Origin: Flectonema sp. DT1601
Lineage: Eukaryota
Assembly: GCA_964019425.1 (NCBI GenBank)
Contig: OZ025797.1
Span: 496,001 to 560,000, forward strand
Direction: 5' to 3'
Length of the DNA: 64,000 nt
Part shown: positions 1-64,000 of the stretch, one piece after another
Numbering within the stretch: position 1 is the stretch's first letter
Layout: each line of letters opens with the position of its first letter
Notes under the pieces: model-generated
What the model was told of the DNA's origin: nothing
The model's input: the letters and a program-made list of their open reading frames with translations, nothing else
Databases searched by the model: none
Translations under genes and position numbers: made by a program

Positions 1-300
1 GGTCACTCATCCCTCCTCCTGAGATACCAAACAGGGAGGCTCACAGACTACGAGGTGCTGCAGTTGATTTAGTTATGTTAAGACGATAATATTTTATCAC
101 CTTACTGTTACTCATTTTTCTTCAAGTAACTTTTTCCATCACGACAATCAAGATAAAAAATAAAATATTTTTTTCAATCTCTCGGTACGCGTGTTGTTTT
201 TCTGACGTGTTTTGTTTTTCCTCGCTAGCTTCTTACCTATTATCTTTGTTCTGGTGGATATAGTGAAGAGTCTGTTCTCACAGAGATTTAGTTCAATGAC

Positions 301-1425
301 ATGACTAGTGAAGAGAGTATTGTAACTTTAATAAATATCACTTCCCCACCAGACACTCCCCTATCCCATCTTACTATGTCGCACTCAACTAAGTTATTGT
401 CGGCATTCGGAGATGACAGCGATAATGAAGAGAAGAGAGAGTTGAGTCCAATCCCAACAACAGACACATACAAACCAATGAGGGGGATAACAAATGATAG
501 GGAAAGATTAACAACTGAAATGGAAGCACTACCAGACGCATGTAATATTAAAGACTTACCAATCAGTATTGATGACTTCGCTATGATGGCAATGAAGGGA
601 ATGAGGCGTTCTGATGGTTCTCAATGGAATGAAGGAGAACCACTACATGCTGGTGGAATGTTAGAGGCACAGATACCACTTCCAAAGCAGCAAGGAGCTG
701 GTCTTGGAAGTGATCGTAGCCAACCTGTCTTGGCACCAGGACAGTCTAATTTAGAAGCATTGAAACCAAAACCTGGTGAGTTTAGAAATTATGTCGGCGT
801 ATCACAGAAACTTCAAAAGCAAAAAGTAATTGAGACTGGTGCCCGTGTAATCATTGCGACAGGTCCACATGAAGGGCAAGATGGAATTATAACAAGCTGT
901 CCAGAAACCGGATCAGCACTTCGTAAAAAAGATAAAATAGAAATCCAACTCTCCAGCAGTAGCGTTCAAGTAACACAAACAGCTGACAGTATCCGCTTGT
1001 GGACTAAAGCTGATAGCCAACGTTCTGCAGCAAAGAATAAATTCTCTCCAGAAGTGAATCGACCAGTTAAGAGACGCAAAGAAAAACCCCTAGAGTGGGT
1101 AATTCAACCAGGTATGTTGGTACGCGTAATATCTAAAGGTGATTTGTATAATCAGAAATTAGTTGTTCACGACATTGTTTCAACGACAGCCTTCACACTA
1201 ATTGATAGTAGTCATCATACTTATGATCATTTGGATGAGACTGATGTCGAAACTGTAATTCCCAGACAACAAGGTTCTTCCATACTAATCTTATCTGGAA
1301 AGAGAAAAGGAGCTGTAGCCTTGCTATCAGCTCGCGATAAGAAGACCTCAGAAGTTATAGTTCGGTTCAAAGGATCTCTGAAAGACCATCGGTTTTCATT
1401 CGATGATGTCTGCAGCATGGGTTGA
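301..1425 (+). CDS. G-patch/KOW spliceosomal protein (GPKOW/Spp2/MOS2-like)
   Basis: Spp2/MOS2-type degenerate G-patch (ISIDDFAMMAMKGM...WNEG...GAGLG), KOW motif (GARVIIATGPHEGQDGII) and KIN17-like C-terminal SH3/KOW region (W..PGMLVRVISKG..YNQK...DVETVIP...FSFDDVC). True start may be the ATG at 376. Confidence 0.8.
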   Translation: MTSEESIVTLINITSPPDTPLSHLTMSHSTKLLSAFGDDSDNEEKRELSPIPTTDTYKPMRGITNDRERLTTEMEALPDACNIKDLPISIDDFAMMAMKGMRRSDGSQWNEGEPLHAGGMLEAQIPLPKQQGAGLGSDRSQPVLAPGQSNLEALKPKPGEFRNYVGVSQKLQKQKVIETGARVIIATGPHEGQDGIITSCPETGSALRKKDKIEIQLSSSSVQVTQTADSIRLWTKADSQRSAAKNKFSPEVNRPVKRRKEKPLEWVIQPGMLVRVISKGDLYNQKLVVHDIVSTTAFTLIDSSHHTYDHLDETDVETVIPRQQGSSILILSGKRKGAVALLSARDKKTSEVIVRFKGSLKDHRFSFDDVCSMG

Positions 1426-1866
1426 GTTAACCTATTTAGCTCTTAATTATCTTTGTACAATCGGATAAGTTATTTATTACTTAAACTGTAAAGCTCTGAT
1501 TGCTTATTAATTTAACGGAGACAAAGTTAAGTTTTGTCTAAATAGCACTAGCTGTGTGCCCTCCATTCTTTTATGGTGTGGTGCGGTCGCCTTTCTATCT
1601 CGCGGCACAACCTTTTTTCTATCAGAAAATTCATTTCTTTTTTTTTTTTTTTTTTTTTTTTTTCCTGTCATTTCTTCCTTCGGGGCATTGCTCTGAGACT
1701 TTGTGTCGTTTGGCTTTTATTATTATTTTTTCGAACTCAATCCCAAGAACGAAAGTATTTCTCCCCTTCTTCTACTACAGGACAATGTTATGATGTTGTG
1801 GGTTAAAAGTCTTTTATTGATACTCTGGTACACTTTTTTTTTCGTCATCACAGCAAATCCTAAAAT

Positions 1867-2226
1867 ATGATAAAAAGAAATCGTGATGATGACACTGAAA
1901 TCGATAATGTTGATAAACGAAATAAAGAACGAGAAGATATACCAGTTGCTGAACAGCCAAAGGCGACGTTCACATCGCGAAGAAAAACACAAATCAACAC
2001 TAGCAATAATGAAGGAATGACTGCCTTGCACTGCGCAGCTCAAGCTGGGAATTTAGCGATAGTTAAAGTACTTCTGAACTGTGACGATTGCTTAATAAAT
2101 GCACAAGATAAAAAGGGAAGGACTCCTTTAACCCTTGTTATCGAAACAAAGCCTCCAGCTTGGGAAGCAATCGCTAATGAGATACACAACATGGGTGGTG
2201 TGATGTCGAATTCTTTTAGATCTTAA
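1867..2226 (+). CDS. Small ankyrin-repeat protein
   Basis: NNEGMTALHCAAQAGNLAIVKVLL and INAQDKKGRTPLTL are ankyrin consensus matches; only about 2 repeats, so it may be a fragment. Confidence 0.75.
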   Translation: MIKRNRDDDTEIDNVDKRNKEREDIPVAEQPKATFTSRRKTQINTSNNEGMTALHCAAQAGNLAIVKVLLNCDDCLINAQDKKGRTPLTLVIETKPPAWEAIANEIHNMGGVMSNSFRS

Positions 2227-2440
2227 CGCATTAAGAGACACCACTTGAATTACTGTTGTCTGATTGTGATGATATTATTATTATTATTATCTTGTAGTTC
2301 GTTTGTTTAATTTAATTTAGTGATCTCACACAGGTGGAACAAACTAATTGTTGGTTGTTGTTTTTTTACACCTTTTTGTTTACTTTGTAGTTTAGTTGTT
2401 GTTTGTTATTATCAATTGAACTTTCACTCTCGCAGATAAG

Positions 2441-4162
2441 ATGAGAAAACAAACCCCAAACTCATCTCCAAGAAATGCTCAAATATCACGAGATCGGAAC
2501 TTTCTGATGGTAATGATAACAATGATTATAACTTTAGTTAGTAATCTTTTACTCGGAGGGTTTTCAAGTAGCGAAAGACAAACAATCCAACGCCAAATAG
2601 CTGAACTTCAGGCACAGCAGAGTGAAATATTAAACGCTGTCCGGTTTCAGCAAAAACTTGAAGAACAAACACTCAAAGGGATAGGAAGAATAGAAATAGG
2701 AAGAACAAACTCAACACAACAATCGGCTCAGGTTGAAATTAAGAAAATGCATAAAATAAAAGCAGTAGATAAGAATACTGATCTCGTAAAACTCTATCGG
2801 TATCTTCGTATTAGTCAAGGACAACCATTGTCAGAAGCTGCAGAAGCGTTGGATGAAATTCCAAAAATAATTAGTTATCATCGAAAAGCAAAGCGATACA
2901 TTGAGTTCCCCACCACTGATGAAGAACGTGCGCAATTAAAACTCTCTGAAGTACCTCCTGCCCCTACTGGTGAAGCCGCAGTTAGATTATCTCGTGAATT
3001 GGGTTGGCCAGATCATTGGAAGGCCAGGCAACGTCCTGAGCTATTCATTTTGGGACCTCCAAAAACAGGAACAACATTTCTGGAAGGATGCCTCCGGTGG
3101 TCGATGTTTGGAAACTCATCAAAAAGATACTACCCGCTAGCGAGTGAGAGGTGGCCGACTATAAAACTTGCTGGTGGGGAACCACAATACACAACATCAC
3201 CTGTAATGGAAGGTCTGAAGTTGTGGAACAGAACAGGGTTCAGAAGATGGGATCCTCCAAAGGAGTGGTGGACTTACCCGGAAATTGGTCGTTACGCTCT
3301 CGAATACCGAGGATTCCTCAACACTCAGAGATTCCCTCCTGTAGAAAAAGAGTCAAAGAACTGGTTCTTAATTGACAGTACTCCCGATATGATTATGGTA
3401 CCAAAGGCTGCTCAGTCATTATCTAAAGACCTTGAAGGATCTCCTTTTCAACCTCGATTTCTGGTCATGGAGAGAGACGCACTCACTAGAGGGTACTCTC
3501 ACTTTCTATTATTTACCCAGCTTCGGGTACAGTGGGGATGGGGAGAGGAAACGACGACTGTTTTTGCTGACAAACTGGACGAACAACATGCGATCTTGGA
3601 AAAGATTCCAATCTGTAATGAGATGATGTACCAACCGATGAATGTTCTACGCAGCTATGACAAAACTTATCTCGCTCTACGGTGGTGTATGTATGACCCA
3701 ACAAAGAGAAATCAAGTAATGTTCTTACCATTTGGATTCACTGCTTTAGGTGTCAGGTATTGGTTCTCTAAGTTCGATCCTAACAGGTTTACTTTTTTGA
3801 AAATGAAGGACTTTAGAAAAATTGGTCGTTCACCTGAGCAGTTGCGCACGTTCTACGAGCATGCCTTCCCTGGTCTGGAGCGAAACAAACCAAGGTGTGA
3901 GAATGCTGGGGATTGGAACTCTGGAAACTGTACCGGATGGCACCTCGACGAGATAGCAACTGAGATGTGTGGACCTGACTCCCCGGCATTAAAGGCGCAG
4001 GCTTGGTCCGGTAGGTCTGGAATGAACTACACAAAAGGTTCGGCGGAAAGACTCGCAAAGTACAAAGAAATAGCCAACAGTTGGAGTGATGCTTATGATG
4101 AAATACTTTTAATGAATAATATAAAATGGTACGATCCGAATCCCCAAACAATTGATCCTTAA
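2441..4162 (+). CDS. Type II membrane (Golgi-type) PAPS-dependent sulfotransferase, copy A
   Basis: N-terminal TM helix, coiled stem, 5'-PSB motif LFILGPPKTGTTFL and 3'-PB-like RDALTRGYSHF, as in heparan-sulfate-type sulfotransferases. Confidence 0.8.
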   Translation: MRKQTPNSSPRNAQISRDRNFLMVMITMIITLVSNLLLGGFSSSERQTIQRQIAELQAQQSEILNAVRFQQKLEEQTLKGIGRIEIGRTNSTQQSAQVEIKKMHKIKAVDKNTDLVKLYRYLRISQGQPLSEAAEALDEIPKIISYHRKAKRYIEFPTTDEERAQLKLSEVPPAPTGEAAVRLSRELGWPDHWKARQRPELFILGPPKTGTTFLEGCLRWSMFGNSSKRYYPLASERWPTIKLAGGEPQYTTSPVMEGLKLWNRTGFRRWDPPKEWWTYPEIGRYALEYRGFLNTQRFPPVEKESKNWFLIDSTPDMIMVPKAAQSLSKDLEGSPFQPRFLVMERDALTRGYSHFLLFTQLRVQWGWGEETTTVFADKLDEQHAILEKIPICNEMMYQPMNVLRSYDKTYLALRWCMYDPTKRNQVMFLPFGFTALGVRYWFSKFDPNRFTFLKMKDFRKIGRSPEQLRTFYEHAFPGLERNKPRCENAGDWNSGNCTGWHLDEIATEMCGPDSPALKAQAWSGRSGMNYTKGSAERLAKYKEIANSWSDAYDEILLMNNIKWYDPNPQTIDP

Positions 4163-4579
4163 TAAACTAGTCGAAGAGGTTAGCGACACTTTGAATTAGT
4201 TATTCTTATTTTGTAATGTACCTTCTTTGTGTAGTGTTTGACAAAATAGAAATGAATTTCTATAGTGAACTTTATATAGTCTTCTGATGTAAGTTTATGG
4301 CCTTCCTATCCTACTTTCTATTCGTTACAACAAGAACGGTATTATTTAATGTGTGTGTGTGGCTGTTCTTGATTCTCCTTGTGAGTAAGGCTTTCGTTAA
4401 AACACATCTTATTTTAGAATTTTCTTTTATTTTACTCCTCTTGGGGTGGGCGTGGGTCTTCATGTCAAGAAAAAAATAAATATTTGACCAGTAAGTTATT
4501 ATAACTTTTTTTTTTTTTTGGTTATTCAGGTATTTATCTCACATTCTTTTCCCCACCCCCTTCCTTGCTTTTAAGTGTG

Positions 4580-5315
4580 CGTTGTAACGGACTACAGGTC
4601 AGGGGACGCTCAACCTGAACTGATGTAGTCCCTGAATTACTACATTCGACAACGTCTTCTGATCAATAGGACAAAAATTATATATTTCCCTTAGAAGCGT
4701 GCCTTTTCTTTGATTTAGCAACTACAAATATCTCATTCGATCATAATAATTTTTTATTAATACTTGAAGTTGTTAGTTTTTTTTTTCATTGTCAAGGTTT
4801 CGCCCCATCCGTTTTTCTCTTTTTGGAATATTCTTTTAGGATCTGTTTGAATTTACGCTACAGGGGATGGGACGCTAACATAACTAATTATGTTGTATGT
4901 CCCCCGAATTCCCATAATTCACAGTACGTATGGATTTTATCGATACCAATCTGTTGCATAGCATAGGTGTTGCTGAACCCTGTTTCGGTATAGCCAGTTT
5001 TTAAGTTGTTTGTTTTATATTATAAATGTAATCACCAAGTTACCCTCTGCGTCTCTGAGATGAGAGCAGAGTTTTAGCAATATTCACCTCCCCGTTGTAA
5101 CGGACTACAGGGCATGGGACGCTCAACCTGTTAGTACGTGGTCCCCGAATTACCAGATTCGACAACGTCTTCTGGTTAGTAAGACAATGTTTTCTTTTTT
5201 CTAAACGTAATTTTCTTTGACTACAAATATTTTTCAGTCAAGTACTTGATATTAATTTTGTTTTCTTTAATACCTAAAGTTGTTACTGTTTTTACATTGT
5301 CAAAGTTTCACCCCC
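4580..5315. repeat. Diverged local repeat: two ~230-bp copies (4580-4806, 5093-5315) plus a partial third copy (~4858-4924)
   Basis: Shared CGTTGTAACGGACTACAGG...GGGACGCTCAACCTG...GTCCC.GAATTAC...ATTCGACAACGTCTTCTG and shared downstream CATTGTCAA.GTTTC.CCCC; offset 513 bp. Confidence 0.85.
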
Positions 5316-5479
5316 AATTTAAAGCATGCGTGGACAGAATCCAGTTATAATGATTCATGTCTAATTTGTTGGGTGTTAACCTTGATTTATTTAGCCACGT
5401 CCCCCCAAAAAAAAGTATAGTTTTACCCTTTCTTGATTCTTTTCGGTTTCAGTTATTCTTGCCGTGTACTTGTTGGCTA

Positions 5480-6100
5480 ACTAGCAATTTTAAGGCTTCT
5501 GAAACTACGTATTCCACATTCGATTGAATTTTCCCGCCTCTCCCTTCTTTTGACTGATAATCATTAATACTAACTCTAGTCACTACCATGTGGGGCTTAG
5601 GGTCTACCAGTGGTTCTGGCCGAAAGAAGCGTCTTCGTACGTCTGGCGGTGCCATGAGACTCGGACACCTCGATAGAGTACTGTCTGAGCATGAGTGGAA
5701 CCTTTTTATTTTTTTTATTATTCGTTCCCCATAAACATAACTCAGCCCCGCTCATTTTGTTGGTATCCCGCGTTCACTGATATTTATATAGGGGACTGTG
5801 TTAAATGGTAAAATAAATAACCATGTTGACGTGATCCCTTTGCTGAGAAGGGCAAACGCGATGAGTAGGACAGGCCTGACACGCATGTCCCCCTTGCTCT
5901 CTTCGCTGAAGAGGGCTGGGTAAGGGGAATGGTCTGAAAAAAGATTTTTTAATTTTAGCCCGAAACCAACCATTATTTGTTTGTTGTCCTACGAAATTTT
6001 GTATTTGATTGAATTTTCCCGCCCTCTCCCCTTCTTTTGACTGATAACAATTAGTACTTACTAGCTGCTTTAAGGCTTCTGAAACTACGTATTCCACATT
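5480..6100. repeat. Permuted two-block repeat (A-B at 5480-5575, B-A at 6005-6100)
   Basis: Block A TTTAAGGCTTCTGAAACTACGTATTCCACATT and block B GATTGAATTTTCCCGCC...CTTCTTTTGACTGATAA each occur twice, in swapped order. Confidence 0.85.
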
Positions 6101-7369
6101 TTATGGAATAGCAGAATAATGTGTTTCATAACTTTTTTTTTAATCGAAGTATTTACCTAGTGTTTTAAATAAGGTCCCCGAAATTACTGAATGAAGGCCG
6201 AAAAGAAAGGGACAAGATTATGGACTGAACTACGTTTTCTAAAAATGGAACAGCGGAATAATTATTAAATGTGGTTTCATTTTTGTTTTCTTAAATGAAA
6301 AATTTCTTTTGTAATAGACTCGTGTGCTAACAATTGCCTGGAATTGATCGCGCTATTGGGGTGTCCGATAATGTCATGTTCGCTATTCGCTAGAAGTGAT
6401 TTTTTTCCATTTTTGCTGAATAGCGAAGATGGAATTATTGGACTGCCGCCCATCACAAAAAAAATAAAATAAAAATAAAAAAACTTTACTGTTAGGGGGG
6501 AATTATTTGTTGTTTGTAGTTATCTTATTTTCTTATGTGTATTTTTCTTCTTTTTTTTTTTTTTTTAAATATAATATTCAGATTCATTATACAAATAAAC
6601 TCGCGTATTATCCCTACTGTTCTGTTTGATTTATTCTTGTTCTTTTTACCCTGTATCTCGTGCTTGAACACAGAATGCTAAAAAGAAATCCAGCGGGCGG
6701 GTATGACGAGTCCTTCTGTTCTTTCGTTAGTATTTACATTTCGGTTTTCTCTAAATCGATGGCAGTACTTATGATACCATCCTAGTTTGCTAAGCCGCAA
6801 ATCCATTTATGAAGTCCAATGGATATGTTTGTGTGTGCGTGTAGGTCGGGTTGTCATTATTTTGAATGGGGTCTCTTTTTTTTTTTTTTTTTTTTTAAAA
6901 TTTTTTATTATCCATCATTGTATTCTTCTCCCATCCTGTAAGAAAATTTTCAAAAAATTCTATTTACAGATACAGGGGTGTTTTTAGAAAAGATTATCAA
7001 GCCCTCCATGTGATAAGTATTTTATTCTTTTTTATTCGGTCTTGAGGATGATCATTTTATTATTATCTTCATGTGTACGGTTTGTGTTACTTATTTTTGT
7101 AACATGAACAGTTATTTGAGGGCTACTTCAAATGAAAGGCTTGACCTTAGGACACAGTCTGAGTCAAATTTGGTGAATACTTCTGGTGTCGGTTCTGTTT
7201 TCTTTTTCTTTTTTTTTTGTTCTTCTTTTATTTACTCAAATCAGGTCAACATTAGACCGGAGCAAGGAAGTATTTATTCACTATTATGTTACGTCGAGTG
7301 AATGGAGTTTTTTAGTAGGTTGATAACTTATTTTTTTTCAGTATTGTTCAACAGGGAGAATTGTGATAA

Positions 7370-8962
7370 ATGAAAGAGTGCGGTGCACGTCAGATGGTGC
7401 TCCCAGTTGTGTTAGGGGTAGTCGCGATGGGTTTGACAGGAAATGTGTTAGTTGGAAAGAGAGGAGACCGACCAAATTTTATACTTCAAACACAACCTCC
7501 TACACCACAACCAGAAGTATCTGGTGAGGTATCAACGTTAAGACTTCCTACACAGCAGCTCTCATCACAGAGTGATAAGTCATTCCCAGTAGACTATAAT
7601 AGGAACCTTGATAAAGTTTATACATATCTTCACAGCACTGATGGTGCTCCGTCTGCGGTTGCTGCAAAGGAACTTGATGAGATACCCGAAAGAGTTATTT
7701 CGTTTCCAAAGTACAAATGGTTGATCTTCCCCACCACTGATGAGGAACGTGCGGAGTTAAAGCTCCCTAAAGTACCTCCTGCCCCTACTGGTGAAGCCGC
7801 AGTTAGATTATCTCGTGAATTGGGTTGGCCAGATCACTGGAAGGCCAGGCAACGTCCTGAGCTATTCATTTTGGGACCTCCAAAAACAGGAACAACATTT
7901 CTGGAAGGATGCCTCCGGTGGTCGATGTTTGGAAACTCATCAAAAAGATACTACCCGCTAGCGAGTGAGAGGTGGCCGACTATAAAACTTGCTGGTGGGG
8001 AACCACGATACACAACATCACCTGTAATGGAAGGTCTGAAGTTGTGGAACAGAACAGGATTCAGAAGATGGGATCCTCCAAAGGAGTGGTGGACTTACCC
8101 GGAAATTGGTCGCTATGCCAGTGACCTTCGGGGATTCCTCAACACTCAGAGATTCCCTCCTGTAGAAAAAGAGTCAAAGAACTGGTTCTTAATTGACAGT
8201 ACTCCCGATATGATTATGGTACCAAAGGCTGCTCAGTCATTATCTAAAGACCTTGAAGGATCTCCTTTTCAACCTCGATTTCTGGTCATGGAGAGAGACG
8301 CACTCACTAGAGGGTACTCTCACTTTCTATTATTTACCCAGCTTCGGGTACAGTGGGGATGGGGAGAGGAAACGACGACTGTTTTTGCTGACAAACTGGA
8401 CGAACAACATGCGATCTTGGAAAAGATTCCAATCTGTAATGAGATGATGTACCAACCGATGAATGTTCTACGCAGCTATGACAAAACTTATCTCGCTCTA
8501 CGGTGGTGTATGTATGACCCAACAAAGAGAAATCAAGTAATGTTCTTACCATTTGGATTCACTGCTTTAGGTGTCAGGTATTGGTTCTCTAAGTTCGATC
8601 CTAACAGGTTTACTTTTTTGAAAATGAGGCATTTTAAGAAAATTGCGAAATCTCCTGAGAAGCTTCACACGTTCTACGAGCATGCCTTCCCTGGTCTTAA
8701 ACGAAACAAACCAAGGTGTAAAAATGCTGGGGATTGGAACTCTGGAAACTGTACCGGATGGCACCTCGACGAGATAGCAACTGAGATGTGTGGACCTGAC
8801 TCCCCGGCATTAAAGGCGCAGGCTTGGTCCGGTAGGTCTGGAATGAACTACACAAAAGGTCCAAAGGAAAGATTCACAAAGTACAAAGATATATCTGACA
8901 GCTGGGACAAAGCCTACAAAAATCTGCTTGAGAAACACGAACAAAAATGGTACAAACCTTAG
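7370..8962 (+). CDS. Type II membrane sulfotransferase, copy B
   Basis: Same PSB/PB motifs as 2441-4162; catalytic region nearly identical in nucleotide sequence, while the N-terminal anchor and stem differ. Confidence 0.8.
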   Translation: MKECGARQMVLPVVLGVVAMGLTGNVLVGKRGDRPNFILQTQPPTPQPEVSGEVSTLRLPTQQLSSQSDKSFPVDYNRNLDKVYTYLHSTDGAPSAVAAKELDEIPERVISFPKYKWLIFPTTDEERAELKLPKVPPAPTGEAAVRLSRELGWPDHWKARQRPELFILGPPKTGTTFLEGCLRWSMFGNSSKRYYPLASERWPTIKLAGGEPRYTTSPVMEGLKLWNRTGFRRWDPPKEWWTYPEIGRYASDLRGFLNTQRFPPVEKESKNWFLIDSTPDMIMVPKAAQSLSKDLEGSPFQPRFLVMERDALTRGYSHFLLFTQLRVQWGWGEETTTVFADKLDEQHAILEKIPICNEMMYQPMNVLRSYDKTYLALRWCMYDPTKRNQVMFLPFGFTALGVRYWFSKFDPNRFTFLKMRHFKKIAKSPEKLHTFYEHAFPGLKRNKPRCKNAGDWNSGNCTGWHLDEIATEMCGPDSPALKAQAWSGRSGMNYTKGPKERFTKYKDISDSWDKAYKNLLEKHEQKWYKP

Positions 8963-11027
8963 CACTCAATTGTTCTCGTTAAGGCACCATCCTACGGAAG
9001 ACTTTGATCACCTAACTTCGCTGTGATTTATAAGTTCTATCGTTGTCGAAAGGTGAAAGTAGATATTAATTCTGTGTGTTGAGTACTTTACGTATATATT
9101 TCATATACAGTACGCACCACCATAGTAAGATAGAATATGATTATTCTGGTTCTCCTTTTGTGCGATCGCATCATTATATCACAACGTGTGATGGTATTGT
9201 TCTTATTTAAAAAGTGTGACGACATGTTGTAGAAATCAGTTCGCTATTTTTTTCTGCCTCTTTTTTCATGTGCGAGCTTTCTGTTTGTCTTCCTTCACAA
9301 TCGGAGTGACTTTTTTTTTTTTTTTTTTTTTAAATTTTTTTTTTTTGCAGTAAACTATTCATACCCTGATGTCATGCTTTTTTCCCCCAACTTCTCTTCT
9401 TTTACTGAAAATCTGGAGGCAGTTGGCTTTTGATAAGCCATCAAACATTTACTTTTTGATATTAATTACTTAGAGAGACCCTACCAGCACTTCAGGTAAT
9501 TAATCAAAATAGATGTTGTAGAGGAACCAAGGTTTTGAGATTCAGTCAGCTGCCCTTAATGTGTTGAACGTAGATTTGAAAAGGTCTCGCGTTGACTTCC
9601 ATTATTATTTATTGCTGATGGAGGTTGTTTTTGTTTTTTTATTTCTTTCGATGTTTATGTTTGTCTGACGTGAGTGCTTTTGTGAGTTTTTTCCTGCGTC
9701 ACAAAGTACGAAAGAATGACTCACTACTGTAGTTTACTACTATCTGATTGGCATAACGAGCCCTGACTGCAAGATTCTCTTCAAATGGGAGAACGGAAGT
9801 GAAGAAAACAAAAGAAAAGATTATTTAGTTTGTGTGAATTGTATTCTCATTATCATCTCAACTCTATTACGAAGAGTTGTATTTTTTTTTTATTTTTTTT
9901 AAAGGTTTACTCAAACAAGTACCTTTCGTATTGTGTTCCCTGTTCCTGTTGCGGGTCGCAGTGATATCGTTGCTGCTGTTTGTCACAGTAATAATGTGTA
10001 GTTTTTCAATATAAAAAAAAAACAATTCAAAAAAAAAAAAAAAAAAAAAAAACACCAGTGGTCCGTGGCCACCGTCTTTACGTTTATCTCTTGCTCACAG
10101 TGTCAAGAGCCGATCCGTGGAGGTCTTCCAACGAACTCCTGACAGTTGCACTCTTATCTTTGTAATGTTATTATGAATAAGAATTGGTCGTTGGTAAAAA
10201 AAAAAAAAGCAAAACAAAGAGACAAGAAGAAGAAGAAAAAAAATCGACTGCAGATAAAAAGTAGACTCGCCAACAGCGACTAACATCCTGAAAGAGTTAT
10301 TTTTAAAATCTTGTTTCTCTGTTTGCTGATTGTATTGTTTTGATTTCTTATTTCTGAAGAGCTCTGAGTAGAGTTGAATCTGTAAATATTACTGATACAA
10401 AATATTTAAGGAAAAATCCAATTTCATGAGAATTTTTCCTGTTTTTTTTTTTTTTTTTTTCCCCTTGACCAAAAAAAGGTCTTGCTGTTATTATTTTTGT
10501 TGTGAGTGGGTTCCCGTATTCCTTAAACTGATACTCTTGAGACCTAAACCAGTCGGAGAAGAAACTAATTCAGATTAAGAACTTGCTGTTAATCTCTTCT
10601 CTCAAGGTGAAGAATGGTGAGCTCGTATACTGTAGAAGTTTTCTGACTAATTAACAAAACCAATAGCTGACTTGTGTCTCAGAGTCGCATTGTTTTTAGT
10701 TTGTTGATTTCATTCAATTCTTTGATTATTTGTCAAAAAGATTTCCGAATTTTAAAAAAAAAAAAAAAAAAAAAAGAAATATAAAACTTGTATTTTGACT
10801 TTTGGGTTAAATAAGATTTCTCTGAACAGTTAAATCTTTCAAACAGGTAGTCATCGAGTGCGGGGTACCTTGATACTGTAACTAAATATAAAGCAACTTG
10901 AAACTGGGGGAGGGGGGGGAAAAGAGTAGTTATTTTTGTACCTTAAAAACCTGTTGTTCTGAGAAACAAATAATCGTAGCTTTGATAAAACTTATTTTCT
11001 CAGTCAATACAACGCTTGAATGACAAC

Positions 11028-13919
11028 ATGTTAGCTGTAGTAATTGCTGTGGTACTATCCACATGCAAAGTTGACGGGGATACAAACTCATGGGAAGAAT
11101 ATTATGGAAAAACATTAACCCTCCGAAGTGAAGGAAGGCTACGAGAAGCCTTAGATTGTGGAGAACAAGCATTAAGTATGAAAGGCAGATCAGCGATGGT
11201 CGTGTGTACAGTAGGAGATATTATGAAGAAGATGTCAATTAATGAAAAGGGATGGAAGACTTTATCTAAATGTGTTAAGGAACTACGTAATGATATCCAC
11301 AGCGACGATGAAGACTTGGCGATCACTGCTGAGCAACAATTGGCCTTAAATACTTTTGGGATGGGTGACATCATACGAAAGTCTGACATCAGTAGAAAAT
11401 TCATTGAAGCCAACAGTGAGATTACTACCTCAGGTAACTCAACTACTTGGAGGGGACTAACTTCAGTAAAATATTACCAAACAGCAGCTGATGTGTTCAA
11501 CAACATCATCAAAGAAGATATTAATGATCAACACACTTCTAATGCTCAGTACGGCTACTCAGTAGCTCAGCACAATATTGGGTCTGCGTTGAGTACTTCT
11601 GATCCATCATCGGCATTGGCTGCTTTCTTATTAGCGATTAAATCAAATTCTGGTCAGTTCGAGTCTTACACCAACGCAGCCCAGTTGTTATATTCCTTGA
11701 ATAAAGTATCTGAAGCCTTTCAACTACATAACAAAGCGCTTACAGGGTTGGCTTCAGATCCCACGAAAGATGCTCATCAGTGTGCTGAGCGATACCTCGA
11801 TTTCCTTTTTCAAGATGATGTTAAAAACTGTACTGCTTTATTGAAGGCGAAAAGTATGATTGCGAAAATGGAAAATGCAAAAAGGGTCCTGAGTGATAAG
11901 AAACATAAATTTCAAGTCGCCTACTGCCAACTACAACAAAATACTAAAACTGAAAGAGCACTGAGTGTGATAAGAAAACTTGCTGATGCTGATGCCAGTG
12001 GTGAGTCAGCTTACAACATGGCTACCAATCTACTTGAGGTTGCAACAGTCTCAAAGAAAGATGTTATTATTCCGTTGTTCAGACAGTCTCTTTCTCAGAG
12101 AAAATGCGACTCAAAATCCCCCCCTGACTCTGACTGTGCCTACACTTGGAACAATCTGGGAATCTCTTATGAGAAATCTGGTTTATTATTAGAAGCGGAG
12201 AACTCTTACAAGTCGTCGTTGAACTTTAAACCAAACTTTCCGAGAGCAGCTACCAATCTGGCCAGCATTATAAAACAGACTGGCAATGGTGAAAATGCTG
12301 AAGAAAATTTACTTTCGGTTATAAAGCAGAATCCTGAATTTGGTGAAGCATATAATAACATAGCAGTTCTTTATAGTGAAACAGGTCAACTAAGAGAGTC
12401 GTTGTGGTATTATGAGAAGGCAGTGCAGCTGTTGTCGACTGACGACTCGTTATTAAATTACGCTCATGCTGCTAAACGTGTTTGTGATTGGAAGAATTAC
12501 AATCTCAGGATTCACACACTCTCAAAGAGGCTTCAAAAAGATAAAAGTAACACAACTCCAGAGAACATCAGAATCCTCCACCTGTTAAGTTATCCTTACA
12601 TGTCTGAAAAGCTAATTCAAAAAGTTGCCAATCAAAGAGTAAATAACTATTTACTTCCGTTCTCAAGAGAATTGGTACCGGACGTTGAAAAATTATTCCA
12701 GTTCGAACCCGAGTGGAGAACAATTTCTATCATTTCTTCAGATATGAAGCATCATCCTGTAGGATATGCATTGACATCTCTGTTGGTTGGATCGAATGAT
12801 GATGATGACGGAATTGATATTGATTGTTTTTCGGTAAATTTACAGAAATCAGACGACATAACTGACCTCCTTCTCACTGGATGCTCTTCTTTTATAAATA
12901 TTAATCACAGCCCTGCAACTCAAGTTGATCTCAATGTGATTTCATCATTACAACAACAACAAAAAACCTTACCATCAATTCTCATAGATGTTAATGGAAA
13001 CACACAGGGTGGAGCAGAGTTGCTTTTTGGTGCAATAAAACAGTCAAAAATACCACACAAACCATCAACTGTTGGATACCTTGGTTATCCGTTTGGTTCA
13101 CAAGGTGTTAATGATTATTTTATATCAGATGTAATGGTACTGCCTCCATCTTGGGTTGGTTCTCAAATAACTGAATGTGTTGTTTACTTAACACCGACTT
13201 ATATGGGTGGAGGAGGTATTGACGAAGTGATTCACTCTGATGATGCAGCAGATACTGAATCGGAAATAGTTTTGGAAATAATAAATAAAAGATCAAGAGG
13301 GATCCCAACTGCCTGCTATACAGGTCAACCCTATAAATTATCATCAGATCTAATCGATATCTGGGTCAACCTTTTAGAATCTGTTCCGAGTTTGATATTA
13401 ATTCTTTCAGAATGGGATGATTCGGCATCAAAGAATAATTTAATAAGAGAAGCAAACAGTCGAGGAATTGTTGAGAACATTTATTTCATTCCATACTTTG
13501 ATAAGCAATCCTACAGAGATACTCACAAACAAGTTTGTTCAGTGATGTTAGATACTCCAATTAATTACGGAGGTCATGTCAGTACCTTAGACAGCATCAT
13601 TTCATCAATCCCAGTCATTACAATGTGGGGATCAACTGTTAGAACTCGAGCATCAGCTGCAATTATGTCATCACTTGGGTTGCCTTCCTTAGTCGCTCAT
13701 TCACTTCGAGAATATGAATTAATTGCGGGCAGATATCTATCTAATCAAGAGCTTCTCTCATCTGCTACTAAAAGTATTCAAAAGTCTCATGAAAACAATT
13801 TGAACCTATTCAATACAAAACGGTATAAGAAATCATTTAATAATGCCATGACTATAATAAAGAAATTACACAGACTGGGAATGGTGAGACACGTTGTTCC
13901 GGATGATAACTTTCATTAA
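11028..13919 (+). CDS. TPR-containing GT41 glycosyltransferase (OGT/SPINDLY-like) with a predicted signal peptide
   Basis: TPRs (AYTWNNLGISY, PNFPRAATNLA, PEFGEAYNNIA); GT41 motifs SSDMKHHPVG, DVNGNTQG, YLGYP..DYFISD, QPYKL, LDTPINYGGH, PVITMWG...RASAAIMSSLGL. First ATG (11028) gives MLAVVIAVVLSTCKVDG. Confidence 0.85.
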   Translation: MLAVVIAVVLSTCKVDGDTNSWEEYYGKTLTLRSEGRLREALDCGEQALSMKGRSAMVVCTVGDIMKKMSINEKGWKTLSKCVKELRNDIHSDDEDLAITAEQQLALNTFGMGDIIRKSDISRKFIEANSEITTSGNSTTWRGLTSVKYYQTAADVFNNIIKEDINDQHTSNAQYGYSVAQHNIGSALSTSDPSSALAAFLLAIKSNSGQFESYTNAAQLLYSLNKVSEAFQLHNKALTGLASDPTKDAHQCAERYLDFLFQDDVKNCTALLKAKSMIAKMENAKRVLSDKKHKFQVAYCQLQQNTKTERALSVIRKLADADASGESAYNMATNLLEVATVSKKDVIIPLFRQSLSQRKCDSKSPPDSDCAYTWNNLGISYEKSGLLLEAENSYKSSLNFKPNFPRAATNLASIIKQTGNGENAEENLLSVIKQNPEFGEAYNNIAVLYSETGQLRESLWYYEKAVQLLSTDDSLLNYAHAAKRVCDWKNYNLRIHTLSKRLQKDKSNTTPENIRILHLLSYPYMSEKLIQKVANQRVNNYLLPFSRELVPDVEKLFQFEPEWRTISIISSDMKHHPVGYALTSLLVGSNDDDDGIDIDCFSVNLQKSDDITDLLLTGCSSFININHSPATQVDLNVISSLQQQQKTLPSILIDVNGNTQGGAELLFGAIKQSKIPHKPSTVGYLGYPFGSQGVNDYFISDVMVLPPSWVGSQITECVVYLTPTYMGGGGIDEVIHSDDAADTESEIVLEIINKRSRGIPTACYTGQPYKLSSDLIDIWVNLLESVPSLILILSEWDDSASKNNLIREANSRGIVENIYFIPYFDKQSYRDTHKQVCSVMLDTPINYGGHVSTLDSIISSIPVITMWGSTVRTRASAAIMSSLGLPSLVAHSLREYELIAGRYLSNQELLSSATKSIQKSHENNLNLFNTKRYKKSFNNAMTIIKKLHRLGMVRHVVPDDNFH

Positions 13920-14090
13920 TCGTGTTGTTGGTTTCATTATGTTTACGATCGGCTTCTTATTCACTAAAAAACAAACGTTAAATTTTATTACTCGAAATAC
14001 TCTTTTTATAATTCAGGTCTTGTTTTAAAAACATGGTTTGGTTGGTAATTTAAAAAAAATATATATTTCTCAGCTCCTCACAATATTATT

Positions 14091-15356
14091 ATGTTTCGTG
14101 TTGCAATTATTGGAAGTGGTCCTGGAGGATTCTACACAGCGCAATCACTGTTGAAGGGCATGCCTAACGTTGAAGTCGATATCTTTGATAAACTACCAGT
14201 TCCATTTGGTCTTGTCAGGTATGGTATCGCTCCAGATCATCAGGATGCGAAGAACGTTAGAAATTCATTTACTGATTCCTTTGAAGGGTGTGGTGACAGA
14301 GCAAGGTTCTTCGGCAACATTGAAGTCAACACCACCTGCTCTGATGAATTGAATAAGTTTAAATCTGCCTACGACAAAGTAATCTTAGCAACTGGTCTCC
14401 CACAGGCTAAGAAGTTAAATATTCCTGGTGAAGATGACTTTATCGTACCAGCAAAGAACTTCGTTGAATATTACAACGGGTACCCAGGGACGAAATCCGC
14501 ATTTAACTTGTCCTCACCTCGGAAGGTTATTATTATAGGAAATGGTAATGTATCTCTCGACTGTGCTCGTGTTTTGCTTTGTCCAAACAAATTTGAGTCG
14601 ACTGACATAGCTAGTGAAGCATACAAAAATATCCGAACCTCAGGTGTTCAGAACGTCGATATTATAGCTCGTCGTGGAATTGTCAACACGGCGTTCACAA
14701 TAAAGGAATTCCGGGATCTCACAAAACTACTTCCTATCTCAGTACAAGACAAAGACTTGGAGCATTCATCTGACATGAAGAAGTATTCTAGAAAGGCCAG
14801 GATGTTGGATTTAATACGTCAACAAGATGGTAATGACTCTGCTCCACTAACTCTGAGGTACCTCAGAAAACCAATTGAAGCGACAGCAGAAGGACTCGTT
14901 GTTTCAATTCAACGTGTTGTTAGTGAAGAAGAAGGAACTGTTGAAGATACCGGTAACACAGAACTCATACCTGGAGATCAGATTCTCAGCAGTGCCGGGT
15001 ACTTTGTTCCAAACAGACCGAAGGCCGATCCTCAAAGTGGTCTAATCGATGGTGAAGATCGTCTTCATACTGCTGGTTGGCTCAAGTTTGGTCCAAAGGG
15101 AACTGTCCTCGCTGCCTACGCTGACTCTAAAGCAGTAACTTCGTCTCTTATCTCTGATTTACAAAAGTCCTCTCCTTCAGAACGCCTTGGAGTAGCTCAT
15201 CCAGAAATTGAAAAGATCATCTCCGACTCTTCTGTGAGTTGGGAACAATGGAAAAGAATAAAATCTTTTGAAGATCTCGAAGGAAAGAATCTCGGCAAAG
15301 TTAGCGAGAAAATTACATCAGTTGAGCAGATGATGAGAATTGCGAAATCTGCGTAA
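14091..15356 (+). CDS. FDXR: NADPH:adrenodoxin (ferredoxin) oxidoreductase
   Basis: VAIIGSGPGGFY, PVPFGLVRYGIAPDH, IIGNGNVSLDCAR, TDIA, AFTIKEFR and AGWLKFGPKG motifs of the AdR/Arh1 family. Confidence 0.92.
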   Translation: MFRVAIIGSGPGGFYTAQSLLKGMPNVEVDIFDKLPVPFGLVRYGIAPDHQDAKNVRNSFTDSFEGCGDRARFFGNIEVNTTCSDELNKFKSAYDKVILATGLPQAKKLNIPGEDDFIVPAKNFVEYYNGYPGTKSAFNLSSPRKVIIIGNGNVSLDCARVLLCPNKFESTDIASEAYKNIRTSGVQNVDIIARRGIVNTAFTIKEFRDLTKLLPISVQDKDLEHSSDMKKYSRKARMLDLIRQQDGNDSAPLTLRYLRKPIEATAEGLVVSIQRVVSEEEGTVEDTGNTELIPGDQILSSAGYFVPNRPKADPQSGLIDGEDRLHTAGWLKFGPKGTVLAAYADSKAVTSSLISDLQKSSPSERLGVAHPEIEKIISDSSVSWEQWKRIKSFEDLEGKNLGKVSEKITSVEQMMRIAKSA

Positions 15357-15756
15357 AGTCAACTGAGTCATTTTCACAACTTTGACGGTGCGTTCTTTTT
15401 ATAGGAACCAAACGCCATGTCGTTGGCCTTAATCTGACTCTACCCTCAAGCACCCGCTGTCTTTGAAGGTTTGCTGTTCTTAGTTAACTAAACGATATTC
15501 TAACTCACTTCGTTATTTAGTTCTCATCCTCGATTTGTAGCAACACACGATATCGATAGTGATGACAACTTGAAACCCAACTAATGCGATAGAAGTCATC
15601 GGGTTAGAACCATTCTGTGGCAGTGAGTCAACCGGAGACAATGTAATCTTCTGAAGGTAATTTATTATTATTTTTTACTTCATTTAATCAGGTCAAAATA
15701 TTCCAACGCAACGATACAATTCAGACTAGTTTAGTAGATCGATAAAATAAATAATA

Positions 15757-15969
15757 GGGCAAAGGGGTATTTCCTACACAAATGGTTTCAGAACGAGCGT
15801 TCAGCTGATGTGAGCATGGTACCATGTACCATTCAGCCATGACCGTTCTGAAAGACAGCTGGGTATCTCGATGCGTCCCGTAAGGTCCAGGGAACACCCC
15901 ACAGCCATTTTGGATTTTGTAATAAACGCTCGTTCTGAAACTATTTGTGTAGTAAACGCTAGTTTGCCC
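15757..15969. mobile_element. Mutator(MULE)-type MITE, 213 bp
   Basis: ~45-bp imperfect TIRs (GGGCAAA...CTACACAAATGGTTTCAGAACGAGCGTT / AACGCTCGTTCTGAAACTATTTGTGTAG...TTTGCCC) and a perfect 9-bp TSD TAAATAATA (15748-15756, 15970-15978). Confidence 0.9.
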
Positions 15970-16195
15970 TAAATAATATAAAGATTATTTATATTATTTC
16001 TCACACAGTCTGGTCCCATCTCAACCTTACACAATAATATGGGAATTATTTCATCTCTTTGCGATGTATGTTTTGTTGTTTTTTCTTTATTAAATTTTGG
16101 GAAAACCCCTAATTCCACAAAAATAGTTTGCGAAATCGCCAACTCATCACAAGAAAAAAACGTCCCTCCCTGGTATGAATAAAAGAGAGAAAGAA

Positions 16196-16234
16196 AAGCA
16201 ACGATTCTAAAGCTACAGTTTCTGTACTTTATTG
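16196..16234 (+). other. Genomic copy of the 39-nt euglenozoan spliced-leader exon (not an SL RNA gene)
   Basis: AAGCAACGATTCTAAAGCTACAGTTTCTGTACTTTATTG; 3 differences from the Diplonema SL as I recall it (AACCAACGATTTAAAAGCTACAGTTTCTGTACTTTATTG). Followed by GG, not the GT donor of an SL RNA gene. Confidence 0.92.
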
Positions 16235-16246
16235 GGGATACAAACT

Positions 16247-16607
16247 ATGAGAGACAACCTGAAGAGGTTAGTATCGGAGGCTATAAACCTCCTGAAGATG
16301 GTGGGAGATGATGGGATCCCCGAGTGTGAGAAAGAGAAACGGGTGGCGAATCTCCTGATGGAGGTTATCCAGTTCGTGACGGGGTCGGAAAAGAAGAAGA
16401 CCGGACACTCCCGAAGTGGGTAGTGGGATGGATGCGACCGCGACGGCCCCAACTGCGGGCAGCAATCAACCAGCAACAGAGGCGTCTACAGCTTCTAATC
16501 AACAGACAACATCGGCACCTAAACAACCAACGTTTTCGTTTTCGTTGCCTGTACCATCATCAACATCGACTAAACAAACCACAAGGGGGAATGCTAAAAC
16601 AAGCTAA
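16247..16607 (+). pseudogene. Short or frameshifted ORF inside the SL-bearing element, product unknown
   Basis: ATG follows the SL after a 12-nt spacer; 58-aa helical ORF (MRDNLKRLVSEAINLL...) to 16423, continued in another frame by a Ser/Thr/Ala-rich stretch; GC-richer than the flanks. Confidence 0.5.
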
Positions 16608-16996
16608 CCGGAATGGCATGTACACGGCGCGTGGGCGAGCACCCCCGAAATACAGTCTGAATCAGCTCTTCCTGTGTGCGGAAGTAGTCTCCAACAGCAT
16701 AAGTAGTAGCAGGCATCTTTTAATTTTTTTTGTGGAAAGCTGCAACAAAAAAACTTTGTAACAAAAGAATTTTTTGTGAAAAAAAAATCGGTCAAGTTCG
16801 AGTGCGGTAACTTTTTTCCCTAATATTTCGGCCGATGGTCAATTTTTCGGGTCAAGTTCGAGTCCTGGTGGATAACTTTTTTTGTAGGGAGTTGGCGATT
16901 TCGCAAAATATTATTTTTGTTGAATTAGAGGTTTTCCCATAAAATTTTACAAAAATTTGATTCAATCAACAAACACAACCACAGGAGGAATCAGAG

Positions 16997-18288
16997 ATGG
17001 AAGCAAATCTCATCGATAATAACGCGGCGGGGGTTGGTTCTGCCGGTTTACAGGCAGCAACAGTTGCTGGAGGTTTGTTCTTTTTTATAAAAAAGATTAT
17101 TTACCTTCAGTCAAGAGAAAGAACAATAAAACCACAAACATCACAGTGGCATTGTTTGTGTTCGGAGGAAAGCGTCCTCGATTTCGAATGAACAATCCGA
17201 AACTTAATAACTTTAAACCACGAGCAGTACCAGCAGCAGTGTACCCAGGACCAGGTCGAAGAGGATTGTTAATTGGAATAAATTATTTAAATACAAAAGC
17301 CGAGCTCTCTGGTTGTATCAACGACGTCAAGCGAATGGCACAACGAATGCAAGGAACGTACCAACTGTTAGTTCTTACGGATGACTCAAAGGATTCTAAC
17401 AGAGTCCCTACTAAGGATAATATTATGAGAGGATTAGTTTGGTTGGCAAGAGGAATGTTAGCAGGTGGAAAGGAGACAGCGTTTTTACACTTTTCAGGTC
17501 ACGGATCTCAACAAAAAGATAAAACTGGTGATGAGATTGACGGACTTGATGAAACAATCTGCCCAGTTGATTATTCAACATCAGGTATGATTACTGATAA
17601 TGACTTAAAGTCTGTACTGCTGACCAGAATACCAACTGGAAATAGACTTCTCGCAGTTATGGATTGCTGTCATTCTGGTACTGTACTTGATCTCCCATAC
17701 TACTGTCTTCCACAAGGTAATCCACATGATTATATAATGATGGGTGATCAAATGTCTGAAAAGAACCATCTTAATTGTGATGTTCTTATGATCAGCGGGT
17801 GTGCAGACGCTCAGACTTCTGCTGACGTCCATTCTGTTGGTGATCAGTTTATTGAATTGGAAGCTGAAAAATCTGCTGGTGGAGCTCTCACTTCCGCTCT
17901 TGTGATTACTATGTCTCAGAATCCAAGACAGAATCTGAAGATGTTGTTGCAGTCATTACGAAATAGTTTAGCTGCGAAAGGATTTAAACAGCTTCCTCAA
18001 ATATCTGGATCATTACCTTACGATACGAGGACTACTGTTTTTGATTTATTCCCTGAGTCTTTTAATGAAAACAATATTGGTACTCACAGGAGTGTCTCGC
18101 AATCATATTCCCATCAATCATACTCTCCTCGTTCAGTTTCTTATTATAACTCTCAGCGTCGGTCACAATATGACAGGCAGGCAGTTGTGTCACCTGCCTC
18201 TATGAGATCTGCGTACTCTGCTGCGACTATTCCTACTGATACAGTTGAACCGTATCCAAGTTCTCGAAATGGTATTCATAGATTCTAA
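16997..18288 (+). CDS. Type I metacaspase (C14B), join(16997..17072,17147..18288)
   Basis: GLLIGINY, LSGCINDV, catalytic HFSGHG and DCCHSG, SGCADAQTSAD. GT-AG intron 17073-17146 restores the frame and gives a hydrophobic N-terminus; Ser/Tyr-rich C-tail reminiscent of trypanosomatid MCA5. Confidence 0.9.
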
Positions 18289-19422
18289 GTCAGCAGTCAG
18301 CTACCGAGTGTGGTTTGGTTTGCGGTGTCATTTTCTGTCTTACTTTGTTGATTTAATAAATCTTTTATGTCTGTTTTTTTGTTGTATTTACCCTTTCTCT
18401 TGGTAAGTTTTACTTGTGTTTTTGGTCGGGATACTTAATCCCCAATCCTCATAGTCTTCTTATGTATTGTAATCTTTTGTGTGAGGTAATAAAAAAGGGA
18501 CTTTTAAAACATTCGATTCTGCAAACTTGAGACCTTATTATTGTTATTATTTTTCTTTTTTTTTTAGTTTTACTTTTACTAACATTAGCAGTTTCGTTAA
18601 TTACTAATGTCTAAATTAGAATGACTCTTATAACCTGTCTTTGCTTATGGTATGTACTGTTGGGACCTGAGACTCGGAGGGGAGGTTTTTTCTTTTGTTT
18701 ATATTTATCGATAGCAGTCTACATCATGTTTATTTTTTCGAGTAGCAGTCTGTTGCTATCTCTATTGTTTTATCGGATTTGGTACAATATTTTATTATTC
18801 GATTTCAAGGAATCAATTTCATGTTGGGTTCCGACGGGTTTTTTTTTTTTTTTTTTTTTTGAAAAACTATTCAGATTAGCGTCTGTTATTATTGTGTCGG
18901 TATCATCTATTTTCCTTGAGAGAGGTTCGGTATTTTCCTGCGATCAACAAAATATAAAACTATATCTGAATAGTTTCTCAACTATTGCAATCCTGGTGTC
19001 ATCGTTATCACCATCACACTTTTGTAGGTTGTGTTTTATCATATGTCATGACGACAATCTATTTTCTGTCCTCTAACCTTACGTCTCTTGTGATAAAGAG
19101 ATGAGTGTCTTTGTTGTATGTTGTTGTTTTTTTTATTTTTTCAATTTTGATATTGTGTGCTGAGAAACTGTTAGAAAACACTACAGCTTTTCCCCCACAA
19201 AAAAAATTTTTTTAAAATTAAAAAACAAACTGATGATGATTGTTGTTAAGTTGAGCATCGCCAGCTAGTTATCCATAACAGATATTTTATAAATTTAATC
19301 TTTATCGTTTGATTGATTTAACATTTCTGTGAGGTGAAATATTGGTACTAACAGTGACAAACATCATCATCATCATTATTATTATTATTATTTCTTGATT
19401 AATAAACAGAAATACCAAAACC

Positions 19423-22400
19423 ATGAAACGGTTATCAGCCATCGCTGGGGTGATGGCTTTCGGCTTGAATTCAGCATCCGCTCAATGCGACTCAACATTA
19501 GCGATTTGTGTTGGAACTGGTCCAGTTTGCACAGATGAGTGTGATGGAAACCTTTCTTGTCAACTAATGGCTAATACCTATGGATGTGCTAATGTTGTTA
19601 CTTACAGTAATTGTAATAACGGAAGATGCGATTGTACTTGTCCACCAGGAGCACCAGTTCCGGCGCCAACAGCTGCAAAGACTGGACCATGCACAGGTAT
19701 TACATCTGCTTGTTACTCTGCATTAGCTGATTGGCAAATTCAATCAGTCCTCGCTAAGCACAATGAATTCAGAGCATACCATGGAGCCTGCCCTCTCACT
19801 TATGATACGACCATTGCTGAGTACTCAAAAGGAAGCTCTGGTTTCGTCACCACTTGTACTAGTGGTTCTCTTACTCACAATGACCCTCCACAATACTCTA
19901 GAGGTAGACTTGGTGAAAACTTAGCCAGTGTTGGTGGAAATAAGGATGTCCACAACTGGGATCCTGCGGACGGTGTAAACAACTGGTATTGCAAGGAAGA
20001 AAAGTGTTGGAACTACGCCACCGCCAGGGAATCCGGTGTGACTGGTCACATGACACAAGTCGTATGGAAAGCAACGACTACAGTAGGATGTGGATTATGT
20101 CATGAAGTAAGTGGAGGATTTACAAATGTGTATCTAATTTGTAATTATGAGACTGCTGGTAACTTTGGAAATATGGGAACTGGAGGCGGCTATGCCACCA
20201 ACGTTGGCAATCCGGGAACTACTGCTTCAGGCTGTACTCCAACTGGAACAGACGAATGCATGCCAACTAATCCTTGTGGTACTGGTCAAACATGTAATGA
20301 TCCAGATACTTCAAACATGGGAGATTATACTTGTACGTGTGATAGTGATACTTCAATTATGGCAACTGGTGGTACAGCAACTTGTACAACTGATGAGTGT
20401 ACTTCAACAACTAATCCTTGTGGCACATCAAATGATCAAACTTGTAACGATCCAAATACTTCTGCAAACTCACTTCATGACTTCACCTGTACTTGCACTG
20501 CCGACACGAGTGTTGTGCAGACTGATGGCGCGGCCACCTGCACGAAAGATGAATGCTCGCCAAACCCGTGTGGCACAGGACAGACTTGTAATGATCCTTC
20601 TCAAACCCTCACCTCATTGCAAGATTATACCTGTACATGTACTAACGGGGTAGTTGCAACTGGTGCTGCAGTTGCTATGTGCGTAAGTGATGAGTGTACC
20701 TCCAATCCTTGTGGTACTGGAATGGATCAAACCTGTAATGATCCAAATACTGCTTCTAACTCACTTCATGACTTCACCTGTACCTGCACTGCCGACACGA
20801 GTGTTGTGCAGACTGACGCACCTGCCACCTGCACGAAGGACGAATGCTCACCAAACCCTTGTGGAAGTCAGACTTGCAATGACCCTGTCCAGACATTGGC
20901 ATCTCTTGGGGACTTCACCTGCACGTGCATGAACGGAGTCGTCGCTACTGGTACTGCAGCCACCTGTACAAATGATGAGTGTACGACAACAATGAACCCT
21001 TGTGGTACTGGAATGGATCAGACCTGTAATGATCCAAACACTGCAGCCAACACACTTCACGACTTTGTTTGTACCTGCACTGCGGACACCAGTATCACTC
21101 GTGTTGATGGGGCAGCGAGTTGCACAACGAATGAATGTGATTCTAACCCATGTGATGCTGCTCAAAGTCAAACTTGTAATGATCCTAACCAATCTGCTGG
21201 TTCAACTGGAGACTACACCTGCACGTGTCCTAATAATGTCGTAGCTACTGGTGGTCCTGTATCTCAATGTGTCACTGATGAATGTCAACCATCTCCGTGT
21301 GGAAGTGATCAGACTTGTAATGACCCCAACATGGCTTCAAATGTACTTCACGACTTCACCTGCACGTGTAACGCTGATACTTCCATTGTTCAGACTGATG
21401 GTGCAGCTAGCTGCACTAAGGATGAATGCCTTCCTAACAATCCGTGCGGAACTCAAACCTGCAATGACCCCGTCAAAACCTTTGGTTCTGTTAGAGACTA
21501 CACCTGCACGTGTACTAATGGAGTAGTAGCGACTGGTGCTTCCGCCACCTGTGACACTGATGAGTGTACCTCCAATCCTTGTGGTACTGGAATGGATCAA
21601 ACCTGTAATGATCCAAATACTGCTTCTAACTCACTTCATGACTTCACCTGTACCTGCACTGCCGACACGAGTGTTGTGCAGACTGACGCACCTGCCACCT
21701 GCACGAAGGACGAATGCTCACCAAACCCTTGTGGAAGTCAGACTTGCAATGACCCTGTCCAGACATTGGCATCTCTTGGGGACTTCACCTGCACGTGCAT
21801 GAACGGAGTCGTCGCTACTGGTGCTGCAGCCACCTGTACAAATGATGAGTGTACGACAACAATGAACCCTTGTGGTACTGGAATGGATCAGACCTGTAAT
21901 GATCCAAACACTGCAGCCAACACACTTCACGACTTTGTTTGTACCTGCACTGCGGACACCAGTATCACTCGTGTTGATGGGGCAGCGAGTTGCACAACGA
22001 ATGAATGTGATTCTAACCCATGTGATGCTGCTCAAAGTCAAACTTGTAATGATCCTAACCAATCTGCTGGTTCAACTGGAGACTACACCTGCACGTGTCC
22101 TAATAATGTCGTAGCTACTGGTGGTCCTGTATCTCAATGTGTCACTGATGAATGTCAACCATCTCCGTGTGGAAGTGATCAGACTTGTAATGACCCCAAC
22201 ATGGCTTCAAATGTACTTCACGACTTCACCTGCACGTGTAACGCTGATACTTCCATTGTTCAGACTGATGGTGCGGCAACGTGCTCAAGAGATGAATGCA
22301 CTCCAAACCCTTGTGATCTTAGTCAGTCACAGACTTGCAATGACCCGAGTCCGTTACCAAGTTCACTTAATGACTTCGTATGTGCCTGTCCGAATGGAGT

Positions 22401-25400
22401 CACTGCAACGGGTACTTCAGTAACAATGTGTATTGTCGATGAATGTACTGCAAACACAAATCCTTGCGGTACTGGAGGGGATCAAACTTGTAACGATCCA
22501 GAAACTTCATCAAACTCGAGAAATGACTTTGTCTGCACCTGCACTGCTGATACAAGTGTCACAAAAATCAACGGACCTGCCACCTGCACAAAAGACGAGT
22601 GCTCACCGAACCCTTGTGACACAGCTCAGATGCAAACCTGTAACGATCCGAACTCGTCACCTTCATCGACTGGTGACTTCGTCTGCAGCTGCCCCAACGG
22701 AGTTACCGCTACGGGTGCCTCTGTTGCGACTTGTGTTATGGATGAATGTGTGACCGTAATGAACCCTTGTGGTACTGGAATGGATCAGACCTGTAGTGAT
22801 CCAAACACAGCCTCCAACTCTCCAAATGACTTTGTCTGCACCTGCACAGCAGACACAACCGTCACTAAGACAAATGGCCCTGCCACCTGCATAAAAGACG
22901 AGTGCTCACCGAACCCTTGTGACACAGCTCAGATGCAGACTTGCAACGATCCGAACTCGTCACCTTCATCGACTGGTGACTACGTTTGCAGCTGCCCCAA
23001 CGGAGTTACCGCTACGGGTGCCTCTGTTGCGACTTGTGTTATGGATGAATGTGTGACCGTAATGAACCCTTGTGGTACTGGAATGGATCAGACCTGTAGT
23101 GATCCAAACACAGCCTCCAACTCTCCAAATGACTTTGTCTGCACCTGCACAGCAGACACAACCGTCACTAAGACAAATGGCCCTGCCACCTGCACAAAGG
23201 ACGAGTGCTCACCGAACCCTTGTGATACAGCTCAGATGCAGACTTGCAACGATCCGAACTCGTCACCTTCTTCGCTTGGTGACTTTGTGTGCAGCTGCCC
23301 CAACGGAGTTACCGCTACGGGTGCCTCTGTTGCTACTTGTGTTATGGATGAATGTGTGACCCTAATGAACCCTTGTGGTACTGGAATGGATCAAACCTGT
23401 AGTGATCCAAACACAGCCTCCAACTCTGTGAACGACTTTGTCTGCACCTGCACAGCAGACACAACCATCACTAAGACAAATGGCCCAGCCACCTGCACAA
23501 AAGACGAGTGCTCACCAAACCCTTGTGACACTGCTCAGATGCAAACCTGTAACGATCCGAACTCGTCACCTTCATCGACTGGTGACTACGTTTGCAGCTG
23601 TCCAAATGGTGTCACTGCCACGGGTGCCTCTGTTGCTACTTGTGTTGTGGATGAATGTGTGACCGTAATGAACCCTTGTGGTACTGGAATGGATCAGACC
23701 TGTAGTGATCCAAACACAGCCTCCAACTCTGTGAACGACTTTGTCTGCACCTGCACAGCAGACACAACCATCACTAAGACAAATGGCCCTGCCACCTGCA
23801 CAAAAGACGAGTGCTCACCGAACCCTTGTGACACTGCTCAGATGCAAACCTGTAACGATCCGAACTCGTCACCTTCATCCACGGGTGACTTCGTCTGCAG
23901 CTGCCCCAACGGAGTTACCGCTACGGGTGCCTCTGTTGCGACTTGTGTTATGGATGAATGTGTGACCGTAATGAACCCTTGTGGTACTGGAATGGATCAG
24001 ACCTGTAGTGATCCAAACACAGCCTCCAACTCTCCAAATGACTTTGTCTGCACCTGCACAGCAGACACAACCGTCACTAAGACAAATGGCCCTGCCACCT
24101 GCACAAAAGACGAGTGCTCACCGAACCCTTGTGACACAGCTCAGATGCAAACCTGTAACGATCCGAACTCGTCACCTTCATCGACTGGTGACTTCGTCTG
24201 CAGCTGCCCCAACGGAGTTACCGCTACGGGTGCCTCTGTTGCTACTTGTGTTATGGATGAATGTGTGACCGTAATGAACCCTTGTGGTACTGGAATGGAT
24301 CAGACCTGTAGTGATCCAAGCACGGCTTCTACTTCGGTAAATGACTTTGTTTGTACCTGCACTGCTGACGCAACCATCACTAAGACAAATGGTCCTGCCA
24401 CCTGCACAAAAGACGAGTGCTCACCGAACCCTTGTGACACAGCTCAGATGCAGACTTGCAACGATCCGAACTCGTCACCTTCATCGACTGGTGACTACGT
24501 TTGCAGCTGCCCCAACGGAGTTACCGCTACGGGTGCCTCTGTTGCTACTTGTGTTATGGATGAATGTGTGACCGTAATGAACCCTTGTGGTACTGGAATG
24601 GATCAAACCTGTAGTGATCCAAACACAGCCTCCAACTCTCCAAATGACTTTGTCTGCACCTGCACAGCGGATACAAGTATCACTAAGACTAATGGAGCAG
24701 CAACATGTTCGGATGACGAATGTTTAGCAATGCCGTGTGGTGGTCAGACTTGTAATGATCCAAACCCTGCACCATCATCTCTGATGGACTTCACCTGTAC
24801 TTGTGCTAATGGAATCGTAGCCACTGGTGGTACTGCTACTTGTGAATCTGATGAATGTTTAGCAGGGACTCCTTGTGGTACTGCACAGACTTGTAACGAT
24901 CCAAATATAGCTGCGAACAGTCTTCAAGACTTTGTATGTTCTTGTAATAATGATGCGATGTTAAGAAATACTGGAGGTCCTGTTGGTCTTTGTATTGATG
25001 ACGAGTGTAGTACTTCTGTTTGTGGTATGACTCAGGTTTGTGATGATCCAAATCAATCAGCTGGTAGTACTGGTGACTTTACTTGTACTTGTCCAGCACC
25101 AAATCAGGCTATTTCTGAAGTAGGAAGACCAGCAACATGTTCTTCTGGTACAATGGATGAATGTACTCCATCACCATGCGGTATGACTCAAGATTGTAAT
25201 GACCCTGATACAACAGTAATGAGTATGAATGATTACGTTTGTACTTGTCAGGTAGGTACTGGTAGTAGTATCGGATCTCCAGCTACCTGCACATTAAATG
25301 AATGTGACACCACACCATGTGGAAGTGGTCAAGATTGTAATGACCCTAACCAAGGTGCAACAAGCATAATGGATTACACCTGTACTTGTGTAGCACCAAC

Positions 25401-28400
25401 AACAGGAAGTTCTACAGCAGGTCCAGCAACTTGTGTACAGGATGAGTGTTCTGGAACTCCTCCTTGTACAGCTGGTCAGACCTGTACTGATCCAATTACA
25501 ACTCCTCAGTCACTGTTAGACTATACTTGTACTTGTAATAATGGTGTTGTTGCTATTGGAGCACCAGCAACATGTACTGTTGATGAATGTTTAGATCTTA
25601 CTAACCCTTGTGGTACTAATATGGATCAAATGTGTAATGATCCTAGTACAGCATCTAGTTCTCGAAATGATTTTATCTGCACGTGTAATGCTGACATGTC
25701 TATCACTCAGACTGGCGGTGCAGCTACCTGTTCTTCTAACGAGTGCGACTCCACTCCCTGCGATGCTGCACAGATGCAAACCTGCAATGATCCGAACCCT
25801 TCTCCTTCATCCTTTGGTGACTTCACCTGCAGCTGTCCAAACGGAGTTGTTGCAACTGGTGCTGCAGTTGGCATGTGTGTGAATGATGAGTGCGTAACCA
25901 CAATGAACGCCTGCGGTTCTGGTATGGATCAGACCTGCAGTGATCCAAGCACAGCCTCCAACTCCCTTCATGATTTTGTTTGCACCTGCACCGCCGACAC
26001 TTCAATCACTAACATTGATGGTGCAGCAACCTGTTCCACTGATGAGTGTGCTACTGGGCCTTGTGATGCTGCCCAGATGCAAACGTGCAATGACCCTGTC
26101 CAGACACTGGCGTCAACTGGTGACTTCACCTGCAGCTGTCCAAACGGAGTTGTTGCAACTGGTGCTGCAGTTGGCATGTGTGTTGATGATGAGTGCATGA
26201 CTACAATGAACCCTTGTGGTACTGGAATGGATCAGACCTGCAGTGATCCAAACACGGCCTCCAACTCCCTTCATGATTTTGTTTGCACCTGCACCGCCGA
26301 CACTTCAATCACCAACATTGATGGTGCAGCAACCTGTTCCAGCGATGAGTGTGCTACTGGGCCTTGTGATGCTGCCCAGATGCAAACGTGCAATGACCCT
26401 GTCCAGACACTGGCGTCAACTGGTGACTTCACCTGCAGCTGTCCAAACGGAGTTGTTGCAACTGGTGCTGCTGTTGGCATGTGTGTGAATGATGAGTGCG
26501 TAACCACAATGAACGCCTGCGGTTCTGGTATGGATCAGACCTGTAATGATCCAAACACGGCTTCCAATTCCCTTCATGATTTTGTTTGCACCTGCACCGC
26601 CGACACTTCAATCACCAACATTGATGGTGCAGCAACCTGTTCCACTGATGAGTGTGCTACTGGGCCTTGTGATGCTGCCCAGATGCAAACGTGCAATGAC
26701 CCTGTCCAGACACTGGCGTCAACTGGTGACTTCACATGCAGCTGTCCAAACGGAGTTGTTGCAACTGGTGCTGCTGTTGGCATGTGTGTGAATGATGAGT
26801 GCGTAACCACAATGAACGCCTGCGGTTCTGGTATGGATCAGACCTGCAGTGATCCAAGCACAGCCTCCAACTCCCTTCATGATTTTGTTTGCACCTGCAC
26901 CGCCGACACTTCAATCACTAACATTGATGGTGCAGCAACCTGTTCCAGCGATGAGTGTGCTACTGGGCCTTGTGATGCTGCCCAGATGCAAACGTGCAAT
27001 GACCCTGTCCAGACACTGGCGTCAACTGGTGACTTCACCTGCAGCTGTCCAAACGGAGTTGTTGCAACTGGTGCTGCAGTTGGCATGTGTGTTGATGATG
27101 AGTGCATGACTACAATGAACCCTTGTGGTACTGGAATGGATCAGACCTGTAGTGATCCAAACACGGCTTCTAATTCACTTCATGATTTCGTGTGTACCTG
27201 CACGGTAGACACTTCGATTACAAACATCGATGGACCTGCTGTCTGTAATAATAATGAGTGCGACTCTAATCCTTGTGATGCCACTCAGATGCAGACCTGC
27301 AATGATCCAATTCCTACTTTGAGCTCAATGGGTGACTTCACCTGCACCTGTCCAAACGGTGCCAGTGCAACTGGTGCTGCTGTTGGCATGTGTGTGAATG
27401 ATGAGTGCATGACTACAATGAACCCTTGTGGTTCTGGAATGGATCAGACTTGCAATGATCCAAACACGGCTTCTAATTCCCTTCACGACTTTATCTGTAC
27501 CTGTACAGTTGATACCTCAATCACTAATGTTGATGGCCCTGCGACTTGCAGTAACAACGAGTGCGTTCCTAATCCGTGTGACGTCGCCCAAATGCAGACC
27601 TGTAACGACCCGATAGCCACTCTGAGCTCAATGGGTGACTTCACCTGCAGCTGTCAAAACGGAGTTGTTGCAACTGGTGCTGCTGTTGGCATGTGTGTGA
27701 ATGATGAGTGCGTAACCACAATGAACGCCTGCGGACCTGGTATGGATCAGACCTGCAGTGATCCAAACACGGCTTCCAACTCCCTTCATGATTTTGTTTG
27801 TACCTGTACAGTTGATACCTCAATCACTAATGTTGATGGCCCTGCAGTATGTAGTAATGATGAGTGTATGAATAATCCATGTGATGCATCACAGATGCAG
27901 ACTTGTAGCGATCCAAACACTTCTTCAGCTGGTGACTTCATATGCAGCTGTCCAAATGGTGTGACTGCTACTGGCGGGAGTGTCAATAGTTGTGTCGTTG
28001 ATGAATGCACCCCATCACCATGTGGTGCTGATCAAGATTGTAATGATCCAAACGACGCGTCAAACTCTCTTCACGACTTCACTTGCACCTGCAAATCGAA
28101 TCCTTCGATTGTTAAGACTGACGGAGCAGCGAGGTGCTCAAAAGATGAATGCTCTGGAACCAATCCTTGTGGTACTCAAACGTGTAATGACCCAGATACT
28201 ACTTTAACATCTATCAGTGACTTCACTTGTACCTGCACTAACGGAGTTGTTGCTACTGGAGTACCAGCAACGTGTGAGAATGATGAATGCGCTACAGGTA
28301 CCCCTTGTGGTTCTCAGACATGTAGTGATCCAAACACAGCAGGTAATAGTATTCGAGACTTCACATGTACCTGCATGAATGATCCAACGATAGTAAGAGT

Positions 28401-31400
28401 TGGAGCACCAGCAACATGTGACAAAAATGAGTGTGCAAGCAATCCCTGTGGTCAGACTCAGACGTGCGTCGATCCTGTTCAGACTTTAAATTCTGTTTTA
28501 GATTTCACCTGCACGTGTCCAAACGGTGTTCGCACCACTGGAGCATCTGCTGTTTGTGAAACTGATGAATGTAACCCATCACCTTGTGGTGTAGATCAAG
28601 ATTGTAATGATCCGAATATGGCTGCTAATTCTCTTCATGACTTCAGTTGTATGTGTAAATCTGACCCAACAATTGTAAAAATTGATGGAGCTGCCAGATG
28701 TTCAAAGGATGAGTGTGCCAGTAATCCATGTGACATGGGACAGACCTGCAATGATCCGAACCCAACGTTGATTGACATCAATGACTTCACCTGCTCCTGT
28801 TCAAATGGAATTGTAGCAACAGGAGGAGCAGCTACTTGTGTTACGGACGAATGTGCATCAACTCCTTGTGGAATGGATCAAGATTGCTTCGAACCAAACG
28901 ACGCGTCAAACTCTCTTCACGACTTCACTTGCACCTGCAAATCGAATCCTTCGATTGTTAAAACTGACGGAGCAGCGAGGTGCTCAAAAGATGAATGCTC
29001 TGGAACCAATCCTTGTGGTACTCAAACGTGTAATGACCCAGATACTACTTTAACATCTATCAGTGACTTCACTTGTACCTGCACTAACGGAGTTGTTGCT
29101 ACTGGAGTACCAGCAACGTGTGAGAATGATGAATGCGCTACAGGTACCCCTTGTGGTTCTCAGACATGTAGTGATCCAAACACAGCAGGTAATAGTATTC
29201 GAGACTTCACATGTACCTGCATGAATGATCCAACGATAGTAAGAGTTGGAGCACCAGCAACATGTGACAAAAATGAGTGTGCAAGCAATCCCTGTGGTCA
29301 AACTCAGACTTGCGTCGATCCTGTTCAGACTTTAAATTCTGTTTTAGATTTCACCTGCACGTGTCCAAACGGTGTTCGCACCACTGGAGCATCTGCTGTT
29401 TGTGAAACTGATGAATGTAACCCATCACCTTGTGGTGTAGATCAAGATTGTAATGATCCGAATATGGCTGCTAATTCTCTTCATGACTTCAGTTGTATGT
29501 GTAAATCTGATCCAACAATTGTAAAAATTGATGGAGCTGCCAGATGTTCAAAGGATGAGTGTGCCAGTAATCCATGTGACATGGGACAGACCTGCAATGA
29601 TCCGAACCCAACGTTGATTGACATCAATGACTTCACCTGCTCCTGTTCAAATGGAATCGTCACAACTGGGGCTTCAGCAGTTTGTGAAGTTGATGAATGT
29701 TCTCCATCACCTTGTGGTACCGAACAGGATTGCAAAGATCCAAATGTAGCTGCCAACTCTCTCCACGACTTTACCTGCACTTGTAAGTCTGACTCAACTG
29801 TTGTAAAGACAGATGGCCCAGCTAGGTGCTCAAAAGATGAATGCTCTGGAACCAATCCTTGTGGTACTCAAACTTGTGATGATCCAAACACAAGTGTTCA
29901 GTCTCTAAATGACTACACTTGCACTTGTCCGAATGGAATGAGTGCAACCGCAGCTATCGCCAACTGCGGTACTGACGAGTGTGATGCCAACCCGTGCGGA
30001 CCTGGTGAGATTTGCAAAGACTTCGACTTCCTTTTACAGGGTGACTTTGACTGTGCGTGTCCATTTGGACTCCAACACAATGTTGGAGCACCTGTTGGAA
30101 ACAACTGCAATGAGTGCACACCAGGAAATGTAGGAAGTCCATGTACGTGGGTTGGTCATCCAGGAGTAGTTGAAACCTGTATCGATCCAAACCCAACAGC
30201 GGACAGTTTGAATGATTTTATTTGTGAATGTATGAATGGAGTCACGAAGGTTGGAGGCGCGGCAGACTGTGACCAAACAGGAGAGTGTTCAACCAGCCCT
30301 TGCGGTGACTACCAAGTTTGCAGCGATCCAGATATCTCAGTGACTGGTGATTTCATCTGCACTTGTAAAGTAGATCAATCAACAATGATTGGAGCACCAG
30401 TAGGTTCATGTAAATTAGATGAGTGTTCTCCTCCTGGTGGTGTTATTCCATGTGATCCAGGTACCCAGACTTGTAGAGATCCTAATACTTCACCAGGTTC
30501 CCTAAAGGACTTTATCTGTGAGTGTATGGATATTAATGGAATGATGTTTTATGGTACAGCTGTTGGTAAGCAAGCAGACTGTACTACTTACATGGTTTGT
30601 TATTTGTTGTTTTCATCATTTTTCTTCGTTAACCGCGTCGAGTTTCTTTTTAATTAATAAACGAAATAATCAGCCAACTGACGCTCCAGACACTGATGCC
30701 CCTCCACCAGTTCCAACACCCGTTCCAAACACCAATTCTCCGCCAGGAACGATGCAGACACCAGTTCCTGACTCTGATGCTCCGGTGACTGTGAACACAG
30801 CCTCACCGTCAACACCTGTGCCAAACACCAACTCACCAGCTGGCAGCACGCAGACTCCTGTTCCTGATACTATGGCACCTGTTCCAACTCAGTCACCGTC
30901 AACACCTGTGCCAGACACTAACTCACCGGCTGGCAGCACGCAGACTCCTGTTCCTAATACTATGGCACCTGTTCCAACTCAGTCACCGTCAACACCTGTG
31001 CCAGACACTAACTCACCAGCTGGCAGCACGCAGACTCCTGTTCCTAATACTAGGGCACCTGTTCCAACTCAGTCACCGTCAACACCTGTGCCAGACACTA
31101 ACTCACCGGCTGGCAGCACGCAGACTCCTGTTCCTAATACTATGGCACCTGTTCCAACTCAGTCACCGTCAACACCTGTGCCAGACACTAACTCACCAGC
31201 TGGCAGCACGCAGACTCCTGTTCCTAATACTAGGGCACCTGTTCCAACTCAGTCACCGTCAACACCTGTGCCAAACACCAACTCACCAGCTGGCAGCACG
31301 CAGACTCCTGTTCCTGATACTATGGCACCTGTTCCAACTCAGTCACCGTCAACACCTGTGCCAGACACTAACTCACCGGCTGGCAGCACGCAGACTCCTG

Positions 31401-32305
31401 TTCCTAATACCAGGGCACCTGTTCCAACTCAGTCACCGTCAACACCTGTGCCAGACACTAACTCACCAGCTGGCAGCACGCAGACTCCTGTTCCTAATAC
31501 TGTGGCACCTGTTCCAACTCAGTCACCGTCAACACCTGTGCCAGACACTAACTCACCGGCTGGCAGCACGCAGACTCCTGTTCCTAATACTATGGCACCT
31601 GTTCCAACTCAGTCACCGTCAACACCTGTGCCAGACACTAACTCACCAGCTGGCAGCACGCAGACTCCTGTTCCTAATACTGTGGCACCTGTTCCAACTC
31701 AGTCACCGTCAACACCTGTGCCAGACACTAACTCACCAGCTGGCAGCACGCAGACTCCTGTTCCTAATACTATGGCACCTGTTCCAACTCAGTCACCGTC
31801 AACACCTGTGCCAGACACTAACTCACCACCTGGCAGCACGCAGACTCCTATTCCGAATACCACCAGTCCGACAATTGCTGGCGATAGTCCTGCGGTATGT
31901 CTTTGTTTTGTTTTGTATTCTGATATACTGATCTGTGCGTGGTCTGTATTCACAACTTTAATCAATTAGTAATATTATCTCTTCTTGAGAGATAATACAA
32001 ATATTCTAAAACAGGACCTTTATGGTGCTGGAAATACTGAAGATAGTAAGTCAGGTACCCCACTTTGGATATTTATTGTAATCGCAGTAGCGGTTCTTCT
32101 CTTGTGCGGTATCCTTGCTGGTTTTGCGATGAGGAAGAATGGAAACAAAGATGATGTGGATTTTGATGAATTCATGGAGAACGTTGATCATGCCACGGCT
32201 AACCAAAATCAAAACCAACGTGGTTTTGTACCACTGCAAGAATACAGTCCTCACGCACAGTACAATTTTCAAAATGGAGCATCCTGGCAGGTGGGAACTA
32301 TTTAG
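19423..32305 (+). CDS. Giant (~4,227 aa) type I membrane protein: signal peptide, CAP/SCP domain, ~70 six-Cys EGF-like repeats, mucin stalk, TM, short tail; join(19423..30594,30674..31894,32015..32305)
   Basis: CAP motifs HNEFRAYHG, GENLA, GHMTQVVW, LICNY..AGN. Two phase-0 GT-AG introns (30595-30673, 31895-32014) join three ORFs in frame. TM segment LWIFIVIAVAVLLLCGILAGFAM. Confidence 0.9.
20251..30583 (+). repeat. Coding tandem array of ~150-bp EGF-like units with higher-order 303-, 846- and 870-bp duplications
   Basis: Unit DEC..PC...QTC.DP........D[FY].C.C......G...C; near-identical nucleotide blocks at these offsets. Confidence 0.95.
30803..31860 (+). repeat. Coding 90-bp minisatellite (~12 units) encoding a 30-aa Pro/Thr/Ser mucin repeat
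   Basis: APVPTQSPSTPVPDTNSPAGSTQTPVPNT[M/R/V] repeated with few substitutions. Confidence 0.95.
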
Positions 32306-33610
32306 TAAGATGGTTGCCTCGAATGGAATTCGTGAAATAAATCTTTTCAAACAAGAGCCGAAAATACTGAAAGGAACTAAAACACCACAATGTGACGAAA
32401 AGGGAACTAGTGAATCTTAAGTTGAGAAAAAAAACAACAACAGCAATTGTTAAGAAGCGGGTTTTAGCAATGTTGTCTGAAAACATCTGAATGAAAAAAA
32501 AATTAAAACGGAACAATCCATAGAACAAGGAGTACTAAATAGAAAACTAGGCGAGTTCTTGAGACAAATAACTGTGAGGCTTATTATGTGGGTTGAAAAG
32601 AAGGGAGAAAGAAAAAAAGAAAAAAGTCATAACGTTGATACTTAATCGCAAAATACTTTTATTTTTAAATGTTAATTTAGTAGTAGCATTTTGTAAAGAA
32701 AAAAAAAAAGAAGAAAAAAACGTTTTTGCCAATCTGGCGAATACTACACGACAGCACGCTCTCTCTTCACTTACTTGCACAAGCTTGCGATAATATTGGT
32801 GGGACCGTCGGATTTTCTTGGTGTTAAATTCATTGAAGGAAACTAATCTAACACGGAGAGGCAATTCAAGCGTTCGTTTATTTGTTTCTTTCAGTTATTT
32901 AAGGTCGCCAGTTGGGTCCTTTCTACTTGCGATGAATTCCATCCCTCAGGTGGGGTGGTGTTTGTTAATCGAAAAAATGAAAGTCCTTCCCTCCTCCCCC
33001 AGTAACCCCCCCCCTGCTGTACCACTTTTTTTAAAAATGCGAACCTTTCTATCAAAATGCTAATGTAGTTCCAACGGGTGCTAGCGTATCTTATCGCCTC
33101 CCCTAGTGCTAATACTACCTTGTAGAAAGGTGAGTGAGGTGGTTGGTGTATTGTATCATAAATTACTAATAATTATTTAGTTAACATTTTGATGCAATAA
33201 ATATATTTATATCTTGATGGGTATGCTACCCTTCAGGATAATGATTAATACTCTTTGCGATATCTTCACGAAGAGTATGTAATTACTTTTTAAGGAGGTC
33301 CTTTGATACAGACTTTCGTTTTCTTTGATGTGAAGCTCATTTGATGCTTACTACTATTACTTATTTTTTATTTTATTTTATTTTTTTGTTATTAGAACAC
33401 AAGTTTCGATACATTGAGTAAGTTAATGTAACTTTGTGTGAATACAATCGGCTCAACAAGACTTGTAAGAATTTCGCAGCCTTCGCCCCCTCGTTTTCCC
33501 CAAAGAAGTTGCTCTTTATTTTTTCACACAACAAAACTAAGAGTAGTTTGGTACTAATAAAAAGAGCTTTTTGTAACTACTGAAGTCTCGAAATTTTTTT
33601 TATATTTTTT

Positions 33611-33643
<33 letters not shown>

Positions 33644-34480
33644 AGAACAGTACTCAGAGTACGTCTTCAGATTAACTCAGTAGATTCTGAACCTCTGTTC
33701 GCAAATTCCCGTTCTATGTAATCGTTGGTCTCAATTACAGAATACAACATTCCCCCCTCCCCCAACGTCTTAATACAAAAACCAATTAGTATAACTCGGG
33801 AATGAGATTACCTCTCTTGTTCGGGTCATAGAACTCCTTGCTGTGGTACTATTGACTTTTTTTGGTGACGTAATTTCCTTCCTAATTTTTGGATGATTTT
33901 TTTTTTTTTTTTTCCCACCCTTTTTTTGTTTCGGAGGTGGTTAATACCTCGCTCGAACGTTACTTTCCTTTCGTCGCTTCATTAGAAATTCGAAAACTTA
34001 CTTTTCGATTTTTCACCAAGTCGACTGCTGCATAAAAAAAAAGATTATAATCCAAATTGAGGATTTAATTCAGAGATATGTACATCCTACCCCCCCAATG
34101 GGCCCCCCCCATCCATGTTGCGTGTTAGCCTTGATTTATTTATCCAAGTCCCCCCATCCATGAGCTTAATACTTGCATTCATAGTGACAGTCAGTCAACA
34201 ACTTTTTTTGTTTTGGAAAAACAAAAAAAAAAAAAAAAAAATGCCGCAGACACTTTCAAAAAACAGTCGGATTCTTTGAGAATAAGTTGTGTTGCTGTCT
34301 AATTATTTTTTACGACTATTTTTATGGTTCTAGTTTATCTTTTATAAATTATTACGTCTATAAGAGTGAACCTTTGATACTTTTGTACAATCAGAAGTTG
34401 GAATATTTATTGCGGTGCAAACCTGCTTAGGGACACCCTCTCACTAGGTTTTAGTATCTATGTTTCCCTCGAGGGGAATT

Positions 34481-34513
<33 letters not shown>

Positions 34514-37417
34514 ACCCAATTTTTTTCTCCTTTACTGGTAGCTGTTCTCGCGGTTAAAATCACAACAGGATTTGTGTCCTGGTAAACGTTTCTTATTTAT
34601 CCAATTGTCCCCCTTCAACTTTCCTTTCGAGGAAAGCTGACATCGCAACTATTCATGTTAGTCGTGTGATTGATGAGACGATCCCTTCCCTACTCCTCCC
34701 CTTTTTTTTAATAGTATTATTATTTCTGTTTGTTTTCTATGTTACCCCAGCTCTCATTAACCTCTCAATTATTAGTAACTCGCCTGGTTCCCACCCCCCT
34801 CTTTCCGTAAGCTTATCATATTATAGTTTAGCAGTAGTAGTAGTTTGCTCGCTGAACCATTGCTTATTTTGACATGCAAGTCGGTATTATAAAGTTTGTT
34901 TGTTAATTTTGTTTCACTCTCATCGAAACGAAGTTCTCCAATGCGCAACCAAAAAAATAATTTAAAGTTTTTTTTTTTTTTTTTTTTTCCCGTGTCAGAT
35001 TTGTTTGTCGCAGTTAGTTCAGCAAAACTGGTTTTCTACTCAAAAAAAGAAAATATATGAATATACCTGAATCCTGAAAAACTGGTGAACTTACGGTGAT
35101 ATCGTTTCTAAACATGATTATGCCTCGATCCTTTTGTTTTTGTTTTTATGTTCCTAACTACTCTCCTGCTTCAACGCATTAACAAATGAATGTTTGAGCT
35201 TTGTTTGTTTTTCCTCTTTTTTGCGTTGAGAGCGGTGAATTAGTTTTTTTTTTTCCTTTTTTTTTTTTTAGTATCGAAAATAATTAGTTGTTTTTACCAT
35301 CGTGTATTTCATCTTCTGGGATAAACATCTCGGGAGCGCGAACAAAGTACCATCAGATTAACTCTTTCTGGTTAGGTAAATCGCCTGGTTAATTTTCAAT
35401 TCATTTTTTTTATTTTTAGAACAGAAAACGTTTGCTGTGCGAGAGTTCTGGAGAACATCTGAATTGCGTAAGTTCCTCCCCAGCCAAAGTAGTTCTATTT
35501 TTATATCCTTGTTGGGTGGAGACAGGACATGAACAGATTACTGCGGGGATGGAATTGGTCAGCATTACCTGCTTGCTTTAGAGCATACATGGTTACTAAG
35601 AGCTTCGAATACCGTCAACTGAATAAGTGTAAACAAACAACATAACTGCCGTCTGTTGCAAATACGTAGACGTGGATGCTCTCTCAAGCAACCTCTGTCA
35701 ATCACTCGGAGCTCATTGGAATCTTACTAAAAATATGTTTTTTGTTACTTTGTCTTTCTCTTCCCTCTTCTCCTCCCCTCTTCTATTCGTTTCTTATAGT
35801 TTATTTTACCAGCATTTCTGTTTTTTAGGAAGTTGGTGGCTCTGATCCAAATTATTTGTTTTACTGCTCAGAGTTAGTGTAATTATGATACTTGTCAGTT
35901 CTTATTTTTGTGTAGAAAAGAAATCTCATTAAAAAAAAAGAATTTGCATTCCAGTAGAGTGAGATTGCACGTCTTATTTCCTCTTTTTTTTTTTTTTTTT
36001 TATTATTTTTTTTTTAATAACGTTGTTTGTTGGACGTTTCAAAAAGAAATTTTCGAACAATCTGGTGGGTCAGCTTCAGGCTGTGAGCGGATTGCTTGCG
36101 GACTCTCAGACTTGAGTACTTTTTGGTGTCTTTTTTAGTTTCCCGATCCCTACCCCAAGCCCAGATCACAACTGGTACAAAAACTAACAACTACGAATTA
36201 TCGACACCCTCTTTGAACTGAAATTGTTATTTTCATGGTGCAGTCACGTATGCTTTTCGTACAATCTTTTCTTTTGTTTCTGATCTTCTTTGTCTTGAAC
36301 ATTATTATCCAACAAACTGTTTTAATTTGTGAAGGTCTTTAGTATTGAATCACTTCTACCACTTGTCTGATGGAACTGAAACTTTTTACTTTCAGAATCC
36401 TAACATTGGCATTAAACAAATAAATCAGAACTGAGAAATTAGTTGATGATCTCAAATAGTAATTTGCCTCTGAACTGTTTACTCTGAATACTATTTAATA
36501 TTTCCTTTCTTTGTCTTGTTACTGAATTATTTCTTTCTCTTAATTCTTAATTCGTAGTGTGTATTCGCATTGCTGTTATCTTTGTTCTTTTTCCCCCTTT
36601 TCTATTTCCTTTCCATATAATGTGGTGGTGGGCTTTCATTAGCTGACCTTCACCATATCTTTTTTATTCTCTTCGAGTTGGGTTAGGTAGGAGCTCACCT
36701 CCGAAAGAGTCTCGAGTCTTTACTTATGAAAGCAGAAGTCAGTAAATAAAGATTTGACGAAGGAGGTACCATTGGTACGCTGTAAGGTCTTTAGTAGTCA
36801 TCTGTGTGTTGTTCTGATGAGGTTCTATCATTTTGGTCGCAGTTAGTACAGTTGTTGTAGTACGTGTATGCCGCCCACCTTACTGTATCGTTCCTTACTT
36901 TTCAGCATTCACTGTTGATATATTGACAGCAAAAACTAGATACCATCGCAAGCGCTGGTTCATTCTTCTTTGTTTTCAATCTTTCATGGAGAATGCTTTA
37001 CCTATCTTTGCTTGCTTTATTTTCGATTTCCCGTTCTATTCTTTTGTTTTCTTTCTTCTTACTAAAATGAAGGTATTTATCGTAACTGTAATTATGAAAA
37101 CGTTAAGGAACACAAGGAAAAAAAGACAACCAAATGAGAAAGTTTCCTGAGAGAATTTAACAAACAATGTTTCCTCTCTTTGCATTTTTGATCTTCTTTT
37201 TGTTTGTAAAGCGACTCGGATACCTTACAGCACCTTCATCCTTAAGAATAGAACTTCACTCTGTTGTTCACTTCGAGGACTTGTCCACGGAGCTTTCTCA
37301 ATTTTAACTTCAGAAAGTCAAACAACGATCGCTACAATTTGAAAAGTAGTCTCAGTGAAGATCTGTTTGAATCCAGTTATTCCCTTCCACTCATCAGAGT
37401 AACTCACAAACCACAAA

Positions 37418-38945
37418 ATGGCAACTGACGGAAAGGACCATTTGTCCATCGTGATCTGCGGTCACGTTGACAGTGGAAAGTCGACCACCACCGGACGTCT
37501 CCTCTTCGAGTTGGGAGGAATCCCAGAGCGTGAGATGGAGAAGTTGAAGGCCGAGGCCGAGCGTCTTGGAAAGCAATCGTTCGCCTTCGCGTTCTACATG
37601 GACCGTCAGAAGGAAGAGCGTGAGAGAGGTGTGACCATCGCCTGTACCACCAAGGAGTTCTTCACAGACAAGTGGCACTACACCGTCATCGACGCCCCAG
37701 GACACAGAGATTTCATCAAGAACATGATCACTGGAGCCTCCCAGGCCGATGTTGCTCTTCTCATGGTTCCAGCTGACGGTAACTTCGTCAGTGCCATCGC
37801 CCGTGGAAACCACAAGGCCGGAGAGATCCAGGGACAAACCCGTCAGCACGCTCGTCTTATCAACTTGTTGGGAGTAAAGCAGTTGATCGTCGGAATCAAC
37901 AAGATGGACTGTGATGTCGCCAAGTACAAGGAGGAGAGATTCACTGAGATCAAGGAAGAGATGAAGAGTATGCTTATCAAGACTGGATGGAAGAAGGACT
38001 TCGTTGAGAAGTCTGTTCCAGTCATCCCAATCTCAGGATGGATCGGAGACAACTTGTTGAAGAAGTCTGTGAAGATGGACTGGTGGAAGGGACAGGAAGT
38101 CCTCATCGGAGCTGATGAGAAGCTTCACATCAACACCCTCAGAGATGCCTTGAACGACATGGTTCGTATGCCTGAGCGTAAGAACGACGCCCCAATGAGA
38201 ATGCCTGTCTCAGGAGTCTACAAGGTTTGTGATTATTTTTATCGTGTTAGGAGTTGCTGTCTGTTTCAAGGGTGACGTTGTTGAATAGCAAGAAAAGCAA
38301 AATTCCAAAAAAATACAAATACAAATACAAATACAGATTAAGGGAGTTGGTGATGTCATCACTGGACGTGTTGAGCAGGGAATTGTCAAGCCTGGTGAGG
38401 AAGTTCTCTTCCTTCCAACCCACACTGCCGCCAACGCGTGCACTGGAAAGGTTTTCACCTGTGAAATGCACCACAAGCGTACTGACGAGGCCAAGGCCGG
38501 AGACAACGTTGGTCTTAACGTCAAGGGACTTAACAAGGATAACATGCCTCGTACCGGAGACGTGATGGTGTACAAGAAGGACGGATCCTTGAAGGAGGCC
38601 GGAACCTTCACTGCCCAGGTTCAGATCCTTGACCACCCTGGTGAGTTGAAGGTTGGATACACTCCAGTATGCTTCGTGCGTACCGGAAGATCCGCTGTGA
38701 GAATGACCCAGTTGGTATGGAAGATGGGTAAAGAGACCGGAGGAAAGAAGGCTGAGGAACCCCACTGCCTGAAGGCTAACGAGATGGCTGAGGTCGTGTT
38801 CACCCCACAACAGCCACTTGTTGTTGACTCCTTCAAGAACTGCGAGGGTCTTTCCCGTGTCGCTATCATGGAGGGTAACGGTGTTGTCATGCTTGGAAAG
38901 GTCACCAAGACCACTGAGAAGGTTGCCGCCACCAAGAAGAAGTAA
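37418..38945 (+). CDS. EFL: Elongation factor-like GTPase EFL, copy 1, join(37418..38224,38337..38945), 471 aa
   Basis: GHVDSGKSTT, LFELGGIPERE, FAFAFYMDRQKEERERGVTIACTTKEFFT and ARGNHKAGEIQGQTRQHARL are EFL rather than eEF1A signatures; GT-AG intron 38225-38336. Confidence 0.95.
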
Positions 38946-39455
38946 GAACAAGGCCAGCTTTTCATATTTATAATCAATTTCCTCATCCCCATCTCCTCCC
39001 TGAGTTCGCTGATCTCTTTAATTAGTTTTCGGATTTACTGAAGCTTTATTATTGGGTTATTTGATTTTATTTTTAATTGGGGTATTTTCATTTTTTATTT
39101 TGATCTTTTTTTATTTTTTTTTTTGGTTCTCTTATTTAGTTCCTATTTTCTTTATTCTCCTGTCCTCGCTTTCTCTTTTGCAATTTTTTTTTCTTTTTGC
39201 CTTGGATCACCTTTATAGAAATACAAAAACATGTTTATATTTTTCAGTTTCATTTGTTGAGCAGGTCCACATAAAATGATATAGAAAAGATAGTAAAAAT
39301 AGTTGCAAAGGAAACTCTCAGAGAAACAAACAAGTTATAACAGTGTTGCTTAATGTTGTCAAACTAGCTCAGCATATTTACAAGCAGTAGTCTAAACACA
39401 TAACAACCAGATTTATCTAAACCTTTGTTTTCAATTTTAGTCAGTTTCAAGTTAA

Positions 39456-41136
39456 CCCTTACACCACCGTAAGAACCCCCAAAACAACGGGTCCAGAATT
39501 TTACTGTTTTTTCAAAAAGAGAAAGGGTACCCCCCCAGAAAACCTATGTACCAAACCGGACACAACTACTACTACGGGTCAATAGCACCTGTCACCCGCA
39601 CACCTAACGGTGCGTACCTTGGTGCGTTGTTGCACATTCAGCAGAACTAACAAAGTCGGCAGTGTCGCACTAACGTACTCAACGGTTTCCATTCATAGCA
39701 GCTGCATGTTATTCCCTTCCCGTATTTTGAAAGGGATGATGTTTCTGCGCAACATCATGTCAGAGGGAGCCCAAGTAAAGAGAATGCCAAATCACGGCCG
39801 ATATTAAATCGAAAAATCAGATTTTTTCCTGTTTTTTTGAGCTTGTAAAAGCCCTCTGTGGTAGCGGAAAATACACAAACAACCTGCATCATGGCACAGC
39901 AGGTTCAGACACACAGGAGGATTACCACATCGGGGTTGATAAGCTCGAAAAATATAAATAACATCGATCCCAGATCATGGAACTTCATTAGTAACAGTGC
40001 AGCTACTCAGATCAGACCGTGTTGGGCTGGATCTATAAACTTCCACCTCTTTACCCCACCAGCCTGGCATACTGGATTTTTGGGAAGTTGGCGGTTTAGG
40101 AACATCACAAGGAATTTTGTAGTTTTGGAGGATGTGATACCTTTTGAAACATGGGTAAGCACAAAGCGCTTGGTTGCATCGCTCACAGTAATCCAGTGAT
40201 TGTGCGCGCTTTGTGCGAACTGCGCACTGACGAGCCTTTTCCATCTTTCCGGGGTAGTGTCCCAAAGCTGGCTTGAGGCGATCAGGGATTGATACTGATT
40301 GTGGAGAAGGCGGTACTGATGGTGTTATTAATAGTGTTGGTGCCGCTCTATAAGCTGCCCAAACAACGCCAATTTGAAGGATAAGAATCTCTAGATTCAC
40401 TACTATCCGTCCAAATTCCACCATGCCCACGTCGCATCAGGATAAAGGAATTCAAGATACACGTCTCCACTTCGGATCCTCATGCTCGGGAGCAGGTAAT
40501 ATCGCAGAGAAGTGTAAGTTCCTCTGTGAAAACACTTGCGGAAAGAACAACAGGGGGGTCAACAGCATGTCATTCAAACCCCAGGAATCCCCCAGGTTAG
40601 ATTTTATTGGGAGGCGCGTCAGTAGTGTTGTGCCAACAAAGGCCCTTAGCTCCTGTGTGTACTGGTTTTAAATTTTCTTCCCTCTGTGAGGCATAGACCT
40701 CAGAGTTTTTCTTCATCAGCTGGAAAACTGATTATCTGAAGAAAAACTCAAAAACCTGCAGCTCCGACTTGCCTGCAACTCTAATCTTTAACGTTTCTTG
40801 GAAACGTGTTTTATTCTTGGTAACCCTTGTCACCTCCCCCCCATTTGGGGTCAGATACTTCGTCAAGTGACGAATCGGAGCACACCGACGATGGATTAAC
40901 AAATACTGTTGCATCCTCATCAGAACTGTGGACCGACATATTTCCCAAGTTGATTTTGGCCAGCTATAGCAAATGGAGAATTTACCATTTAATAAAAACT
41001 ATTGCGGCGCAACACGTAAGGAACATAAAAGACATCGCAATAATACCTCTCCCGTGAAATCGTTGTACTCAGAAATGCAAAATTTTCACTTAGCAAAAAA
41101 AAAAATTTTTTTTTTCAGACTCCGGTGGTGTAAGGG
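39456..41136 (-). mobile_element. Internally deleted piggyBac transposon (1,681 bp)
   Basis: TTAA TSD at 39452-39455 and 41137-41140; perfect 14-bp TIR CCCTTACACCACCG; transposase remnants inside. Confidence 0.93.
39975..40939 (-). pseudogene. piggyBac transposase remnant
   Basis: Acidic N-terminus (MSVHSSDED...), VFEFFF, ELRAFVG..LL...DSW....LTP...LHF and C-terminal Cys-rich RQCAV...YCERCNQALCAYPCFKRYH; frameshifts and stops, and too short to contain the DDD core. Confidence 0.8.
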
Positions 41137-41593
41137 TTAATTACAATCCCTCAGCACGGGTTCACCTTTTTTTTGAGACGACATTCTCAAGAGCAAGATG
41201 GAAGTCATTTTAAATGACTAAAAAAGGGACGCAGAGATCAGACAAGCGGACATCTCGTCGCTGTTGTGACAGCGGAGGGCGACTAACATATTCCCAACCT
41301 ACAAACAGTTTTGTATTGTAGTTTTTAGGACTTCAAGAAAGATTGATAGAAGAACAAGAATACTTACCAACTTATGTGTTGCTATTTTGCCATTTGCTCC
41401 TTTACGCGGATAAGGACTTTATCTTTTTATTTATTTCTCTCTAGGCTCCAACGAAAGAAATGTAAATCATTTATAGGTGCGGCAAAATGGAAAACTAAGA
41501 TATAATAAGTTCGGCACTAATATAATCTCCGTGAGGATCTGTTTGATTCCAGTTATTCCCTTCCACTCATCAGAGTAACTCACAAACCACAAA

Positions 41594-43155
41594 ATGGCAA
41601 CTGACGGAAAGGACCATTTGTCCATCGTGATCTGCGGTCACGTTGACAGTGGAAAGTCGACCACCACCGGACGTCTCCTCTTCGAGTTGGGAGGAATCCC
41701 AGAGCGTGAGATGGAGAAGTTGAAGGCCGAGGCCGAGCGTCTTGGAAAGCAATCGTTCGCCTTCGCGTTCTACATGGACCGTCAGAAGGAAGAGCGTGAG
41801 AGAGGTGTGACCATCGCCTGTACCACCAAGGAGTTCTTCACAGACAAGTGGCACTACACCGTCATCGACGCCCCAGGACACAGAGATTTCATCAAGAACA
41901 TGATCACTGGAGCCTCCCAGGCCGATGTTGCTCTTCTCATGGTTCCAGCTGACGGTAACTTCGTCAGTGCCATCGCCCGTGGAAACCACAAGGCCGGAGA
42001 GATCCAGGGACAAACCCGTCAGCACGCTCGTCTTATCAACTTGTTGGGAGTAAAGCAGTTGATCGTCGGAATCAACAAGATGGACTGTGATGTCGCCAAG
42101 TACAAGGAGGAGAGATTCACTGAGATCAAGGAAGAGATGAAGAGTATGCTTATCAAGACTGGATGGAAGAAGGACTTCGTTGAGAAGTCTGTTCCAGTCA
42201 TCCCAATCTCAGGATGGATCGGAGACAACTTGTTGAAGAAGTCTGTGAAGATGGACTGGTGGAAGGGACAGGAAGTCCTCATCGGAGCTGATGAGAAGCT
42301 TCACATCAACACCCTCAGAGATGCCTTGAACGACATGGTTCGTATGCCTGAGCGTAAGAACGACGCCCCAATGAGAATGCCTGTCTCAGGAGTCTACAAG
42401 GTATGGTGATCTTTTGAATTGTTTAGGGGCTAGATGTCCCTTTTTACACAGTATCGATCCGTGGGAATCTTTCTTTGGTTATCTTTGCGTCACATTTTCT
42501 GTGAGCTCTGCTGCTGCTCATTCAAACAAACAAACACTGAAAACAGATTAAGGGAGTTGGTGATGTCATCACTGGACGTGTTGAGCAGGGAATTGTTAAG
42601 CCTGGTGAGGAAGTTCTCTTCCTTCCAACCCACACTGCCGCCAACGCGTGCACTGGAAAGGTTTTCACCTGTGAAATGCACCACAAGCGTACTGACGAGG
42701 CCAAGGCCGGAGACAACGTTGGTCTTAACGTCAAGGGACTTAACAAGGATAACATGCCTCGTACCGGAGACGTGATGGTGTACAAGAAGGACGGATCCTT
42801 GAAGGAGGCCGGAACCTTCACTGCCCAGGTTCAGATCCTTGACCACCCTGGTGAGTTGAAGGTTGGATACACTCCAGTATGCTTCGTGCGTACCGGAAGA
42901 TCCGCTGTGAGAATGACCCAGTTGGTATGGAAGATGGGTAAAGAGACCGGAGGAAAGAAGGCTGAGGAACCCCACTGCCTGAAGGCTAACGAGATGGCTG
43001 AGGTCGTGTTCACCCCACAACAGCCACTTGTTGTTGACTCCTTCAAGAACTGCGAGGGTCTTTCCCGTGTCGCTATCATGGAGGGTAACGGTGTTGTCAT
43101 GCTTGGAAAGGTCACCAAGACCACTGAGAAGGTTGCCGCCACCAAGAAGAAGTAA
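41594..43155 (+). CDS. EFL: EFL copy 2, join(41594..42400,42547..43155)
   Basis: Protein identical to copy 1; different 146-nt intron (42401-42546) at the same position. Confidence 0.95.
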
Positions 43156-43395
43156 GAACAAGGTTGAAATAATTATTACTTCCCCTCCCCTGTTTTCTTG
43201 CTGCAGACTTGACATCTGCAACAAGTATTTTTCGTTCTTTTTTATCCGCTTTCTCACAAGTACTTTTATTTTGTTTGGTGGTGTTCGTCATCCCAAACGT
43301 ATTTTCGAATCAGAGCTGGGTAGGAGTTTTAGCGAACATTTGCAATAAAAACTGAAATCACTTTACCTCCTGCAGACTAGTTCGCAAACTACAAA

Positions 43396-44923
43396 ATGGC
43401 AACTGACGGAAAGGACCATTTGTCCATCGTGATCTGCGGTCACGTTGACAGTGGAAAGTCGACCACCACCGGACGTCTCCTCTTCGAGTTGGGAGGAATC
43501 CCAGAGCGTGAGATGGAGAAGTTGAAGGCCGAGGCCGAGCGTCTTGGAAAGCAATCGTTCGCCTTCGCGTTCTACATGGACCGTCAGAAGGAAGAGCGTG
43601 AGAGAGGTGTGACCATCGCCTGTACCACCAAGGAGTTCTTCACAGACAAGTGGCACTACACCGTCATCGACGCCCCAGGACACAGAGATTTCATCAAGAA
43701 CATGATCACTGGAGCCTCCCAGGCCGATGTTGCTCTTCTCATGGTTCCAGCTGACGGTAACTTCGTCAGTGCCATCGCCCGTGGAAACCACAAGGCCGGA
43801 GAGATCCAGGGACAAACCCGTCAGCACGCTCGTCTTATCAACTTGTTGGGAGTAAAGCAGTTGATCGTCGGAATCAACAAGATGGACTGTGATGTCGCCA
43901 AGTACAAGGAGGAGAGATTCACTGAGATCAAGGAAGAGATGAAGAGTATGCTTATCAAGACTGGATGGAAGAAGGACTTCGTTGAGAAGTCTGTTCCAGT
44001 CATCCCAATCTCAGGATGGATCGGAGACAACTTGTTGAAGAAGTCTGTGAAGATGGACTGGTGGAAGGGACAGGAAGTCCTCATCGGAGCTGATGAGAAG
44101 CTTCACATCAACACCCTCAGAGATGCCTTGAACGACATGGTTCGTATGCCTGAGCGTAAGAACGACGCCCCAATGAGAATGCCTGTCTCAGGAGTCTACA
44201 AGGTTTGTGATTATTTTTATCGTGTTAGGAGTTGCTGTCTGTTTCAAGGGTGACGTTGTTGAATAGCAAGAAAAGCAAAATTCCAAAAAAATACAAATAC
44301 AAATACAAATACAGATTAAGGGAGTTGGTGATGTCATCACTGGACGTGTTGAGCAGGGAATTGTCAAGCCTGGTGAGGAAGTTCTCTTCCTTCCAACCCA
44401 CACTGCCGCCAACGCGTGCACTGGAAAGGTTTTCACCTGTGAAATGCACCACAAGCGTACTGACGAGGCCAAGGCCGGAGACAACGTTGGTCTTAACGTC
44501 AAGGGACTTAACAAGGATAACATGCCTCGTACCGGAGACGTGATGGTGTACAAGAAGGACGGATCCTTGAAGGAGGCCGGAACCTTCACTGCCCAGGTTC
44601 AGATCCTTGACCACCCTGGTGAGTTGAAGGTTGGATACACTCCAGTATGCTTCGTGCGTACCGGAAGATCCGCTGTGAGAATGACCCAGTTGGTATGGAA
44701 GATGGGTAAAGAGACCGGAGGAAAGAAGGCTGAGGAACCCCACTGCCTGAAGGCTAACGAGATGGCTGAGGTCGTGTTCACCCCACAACAGCCACTTGTT
44801 GTTGACTCCTTCAAGAACTGCGAGGGTCTTTCCCGTGTCGCTATCATGGAGGGTAACGGTGTTGTCATGCTTGGAAAGGTCACCAAGACCACTGAGAAGG
44901 TTGCCGCCACCAAGAAGAAGTAG
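43396..44923 (+). CDS. EFL: EFL copy 3, join(43396..44202,44315..44923)
   Basis: Protein identical; intron 44203-44314 reads identical to that of copy 1. Confidence 0.95.
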
Positions 44924-45364
44924 AAGTATTTCATCAAATGCAAACATCAATATTAGCTCACCATTTCTTTTTTCCTTTTTTATTGTCAAACGGATTTACT
45001 TTTTTTATTTTAACAAGCCTTTCGATGAAACTACAGGTGATTCATGTGAGTTTAATGTTTTGTTTCATCGATTTCTTTTATTTGTCAAAGTTAGCAATCG
45101 TTCTGCAGTAAGCTAATTCCTTTTTTTTTCTGCCTGGGATACTTTTATTCTTTTTCCAGTTTTTTTTTATTCTCAATTTTCCTAAGTTCTTTTTTTTTGT
45201 TGATTCTTGCAACTGAGAAAGCCAACGTAATCGAGTTTTGTAATAATTTTCTTTTCAACAGCGTACAGGAATATCCTTTAGAAGTGCTAAGCCAAACGGA
45301 AGTTTTGTTTCCTTCATTGAAATTCATTCTTTTCATTATTTTATTTGGCACAGACACAACAAAC

Positions 45365-46741
45365 ATGCGAATTGCAGCGACCCTATTCTGCGCTTCGGTA
45401 GCACTCGCAGCACCGGAAGCGGATTTAGTAACAAATCTTCCTGGTTATGGTAAACCAAAGAATCCGCAGTACAGTGGGTTTTTAAAAGTTAATGATCCAC
45501 AAGGTGAATTATATTATCATTATTGGCTTGCGAGATCTCCTTCTGAGAAAGATCCAGTCGTCTTGTGGATGAATGGAGGTCCAGGTGCCAGTAGTATTGG
45601 TTATGGATTATTCACAGAGATGGGACCTTTTGCTCTCGATGAGTCATCACTTCAAAACAAAACAACACCAGGCATCCCTGACGTACATGATAATCCAAAT
45701 GCTTGGAGTAATGTCGCAAACATGTTATTCTTAGAACATCCTCCTTCTGTTGGGTATTCATATTGTGATGGGACTGGCTCACCAAAGAATGCGACGTGTT
45801 CTTGGAATGACACTACTCAGGCGGCAGCATCTTATGGAGCTGTGAAAGAGTTCTTCGAGACTTTCCCTGAGTTTAAAGAAAATGATTTCTTTGTAACTGG
45901 AGAGTCGTACGGTGGAATGTACGTTCCAACTCTCGTTGAGGAGATTTACAAACATCAAGATGAAGTTCCGAATTTGAAAGGATTCGCCATCGGTAATGGA
46001 ATTGTTGGTCACAAAGATACCTTCCCAGGAAAGGACGGAATTAGGGCTAAATTCCTTCACGAAAAGGCATTCATGTCTGAGAAGACTTGGGACGGTATTT
46101 GTAAAGTTTGCGGGGACTTCAATAATGTGTCAGAGACTTGTCAGCGTGAGATAGATGCAGCTTCTAAAGCAGTTGGTCCATATTACGTTTATAATGTTTA
46201 TGATACTTGTGGTTCTGATCAATCTGTTAAGCCTTGGTTGTGGTCTGAAGAAAAGATTCAATCACTAACAAGAATAGAACAACCTGATAGTTACCCTTGT
46301 GGATCACATAAAGCTACTGCTACTTGGATAAACTTACCAGCTGTGAGGGAAGCTATTCATGTTCCTTCGGAATCATTTTATGGACATGAGTTCGCTCTTG
46401 AAGCAGGTAAGTACTTAGTATATGACGAGTCTCGTCCTCATTTGTTGGATGTTTATCCAAAACTGACTGCCAGATATAAAGGTCTTATTTATAACGGAGA
46501 CTTTGATGGTTGTGTTCCTTATGTTCACGCAGAGGGTTGGACATCATCATTTAACTACAGAGAGGTATCACCATGGCATCCATGGATTGTTGACCAACAG
46601 GTAGCTGGTTACACTATTCGTTACGATCACAACAACTTTACCTTTGCGACTGTTAAGGGAGCAGGCCACATGGTCCCGCAGTACAAATCTCGGGAAGCTC
46701 TTCATCTAATCACCGCTTTCATTAACGGAAATGAATTATAA
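45365..46741 (+). CDS. Secreted/lysosomal serine carboxypeptidase (S10)
   Basis: Signal peptide MRIAATLFCASVALA, WMNGGPGASS, GESYGG (Ser), NGDFDGCVP (Asp), VKGAGHMVP (His). Confidence 0.93.
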   Translation: MRIAATLFCASVALAAPEADLVTNLPGYGKPKNPQYSGFLKVNDPQGELYYHYWLARSPSEKDPVVLWMNGGPGASSIGYGLFTEMGPFALDESSLQNKTTPGIPDVHDNPNAWSNVANMLFLEHPPSVGYSYCDGTGSPKNATCSWNDTTQAAASYGAVKEFFETFPEFKENDFFVTGESYGGMYVPTLVEEIYKHQDEVPNLKGFAIGNGIVGHKDTFPGKDGIRAKFLHEKAFMSEKTWDGICKVCGDFNNVSETCQREIDAASKAVGPYYVYNVYDTCGSDQSVKPWLWSEEKIQSLTRIEQPDSYPCGSHKATATWINLPAVREAIHVPSESFYGHEFALEAGKYLVYDESRPHLLDVYPKLTARYKGLIYNGDFDGCVPYVHAEGWTSSFNYREVSPWHPWIVDQQVAGYTIRYDHNNFTFATVKGAGHMVPQYKSREALHLITAFINGNEL

Positions 46742-47143
46742 TTTAATTACTTGTTTTTCGAAACGTTTGTTCTCCCCGCGGCAGGTTGGCTATAAAACCA
46801 GTCGACTTACTACACAAATAACCTTATAAGGACTACGTGTGCGTCCATTGTTTTAAAAAAATTGTATCTTCGCAAAAGATTTTTTCTTTTTTTTGCGAGG
46901 GTTTTTACGTTCGCTCTACAAAAGTGTTCCATTTTTGAAAAAGCTGAAATATATCTGCGCTGTCATCAGTACCAGACCGTCCCTAATTGTACGTGCAACT
47001 TACTATTGTTATGGAGACTAGTGTGGATTATTATTATTTATTATTACGCTGTACAGAGAATTCTCACACATGTTATCAACAAGTTACTTCTCTTCTATTC
47101 TCTTCGTAAGCCACTTCTCAGGTCTTAAATTATAAAAAATAAA

Positions 47144-48076
47144 ATGATGGACATCCCTATTGGAATAGCAAACATAGGAAATACTTGTTATATGAATTCA
47201 ATACTTCAGGTGTTACAAGTTTTATTTAATAATTCTCTTTTTATGGAACGGGATGTCAAGTTACAATCTAAGCAACCGTTGCTAACCTCGATGAGAATGT
47301 TTAGTCAGAGTGATGCACATCCCAAAGATGCATCAAATATAAAAAGAACAATGGCTGCATCACACACCATGATGAGGGGATTTGACCAACAAGATGCACA
47401 TGAATTCCTTCTGACAGCGTTGAATGATTTAAATAATGAGTTACGACATTCATCACATAATGAAATTAAAGCCACCTTCGGTGGTGAGCAACAAACATCT
47501 ACAAAGTGCTTAGGATGTCAAAATACGACTACTATGAAATCAGAATTCATAGATTTACCAGCAATCATACCGAAATCAAAAAATATTAATTTCTTATCTT
47601 CATCACTTGTCAGAAGTATTCCTTTCATCGGAACATCGCTAAACCATAAACTGATCGACTGTTTGACTGAATCTTTCAAAACTGAAACGATATCAGACTA
47701 CAAGTGTTCTTCATGTAATAAAGTAGTTGATTGCGAACGGTCAACTGTAATAAATAATTCTCCGGAAGTTTTGATTATTCATCTCCAGAGATTCACACCA
47801 ATGTTGGTAAAATTAAATGATGTTATAAATATTCCTTTTACACTTTCTTTATCAAAGTTTGAACAGTCGAGTTCATCATCGTACCGATTGTTTGCGACGG
47901 TTAATCATTTTGGTACATTTAACTTCGGACACTACACTGCCATCGTCAACAATCAATCTAACGGATGGTATACTTGTGATGATAGTCAGATATTAGAGAT
48001 GAGTCAGCCACAGGGTCGATCGTTCTCCTCATCAGATCCTTATTTGTTATTCTACAAGAAGGTATCAAATAATTAA
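47144..48076 (+). CDS. Compact ubiquitin-specific protease (C19), catalytic domain only
   Basis: Cys box GIANIGNTCYMNSILQ, QQDAHEFL, CxxC pairs, His box NHFG...GHYTA, CDDS. Confidence 0.92.
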   Translation: MMDIPIGIANIGNTCYMNSILQVLQVLFNNSLFMERDVKLQSKQPLLTSMRMFSQSDAHPKDASNIKRTMAASHTMMRGFDQQDAHEFLLTALNDLNNELRHSSHNEIKATFGGEQQTSTKCLGCQNTTTMKSEFIDLPAIIPKSKNINFLSSSLVRSIPFIGTSLNHKLIDCLTESFKTETISDYKCSSCNKVVDCERSTVINNSPEVLIIHLQRFTPMLVKLNDVINIPFTLSLSKFEQSSSSSYRLFATVNHFGTFNFGHYTAIVNNQSNGWYTCDDSQILEMSQPQGRSFSSSDPYLLFYKKVSNN

Positions 48077-48158
48077 ATTTATTATTATTTTTTTTATTTT
48101 TCTATTATAAGTTAGTAGCGGACTATCCTTATTTTATTTAGTCAGCTTCACATTAACG

Positions 48159-49208
48159 ATGACTGTTGTCACTTCACTGTGGGTGTACCCTGTGAAATCA
48201 TTTAAAGGTGTATCAGTAACAGAGGCCACTATCGATTCAAACGGTTTTGAATTGGACCGGTTTTGGGTTGTTGTTGATAAGAAGAAGAATCAGTTTATAA
48301 GTCAACGGAGTCACGCTGTTCTGGGATCCATAGAAACAAATTTCGTATTTGATGGAAGTCGTGCTGTCGGTGTCAGGCTTAGCTGTAAGGGGAAGAAAGA
48401 CATAACGGTGATGATTAAAAAAGAATGGAAGAAAACTGATGAACGTCAAATTGAAGTTTGGGGAGACATTATGAAAACAGTTTCAAGTGGAGATGAAGTA
48501 GCAACCTGGATCAGTGAAATTATTAACAACTCACAAGAATATGAATTAGTGCAAAGACACCTTTCGATAACTCACAGACCTGTCAGTCGTTCCAGACAGG
48601 TTTTGGACAAAAAGAACATCCCACAGGATGAATTCACGACGGGATTTTCTGATGGATTCCCTTTCCTTCTTATTCAAGAAGAGTCTTTAGGGAAAATGAA
48701 TCACGACATGTCTAAAAAAGATAATTTCAATCCTGAATTACACAAAACAGTTACAATGAATCGCTTCAGACCCAACGTTGTTGTCTCATCGCAAGGTGAT
48801 TCACAACACGATGATGATGACATGTGGCTTCAGATAGTAATCGGATCTGCTACGTTCTATTGTCTAAAAGCTTGTGATCGTTGTGTTATGACAACTATCA
48901 ATCCATCAACTCAGAAACGTGATCCGGCATCTTCACCAGTCAACCCTTTAGCCTATCTTGAAGGTGCTCGAAACTTTGGACGTGGTGCCCTTTTTGGTCA
49001 AAACATGGTTTCGACGACACCTGGTTCCGTTGTTCGTATCGGTGACACAGTAAACGTTGTCTCGTTTAAAAGTGATAAACATTTTAATTACGACATGACT
49101 GAGAAGAGTGACTCCCTCTGCTCGAGTGCTGTTTGTGTGGCGTCAACTTCTGCAGTTGGTATTATGTGCTTTGTGTTGGGTAAGTATTTATTACGTAGCT
49201 CAGGATAA
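48159..49208 (+). CDS. MOSC-domain molybdoprotein (mARC/YcbX-like)
   Basis: LWVYPVKS, DRFWVV, FSDGFPFLL, RFRPNVVV, CDRCVMTTINP, FGQN...GD motifs. Confidence 0.9.
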   Translation: MTVVTSLWVYPVKSFKGVSVTEATIDSNGFELDRFWVVVDKKKNQFISQRSHAVLGSIETNFVFDGSRAVGVRLSCKGKKDITVMIKKEWKKTDERQIEVWGDIMKTVSSGDEVATWISEIINNSQEYELVQRHLSITHRPVSRSRQVLDKKNIPQDEFTTGFSDGFPFLLIQEESLGKMNHDMSKKDNFNPELHKTVTMNRFRPNVVVSSQGDSQHDDDDMWLQIVIGSATFYCLKACDRCVMTTINPSTQKRDPASSPVNPLAYLEGARNFGRGALFGQNMVSTTPGSVVRIGDTVNVVSFKSDKHFNYDMTEKSDSLCSSAVCVASTSAVGIMCFVLGKYLLRSSG

Positions 49209-50235
49209 TAAGTAAAGTGTGTTGATGTGGATTGGTTAGTCAGTCCAGACGAAAACGTTTCCGTTAATCAAACGATTTGAACAGCTTATCAACAGCAGTC
49301 ATTCTTCTGAGTTGGAAAACCAATGTAATACCGTCACTTTGTGTATCAATAATATGTAAAAAGAGAAATAACAATAAATTCTGTTCGAAAAAAACGAATA
49401 AAAGAAAAAAGCCAAAACGACAGCATGGCGAGCACGGCAACAACTTTCGATTTCTACCTCTTTATGTGTGCCAGCTACCAGTTGAAGATATTTTTTTAGT
49501 CACACTCACAACTCATCGTAACTCTTCAGAACTTATTACCAAACGTCTTAACGTTGATTGATAAAGATAAATAACTTGCAGTTGATATCATCATTTCCCT
49601 TCTCTAGTTGCAATGGGGAGTTATTATTCCCTTTATCCTCTTCTGACTCTTGGGTAATCTTGTGACACTGAACCAGAAGAAAGCTGTGACGAATTATTTG
49701 GATGCCTGGTCTGTGATGTTTTCTGGGTAAGTTATGCACCATTTGATGTGTCAACAGAGTGACAAAAGATTGATTAGCAATCCGTCTTCTGTAGACACTG
49801 TTTCATTAGTTTTAAAAGTGTGGAAAGAGACCAGTCAACCAGCGCGCTACGTGAGACTGTAGTCATCAAATCCAACGTACCGCGATAAACAGATTATGTG
49901 GATGATCGATTGTTGTTGACACTAATTAATATTTCGATTCCCCCCCTCTACCCCTTTTGGTTTTACAAGACGACAGCTGCCTATTCGCCCTGTTGTTCGC
50001 AGACTGCGTGCAGAGTCCCTCGAACATATAACGCGGTTCTCACGCTGTTGGTTTTATTAACTAATTTATTTGTTATTAATTATTCTTCAGTTCGTTAATT
50101 ACTTTCTTTCTCTTTCGTAGTAATCATGTGTGGAGTCAACAGAGAGAAGACTGAAAACAGTTTTTCTTCAACTTTGAATTCTCATTAAACCTCTTAATTA
50201 TTTCTGATTTCAGTTTTTATTTAACTACACACAAC

Positions 50236-50901
50236 ATGAATATCGACCAAGGTGCTGTGGAATTGAAAGTCACCAACAAGAGAGCCATCAAGCGGGCTAA
50301 AAAGATTTACAAAAAGCTGAGCTACTGCAGCGACGTAATGTTAGAAGAGAGTGCGAGAGGAATGGCCTGTTTGTACATCGCCTGTAAGATAGAAGGTGAG
50401 TCATACACTCCAGGAGAAATGGCGAGATATTCAGGAGTACCTGAGTCAGCATTCTTAAGAACATGTACTTGTATTCAATGTGTATTAAAGATTAAATATC
50501 CTCCAATCAGTATCGAATTCCTATGTGACACTTATCAAGTTAGAGGTCTCGATCCAGAGTATTTGAGAGATGAAACTAACAGCGCTCTCGACACACTTCA
50601 AGAAAGATTACCAAACGCGTTACTTGGGGACCTGCACACTTGTGCTTCGTTTCATTTAGTGTGCTTAAGAGACTCACCAAGTAAGGTTAAAGGAATAACT
50701 GACAAGGAATTATCTGGTGTTTGTAGTTGCGAACTTCAACGCTTTCGTGATACCCAAAAACTCATTACGAGAGTACTTCCCGAGATGGTACCTTCTCCGA
50801 AGGCCAAGTCGCCTCCTTCCAAACACAAGAGAAGTTCAAGTGGTCCTGTGAAGCGGATGAAGCAAGATTCGAGTCAAGATTCAAGTTCTCTCTCTGACTG
50901 A
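50236..50901 (+). CDS. ORC6: Origin recognition complex subunit 6-like (TFIIB/cyclin fold)
   Basis: Colinear by eye with plant/animal Orc6 (MNI....L...NKRAIKRA..I...; ACLYIAC; ARYSG...AF....IQ.VL.I....I..L...Y; ASFHL; L..VC.....F). A divergent TFIIB-fold protein is the alternative. Confidence 0.65.
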   Translation: MNIDQGAVELKVTNKRAIKRAKKIYKKLSYCSDVMLEESARGMACLYIACKIEGESYTPGEMARYSGVPESAFLRTCTCIQCVLKIKYPPISIEFLCDTYQVRGLDPEYLRDETNSALDTLQERLPNALLGDLHTCASFHLVCLRDSPSKVKGITDKELSGVCSCELQRFRDTQKLITRVLPEMVPSPKAKSPPSKHKRSSSGPVKRMKQDSSQDSSSLSD

Positions 50902-51504
50902 TGTTTCTTACTCAGCAACTGATACGTCCTGCGATTAGTATTTTATAAATACTTCCTTCACAATGACGGCAATTAGACATCCTCTGTGTGTTAAGTTTCT
51001 TAGTCAGGTGAGTTTTTGTTTGCTCTCAATTTGTTGATTGGTCTGGTTCGGTGTGTGAGAAAAAGAATAGATAAACCAAAACAAGAAAAATATAACGAAA
51101 TTAACCCACGATTGCAGCCCAATTGCTTGCAAGCGTTTGTGAGTACCTCACAGTTCCTCTCATGCTTTCGATTCTGAGTTACTACACCTTGTGTAGAACT
51201 TGGGATTACTTTTCATTTAACGACAGCTCTTTAGTGGACCGCCCCACTTACTAGAAGAGCAGTTTTTGATCTAATTAGTCCTGTGTGTGTTTGTACGGAA
51301 TTACTGTTCTATTTTCTCAAAGTTTGACATGTTAATATGAGTGAGCGGCAGACGGGAATACAAATAAACTAAAAATAGATTCGGATCATGAAAACGGAAC
51401 AGCTCGGGTGGACACTCTTGAGCTCAGAGAATATGAGAGTATGAGTAGTAATTACGACCGCTGGTTATCATTTTATTTATTCATTCAACAGGAGGGAACT
51501 TCAG

Positions 51505-52728
51505 ATGGTGTTTTCGGTATTTTGTGTTGCCGATGTCTGCGGCGGGAAATGGAATCTGGTTGTAGAGTTTCCATCGAATCAGGTGCTGGAGTACGGGGAT
51601 TTCATGGACACCATCGAAAGCTGCTTCACATATGAATGTGAGAAGTGGGGAAAGGGTGCAGAGTTTAACTCAGAATACGCGACGATACTCGAAACTGAGA
51701 GAGACATCGACAGGTTAGGAGAGGAGAGGATGACTTACTACAGTGGTGAGAGAGTAACTCAGGAGTTGTTGGAAACACTTGTCGATGGTACGCAGCTTCA
51801 CATTCATCAATACGGAGTACCTGAGATAAACGGACCGCTGCCGCCTCCGAGAAATACAATTTGCTGGCGTCTTGTTGAGTTGTATAATTTTGCTGGTCCA
51901 GAAGTTGATATGGTTACCAACCTTTTCTTCGCATTCGATACTCGCAACACTTGTATCATAACACATGAGACAATGACAGAAGCATTCCCTTGCCCTGCGA
52001 AGTCACTAAAGCTCGTCAACAGCGCCTTTAAGGAAGCTGACCCTAAGCAGCTCGGATACGTCACATTTGGCAGCTGGTTGGAGTTAGCATCAGATACTCC
52101 TTCATTAATATACTCAATCAATAATGAGTACATGTGGCAGAAGTCACGTGGAATTGGTGCCAAACCTTCAGACAACGTTGAGGGGGGTGTCCAACATCGT
52201 ACTACAGAAAAGAAGACAACAGGAAGAAGTTCAAATAGTGGCAGGCAATCCAGACCACAAAGAAGTGATCAAGCGGGATCACAGTCAGGTAGTCGCAGTA
52301 GTAGCTTACGAAGAAGTCGAATAAGTAGATCCACATCTGGTTCTGGTACCGCACCTACCAGACGAACTGCGTCTCCAGGTGCTTCGTACACGTTAGCAAC
52401 TCAGTCAGCGGTGAATAAGAAATCTGAAAAACCTTCTCATCGAATCAGCCGAGTGTCCCGAGTATCTTCCATCATTCCACCGCAAACAGCCCGCAGACGT
52501 AGCATCAGCGGAGGTCTCCGCCCTGGCAATTCTCATCCGCCAACATCAAGGCCCTCTTCATCACGACCTTCCTCCGGTCGGAGTAAAGTAGGGTTCGAAA
52601 AGAAATCAAATCCACACAGTGGGGACCCGATCGTTGTTCGCAGACGTAGCAGCGGTCACAACTCTACTCTTGTAAGGGAGGAGGATGTTAGCGATGCTTA
52701 TAAACGCGCTATGTCTCGATTGGGGTAG
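51505..52728 (+). CDS. BILBO1-family protein (BILBO1 N-terminal domain + 2 EF-hands + Ser/Arg-rich tail)
   Basis: FSVFCVADVCGGKWNLVVEFP...IESCF..E and L.DGTQLHIHQ....LPPP match the BILBO1 NTD pattern; degenerate EF-hands FDTRNTCIIT and ADPKQLGYVTF. Confidence 0.75.
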   Translation: MVFSVFCVADVCGGKWNLVVEFPSNQVLEYGDFMDTIESCFTYECEKWGKGAEFNSEYATILETERDIDRLGEERMTYYSGERVTQELLETLVDGTQLHIHQYGVPEINGPLPPPRNTICWRLVELYNFAGPEVDMVTNLFFAFDTRNTCIITHETMTEAFPCPAKSLKLVNSAFKEADPKQLGYVTFGSWLELASDTPSLIYSINNEYMWQKSRGIGAKPSDNVEGGVQHRTTEKKTTGRSSNSGRQSRPQRSDQAGSQSGSRSSSLRRSRISRSTSGSGTAPTRRTASPGASYTLATQSAVNKKSEKPSHRISRVSRVSSIIPPQTARRRSISGGLRPGNSHPPTSRPSSSRPSSGRSKVGFEKKSNPHSGDPIVVRRRSSGHNSTLVREEDVSDAYKRAMSRLG

Positions 52729-53206
52729 ACGAGAACTTGAGAGTCAACAAGTGTAGAGTTCGTATTTCAGTACAGAATTCAATCAATTCTCACCACTGGA
52801 TAGTTAACTTTTCAGGGAGTGTTTTTAAAGTTTAGATCATTCTATCCTCCCTCTTCGAATAAAGCTCTCTTCCAGTTTGAGAATCCACCATTCCCCTAAT
52901 CTCTAAATATGTGGGTCTTATAGAACTTGCTGTTTATTACAATTTGTATCTTAGATTTTTTCAAATAACGAATTCATTCTTTCCTCCTTACCGATTTCCT
53001 TTCGGTGTTTCCCTCGAACTCGTATCGCCTGTATTTCGTTAGATGGTTTATTGTTGTTAAGAATAAAAGAAAGTATCACTCCCTCGGACACTCCCCCTCC
53101 CTTAATAGATTAAAGTTATTGTTTATGTTGTTTGAAGTAATTAAATTATTTTTCAGATCCTCCCATCCCCAACCCCGCCCAACCCTCTCTATTTTGATAG
53201 AAGAAA

Positions 53207-54964
53207 ATGGTCGCCACAACAGGACTTACTGCTATGCACACTGACGATCGCCCATTTCAAACTGTGGGGAGAACGAGGCCATTTAGTGATGATGGAACAC
53301 AACAAGAACATTTAATTCCTTTGACTGAGTTCGTACCAGGTAATGTACACGGAAAGGATCAGGAAATGTTTTTAAGTGCAGTCTCTCAGTTATTTAAAAT
53401 TTACGGTAAGATGATTCAGAGATGTAATAAGTTAGTAGTAAATAAAGGTTCAGTAATAATAAAAGGAAATTATACCAAAAAGGATATAAAATCTCTGCTA
53501 TCAAAGTTATGTATTTCAAAATACGTCAAACTTCCTGAGAGGCAATGTTACGCTTTAATGAATAACCAAAACCTAGTTGACTTTACTCGAGACACGGGTG
53601 CCTTTGCCATTTGTCGACCAAAGCAGGAAACTGTTTTGGTATTGGGACCTGCTGACCGAGTAAAACATGCCGCAAATTACATCATCAGTAATTTCGCTAC
53701 CAGTGAACCTAACCACAGGTCAGATCGCCGTATTATGAAAATTGCTGTCGTTGCCAGACAATACATTCTCGATAACCGTTCTTCATTAGTTGATAAGGGT
53801 CATATTTGGATTGATCGCGCGTCTGAGAAAGACGGTGGTCAAGATCTTCACATTGTTGGCTATCCCCGTGATTTTGATTTTGATTCTGCTGAACGCGCTA
53901 TCCGAAAGTGTGAAATAGATTTCATAAATCAAATATCTGAAACTACTTCTGAAGTACAAACTGATGAGAAGCCACAAGTTGTGTCTCAACAAGGAACTAC
54001 TACTACGACAGTACCTGCAGTCGGTGGATCAGCTGCTTCAATTGGTCAATTCAGAAAACATCGCGATTCTAGTAAGTTACTCATCGCTGATCCTCCTGAA
54101 GAGATTAGTGGATCTTCTTCAACGTCTGCAATTAAAAACAGTCAGCCTACAGTCAAGAAACCTCCACAAGTTCCAGTACATCAGTTCAGCAATCCTCCGT
54201 CAGCGAGTACTGTTGACTTTCCTTATCTTACAAACCCGTTGAGAAGTAGTGTTGCGGCGTTTAGTAAATATCGAGACACCAATAACATCTGGATGGCACG
54301 CGTACCGTCGAGTGGTGTCTCTACGGGGAGTACATTGTTTGCTTACCACAGCAGTATTAGTAGCAATAATGGAGAAGAAATAGTTGAAGATGACTTAGAG
54401 TTATCTCCTTCTACTTGGATTGGAGATGATTGGGGACCAGACAAGGAAGAGGTAAACGATTCGAGTCCTTCTTCTTCATCAGCATCTAGGCTTCTGAGAC
54501 AGCTTCATTCAGCAACTTATTCAGCTGGTGGAGCTCCTCTTACAGTTACAGAGAAGGGAATATTGAAAGACATATGTCAGGCTGCAGGTATTCTCGAGAC
54601 CAGCGTACCCTCTCCACCTAGTCCACCACTTTCACCGACAGTAACTGTACTGATAAACTATACAGGTGCTATTACAAAACTAATTGGTTATCATACATTA
54701 AAACTCACTGCTGGACTTCCCTTCTCTTCAATTAAGCATGAGATTTGCGACTATCTTCATCTCCCCACTTCCGCTTGCAGCTTCCTCCGACAGGATCCCG
54801 AATTTGACGTAAGCGTTAACCTCAACGAGGATGAGATAATCGCCGATAAAACAAGGTTTGTTTATTTTCTTTTTCCCTTCTCAAAGTTAGAGTCAAATAA
54901 TCATCACAAGGGATGGCAATAAAACAAACACAGGCTCGTACTGATACATGAAGAGAATGGTTAA
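53207..54964 (+). CDS. Hypothetical protein, join(53207..54855,54934..54964); possible degenerate KH-like repeats and C-terminal beta-grasp domain
   Basis: Long ORF; GT-AG intron 54856-54933 with the same composition as the other introns gives the C-terminus KTRLVLIHEENG*. Domain guesses are weak. Confidence 0.7.
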
Positions 54965-57900
54965 GTAACCACTCTTAACCCGTTAACGGCACTCAGCAGA
55001 ACATAATTCTGACCACATCACAGAATCCATCCTTTCTGTGATACGATTGTCGAGAATCGCCCACGGCTTCATTAGCCGGAGATTCCCTATTTTATTTTTA
55101 TTTTCTATTCATCTTTTCCCACCTTTTATTATTATTTTTTTTTTTTTTAATTTTATTTTGTTGTCGGGGGTTTTTGAGGGAGGAAATTCTTTTTAAAAAA
55201 AAGAAAAGAAAAAATAAATAAATTAAAAAAATATGTAAAAGTAGTTTTCAAATAAAACATAAAAAAGTAATGAAATGAACTCTCGTTCTACAACCTTTTG
55301 ACTTTAATTGGTGCCGAGCACTCGATGTTTACCGAAAAGACGCGTGGCCTAACACCTGAATTGTCTCAACGAGAAGATAAATTGCAACGAACTGCCTGCA
55401 GTTATCTCACCGATTGACCTATGGAAAGACGAAAATGGAACCCGAAGAGCTCTGCTTGCTTTTTCCATATTTTGTCTGCAGTTTTTGATATTGCTCTCTC
55501 ATTTTCTTAGATAGTAGGTGCTGCGTTCATTCTCGATAATAATATTGTGTATTCATTTTCTGAATGCATTGCGCACTGTGTTGAAGTTATCTAAATAAAT
55601 ACGAGTAGTTGATGAAGTAATACGTGTTTTGAGAGAACAAAACAAAACAAAACAAAAAAAAAAAAAAAAAAAAAGTTAGAAATATAATCATACTCACACC
55701 ATTTCCCGCAGAAGAATACACTTCTTCCTCACATTTTATTTTTATTATTTTGTCAGTTATTTCAGTTTTTCTTTTCTTTTCAAATCTCTTTACGATCTCG
55801 GCGAGCTTCTGTTGGTTTGTGTAGGCATTGCGGTGGAAAGAAAAAAGAATAAATTTAAAAATAAAAAAATAAAAGAGAAACTGTTTTCCTGCTGGTACAG
55901 CTACTGCCTTGCATGTCGCTTCCTCTCATGTGTCCCCCGGAAATCACGAATGTGGAAAATAAAAAAACGGATATTGCAGCTTTTTTCTAGCTCTTCAGAC
56001 ATATTTCGGTTGCGTGGAGTTTTTTGCTTTCCCCCCCTTGTCGCCAGCTCTGAGAGTTGTATTCTTAATTCTTCCTCCAAGTCTTTAATAGAAAGAAGAG
56101 AAAAGAACAGAAAGATTATAATTGCAGTACAAACTGTGGCAAATATCCAGCTGAAGTAGTTGGTCTGGAAGGGAGCAATTCATAATTTCTTTAGCCGCTC
56201 TGTTCTACACATTCCACGATGGCTGTCTCATTCCTTCGCAGAGTTTGACAAGTTATCAGTTTCTGTAAGCAGAGAACACCAGCAGATGCTTTATTATTAT
56301 TACACTGCTGAGGTAGTTGGTACTGCTCACTCTCTTGCCTATCTTTTGTAGTTGTTCTTCTGGGTAAGAAATAACTCCTTAAGACTAAGAGATACACGTT
56401 GTGGATTGGCGCCGTTCCGCCCGGACTTGTTGTTAGTATGGCGCCGGTTGGATGACGAAAATGACCCAAATGCGGTGTGTTCATTCAAAGCTAGCCAATA
56501 ATTCCCTTTCACATCCGACTGCGCACCTTCCCCGTGACCTATTCCCTTTCACGGCAGGTTGCGATTTCCGACGATCGGCGCTTGGCTTTCTGGAATATAC
56601 TCCCAACACACCCACAACACGCATATTCCCTTTTTAATTTTTCTTTCGTTACTTACCGATCAGCTATTTCTTTGACGCAAACCGAATTGTTCGTTTGTAA
56701 ACAATTCGTTGTCGTCAGTAGTAAAGTTGAGTAAAAAGTTGCTACGTTCGTGCCCAGGCTAACTACTAAACGCATGTCTGAAATAATAAGATTATGTTTT
56801 TTTCTTCGCTAGTTTTTCTGAACAGGATAAACCCCATTGCTTCCCCTTTGCCCGATCAATATATTTTCTTGCAGTCGCATTATTGCTTTTCATCATTACT
56901 GTATTAAGGAGTTGAACAGGTGTTAATATTTTGTCGTATTTGTTTTCTGTTAATGGATTCGTAAGTTGAATACTTACTTTACTCAGCCGACAATCGCTAT
57001 AAAAAAAAAAAAAAAAAACCGGCTGTATTAGATTGACGACAATAAATAAATTACTTTGGTGGGTTATACCTTTTTTCCCCTCTGTTTTTTTTTTTTTTTT
57101 TTGTTTTTCGGTTTGTCACGGTTTGGTCACGTTCGCGGGATTTTTTCTCTTTTTCAAAGATCATCATGGAAAAAAACGAAATCCTGGGTGATAAAAAATA
57201 GTGCATTTTGTCAAGTGGACTCCCACAATCTTAGTAGCAACAAATAAAAAGTGAGGAAGCCAGCACCGCGCTAACTCTTCATTCAAGCAGAACGTGCGCG
57301 TCAAAAATATCGCGCCACCCGTTCTGTTAACAGTTGCATGTATCGGATTAGGAATCTGATCTCGTCACGCGCTGAATGCATTAGTTGCACTGGGTACGCA
57401 GTGTCCATTTTTTCTCTTTTTTCTGATCAAACAAAAAAGGATTGCGTGCACATTTTTTTTCAGGACAGCCCATCGTGTCCAAACTGTGATTTGACACAAA
57501 ACTTATTCACGAAAAGGGACAACCTTGCGGTGGTCGATTGATTGCTGTGATTTGCTGCAGTTTTCGATCGATGGTTAGTTTGTTTTTTTTCCATTTTTTC
57601 TTTCTTTTTGGGTTCCACGTACTCTCACGTATAATGCTTTGCGAGATTGACACCTTGATTGATAGTCCAGCCCTTTGTCTTAGCACCTCAAAAAAAAAAA
57701 AAAAACGCTGCAGCTGAGATTCCTTTGTCGCAATCCAAATATATACAATTTTCAGAATCAGCCAACTCCAGATATCGTTAAAAAGTCTTTCACTTGTTTG
57801 CAAGAAAATGAATAACTGATATTATTATATTTGCTTAATATTGAAAATGAAAAATAAAAACGGCAATGCTCACTTGTTGACGAACTAATCTCTGAGAGGA

Positions 57901-58433
57901 TGTGCATCAGCCACTAGATTTTACGTATTTATCGATCAAAGGATAGCAAGGGAGCGTTGGTTTGTATGAAAATAATGAAAACAAGTAATCAGGGAGGGGG
58001 GAAAAAAAAAAAAAAAAAAAAAAAAAAGAAGTATGTTTTCCCTACTCCACTCCCCTTCAATTTAATTTTGATTTTTCTATTTTTCGAATAAACAGGCGAC
58101 GGTGAAGTGAGAATACTAAGAAAGAATAGGGGAAAAAAAAAAAAAAAAAAAAAACAAACGAGTTAGAACAAATCAAAGGAAGTGAAGCATCTCATATTCA
58201 TAACAAGCGGTGGTAGAATTTCTCGTCCGCGTTCGTTAAATATTTTTACCTCACAAAAGTGACTCACATAAATATGGCAGACCAGGTAAGGCAGCAGAAC
58301 TGATAACTCTTATCCATTTCAACAGATCACATTTATTAGTTAAATGTTTGTCAATTGTGATAAATATGGTTAATTTCCGATTACACAGGACAAAAAATAA
58401 CAAAATACAACAATAAAGCAAAGTAATCAATAA

Positions 58434-61400
58434 ATGAGGATCTCCTTGGGTAAGGGCGGCAACAACTCAATAAGAAAATGCATTCTTGTGATGAGGGTTG
58501 GTACAACGACGGAGAGGAAACACATGTCATGTTGGGGTCACACCCTAGAAGTTGATATTGACGTTAGATATCGTACTGAACGCATCATTTACTATGAGAT
58601 TACGGAATGGAATGGCAAGCAATGGAAAACAACTCCTCGCAAAATATCATTTCCACAGAATTGGTTGTTATTTCTAGACTGTCGAGGTCTCAGTAAAGAT
58701 GCTGTTGAGGGTGTCACTAACAACGCCAACGCTCAGTTGCAAATTAAAGGATCTAACAGAGAACAGAGTATAGCACGCTGCCTGTCTTCCGGCTTGTCAT
58801 TCGAAAAAGATATTCCCGCAAACACCCTCGAACTGGGATTACTGAAATCGAATCTTTCACTTTCGAGTATCTTAGAGCACTTTAAAAAAACTTCTTACCC
58901 GCTGGAGGTAATAATTCTTTTATCACAGCGAGCTGCTACTGCTCCTCAATTACAAGAAGATCATCAGTACAGACACTTACACATCTTGTTTCTCTGTGCT
59001 GGTCTAGGTCGCGAGTCCCTTCCTCGTATGCCGATAAATAAAGAGGAGTGTATGAGGATGTTAAAAATTCCGAAACATTACGGAGAGGGATTCTTTTCAT
59101 TTGAAGGAATTTCAGAGTATCACTTTAGAGAATTATCGGTGCGCTATCCACCTCTGATTCCTGTATTGTTAATTATGTCATCTTGTGAATTATCAAGATA
59201 CCAACTTAAGGAATTAAGAGTGAGTGAAGTAATGATTCCTGTTTTATGCGGTGTCAGTAAAGTAATGAAGTCAACAACTGATGCTGATGTTATCACTTCT
59301 CTTACAGAAGGGTATTTTATTACTGACGGGAAGAGGTATGAGAAATCCAAGACTCTGTTATTGGAATTGGTCACCGCGTTAATGAATTCAGAACATGTAA
59401 ACGTTGATGTGTTGATTGGGTTGCTGGGGAAGTACTTTAAGTTCTCGGAAGATGTTTCTAAACAACTGGAAGTTTTGTTTAATAGATTTCCTGTTCAACA
59501 GAGATTAGAAAAAATACACAACTGTTGGAAACAACATTCCATCAATGTCTCACACCTAACGCCACCAATTGATATTCTGATCCAGTCTCTTACAGAGAAT
59601 AGTTCAAAATCTTGGGCTACTGATGTTAAATTTATTGTTTCACTTGTCAGTCAGTATCAATCACAATTTCTGAGTGACGCACAGGCGAATCGTATGCTCT
59701 ACAAATACATTCCTCACGTTCTAATTGTGTCTTTGGAATTACTGCAGAAACAGTCGAATGTAAAGTCAATGACGACAGCTGTCTCAATTTATGAAAAGTT
59801 TATAAAAAATTACACCAACGTGAGGACTTCCGAGAACGGGTTACAACTGACCAATGAGATAGTGTCAAAAATTAGATCTCTTATTAGTGGCCTTACAAAT
59901 AATTTAATAAAAAGGGTTGAGAATATAATTAATAAAGAGTCCTGTGACATCCCACAACTGTCAAATCTGTCGCTTGAGAAAGAGCTTTACAACAATCTTG
60001 GACAGCCATACGACTGGAAAAGATTCAGCGATGAGGTAACTGAATGGCATGAATCTCTGAAAACTATTGAAGACAAGAGGAAGCAATACACTTCGTTTTT
60101 GAAAGTTGTTAAACTCCCAAAAGAAATCGTTTCTCAAATCAGCGATCACTTAAGTACTTCTCACGAGGTGATAATATCAAAGTCATCTCACAATCGCATG
60201 AAAAAAATTACTTCTGAGTTTTGGAGACACGAAGAGTGGAAAGATGTTTTGAGAGGCATGCCTTTATTAGATGCAATGTCATCGGAGACAAGAAACCAAC
60301 TCTTTCCTTACTTACAAAGTGAAGATGACATATCAACAAAACTACTACTATTCCGCTCCATTCTTAATCAAATAAAAGACATCTATCTGTCTGAGTCACT
60401 ATATGAAAAGATTATTCCAAGTGATGGCAATAAATGGATTCGGAGGGATGTATTGAAATTAGTTATAACCGTAGTTGGTGGCAACAGTGATAATATACCA
60501 ATCCTTGTAAAGTATTTAGAGAACGTATCTAATATAAACGCAATCACAGACTGGTGTCTGATCCAGTCCTGTGAAACCCATTTTTTCGATGAACCTTTAA
60601 CAGTCAAAGAGCTGCAAGCAAAAATCGATGTTTGCACAGAAGATGGCTTTGATCACCGTTATGCTAACAAATACACCAATAAGGTAATGTTGATACCAGT
60701 TATTGACTTCCTAAAGTTAACGTTTCCTGAGGTAAACCATTTTGTCACTTTCGTTCGCGTTGCGTTAGACCACACCGCTCACGATCCAAAGCTGCAACAC
60801 ATAATAAGAGAGCTGAATAAAGCTCACCAGTACAGAGTTTCGGAATCACTGGCTGAATTACCGGAAGTGAGTTCTACATTAGTTGAAAGTCTTCCTGTTA
60901 TACAAGATCTTGTCAATGATTTGAAACAAGACGGTGGGAAAGACATGCGAAAACTGTTGCTCGTTTCCAAGTCCTGTGCTGTGATTGAACCAAAAGCTGG
61001 TTCCGAATTGAACCTCACAATCAATGATGTTCTTCGCTTACAAGATGGCTCATCCAACATGAGTTTTACAGAATGGGAGGAATTTATGACGTTTGTGAAC
61101 TTTGGGTTTCTAAATTTGGAAAAAAAGCATCTGGAAAACAAAGAACTAGCTAATACGTTTTTCAAAGCAGCGAAGAGTGCCGCAACTGCCTATATCAACA
61201 CTAGGAAGGCAGGCTACATCTCTGAACACAAGAAGTATGTTGCTAAGACAACAACTGAGCTTAATAAATTGGAATGTGAATGGCAGCTTGTATTACAAAG
61301 GTGGAATACAAGACTTCTGAAGATGCAAAAAGAAAATCCAGTTATCGCAAATGTACCGATGGCAGTTCTGAGATCTGAAGACAATTATTGGTCCCCTTTA

Positions 61401-64000
61401 AACCGGTTCAGTGAAAAAAAAAAAGGGGAAAAATGTCCTGACGCATACAGGTTTCCCTGTCCTTCATCACGCACGCAGCCAGGTGCCTTCCAAGTTCGAC
61501 TAAAGGGAACCAGCTGTCCGTATGCTACTATTGTTCAAGGTTATGTGACTGTAACTAAAGTTCTACCGTCACGATGGTCAATGCTGTTGGGACACCGAAC
61601 TACAACAGAAGAAGATGTAAATCTTTTTATCAGAAGAATAAATCTATTCCCTAAAGTTGTGTATGCCTGCACCAACATCAGTCACTTGACGTATTCTCTT
61701 CGAAAACTTCTGTTGAAGGCCGTGAAGGATGTTGCAGCTAATGTTTGTGTACTGTTCGCTGATGTTATCGAACTTAAAAATGATTTTTTCAAAATCAAAA
61801 TTATTAATAAAGTAAAGTTGGATGTCAACGCTACTTGTGTTGTAGGTGATGCTGGTTGCGGAAAGACTTTCTATATTAAAAGGTTGTTGAAAGGTTGTAA
61901 AGTAGTCACCGTAAACGGCGACAGGGTCGAAGACGCCTTTGTAGATGTGCAATTCCAAAACAAGAAGAACTTAGTAATTAGAATTGGAAATAGAGCCAAC
62001 AATGATGTGGATAGGTTACTTTTTCAAATTATAATTCTCAAATGTCTGGTTGACAGTAAATCAAAGGCTCACGCTTTCAACATACGCGTTGTTATTGAAG
62101 CACAGCGTAGTACGGAACTACTAGATTTATTTAACAAACGAGTTGTTGATCTCGAAACCTGGAATCGTAAAAACGTTATCATCACAACAACGAAGGAGGA
62201 CCAGAAAGAGGACCTTATGAAAAGACTTGGTACGATGCCCATGACGCAATGGAGGACACTCTCAGCTTTTTATGATGTCCATAGCGGCGTAGCGGATGAA
62301 GATATCATCGAAAAGATTATGAAATCAAACAATACTCAAACCTATCCTTTCTTAAAATTAAAGAATCCAATTATTGATAAATACAGAAACCAGTCTATTC
62401 CGATTGGCTATCCATCTTTCATATGGACTCGTGAACTCGCTGATTTAATGGTTCAGTTAGACACTTGGTACACAGCACGGATTCCTATTATATTGGAGGG
62501 TGAGACTGGTTGTGGAAAAACCTTCTTAGTAAAGTGTTGGTGTGCTCTTCGTAACTTATCTCTGGAAGTGATTACTATTCATGGTGGATATGATATGTTT
62601 CGAATTAAGGAAATGTTGAGGGAGAGAGTTAAGAAGGCACTAAAAATATACCGAAGTACACCATGTCGAAAAAGAACTGTGATATTCCTGGACGAGATGA
62701 ACACAACTTCTTCAGTTGATCTTCTGAAAGAAGCAATTTGTGATTTCCGTCTTGATGGTAAGACAATGATAGATTCGCAGAAAGATACTTGCTTGCATCA
62801 TGTGACCTTTATTGGTGCGATCAACCCTGATCGTAAACGAACCGAAAAGGAATTAGAGAGATATCGTCATCAGGGATTACAAGTGTTGTCAGGAAATTCA
62901 ACAAATCTCGCGGACAAGGTTTATCGAGTTCACAGTTTACCTGAAACACTTAAACAATATTGTATAAAGTTCCCTGACATGGGTGAAGACATTATGGTTC
63001 GGTCTATTGAACACACAATCGAATCGGAGAATATTAAAAATGATTATTTTATTAAATTAATTAAAGCCGCTCACTTTTATATGATATCTGACGACAGCGA
63101 CTATCGTGTTGCGAATATTCGAGACGTGAAGCGAGTCGTATCTGTGTATAAGTTATTCATGGGATTACATAAGTTATGCATGGGATCACTCTGTACTGAG
63201 TTAGAGATGACACCAGATTCAGCGAGTATGGTCGCAATTCATGTTGTTTATGTTTCTAAATTAAATAACAGAAGCGGTCTTTACTCAAAACTCGGAGATA
63301 CTTTTGAGAGTACAGTTCTACAAGTTCAGAATCGTTTCATGGAATTCATTAAACTACCGAAAGGTATAGTTCTGAATGATGCTCTTAGAGATAATGTGTT
63401 TATGATGATTGTTGGAATTACTCTTAAGATTCCAGTCTTTATTATCGGACCTCCTGGTACCAGTAAGTCTTTATCAAAAAGTATTGTCTCTGAGGTGATG
63501 ATTGGGATTGCGAGTCAGAATTCTTTATTTCAAAAATTACCAGAAGCAACGTTAAGAGTTCTACAGTGTTCTCCTCATACGACAGCAAAAGATTTGTCTG
63601 ACCATTTTGATGATTGCTCTCGAAACAAAAACGACGTCGTCGTTCTGGAAGAAGCAGGTCTCGCTGAAATGAGTCCAGAAATGCCTTTGAAACTTCTTCA
63701 TGAGAAGTTTGATGAAAGCGAATGTCCCTGCATCCTGACTTCAAATTGGAATATTGATCCAGCAAAGATGAATCGAGGTCTGTTCTTAACTCGTAGTATG
63801 CCATCAGATGAAGTTTTATTAGAAACTGCGAAGCTATTTGCTGGAAGTAGTCATCAAGTGTTGGAGAAGTTCTTAACTGGTCTTTCAATTGGATTTAAGG
63901 AAGCCGCTGAATTCATGAGAGGAATGAAAGAATTTCCAGAAGGAGCATTCTACGCTTTGAGAGATTTCTACAACTGCGTGAAGATGATTGTTTCACTACC
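58434..64000 (+). CDS. RNF213/mysterin-like giant AAA+ ATPase (5' part, ~1,855 aa in the window; continues beyond it)
   Basis: ATG 58434 and motifs VVGDAGCGKT (~61839), IILEGETGCGKT (~62487), TVIFLDEMNT, PVFIIGPPGTSKS (~63432), VVVLEEAGLAEMSPEMPLKLLH and SNWNIDPAKMNRG are all in one frame and match RNF213 AAA modules. Absent from the ORF track, consistent with no stop before the window ends. Confidence 0.9.
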   Translation, partial: MRISLGKGGNNSIRKCILVMRVGTTTERKHMSCWGHTLEVDIDVRYRTERIIYYEITEWNGKQWKTTPRKISFPQNWLLFLDCRGLSKDAVEGVTNNANAQLQIKGSNREQSIARCLSSGLSFEKDIPANTLELGLLKSNLSLSSILEHFKKTSYPLEVIILLSQRAATAPQLQEDHQYRHLHILFLCAGLGRESLPRMPINKEECMRMLKIPKHYGEGFFSFEGISEYHFRELSVRYPPLIPVLLIMSSCELSRYQLKELRVSEVMIPVLCGVSKVMKSTTDADVITSLTEGYFITDGKRYEKSKTLLLELVTALMNSEHVNVDVLIGLLGKYFKFSEDVSKQLEVLFNRFPVQQRLEKIHNCWKQHSINVSHLTPPIDILIQSLTENSSKSWATDVKFIVSLVSQYQSQFLSDAQANRMLYKYIPHVLIVSLELLQKQSNVKSMTTAVSIYEKFIKNYTNVRTSENGLQLTNEIVSKIRSLISGLTNNLIKRVENIINKESCDIPQLSNLSLEKELYNNLGQPYDWKRFSDEVTEWHESLKTIEDKRKQYTSFLKVVKLPKEIVSQISDHLSTSHEVIISKSSHNRMKKITSEFWRHEEWKDVLRGMPLLDAMSSETRNQLFPYLQSEDDISTKLLLFRSILNQIKDIYLSESLYEKIIPSDGNKWIRRDVLKLVITVVGGNSDNIPILVKYLENVSNINAITDWCLIQSCETHFFDEPLTVKELQAKIDVCTEDGFDHRYANKYTNKVMLIPVIDFLKLTFPEVNHFVTFVRVALDHTAHDPKLQHIIRELNKAHQYRVSESLAELPEVSSTLVESLPVIQDLVNDLKQDGGKDMRKLLLVSKSCAVIEPKAGSELNLTINDVLRLQDGSSNMSFTEWEEFMTFVNFGFLNLEKKHLENKELANTFFKAAKSAATAYINTRKAGYISEHKKYVAKTTTELNKLECEWQLVLQRWNTRLLKMQKENPVIANVPMAVLRSEDNYWSPLNRFSEKKKGEKCPDAYRFPCPSSRTQPGAFQVRLKGTSCPYATIVQGYVTVTKVLPSRWSMLLGHRTTTEEDVNLFIRRINLFPKVVYACTNISHLTYSLRKLLLKAVKDVAANVCVLFADVIELKNDFFKIKIINKVKLDVNATCVVGDAGCGKTFYIKRLLKGCKVVTVNGDRVEDAFVDVQFQNKKNLVIRIGNRANNDVDRLLFQIIILKCLVDSKSKAHAFNIRVVIEAQRSTELLDLFNKRVVDLETWNRKNVIITTTKEDQKEDLMKRLGTMPMTQWRTLSAFYDVHSGVADEDIIEKIMKSNNTQTYPFLKLKNPIIDKYRNQSIPIGYPSFIWTRELADLMVQLDTWYTARIPIILEGETGCGKTFLVKCWCALRNLSLEVITIHGGYDMFRIKEMLRERVKKALKIYRSTPCRKRTVIFLDEMNTTSSVDLLKEAICDFRLDGKTMIDSQKDTCLHHVTFIGAINPDRKRTEKELERYRHQGLQVLSGNSTNLADKVYRVHSLPETLKQYCIKFPDMGEDIMVRSIEHTIESENIKNDYFIKLIKAAHFYMISDDSDYRVANIRDVKRVVSVYKLFMGLHKLCMGSLCTELEMTPDSASMVAIHVVYVSKLNNRSGLYSKLGDTFESTVLQVQNRFMEFIKLPKGIVLNDALRDNVFMMIVGITLKIPVFIIGPPGTSKSLSKSIVSEVMIGIASQNSLFQKLPEATLRVLQCSPHTTAKDLSDHFDDCSRNKNDVVVLEEAGLAEMSPEMPLKLLHEKFDESECPCILTSNWNIDPAKMNRGLFLTRSMPSDEVLLETAKLFAGSSHQVLEKFLTGLSIGFKEAAEFMRGMKEFPEGAFYALRDFYNCVKMIVSL

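What the first reader, a model, noticed from the sequence alone, without database searches (positions are those of the whole stretch)
16099..16938. DNA transposon that carries its own spliced leader in front of its ORF
Seen: a TIR/TSD-bounded element contains a full-length 39-nt SL exon 50 bp inside the left TIR, followed by a 12-nt spacer and an ATG, with no GT donor or SL intron. Established: euglenozoan mRNAs get the SL only by trans-splicing; the SL-associated elements I know (SLACS/CZAR/CRE) are non-LTR retroelements inserted into SL RNA genes, a different arrangement. Inference: either (a) a Pack-MULE-like capture of a reverse-transcribed mature mRNA, or (b) a transposon family that hard-codes the SL so a transcript from a TIR promoter resembles a trans-spliced mRNA and is expressed independent of orientation within the gene cluster. 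The complete SL and lack of a clear poly(A) tract leave (b) open.
Basis: partly seen in the sequence, partly recalled or inferred. Interest (0 to 1): 0.88.

Follow-up and report, generated by a model that had tools for sequence, protein, structure and literature searches.

The report
Leader-tagged retroelement relic inside a transposon
A small Mutator-like DNA element in a likely diplonemid protist does contain the 39-letter tag normally spliced onto messenger RNAs, but the tag heads a broken fragment of a different, multicopy gene family (likely a retrotransposon, at least one other copy of which also appears tagged), so it is most likely a dead passenger and not a device of the DNA transposon.

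Summary
The anatomy is real: 840-bp GGG...CCC element, 47-bp inverted ends (44/47), 10-bp target duplication (9/10), and a 39-nt spliced leader (SL) matching diplonemid-type SL genes at 38/39. The headline is not supported. The ORF behind the SL is the first ~144 codons of a 549-aa protein with at least 51 relatives in three clusters from what is likely the same assembly; here it is broken by a frameshift, a stop and 3' loss. Its predicted tandem RRM-like fold and dispersed, partly broken copies fit a LINE ORF1; no reverse transcriptase was seen. Another copy (P0010) reads as a 5'-cut SL after a lysine run, with no sign of this TIR; two more start at the SL's last codon position. So the SL travels with this family, not the TIRs. 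A 25-codon frame from the right TIR on the opposite strand may be the transposon's own gene (unproven). One twist: the 12-nt 'spacer' resembles the start of the SL RNA intron (4 of 1,235 controls), so this copy may hold unspliced SL RNA with a damaged donor. No genome or reads were available to count copies.

The parts
16089..16098 (.). left copy of a 10-bp target-site duplication
   Evidence: 9 of 10 identical to 16939-16948
16099..16145 (+). left terminal inverted repeat, core (looser match runs to about 16163)
   Evidence: 44/47 to the right arm with one 3-nt gap
16146..16195 (.). 50 nt between TIR core and SL: inner TIR-like A-run, then unassigned purine-rich DNA
   Evidence: sequence; no match to the upstream DNA of SL-gene-like loci
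16196..16234 (+). full 39-nt spliced-leader exon, one substitution at position 3
   Evidence: 38/39 to L054, L096, L097; its 3' 22-mer marks 5' ends of transcript-like contigs
16235..16246 (+). 12-nt spacer: either a short 5' UTR or a decayed start of the SL RNA intron without its GT
   Evidence: 11/13 plus one gap to the L096 intron start, controls 0/118, 16/20,000, 4/1,235; at best 4 mismatches to the last 12 nt of the family's 57-nt leader, reached by 73 of 1,235 controls
16247..16643 (+). decayed 5' fragment (residues 1 to about 144) of a 549-aa multicopy protein, likely a LINE ORF1; frameshifting deletion near 16390, 5-codon in-frame deletion, stop at 16605-16607
   Evidence: 45/48 and 75/83 residues identical to P0001
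16642..16716 (-). 25-codon frame opening at an ATG 23 nt after a pyrimidine-rich YAG; candidate stub of the TIR element's own gene (transposase likeness recalled, not shown)
   Evidence: best of six frames by a host codon model but 332 of 5,000 shuffles and 64 of 766 GC-matched controls reach it; no Pfam or PDB match
16721..16888 (.). subterminal region with short repeats of the inner TIR T-run and a perfect 14-nt direct repeat (16790-16803, 16850-16863)
16889..16938 (-). right terminal inverted repeat, core
16939..16948 (.). right copy of the target-site duplication
15757..15969 (.). second, SL-less MULE-like miniature element 130 bp upstream: GGG...CCC ends, 47-nt arms, perfect 9-bp duplication
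   Evidence: single SL match in window

Best explanation
The spliced leader most likely entered the genome by reverse transcription, as the front end of a likely LINE retrotransposon copy, and is now a dead passenger inside a non-autonomous Mutator-like element. Steps: (1) shown: the ORF is a broken 5' piece of a dispersed family of about 550-aa proteins. (2) Inferred: that family is a LINE ORF1 whose RNA receives the SL, so complete insertions begin with all or part of it. (3) Inferred: one such copy landed in, or was copied by gap repair into, a MULE-like element just inside one TIR and antisense to that element's own gene. (4) Inferred: an internal deletion joined ORF1 codon ~144 to a short piece of the MULE's other end, removing the rest of both; later mutations broke the frame. 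For this copy the SL came either from trans-spliced retroelement RNA with a 12-nt leader or from a jump of the reverse transcriptase onto unspliced SL RNA; I put these near even.
For: Family: clusters of 13, 20 and 18 near-identical proteins on many contigs; the longest contig of P0001 has the same length as that of two window genes; relatives in a Flectonema neradi transcriptome, one labelled as second ORF of its transcript. SL on other copies: of 13 cluster-1 members, 3 extend upstream through the same 19 residues; P0010 continues with five residues that match the last 15 SL nt without mismatch, then a lysine run that does not match the rest of the SL; P0003 and P0004 start at the position of the SL's last codon. 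P0010's 71 upstream residues do not resemble this TIR arm (118 of 300 shuffles score as high). Fold: three predicted beta-alpha-beta RRM/ferredoxin-like domains; RRMs are typical of LINE ORF1 (PMC4120745, passages). 6 of 44 members have a foreign N-terminus and intact C-terminus. Decay: frameshift, stop, truncation. Host element: GGG...CCC, 10-bp duplication, AT-rich site as in MULEs (PMC9168764, passages); a second such element next door has no SL.
Against: No reverse transcriptase or poly(A) was seen next to any copy: DNA of the other copies could not be read, and a search for longer fused forms found none (weak). Fold matches stay under Z 8 and tie with ACT domains; no CCHC knuckle is visible in the alignments. 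The SL evidence on other copies rests on protein translations: one five-residue match and two start positions; the fourth extended member, P0050, shows no SL reading in frame. 7 of 44 members instead end early, so truncations may be frameshifts. This copy's 12-nt spacer differs from the 57-nt leader of those copies and no AG can stand before their last 12 nt. The transposase stub is unproven.
Confidence: 0.7

Rival explanations
1. A LINE subfamily hard-codes its 5' end from the SL RNA gene: exon plus a 12-nt intron stub whose GT donor is broken, so the leader stays on the element's RNA directly before the ORF1 start. The window holds a decayed member nested in a MULE-like element.
For: Spacer resembles the SL intron start; the join falls exactly at the ATG with a 2-nt overlap, which selection would explain better than a random jump; spacer fits the family's usual leader poorly.
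Against: One copy only; the comparison is post hoc and against other species' SL genes; 12 nt is a normal leader length here (candidate acceptors 11-24 nt before several host ATGs); none of 44 members shows the short in-frame extension this junction would allow; three cluster-1 copies show a different, non-GT junction.
Confidence: 0.1
2. One reading: an autonomous MULE carries two opposed genes, a transposase from one TIR and this RRM protein with a hard-coded SL from the other; the window holds a deletion derivative.
For: The two frames are convergent; MuDR and Abermu carry a second gene opposite to the transposase (PMC9168764, passages); full-length SL inside the TIR.
Against: P0010 has a cut SL, a lysine run and no TIR-like upstream reading; spacer length differs between copies; neighbouring MULE-like element lacks an SL; relatives in another diplonemid look like ordinary transcript ORFs.
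Confidence: 0.08
3. DNA-level Pack-MULE capture: gap repair stitched a piece of an SL RNA gene (exon plus intron start) to a piece of the ORF family at a short microhomology.
For: Intron-like spacer; Pack elements join pieces at 1-36 bp microhomologies and can hold pieces of several genes (PMC8277862 and PMC9168764, passages).
Against: Needs the join to hit the start codon by chance; upstream 50 nt do not match SL-gene upstream DNA of L054, L096, L097 (other species); SL already accompanies other copies.
Confidence: 0.08
4. One reading: a retrocopy of a host mRNA from an expanded RNA-binding-protein gene family.
For: Many intact members; expressed relatives; no reverse transcriptase seen.
Against: Dispersed near-identical copies in three subfamilies with many broken members, no Pfam family, no relatives outside diplonemid-type sources fit a mobile element better.
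Confidence: 0.04

Closest known systems
SL-relic retrocopies of dinoflagellates (PMC12014239, passages; PMC5585692 and PMC6050394, search listing only)
   Same: A leader added to RNA is found in DNA directly before an ORF, whole or cut, and marks reverse transcription.
   Different: Here the parent is likely a retroelement ORF1, the host is likely a diplonemid, the copy lies within TIRs, and the junction may include SL-intron sequence.
Pack-MULE / Pack-TIR elements and nested insertions in MULEs (PMC9168764, PMC8277862, PMC3169594; passages)
   Same: Short element, GGG...CCC inverted ends, 7-12 bp duplication, foreign gene fragment inside, no intact transposase.
   Different: Cargo is RNA-derived and from a likely retrotransposon, not shown to be a host gene; TIRs are short (47-65 bp); copy number unknown.
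CRE clade: SLACS, CZAR, CRE1 (PMC5814959, PMC12278014; passages)
   Same: Retroelement sequence joined to SL sequence in a euglenozoan; Diplonema papillatum has many proteins annotated as SLACS-like (PMC10161547).
   Different: Those insert between nt 11 and 12 of the exon inside SL gene arrays; here the exon is whole, upstream of the ORF, and outside any array.
U6/L1-type chimeric retrocopies (recalled; no paper read)
   Same: Small nuclear RNA sequence fused 5' of LINE sequence, if the spacer is SL intron.
   Different: The small RNA would be cut 12-14 nt into its intron and joined at the ORF1 start; mechanism untested.

Membership tests
Mutator-like element (non-autonomous) | Terminal inverted repeats with GGG...CCC ends | tested here: met
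   44/47 arms, GGG...CCC; such ends reported for a barley MULE (PMC9168764)
Mutator-like element (non-autonomous) | Target-site duplication of 7-12 bp | tested here: met
   10 bp, 9 of 10 identical; chance 7 of 1,182 pure-AT 10-mers
Mutator-like element (non-autonomous) | Relation to a MULE DDE transposase (remnant or autonomous partner) | tested here: inconclusive
   25-codon minus-strand frame; no Pfam or PDB hit, codon signal not significant; MuDR N-terminal likeness is recalled
Mutator-like element (non-autonomous) | Several copies or an empty site | not testable with these tools
   No genome held, no runs listed; one other GGG...CCC element with loosely similar arms in the window
Pack-MULE | Captured fragment of a gene found elsewhere in the genome | tested here: met
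   Residues 1-144 of P0001 family; same longest-contig length as window genes
Pack-MULE | Cargo is a host gene, captured by the element and moved with it | tested here: inconclusive
   Parent is multicopy and mobile-looking; nested insertion plus deletion cannot be told from capture with one copy
Non-LTR retrotransposon (LINE) ORF1 | RRM domain(s) in a first ORF | tested here: inconclusive
   Three predicted RRM/ferredoxin-like domains, best Z 7.4 (rmsd 2.7, 76 aligned) and 7.1 (rmsd 2.3, 67 aligned), tied with ACT domains
Non-LTR retrotransposon (LINE) ORF1 | Downstream ORF with endonuclease and reverse transcriptase, 3' poly(A) | not testable with these tools
Non-LTR retrotransposon (LINE) ORF1 | Dispersed copies with variable 5' truncation | tested here: inconclusive
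   51 members in 3 clusters; 6 of 44 read have foreign N-termini, 7 of 44 end early; P0010 has a cut SL; protein-level only
SL-tagged retrocopy of a trans-spliced RNA | SL exon in DNA directly before an ORF | tested here: met
SL-tagged retrocopy of a trans-spliced RNA | No SL intron after the exon; junction at an acceptor of the parent | tested here: inconclusive
   No GT, but spacer resembles intron start; no AG possible before the last 12 nt of the parent leader, possible before the last 11
CRE clade (SLACS/CZAR/CRE) | Insertion between nt 11 and 12 of the SL exon in an SL RNA gene | tested here: not met
   Exon is uninterrupted, single in the window, no SL array; definition from PMC5814959
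SL RNA gene | Exon, GT donor, full intron with Sm site and terminator | tested here: not met
   GG at the donor; similarity to L054, L096, L097 ends 14 nt after the exon

The most novel reading that the evidence does not exclude
A diplonemid mobile-element lineage (the LINE-like ORF family, or a two-gene MULE carrying it) has built the spliced leader into its own DNA from the SL RNA gene, keeping a 12-nt intron stub with a disabled donor, so that its RNA looks trans-spliced without being spliced and is expressed whatever the direction of the surrounding gene cluster.
Probability: 0.15. Interest if true: 0.8.

Novelty: new member of a known kind. Interest (0 to 1): 0.36.

Why it matters
As most likely read, this is one dead nested fragment. 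Its value is as a pointer: it exposes an unnamed family of about 550-aa RRM-like proteins, likely LINE ORF1s, whose copies appear to begin with the spliced leader, which would mean that diplonemid retroelements use host trans-splicing instead of the promoter-ribozyme 5' end of trypanosome ingi/L1Tc (PMC5814959, passages). SL-headed copies would also give exact 5' ends and a marker for retroposition in these genomes. I found no paper on SL-headed retroelements or SL-bearing DNA transposons in diplonemids. If the intron-like stub recurs in many copies, the case becomes a mobile element that hard-codes the leader, which would be surprising and easy to test.

Tried and rejected
No whole genome held. 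Rfam: five chance-level matches, best E 0.63. Pfam on the three internal frames and on the family: nothing above cut-off. PDB by sequence: nothing under E 0.37. Foldseek on PDB: no match at E 0.001; on viral models two uncharacterised proteins with TM under 0.2; no LINE ORF1 structure appeared among the top 50 rows of either wide search, which excludes nothing. ESM Atlas gave no answer. No DNA relatives of the ORF in metagenome, prokaryote or viral contigs, no TIR 19-mer in viral contigs. No longer fused ORF1-ORF2 protein among 7,986 scored candidates. Other copies of the TIR or SL in the window: none. The 109-codon ORF 16432-16761 is an off-frame reading. The repeated 14-mer looks like a polymerase III B box (recalled motif) but lies among subterminal repeats; not pursued. 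CRE-type insertion and intact SL gene rejected (membership table). My first phase check of the neighbouring metacaspase exon was off by one base and was redone. Earlier findings by sequence and place gave nothing. Supplements of PMC10161547: 7 files searched, no SL passage; parts not held as text may describe SL-bearing repeats.

Full report
Observation. The element spans 16099-16938. Its outer 47 nt pair at 44/47 with a 3-nt gap, both ends read GGG inward, and the 10-bp flanks agree at 9 of 10; 10 of 63,990 window 10-mers and 7 of 1,182 pure-AT 10-mers match the left flank that well. A scan of the window for GG...CC ends with an 8-11 bp duplication returned this element and one low-complexity pair. 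The SL at 16196-16234 is single in the window. The 39-mer equals the exon of L054, L096 and L097 at 38/39. With protein relatives in Flectonema neradi this makes the host a likely diplonemid.

The ORF is cargo, and dead. The 58-codon ORF at 16247 found two longer proteins among 6 candidates. The window matches P0001 (549 aa) at 45/48 and 75/83 residues in two frames, over residues 1 to about 144, with a frameshifting deletion near 16390, a 5-codon deletion also seen in P0006, and a stop at 16605. P0001, P0002 and P0032 head clusters of 13, 20 and 18 sequences from unnamed ENA contigs, of which I read 13, 15 and 15. The longest contig of P0001 has the same length as that of two window genes, so the family is likely in this assembly. 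A full profile search found only 6 representatives. Two models (mean pLDDT 63.5 and 74.9) show three beta-alpha-beta domains that match RRM and ACT folds at Z 7.4 or less: compatible with a LINE ORF1 (PMC4120745, passages) but not proof. It is not a transposase by Pfam. I could not see an ORF2. Of 44 members aligned, 6 have a foreign N-terminus with intact C-terminus and 7 end early, so protein data alone do not establish 5' truncation.

The SL goes with that family. In this window the SL's last codon is in frame with the ATG, so protein extensions of other copies show their upstream DNA. Four of the 44 members extend upstream of the start. P0003, P0004 and P0010 share 19 extra residues. P0010 goes on with five residues that match the last 15 SL nt without mismatch, then lysines that do not match the rest; that 5-mer occurs once in 127,996 six-frame residues of the window, at the SL itself. 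P0003 and P0004 begin at the position of the SL's final TTG. P0050, from the third cluster, shows no SL reading in frame. The upstream 71 residues of P0010 do not resemble either TIR arm or the neighbouring element. A cut SL after an A-rich run is what reverse transcription of leader-bearing RNA leaves; this is inference from translations, not from DNA.

The TIR element's own gene probably faced the other way. From the right TIR, the minus strand gives a pyrimidine-rich YAG, 23 nt, an ATG at 16716 and 25 codons that end where ORF1 homology ends. They recall the start of a MuDR-type transposase (recalled, not from a call). Tests were weak: no Pfam or PDB hit; best of six frames under a host codon model, but reached by 332 of 5,000 shuffles and 64 of 766 GC-matched stretches. 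A second GGG...CCC element with a perfect 9-bp duplication lies at 15757-15969 and has no SL; its arm aligns loosely with this one (35 of 53 columns, no control).

A result against the simple reading. The 12-nt spacer differs from the 57-nt leader of the three copies: at best 4 mismatches to its last 12 nt, a level reached by 73 of 1,235 controls, and no AG can precede those 12 nt. It resembles the SL RNA intron start more: 11 of 13 with one gap to L096; 0 of 118 transcript-type junctions, 16 of 20,000 random positions and 4 of 1,235 pre-ATG positions score as high. I noticed this by eye, used three reference 13-mers from other organisms (L067 left out of the references), and 12 nt is also a normal leader length here. 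So it is about even whether this copy came from trans-spliced RNA or from unspliced SL RNA joined at the start codon. The second case keeps open a lineage that hard-codes the leader.

Mechanism. Likely order: a LINE-like RNA gains the SL; reverse transcription inserts it just inside one TIR of a MULE-like element, antisense to that element's gene, or gap repair copies it there (PMC8277862, passages); a deletion removes most of both; point changes break the rest. Whether the composite ever moved is unknown; the 9/10 duplication and unequal arms suggest age. Confidence 0.70.

Known and new. It works like a Pack-MULE or nested insertion holding an SL-tagged retrocopy, as known from dinoflagellates (PMC12014239, passages). 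It is not a CRE-type insertion (PMC5814959, PMC12278014, passages) nor an SL gene. MULE ORFs and many LINEs are on record for Diplonema papillatum (PMC10161547, passages and supplement rows); PMC12621601 (passages) and PMC3169594 (passages) added nothing on leader-bearing elements. Searches listed no paper on SL-headed elements in diplonemids; the library lacks most subscription papers. Three unchecked notes of this scan report SL-headed LINEs in dinoflagellates and Euglena; they agree but are not evidence.

Verdict. Real anatomy, wrong owner: interest 0.36, new member of a known kind; 0.15 chance of the hard-coded-leader reading, worth 0.8 if true.

Noticed in passing
window 15757-15969: 213-bp miniature inverted-repeat element, GGG...CCC ends, 47-nt arms 85% complementary, perfect 9-bp target duplication; 130 bp from the element studied.
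   Followed up: partly
window 16997-18288: The metacaspase gene (Pfam Peptidase_C14) likely starts at 16997 with a 38-nt GT-AG intron (17073-17110) in phase. The element ends only 58 nt upstream, within the zone where its trans-splicing signals should lie; the nearest YAG has few pyrimidines before it.
   Followed up: partly
L067 3001-3320: Three SL-like exons 121 and 175 nt apart on a 12.8-kb contig, each with a different 5' half and followed by GT; looks like a compact cluster of variant SL genes.
   Followed up: no
L007, L016, L058, L083 5' ends: Transcript-like contigs with two SL pieces in tandem; either relic leaders from retrocopies or library or assembly artefacts.
   Followed up: no
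window 37418-44923: Three similar EF-1alpha-type gene copies, each split into two ORFs, probably by introns (three of six ORFs scanned).
   Followed up: no
window 19423-30657: 3,744-codon cysteine-rich repeat protein with a signal-like start, followed by a proline/threonine-rich repeat ORF at 30551-31969.
   Followed up: no
window 16790-16803 and 16850-16863: Perfect 14-nt direct repeat resembling a polymerase III B box (recalled motif) in the subterminal region.
   Followed up: no
proteins P0032, P0037-P0050 and P0029, P0030, P0036: A third subfamily (18 members, 474 aa) and three Flectonema neradi transcript ORFs belong to the same unnamed RRM-like family; P0036 is labelled as the second ORF of its transcript.
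   Followed up: partly
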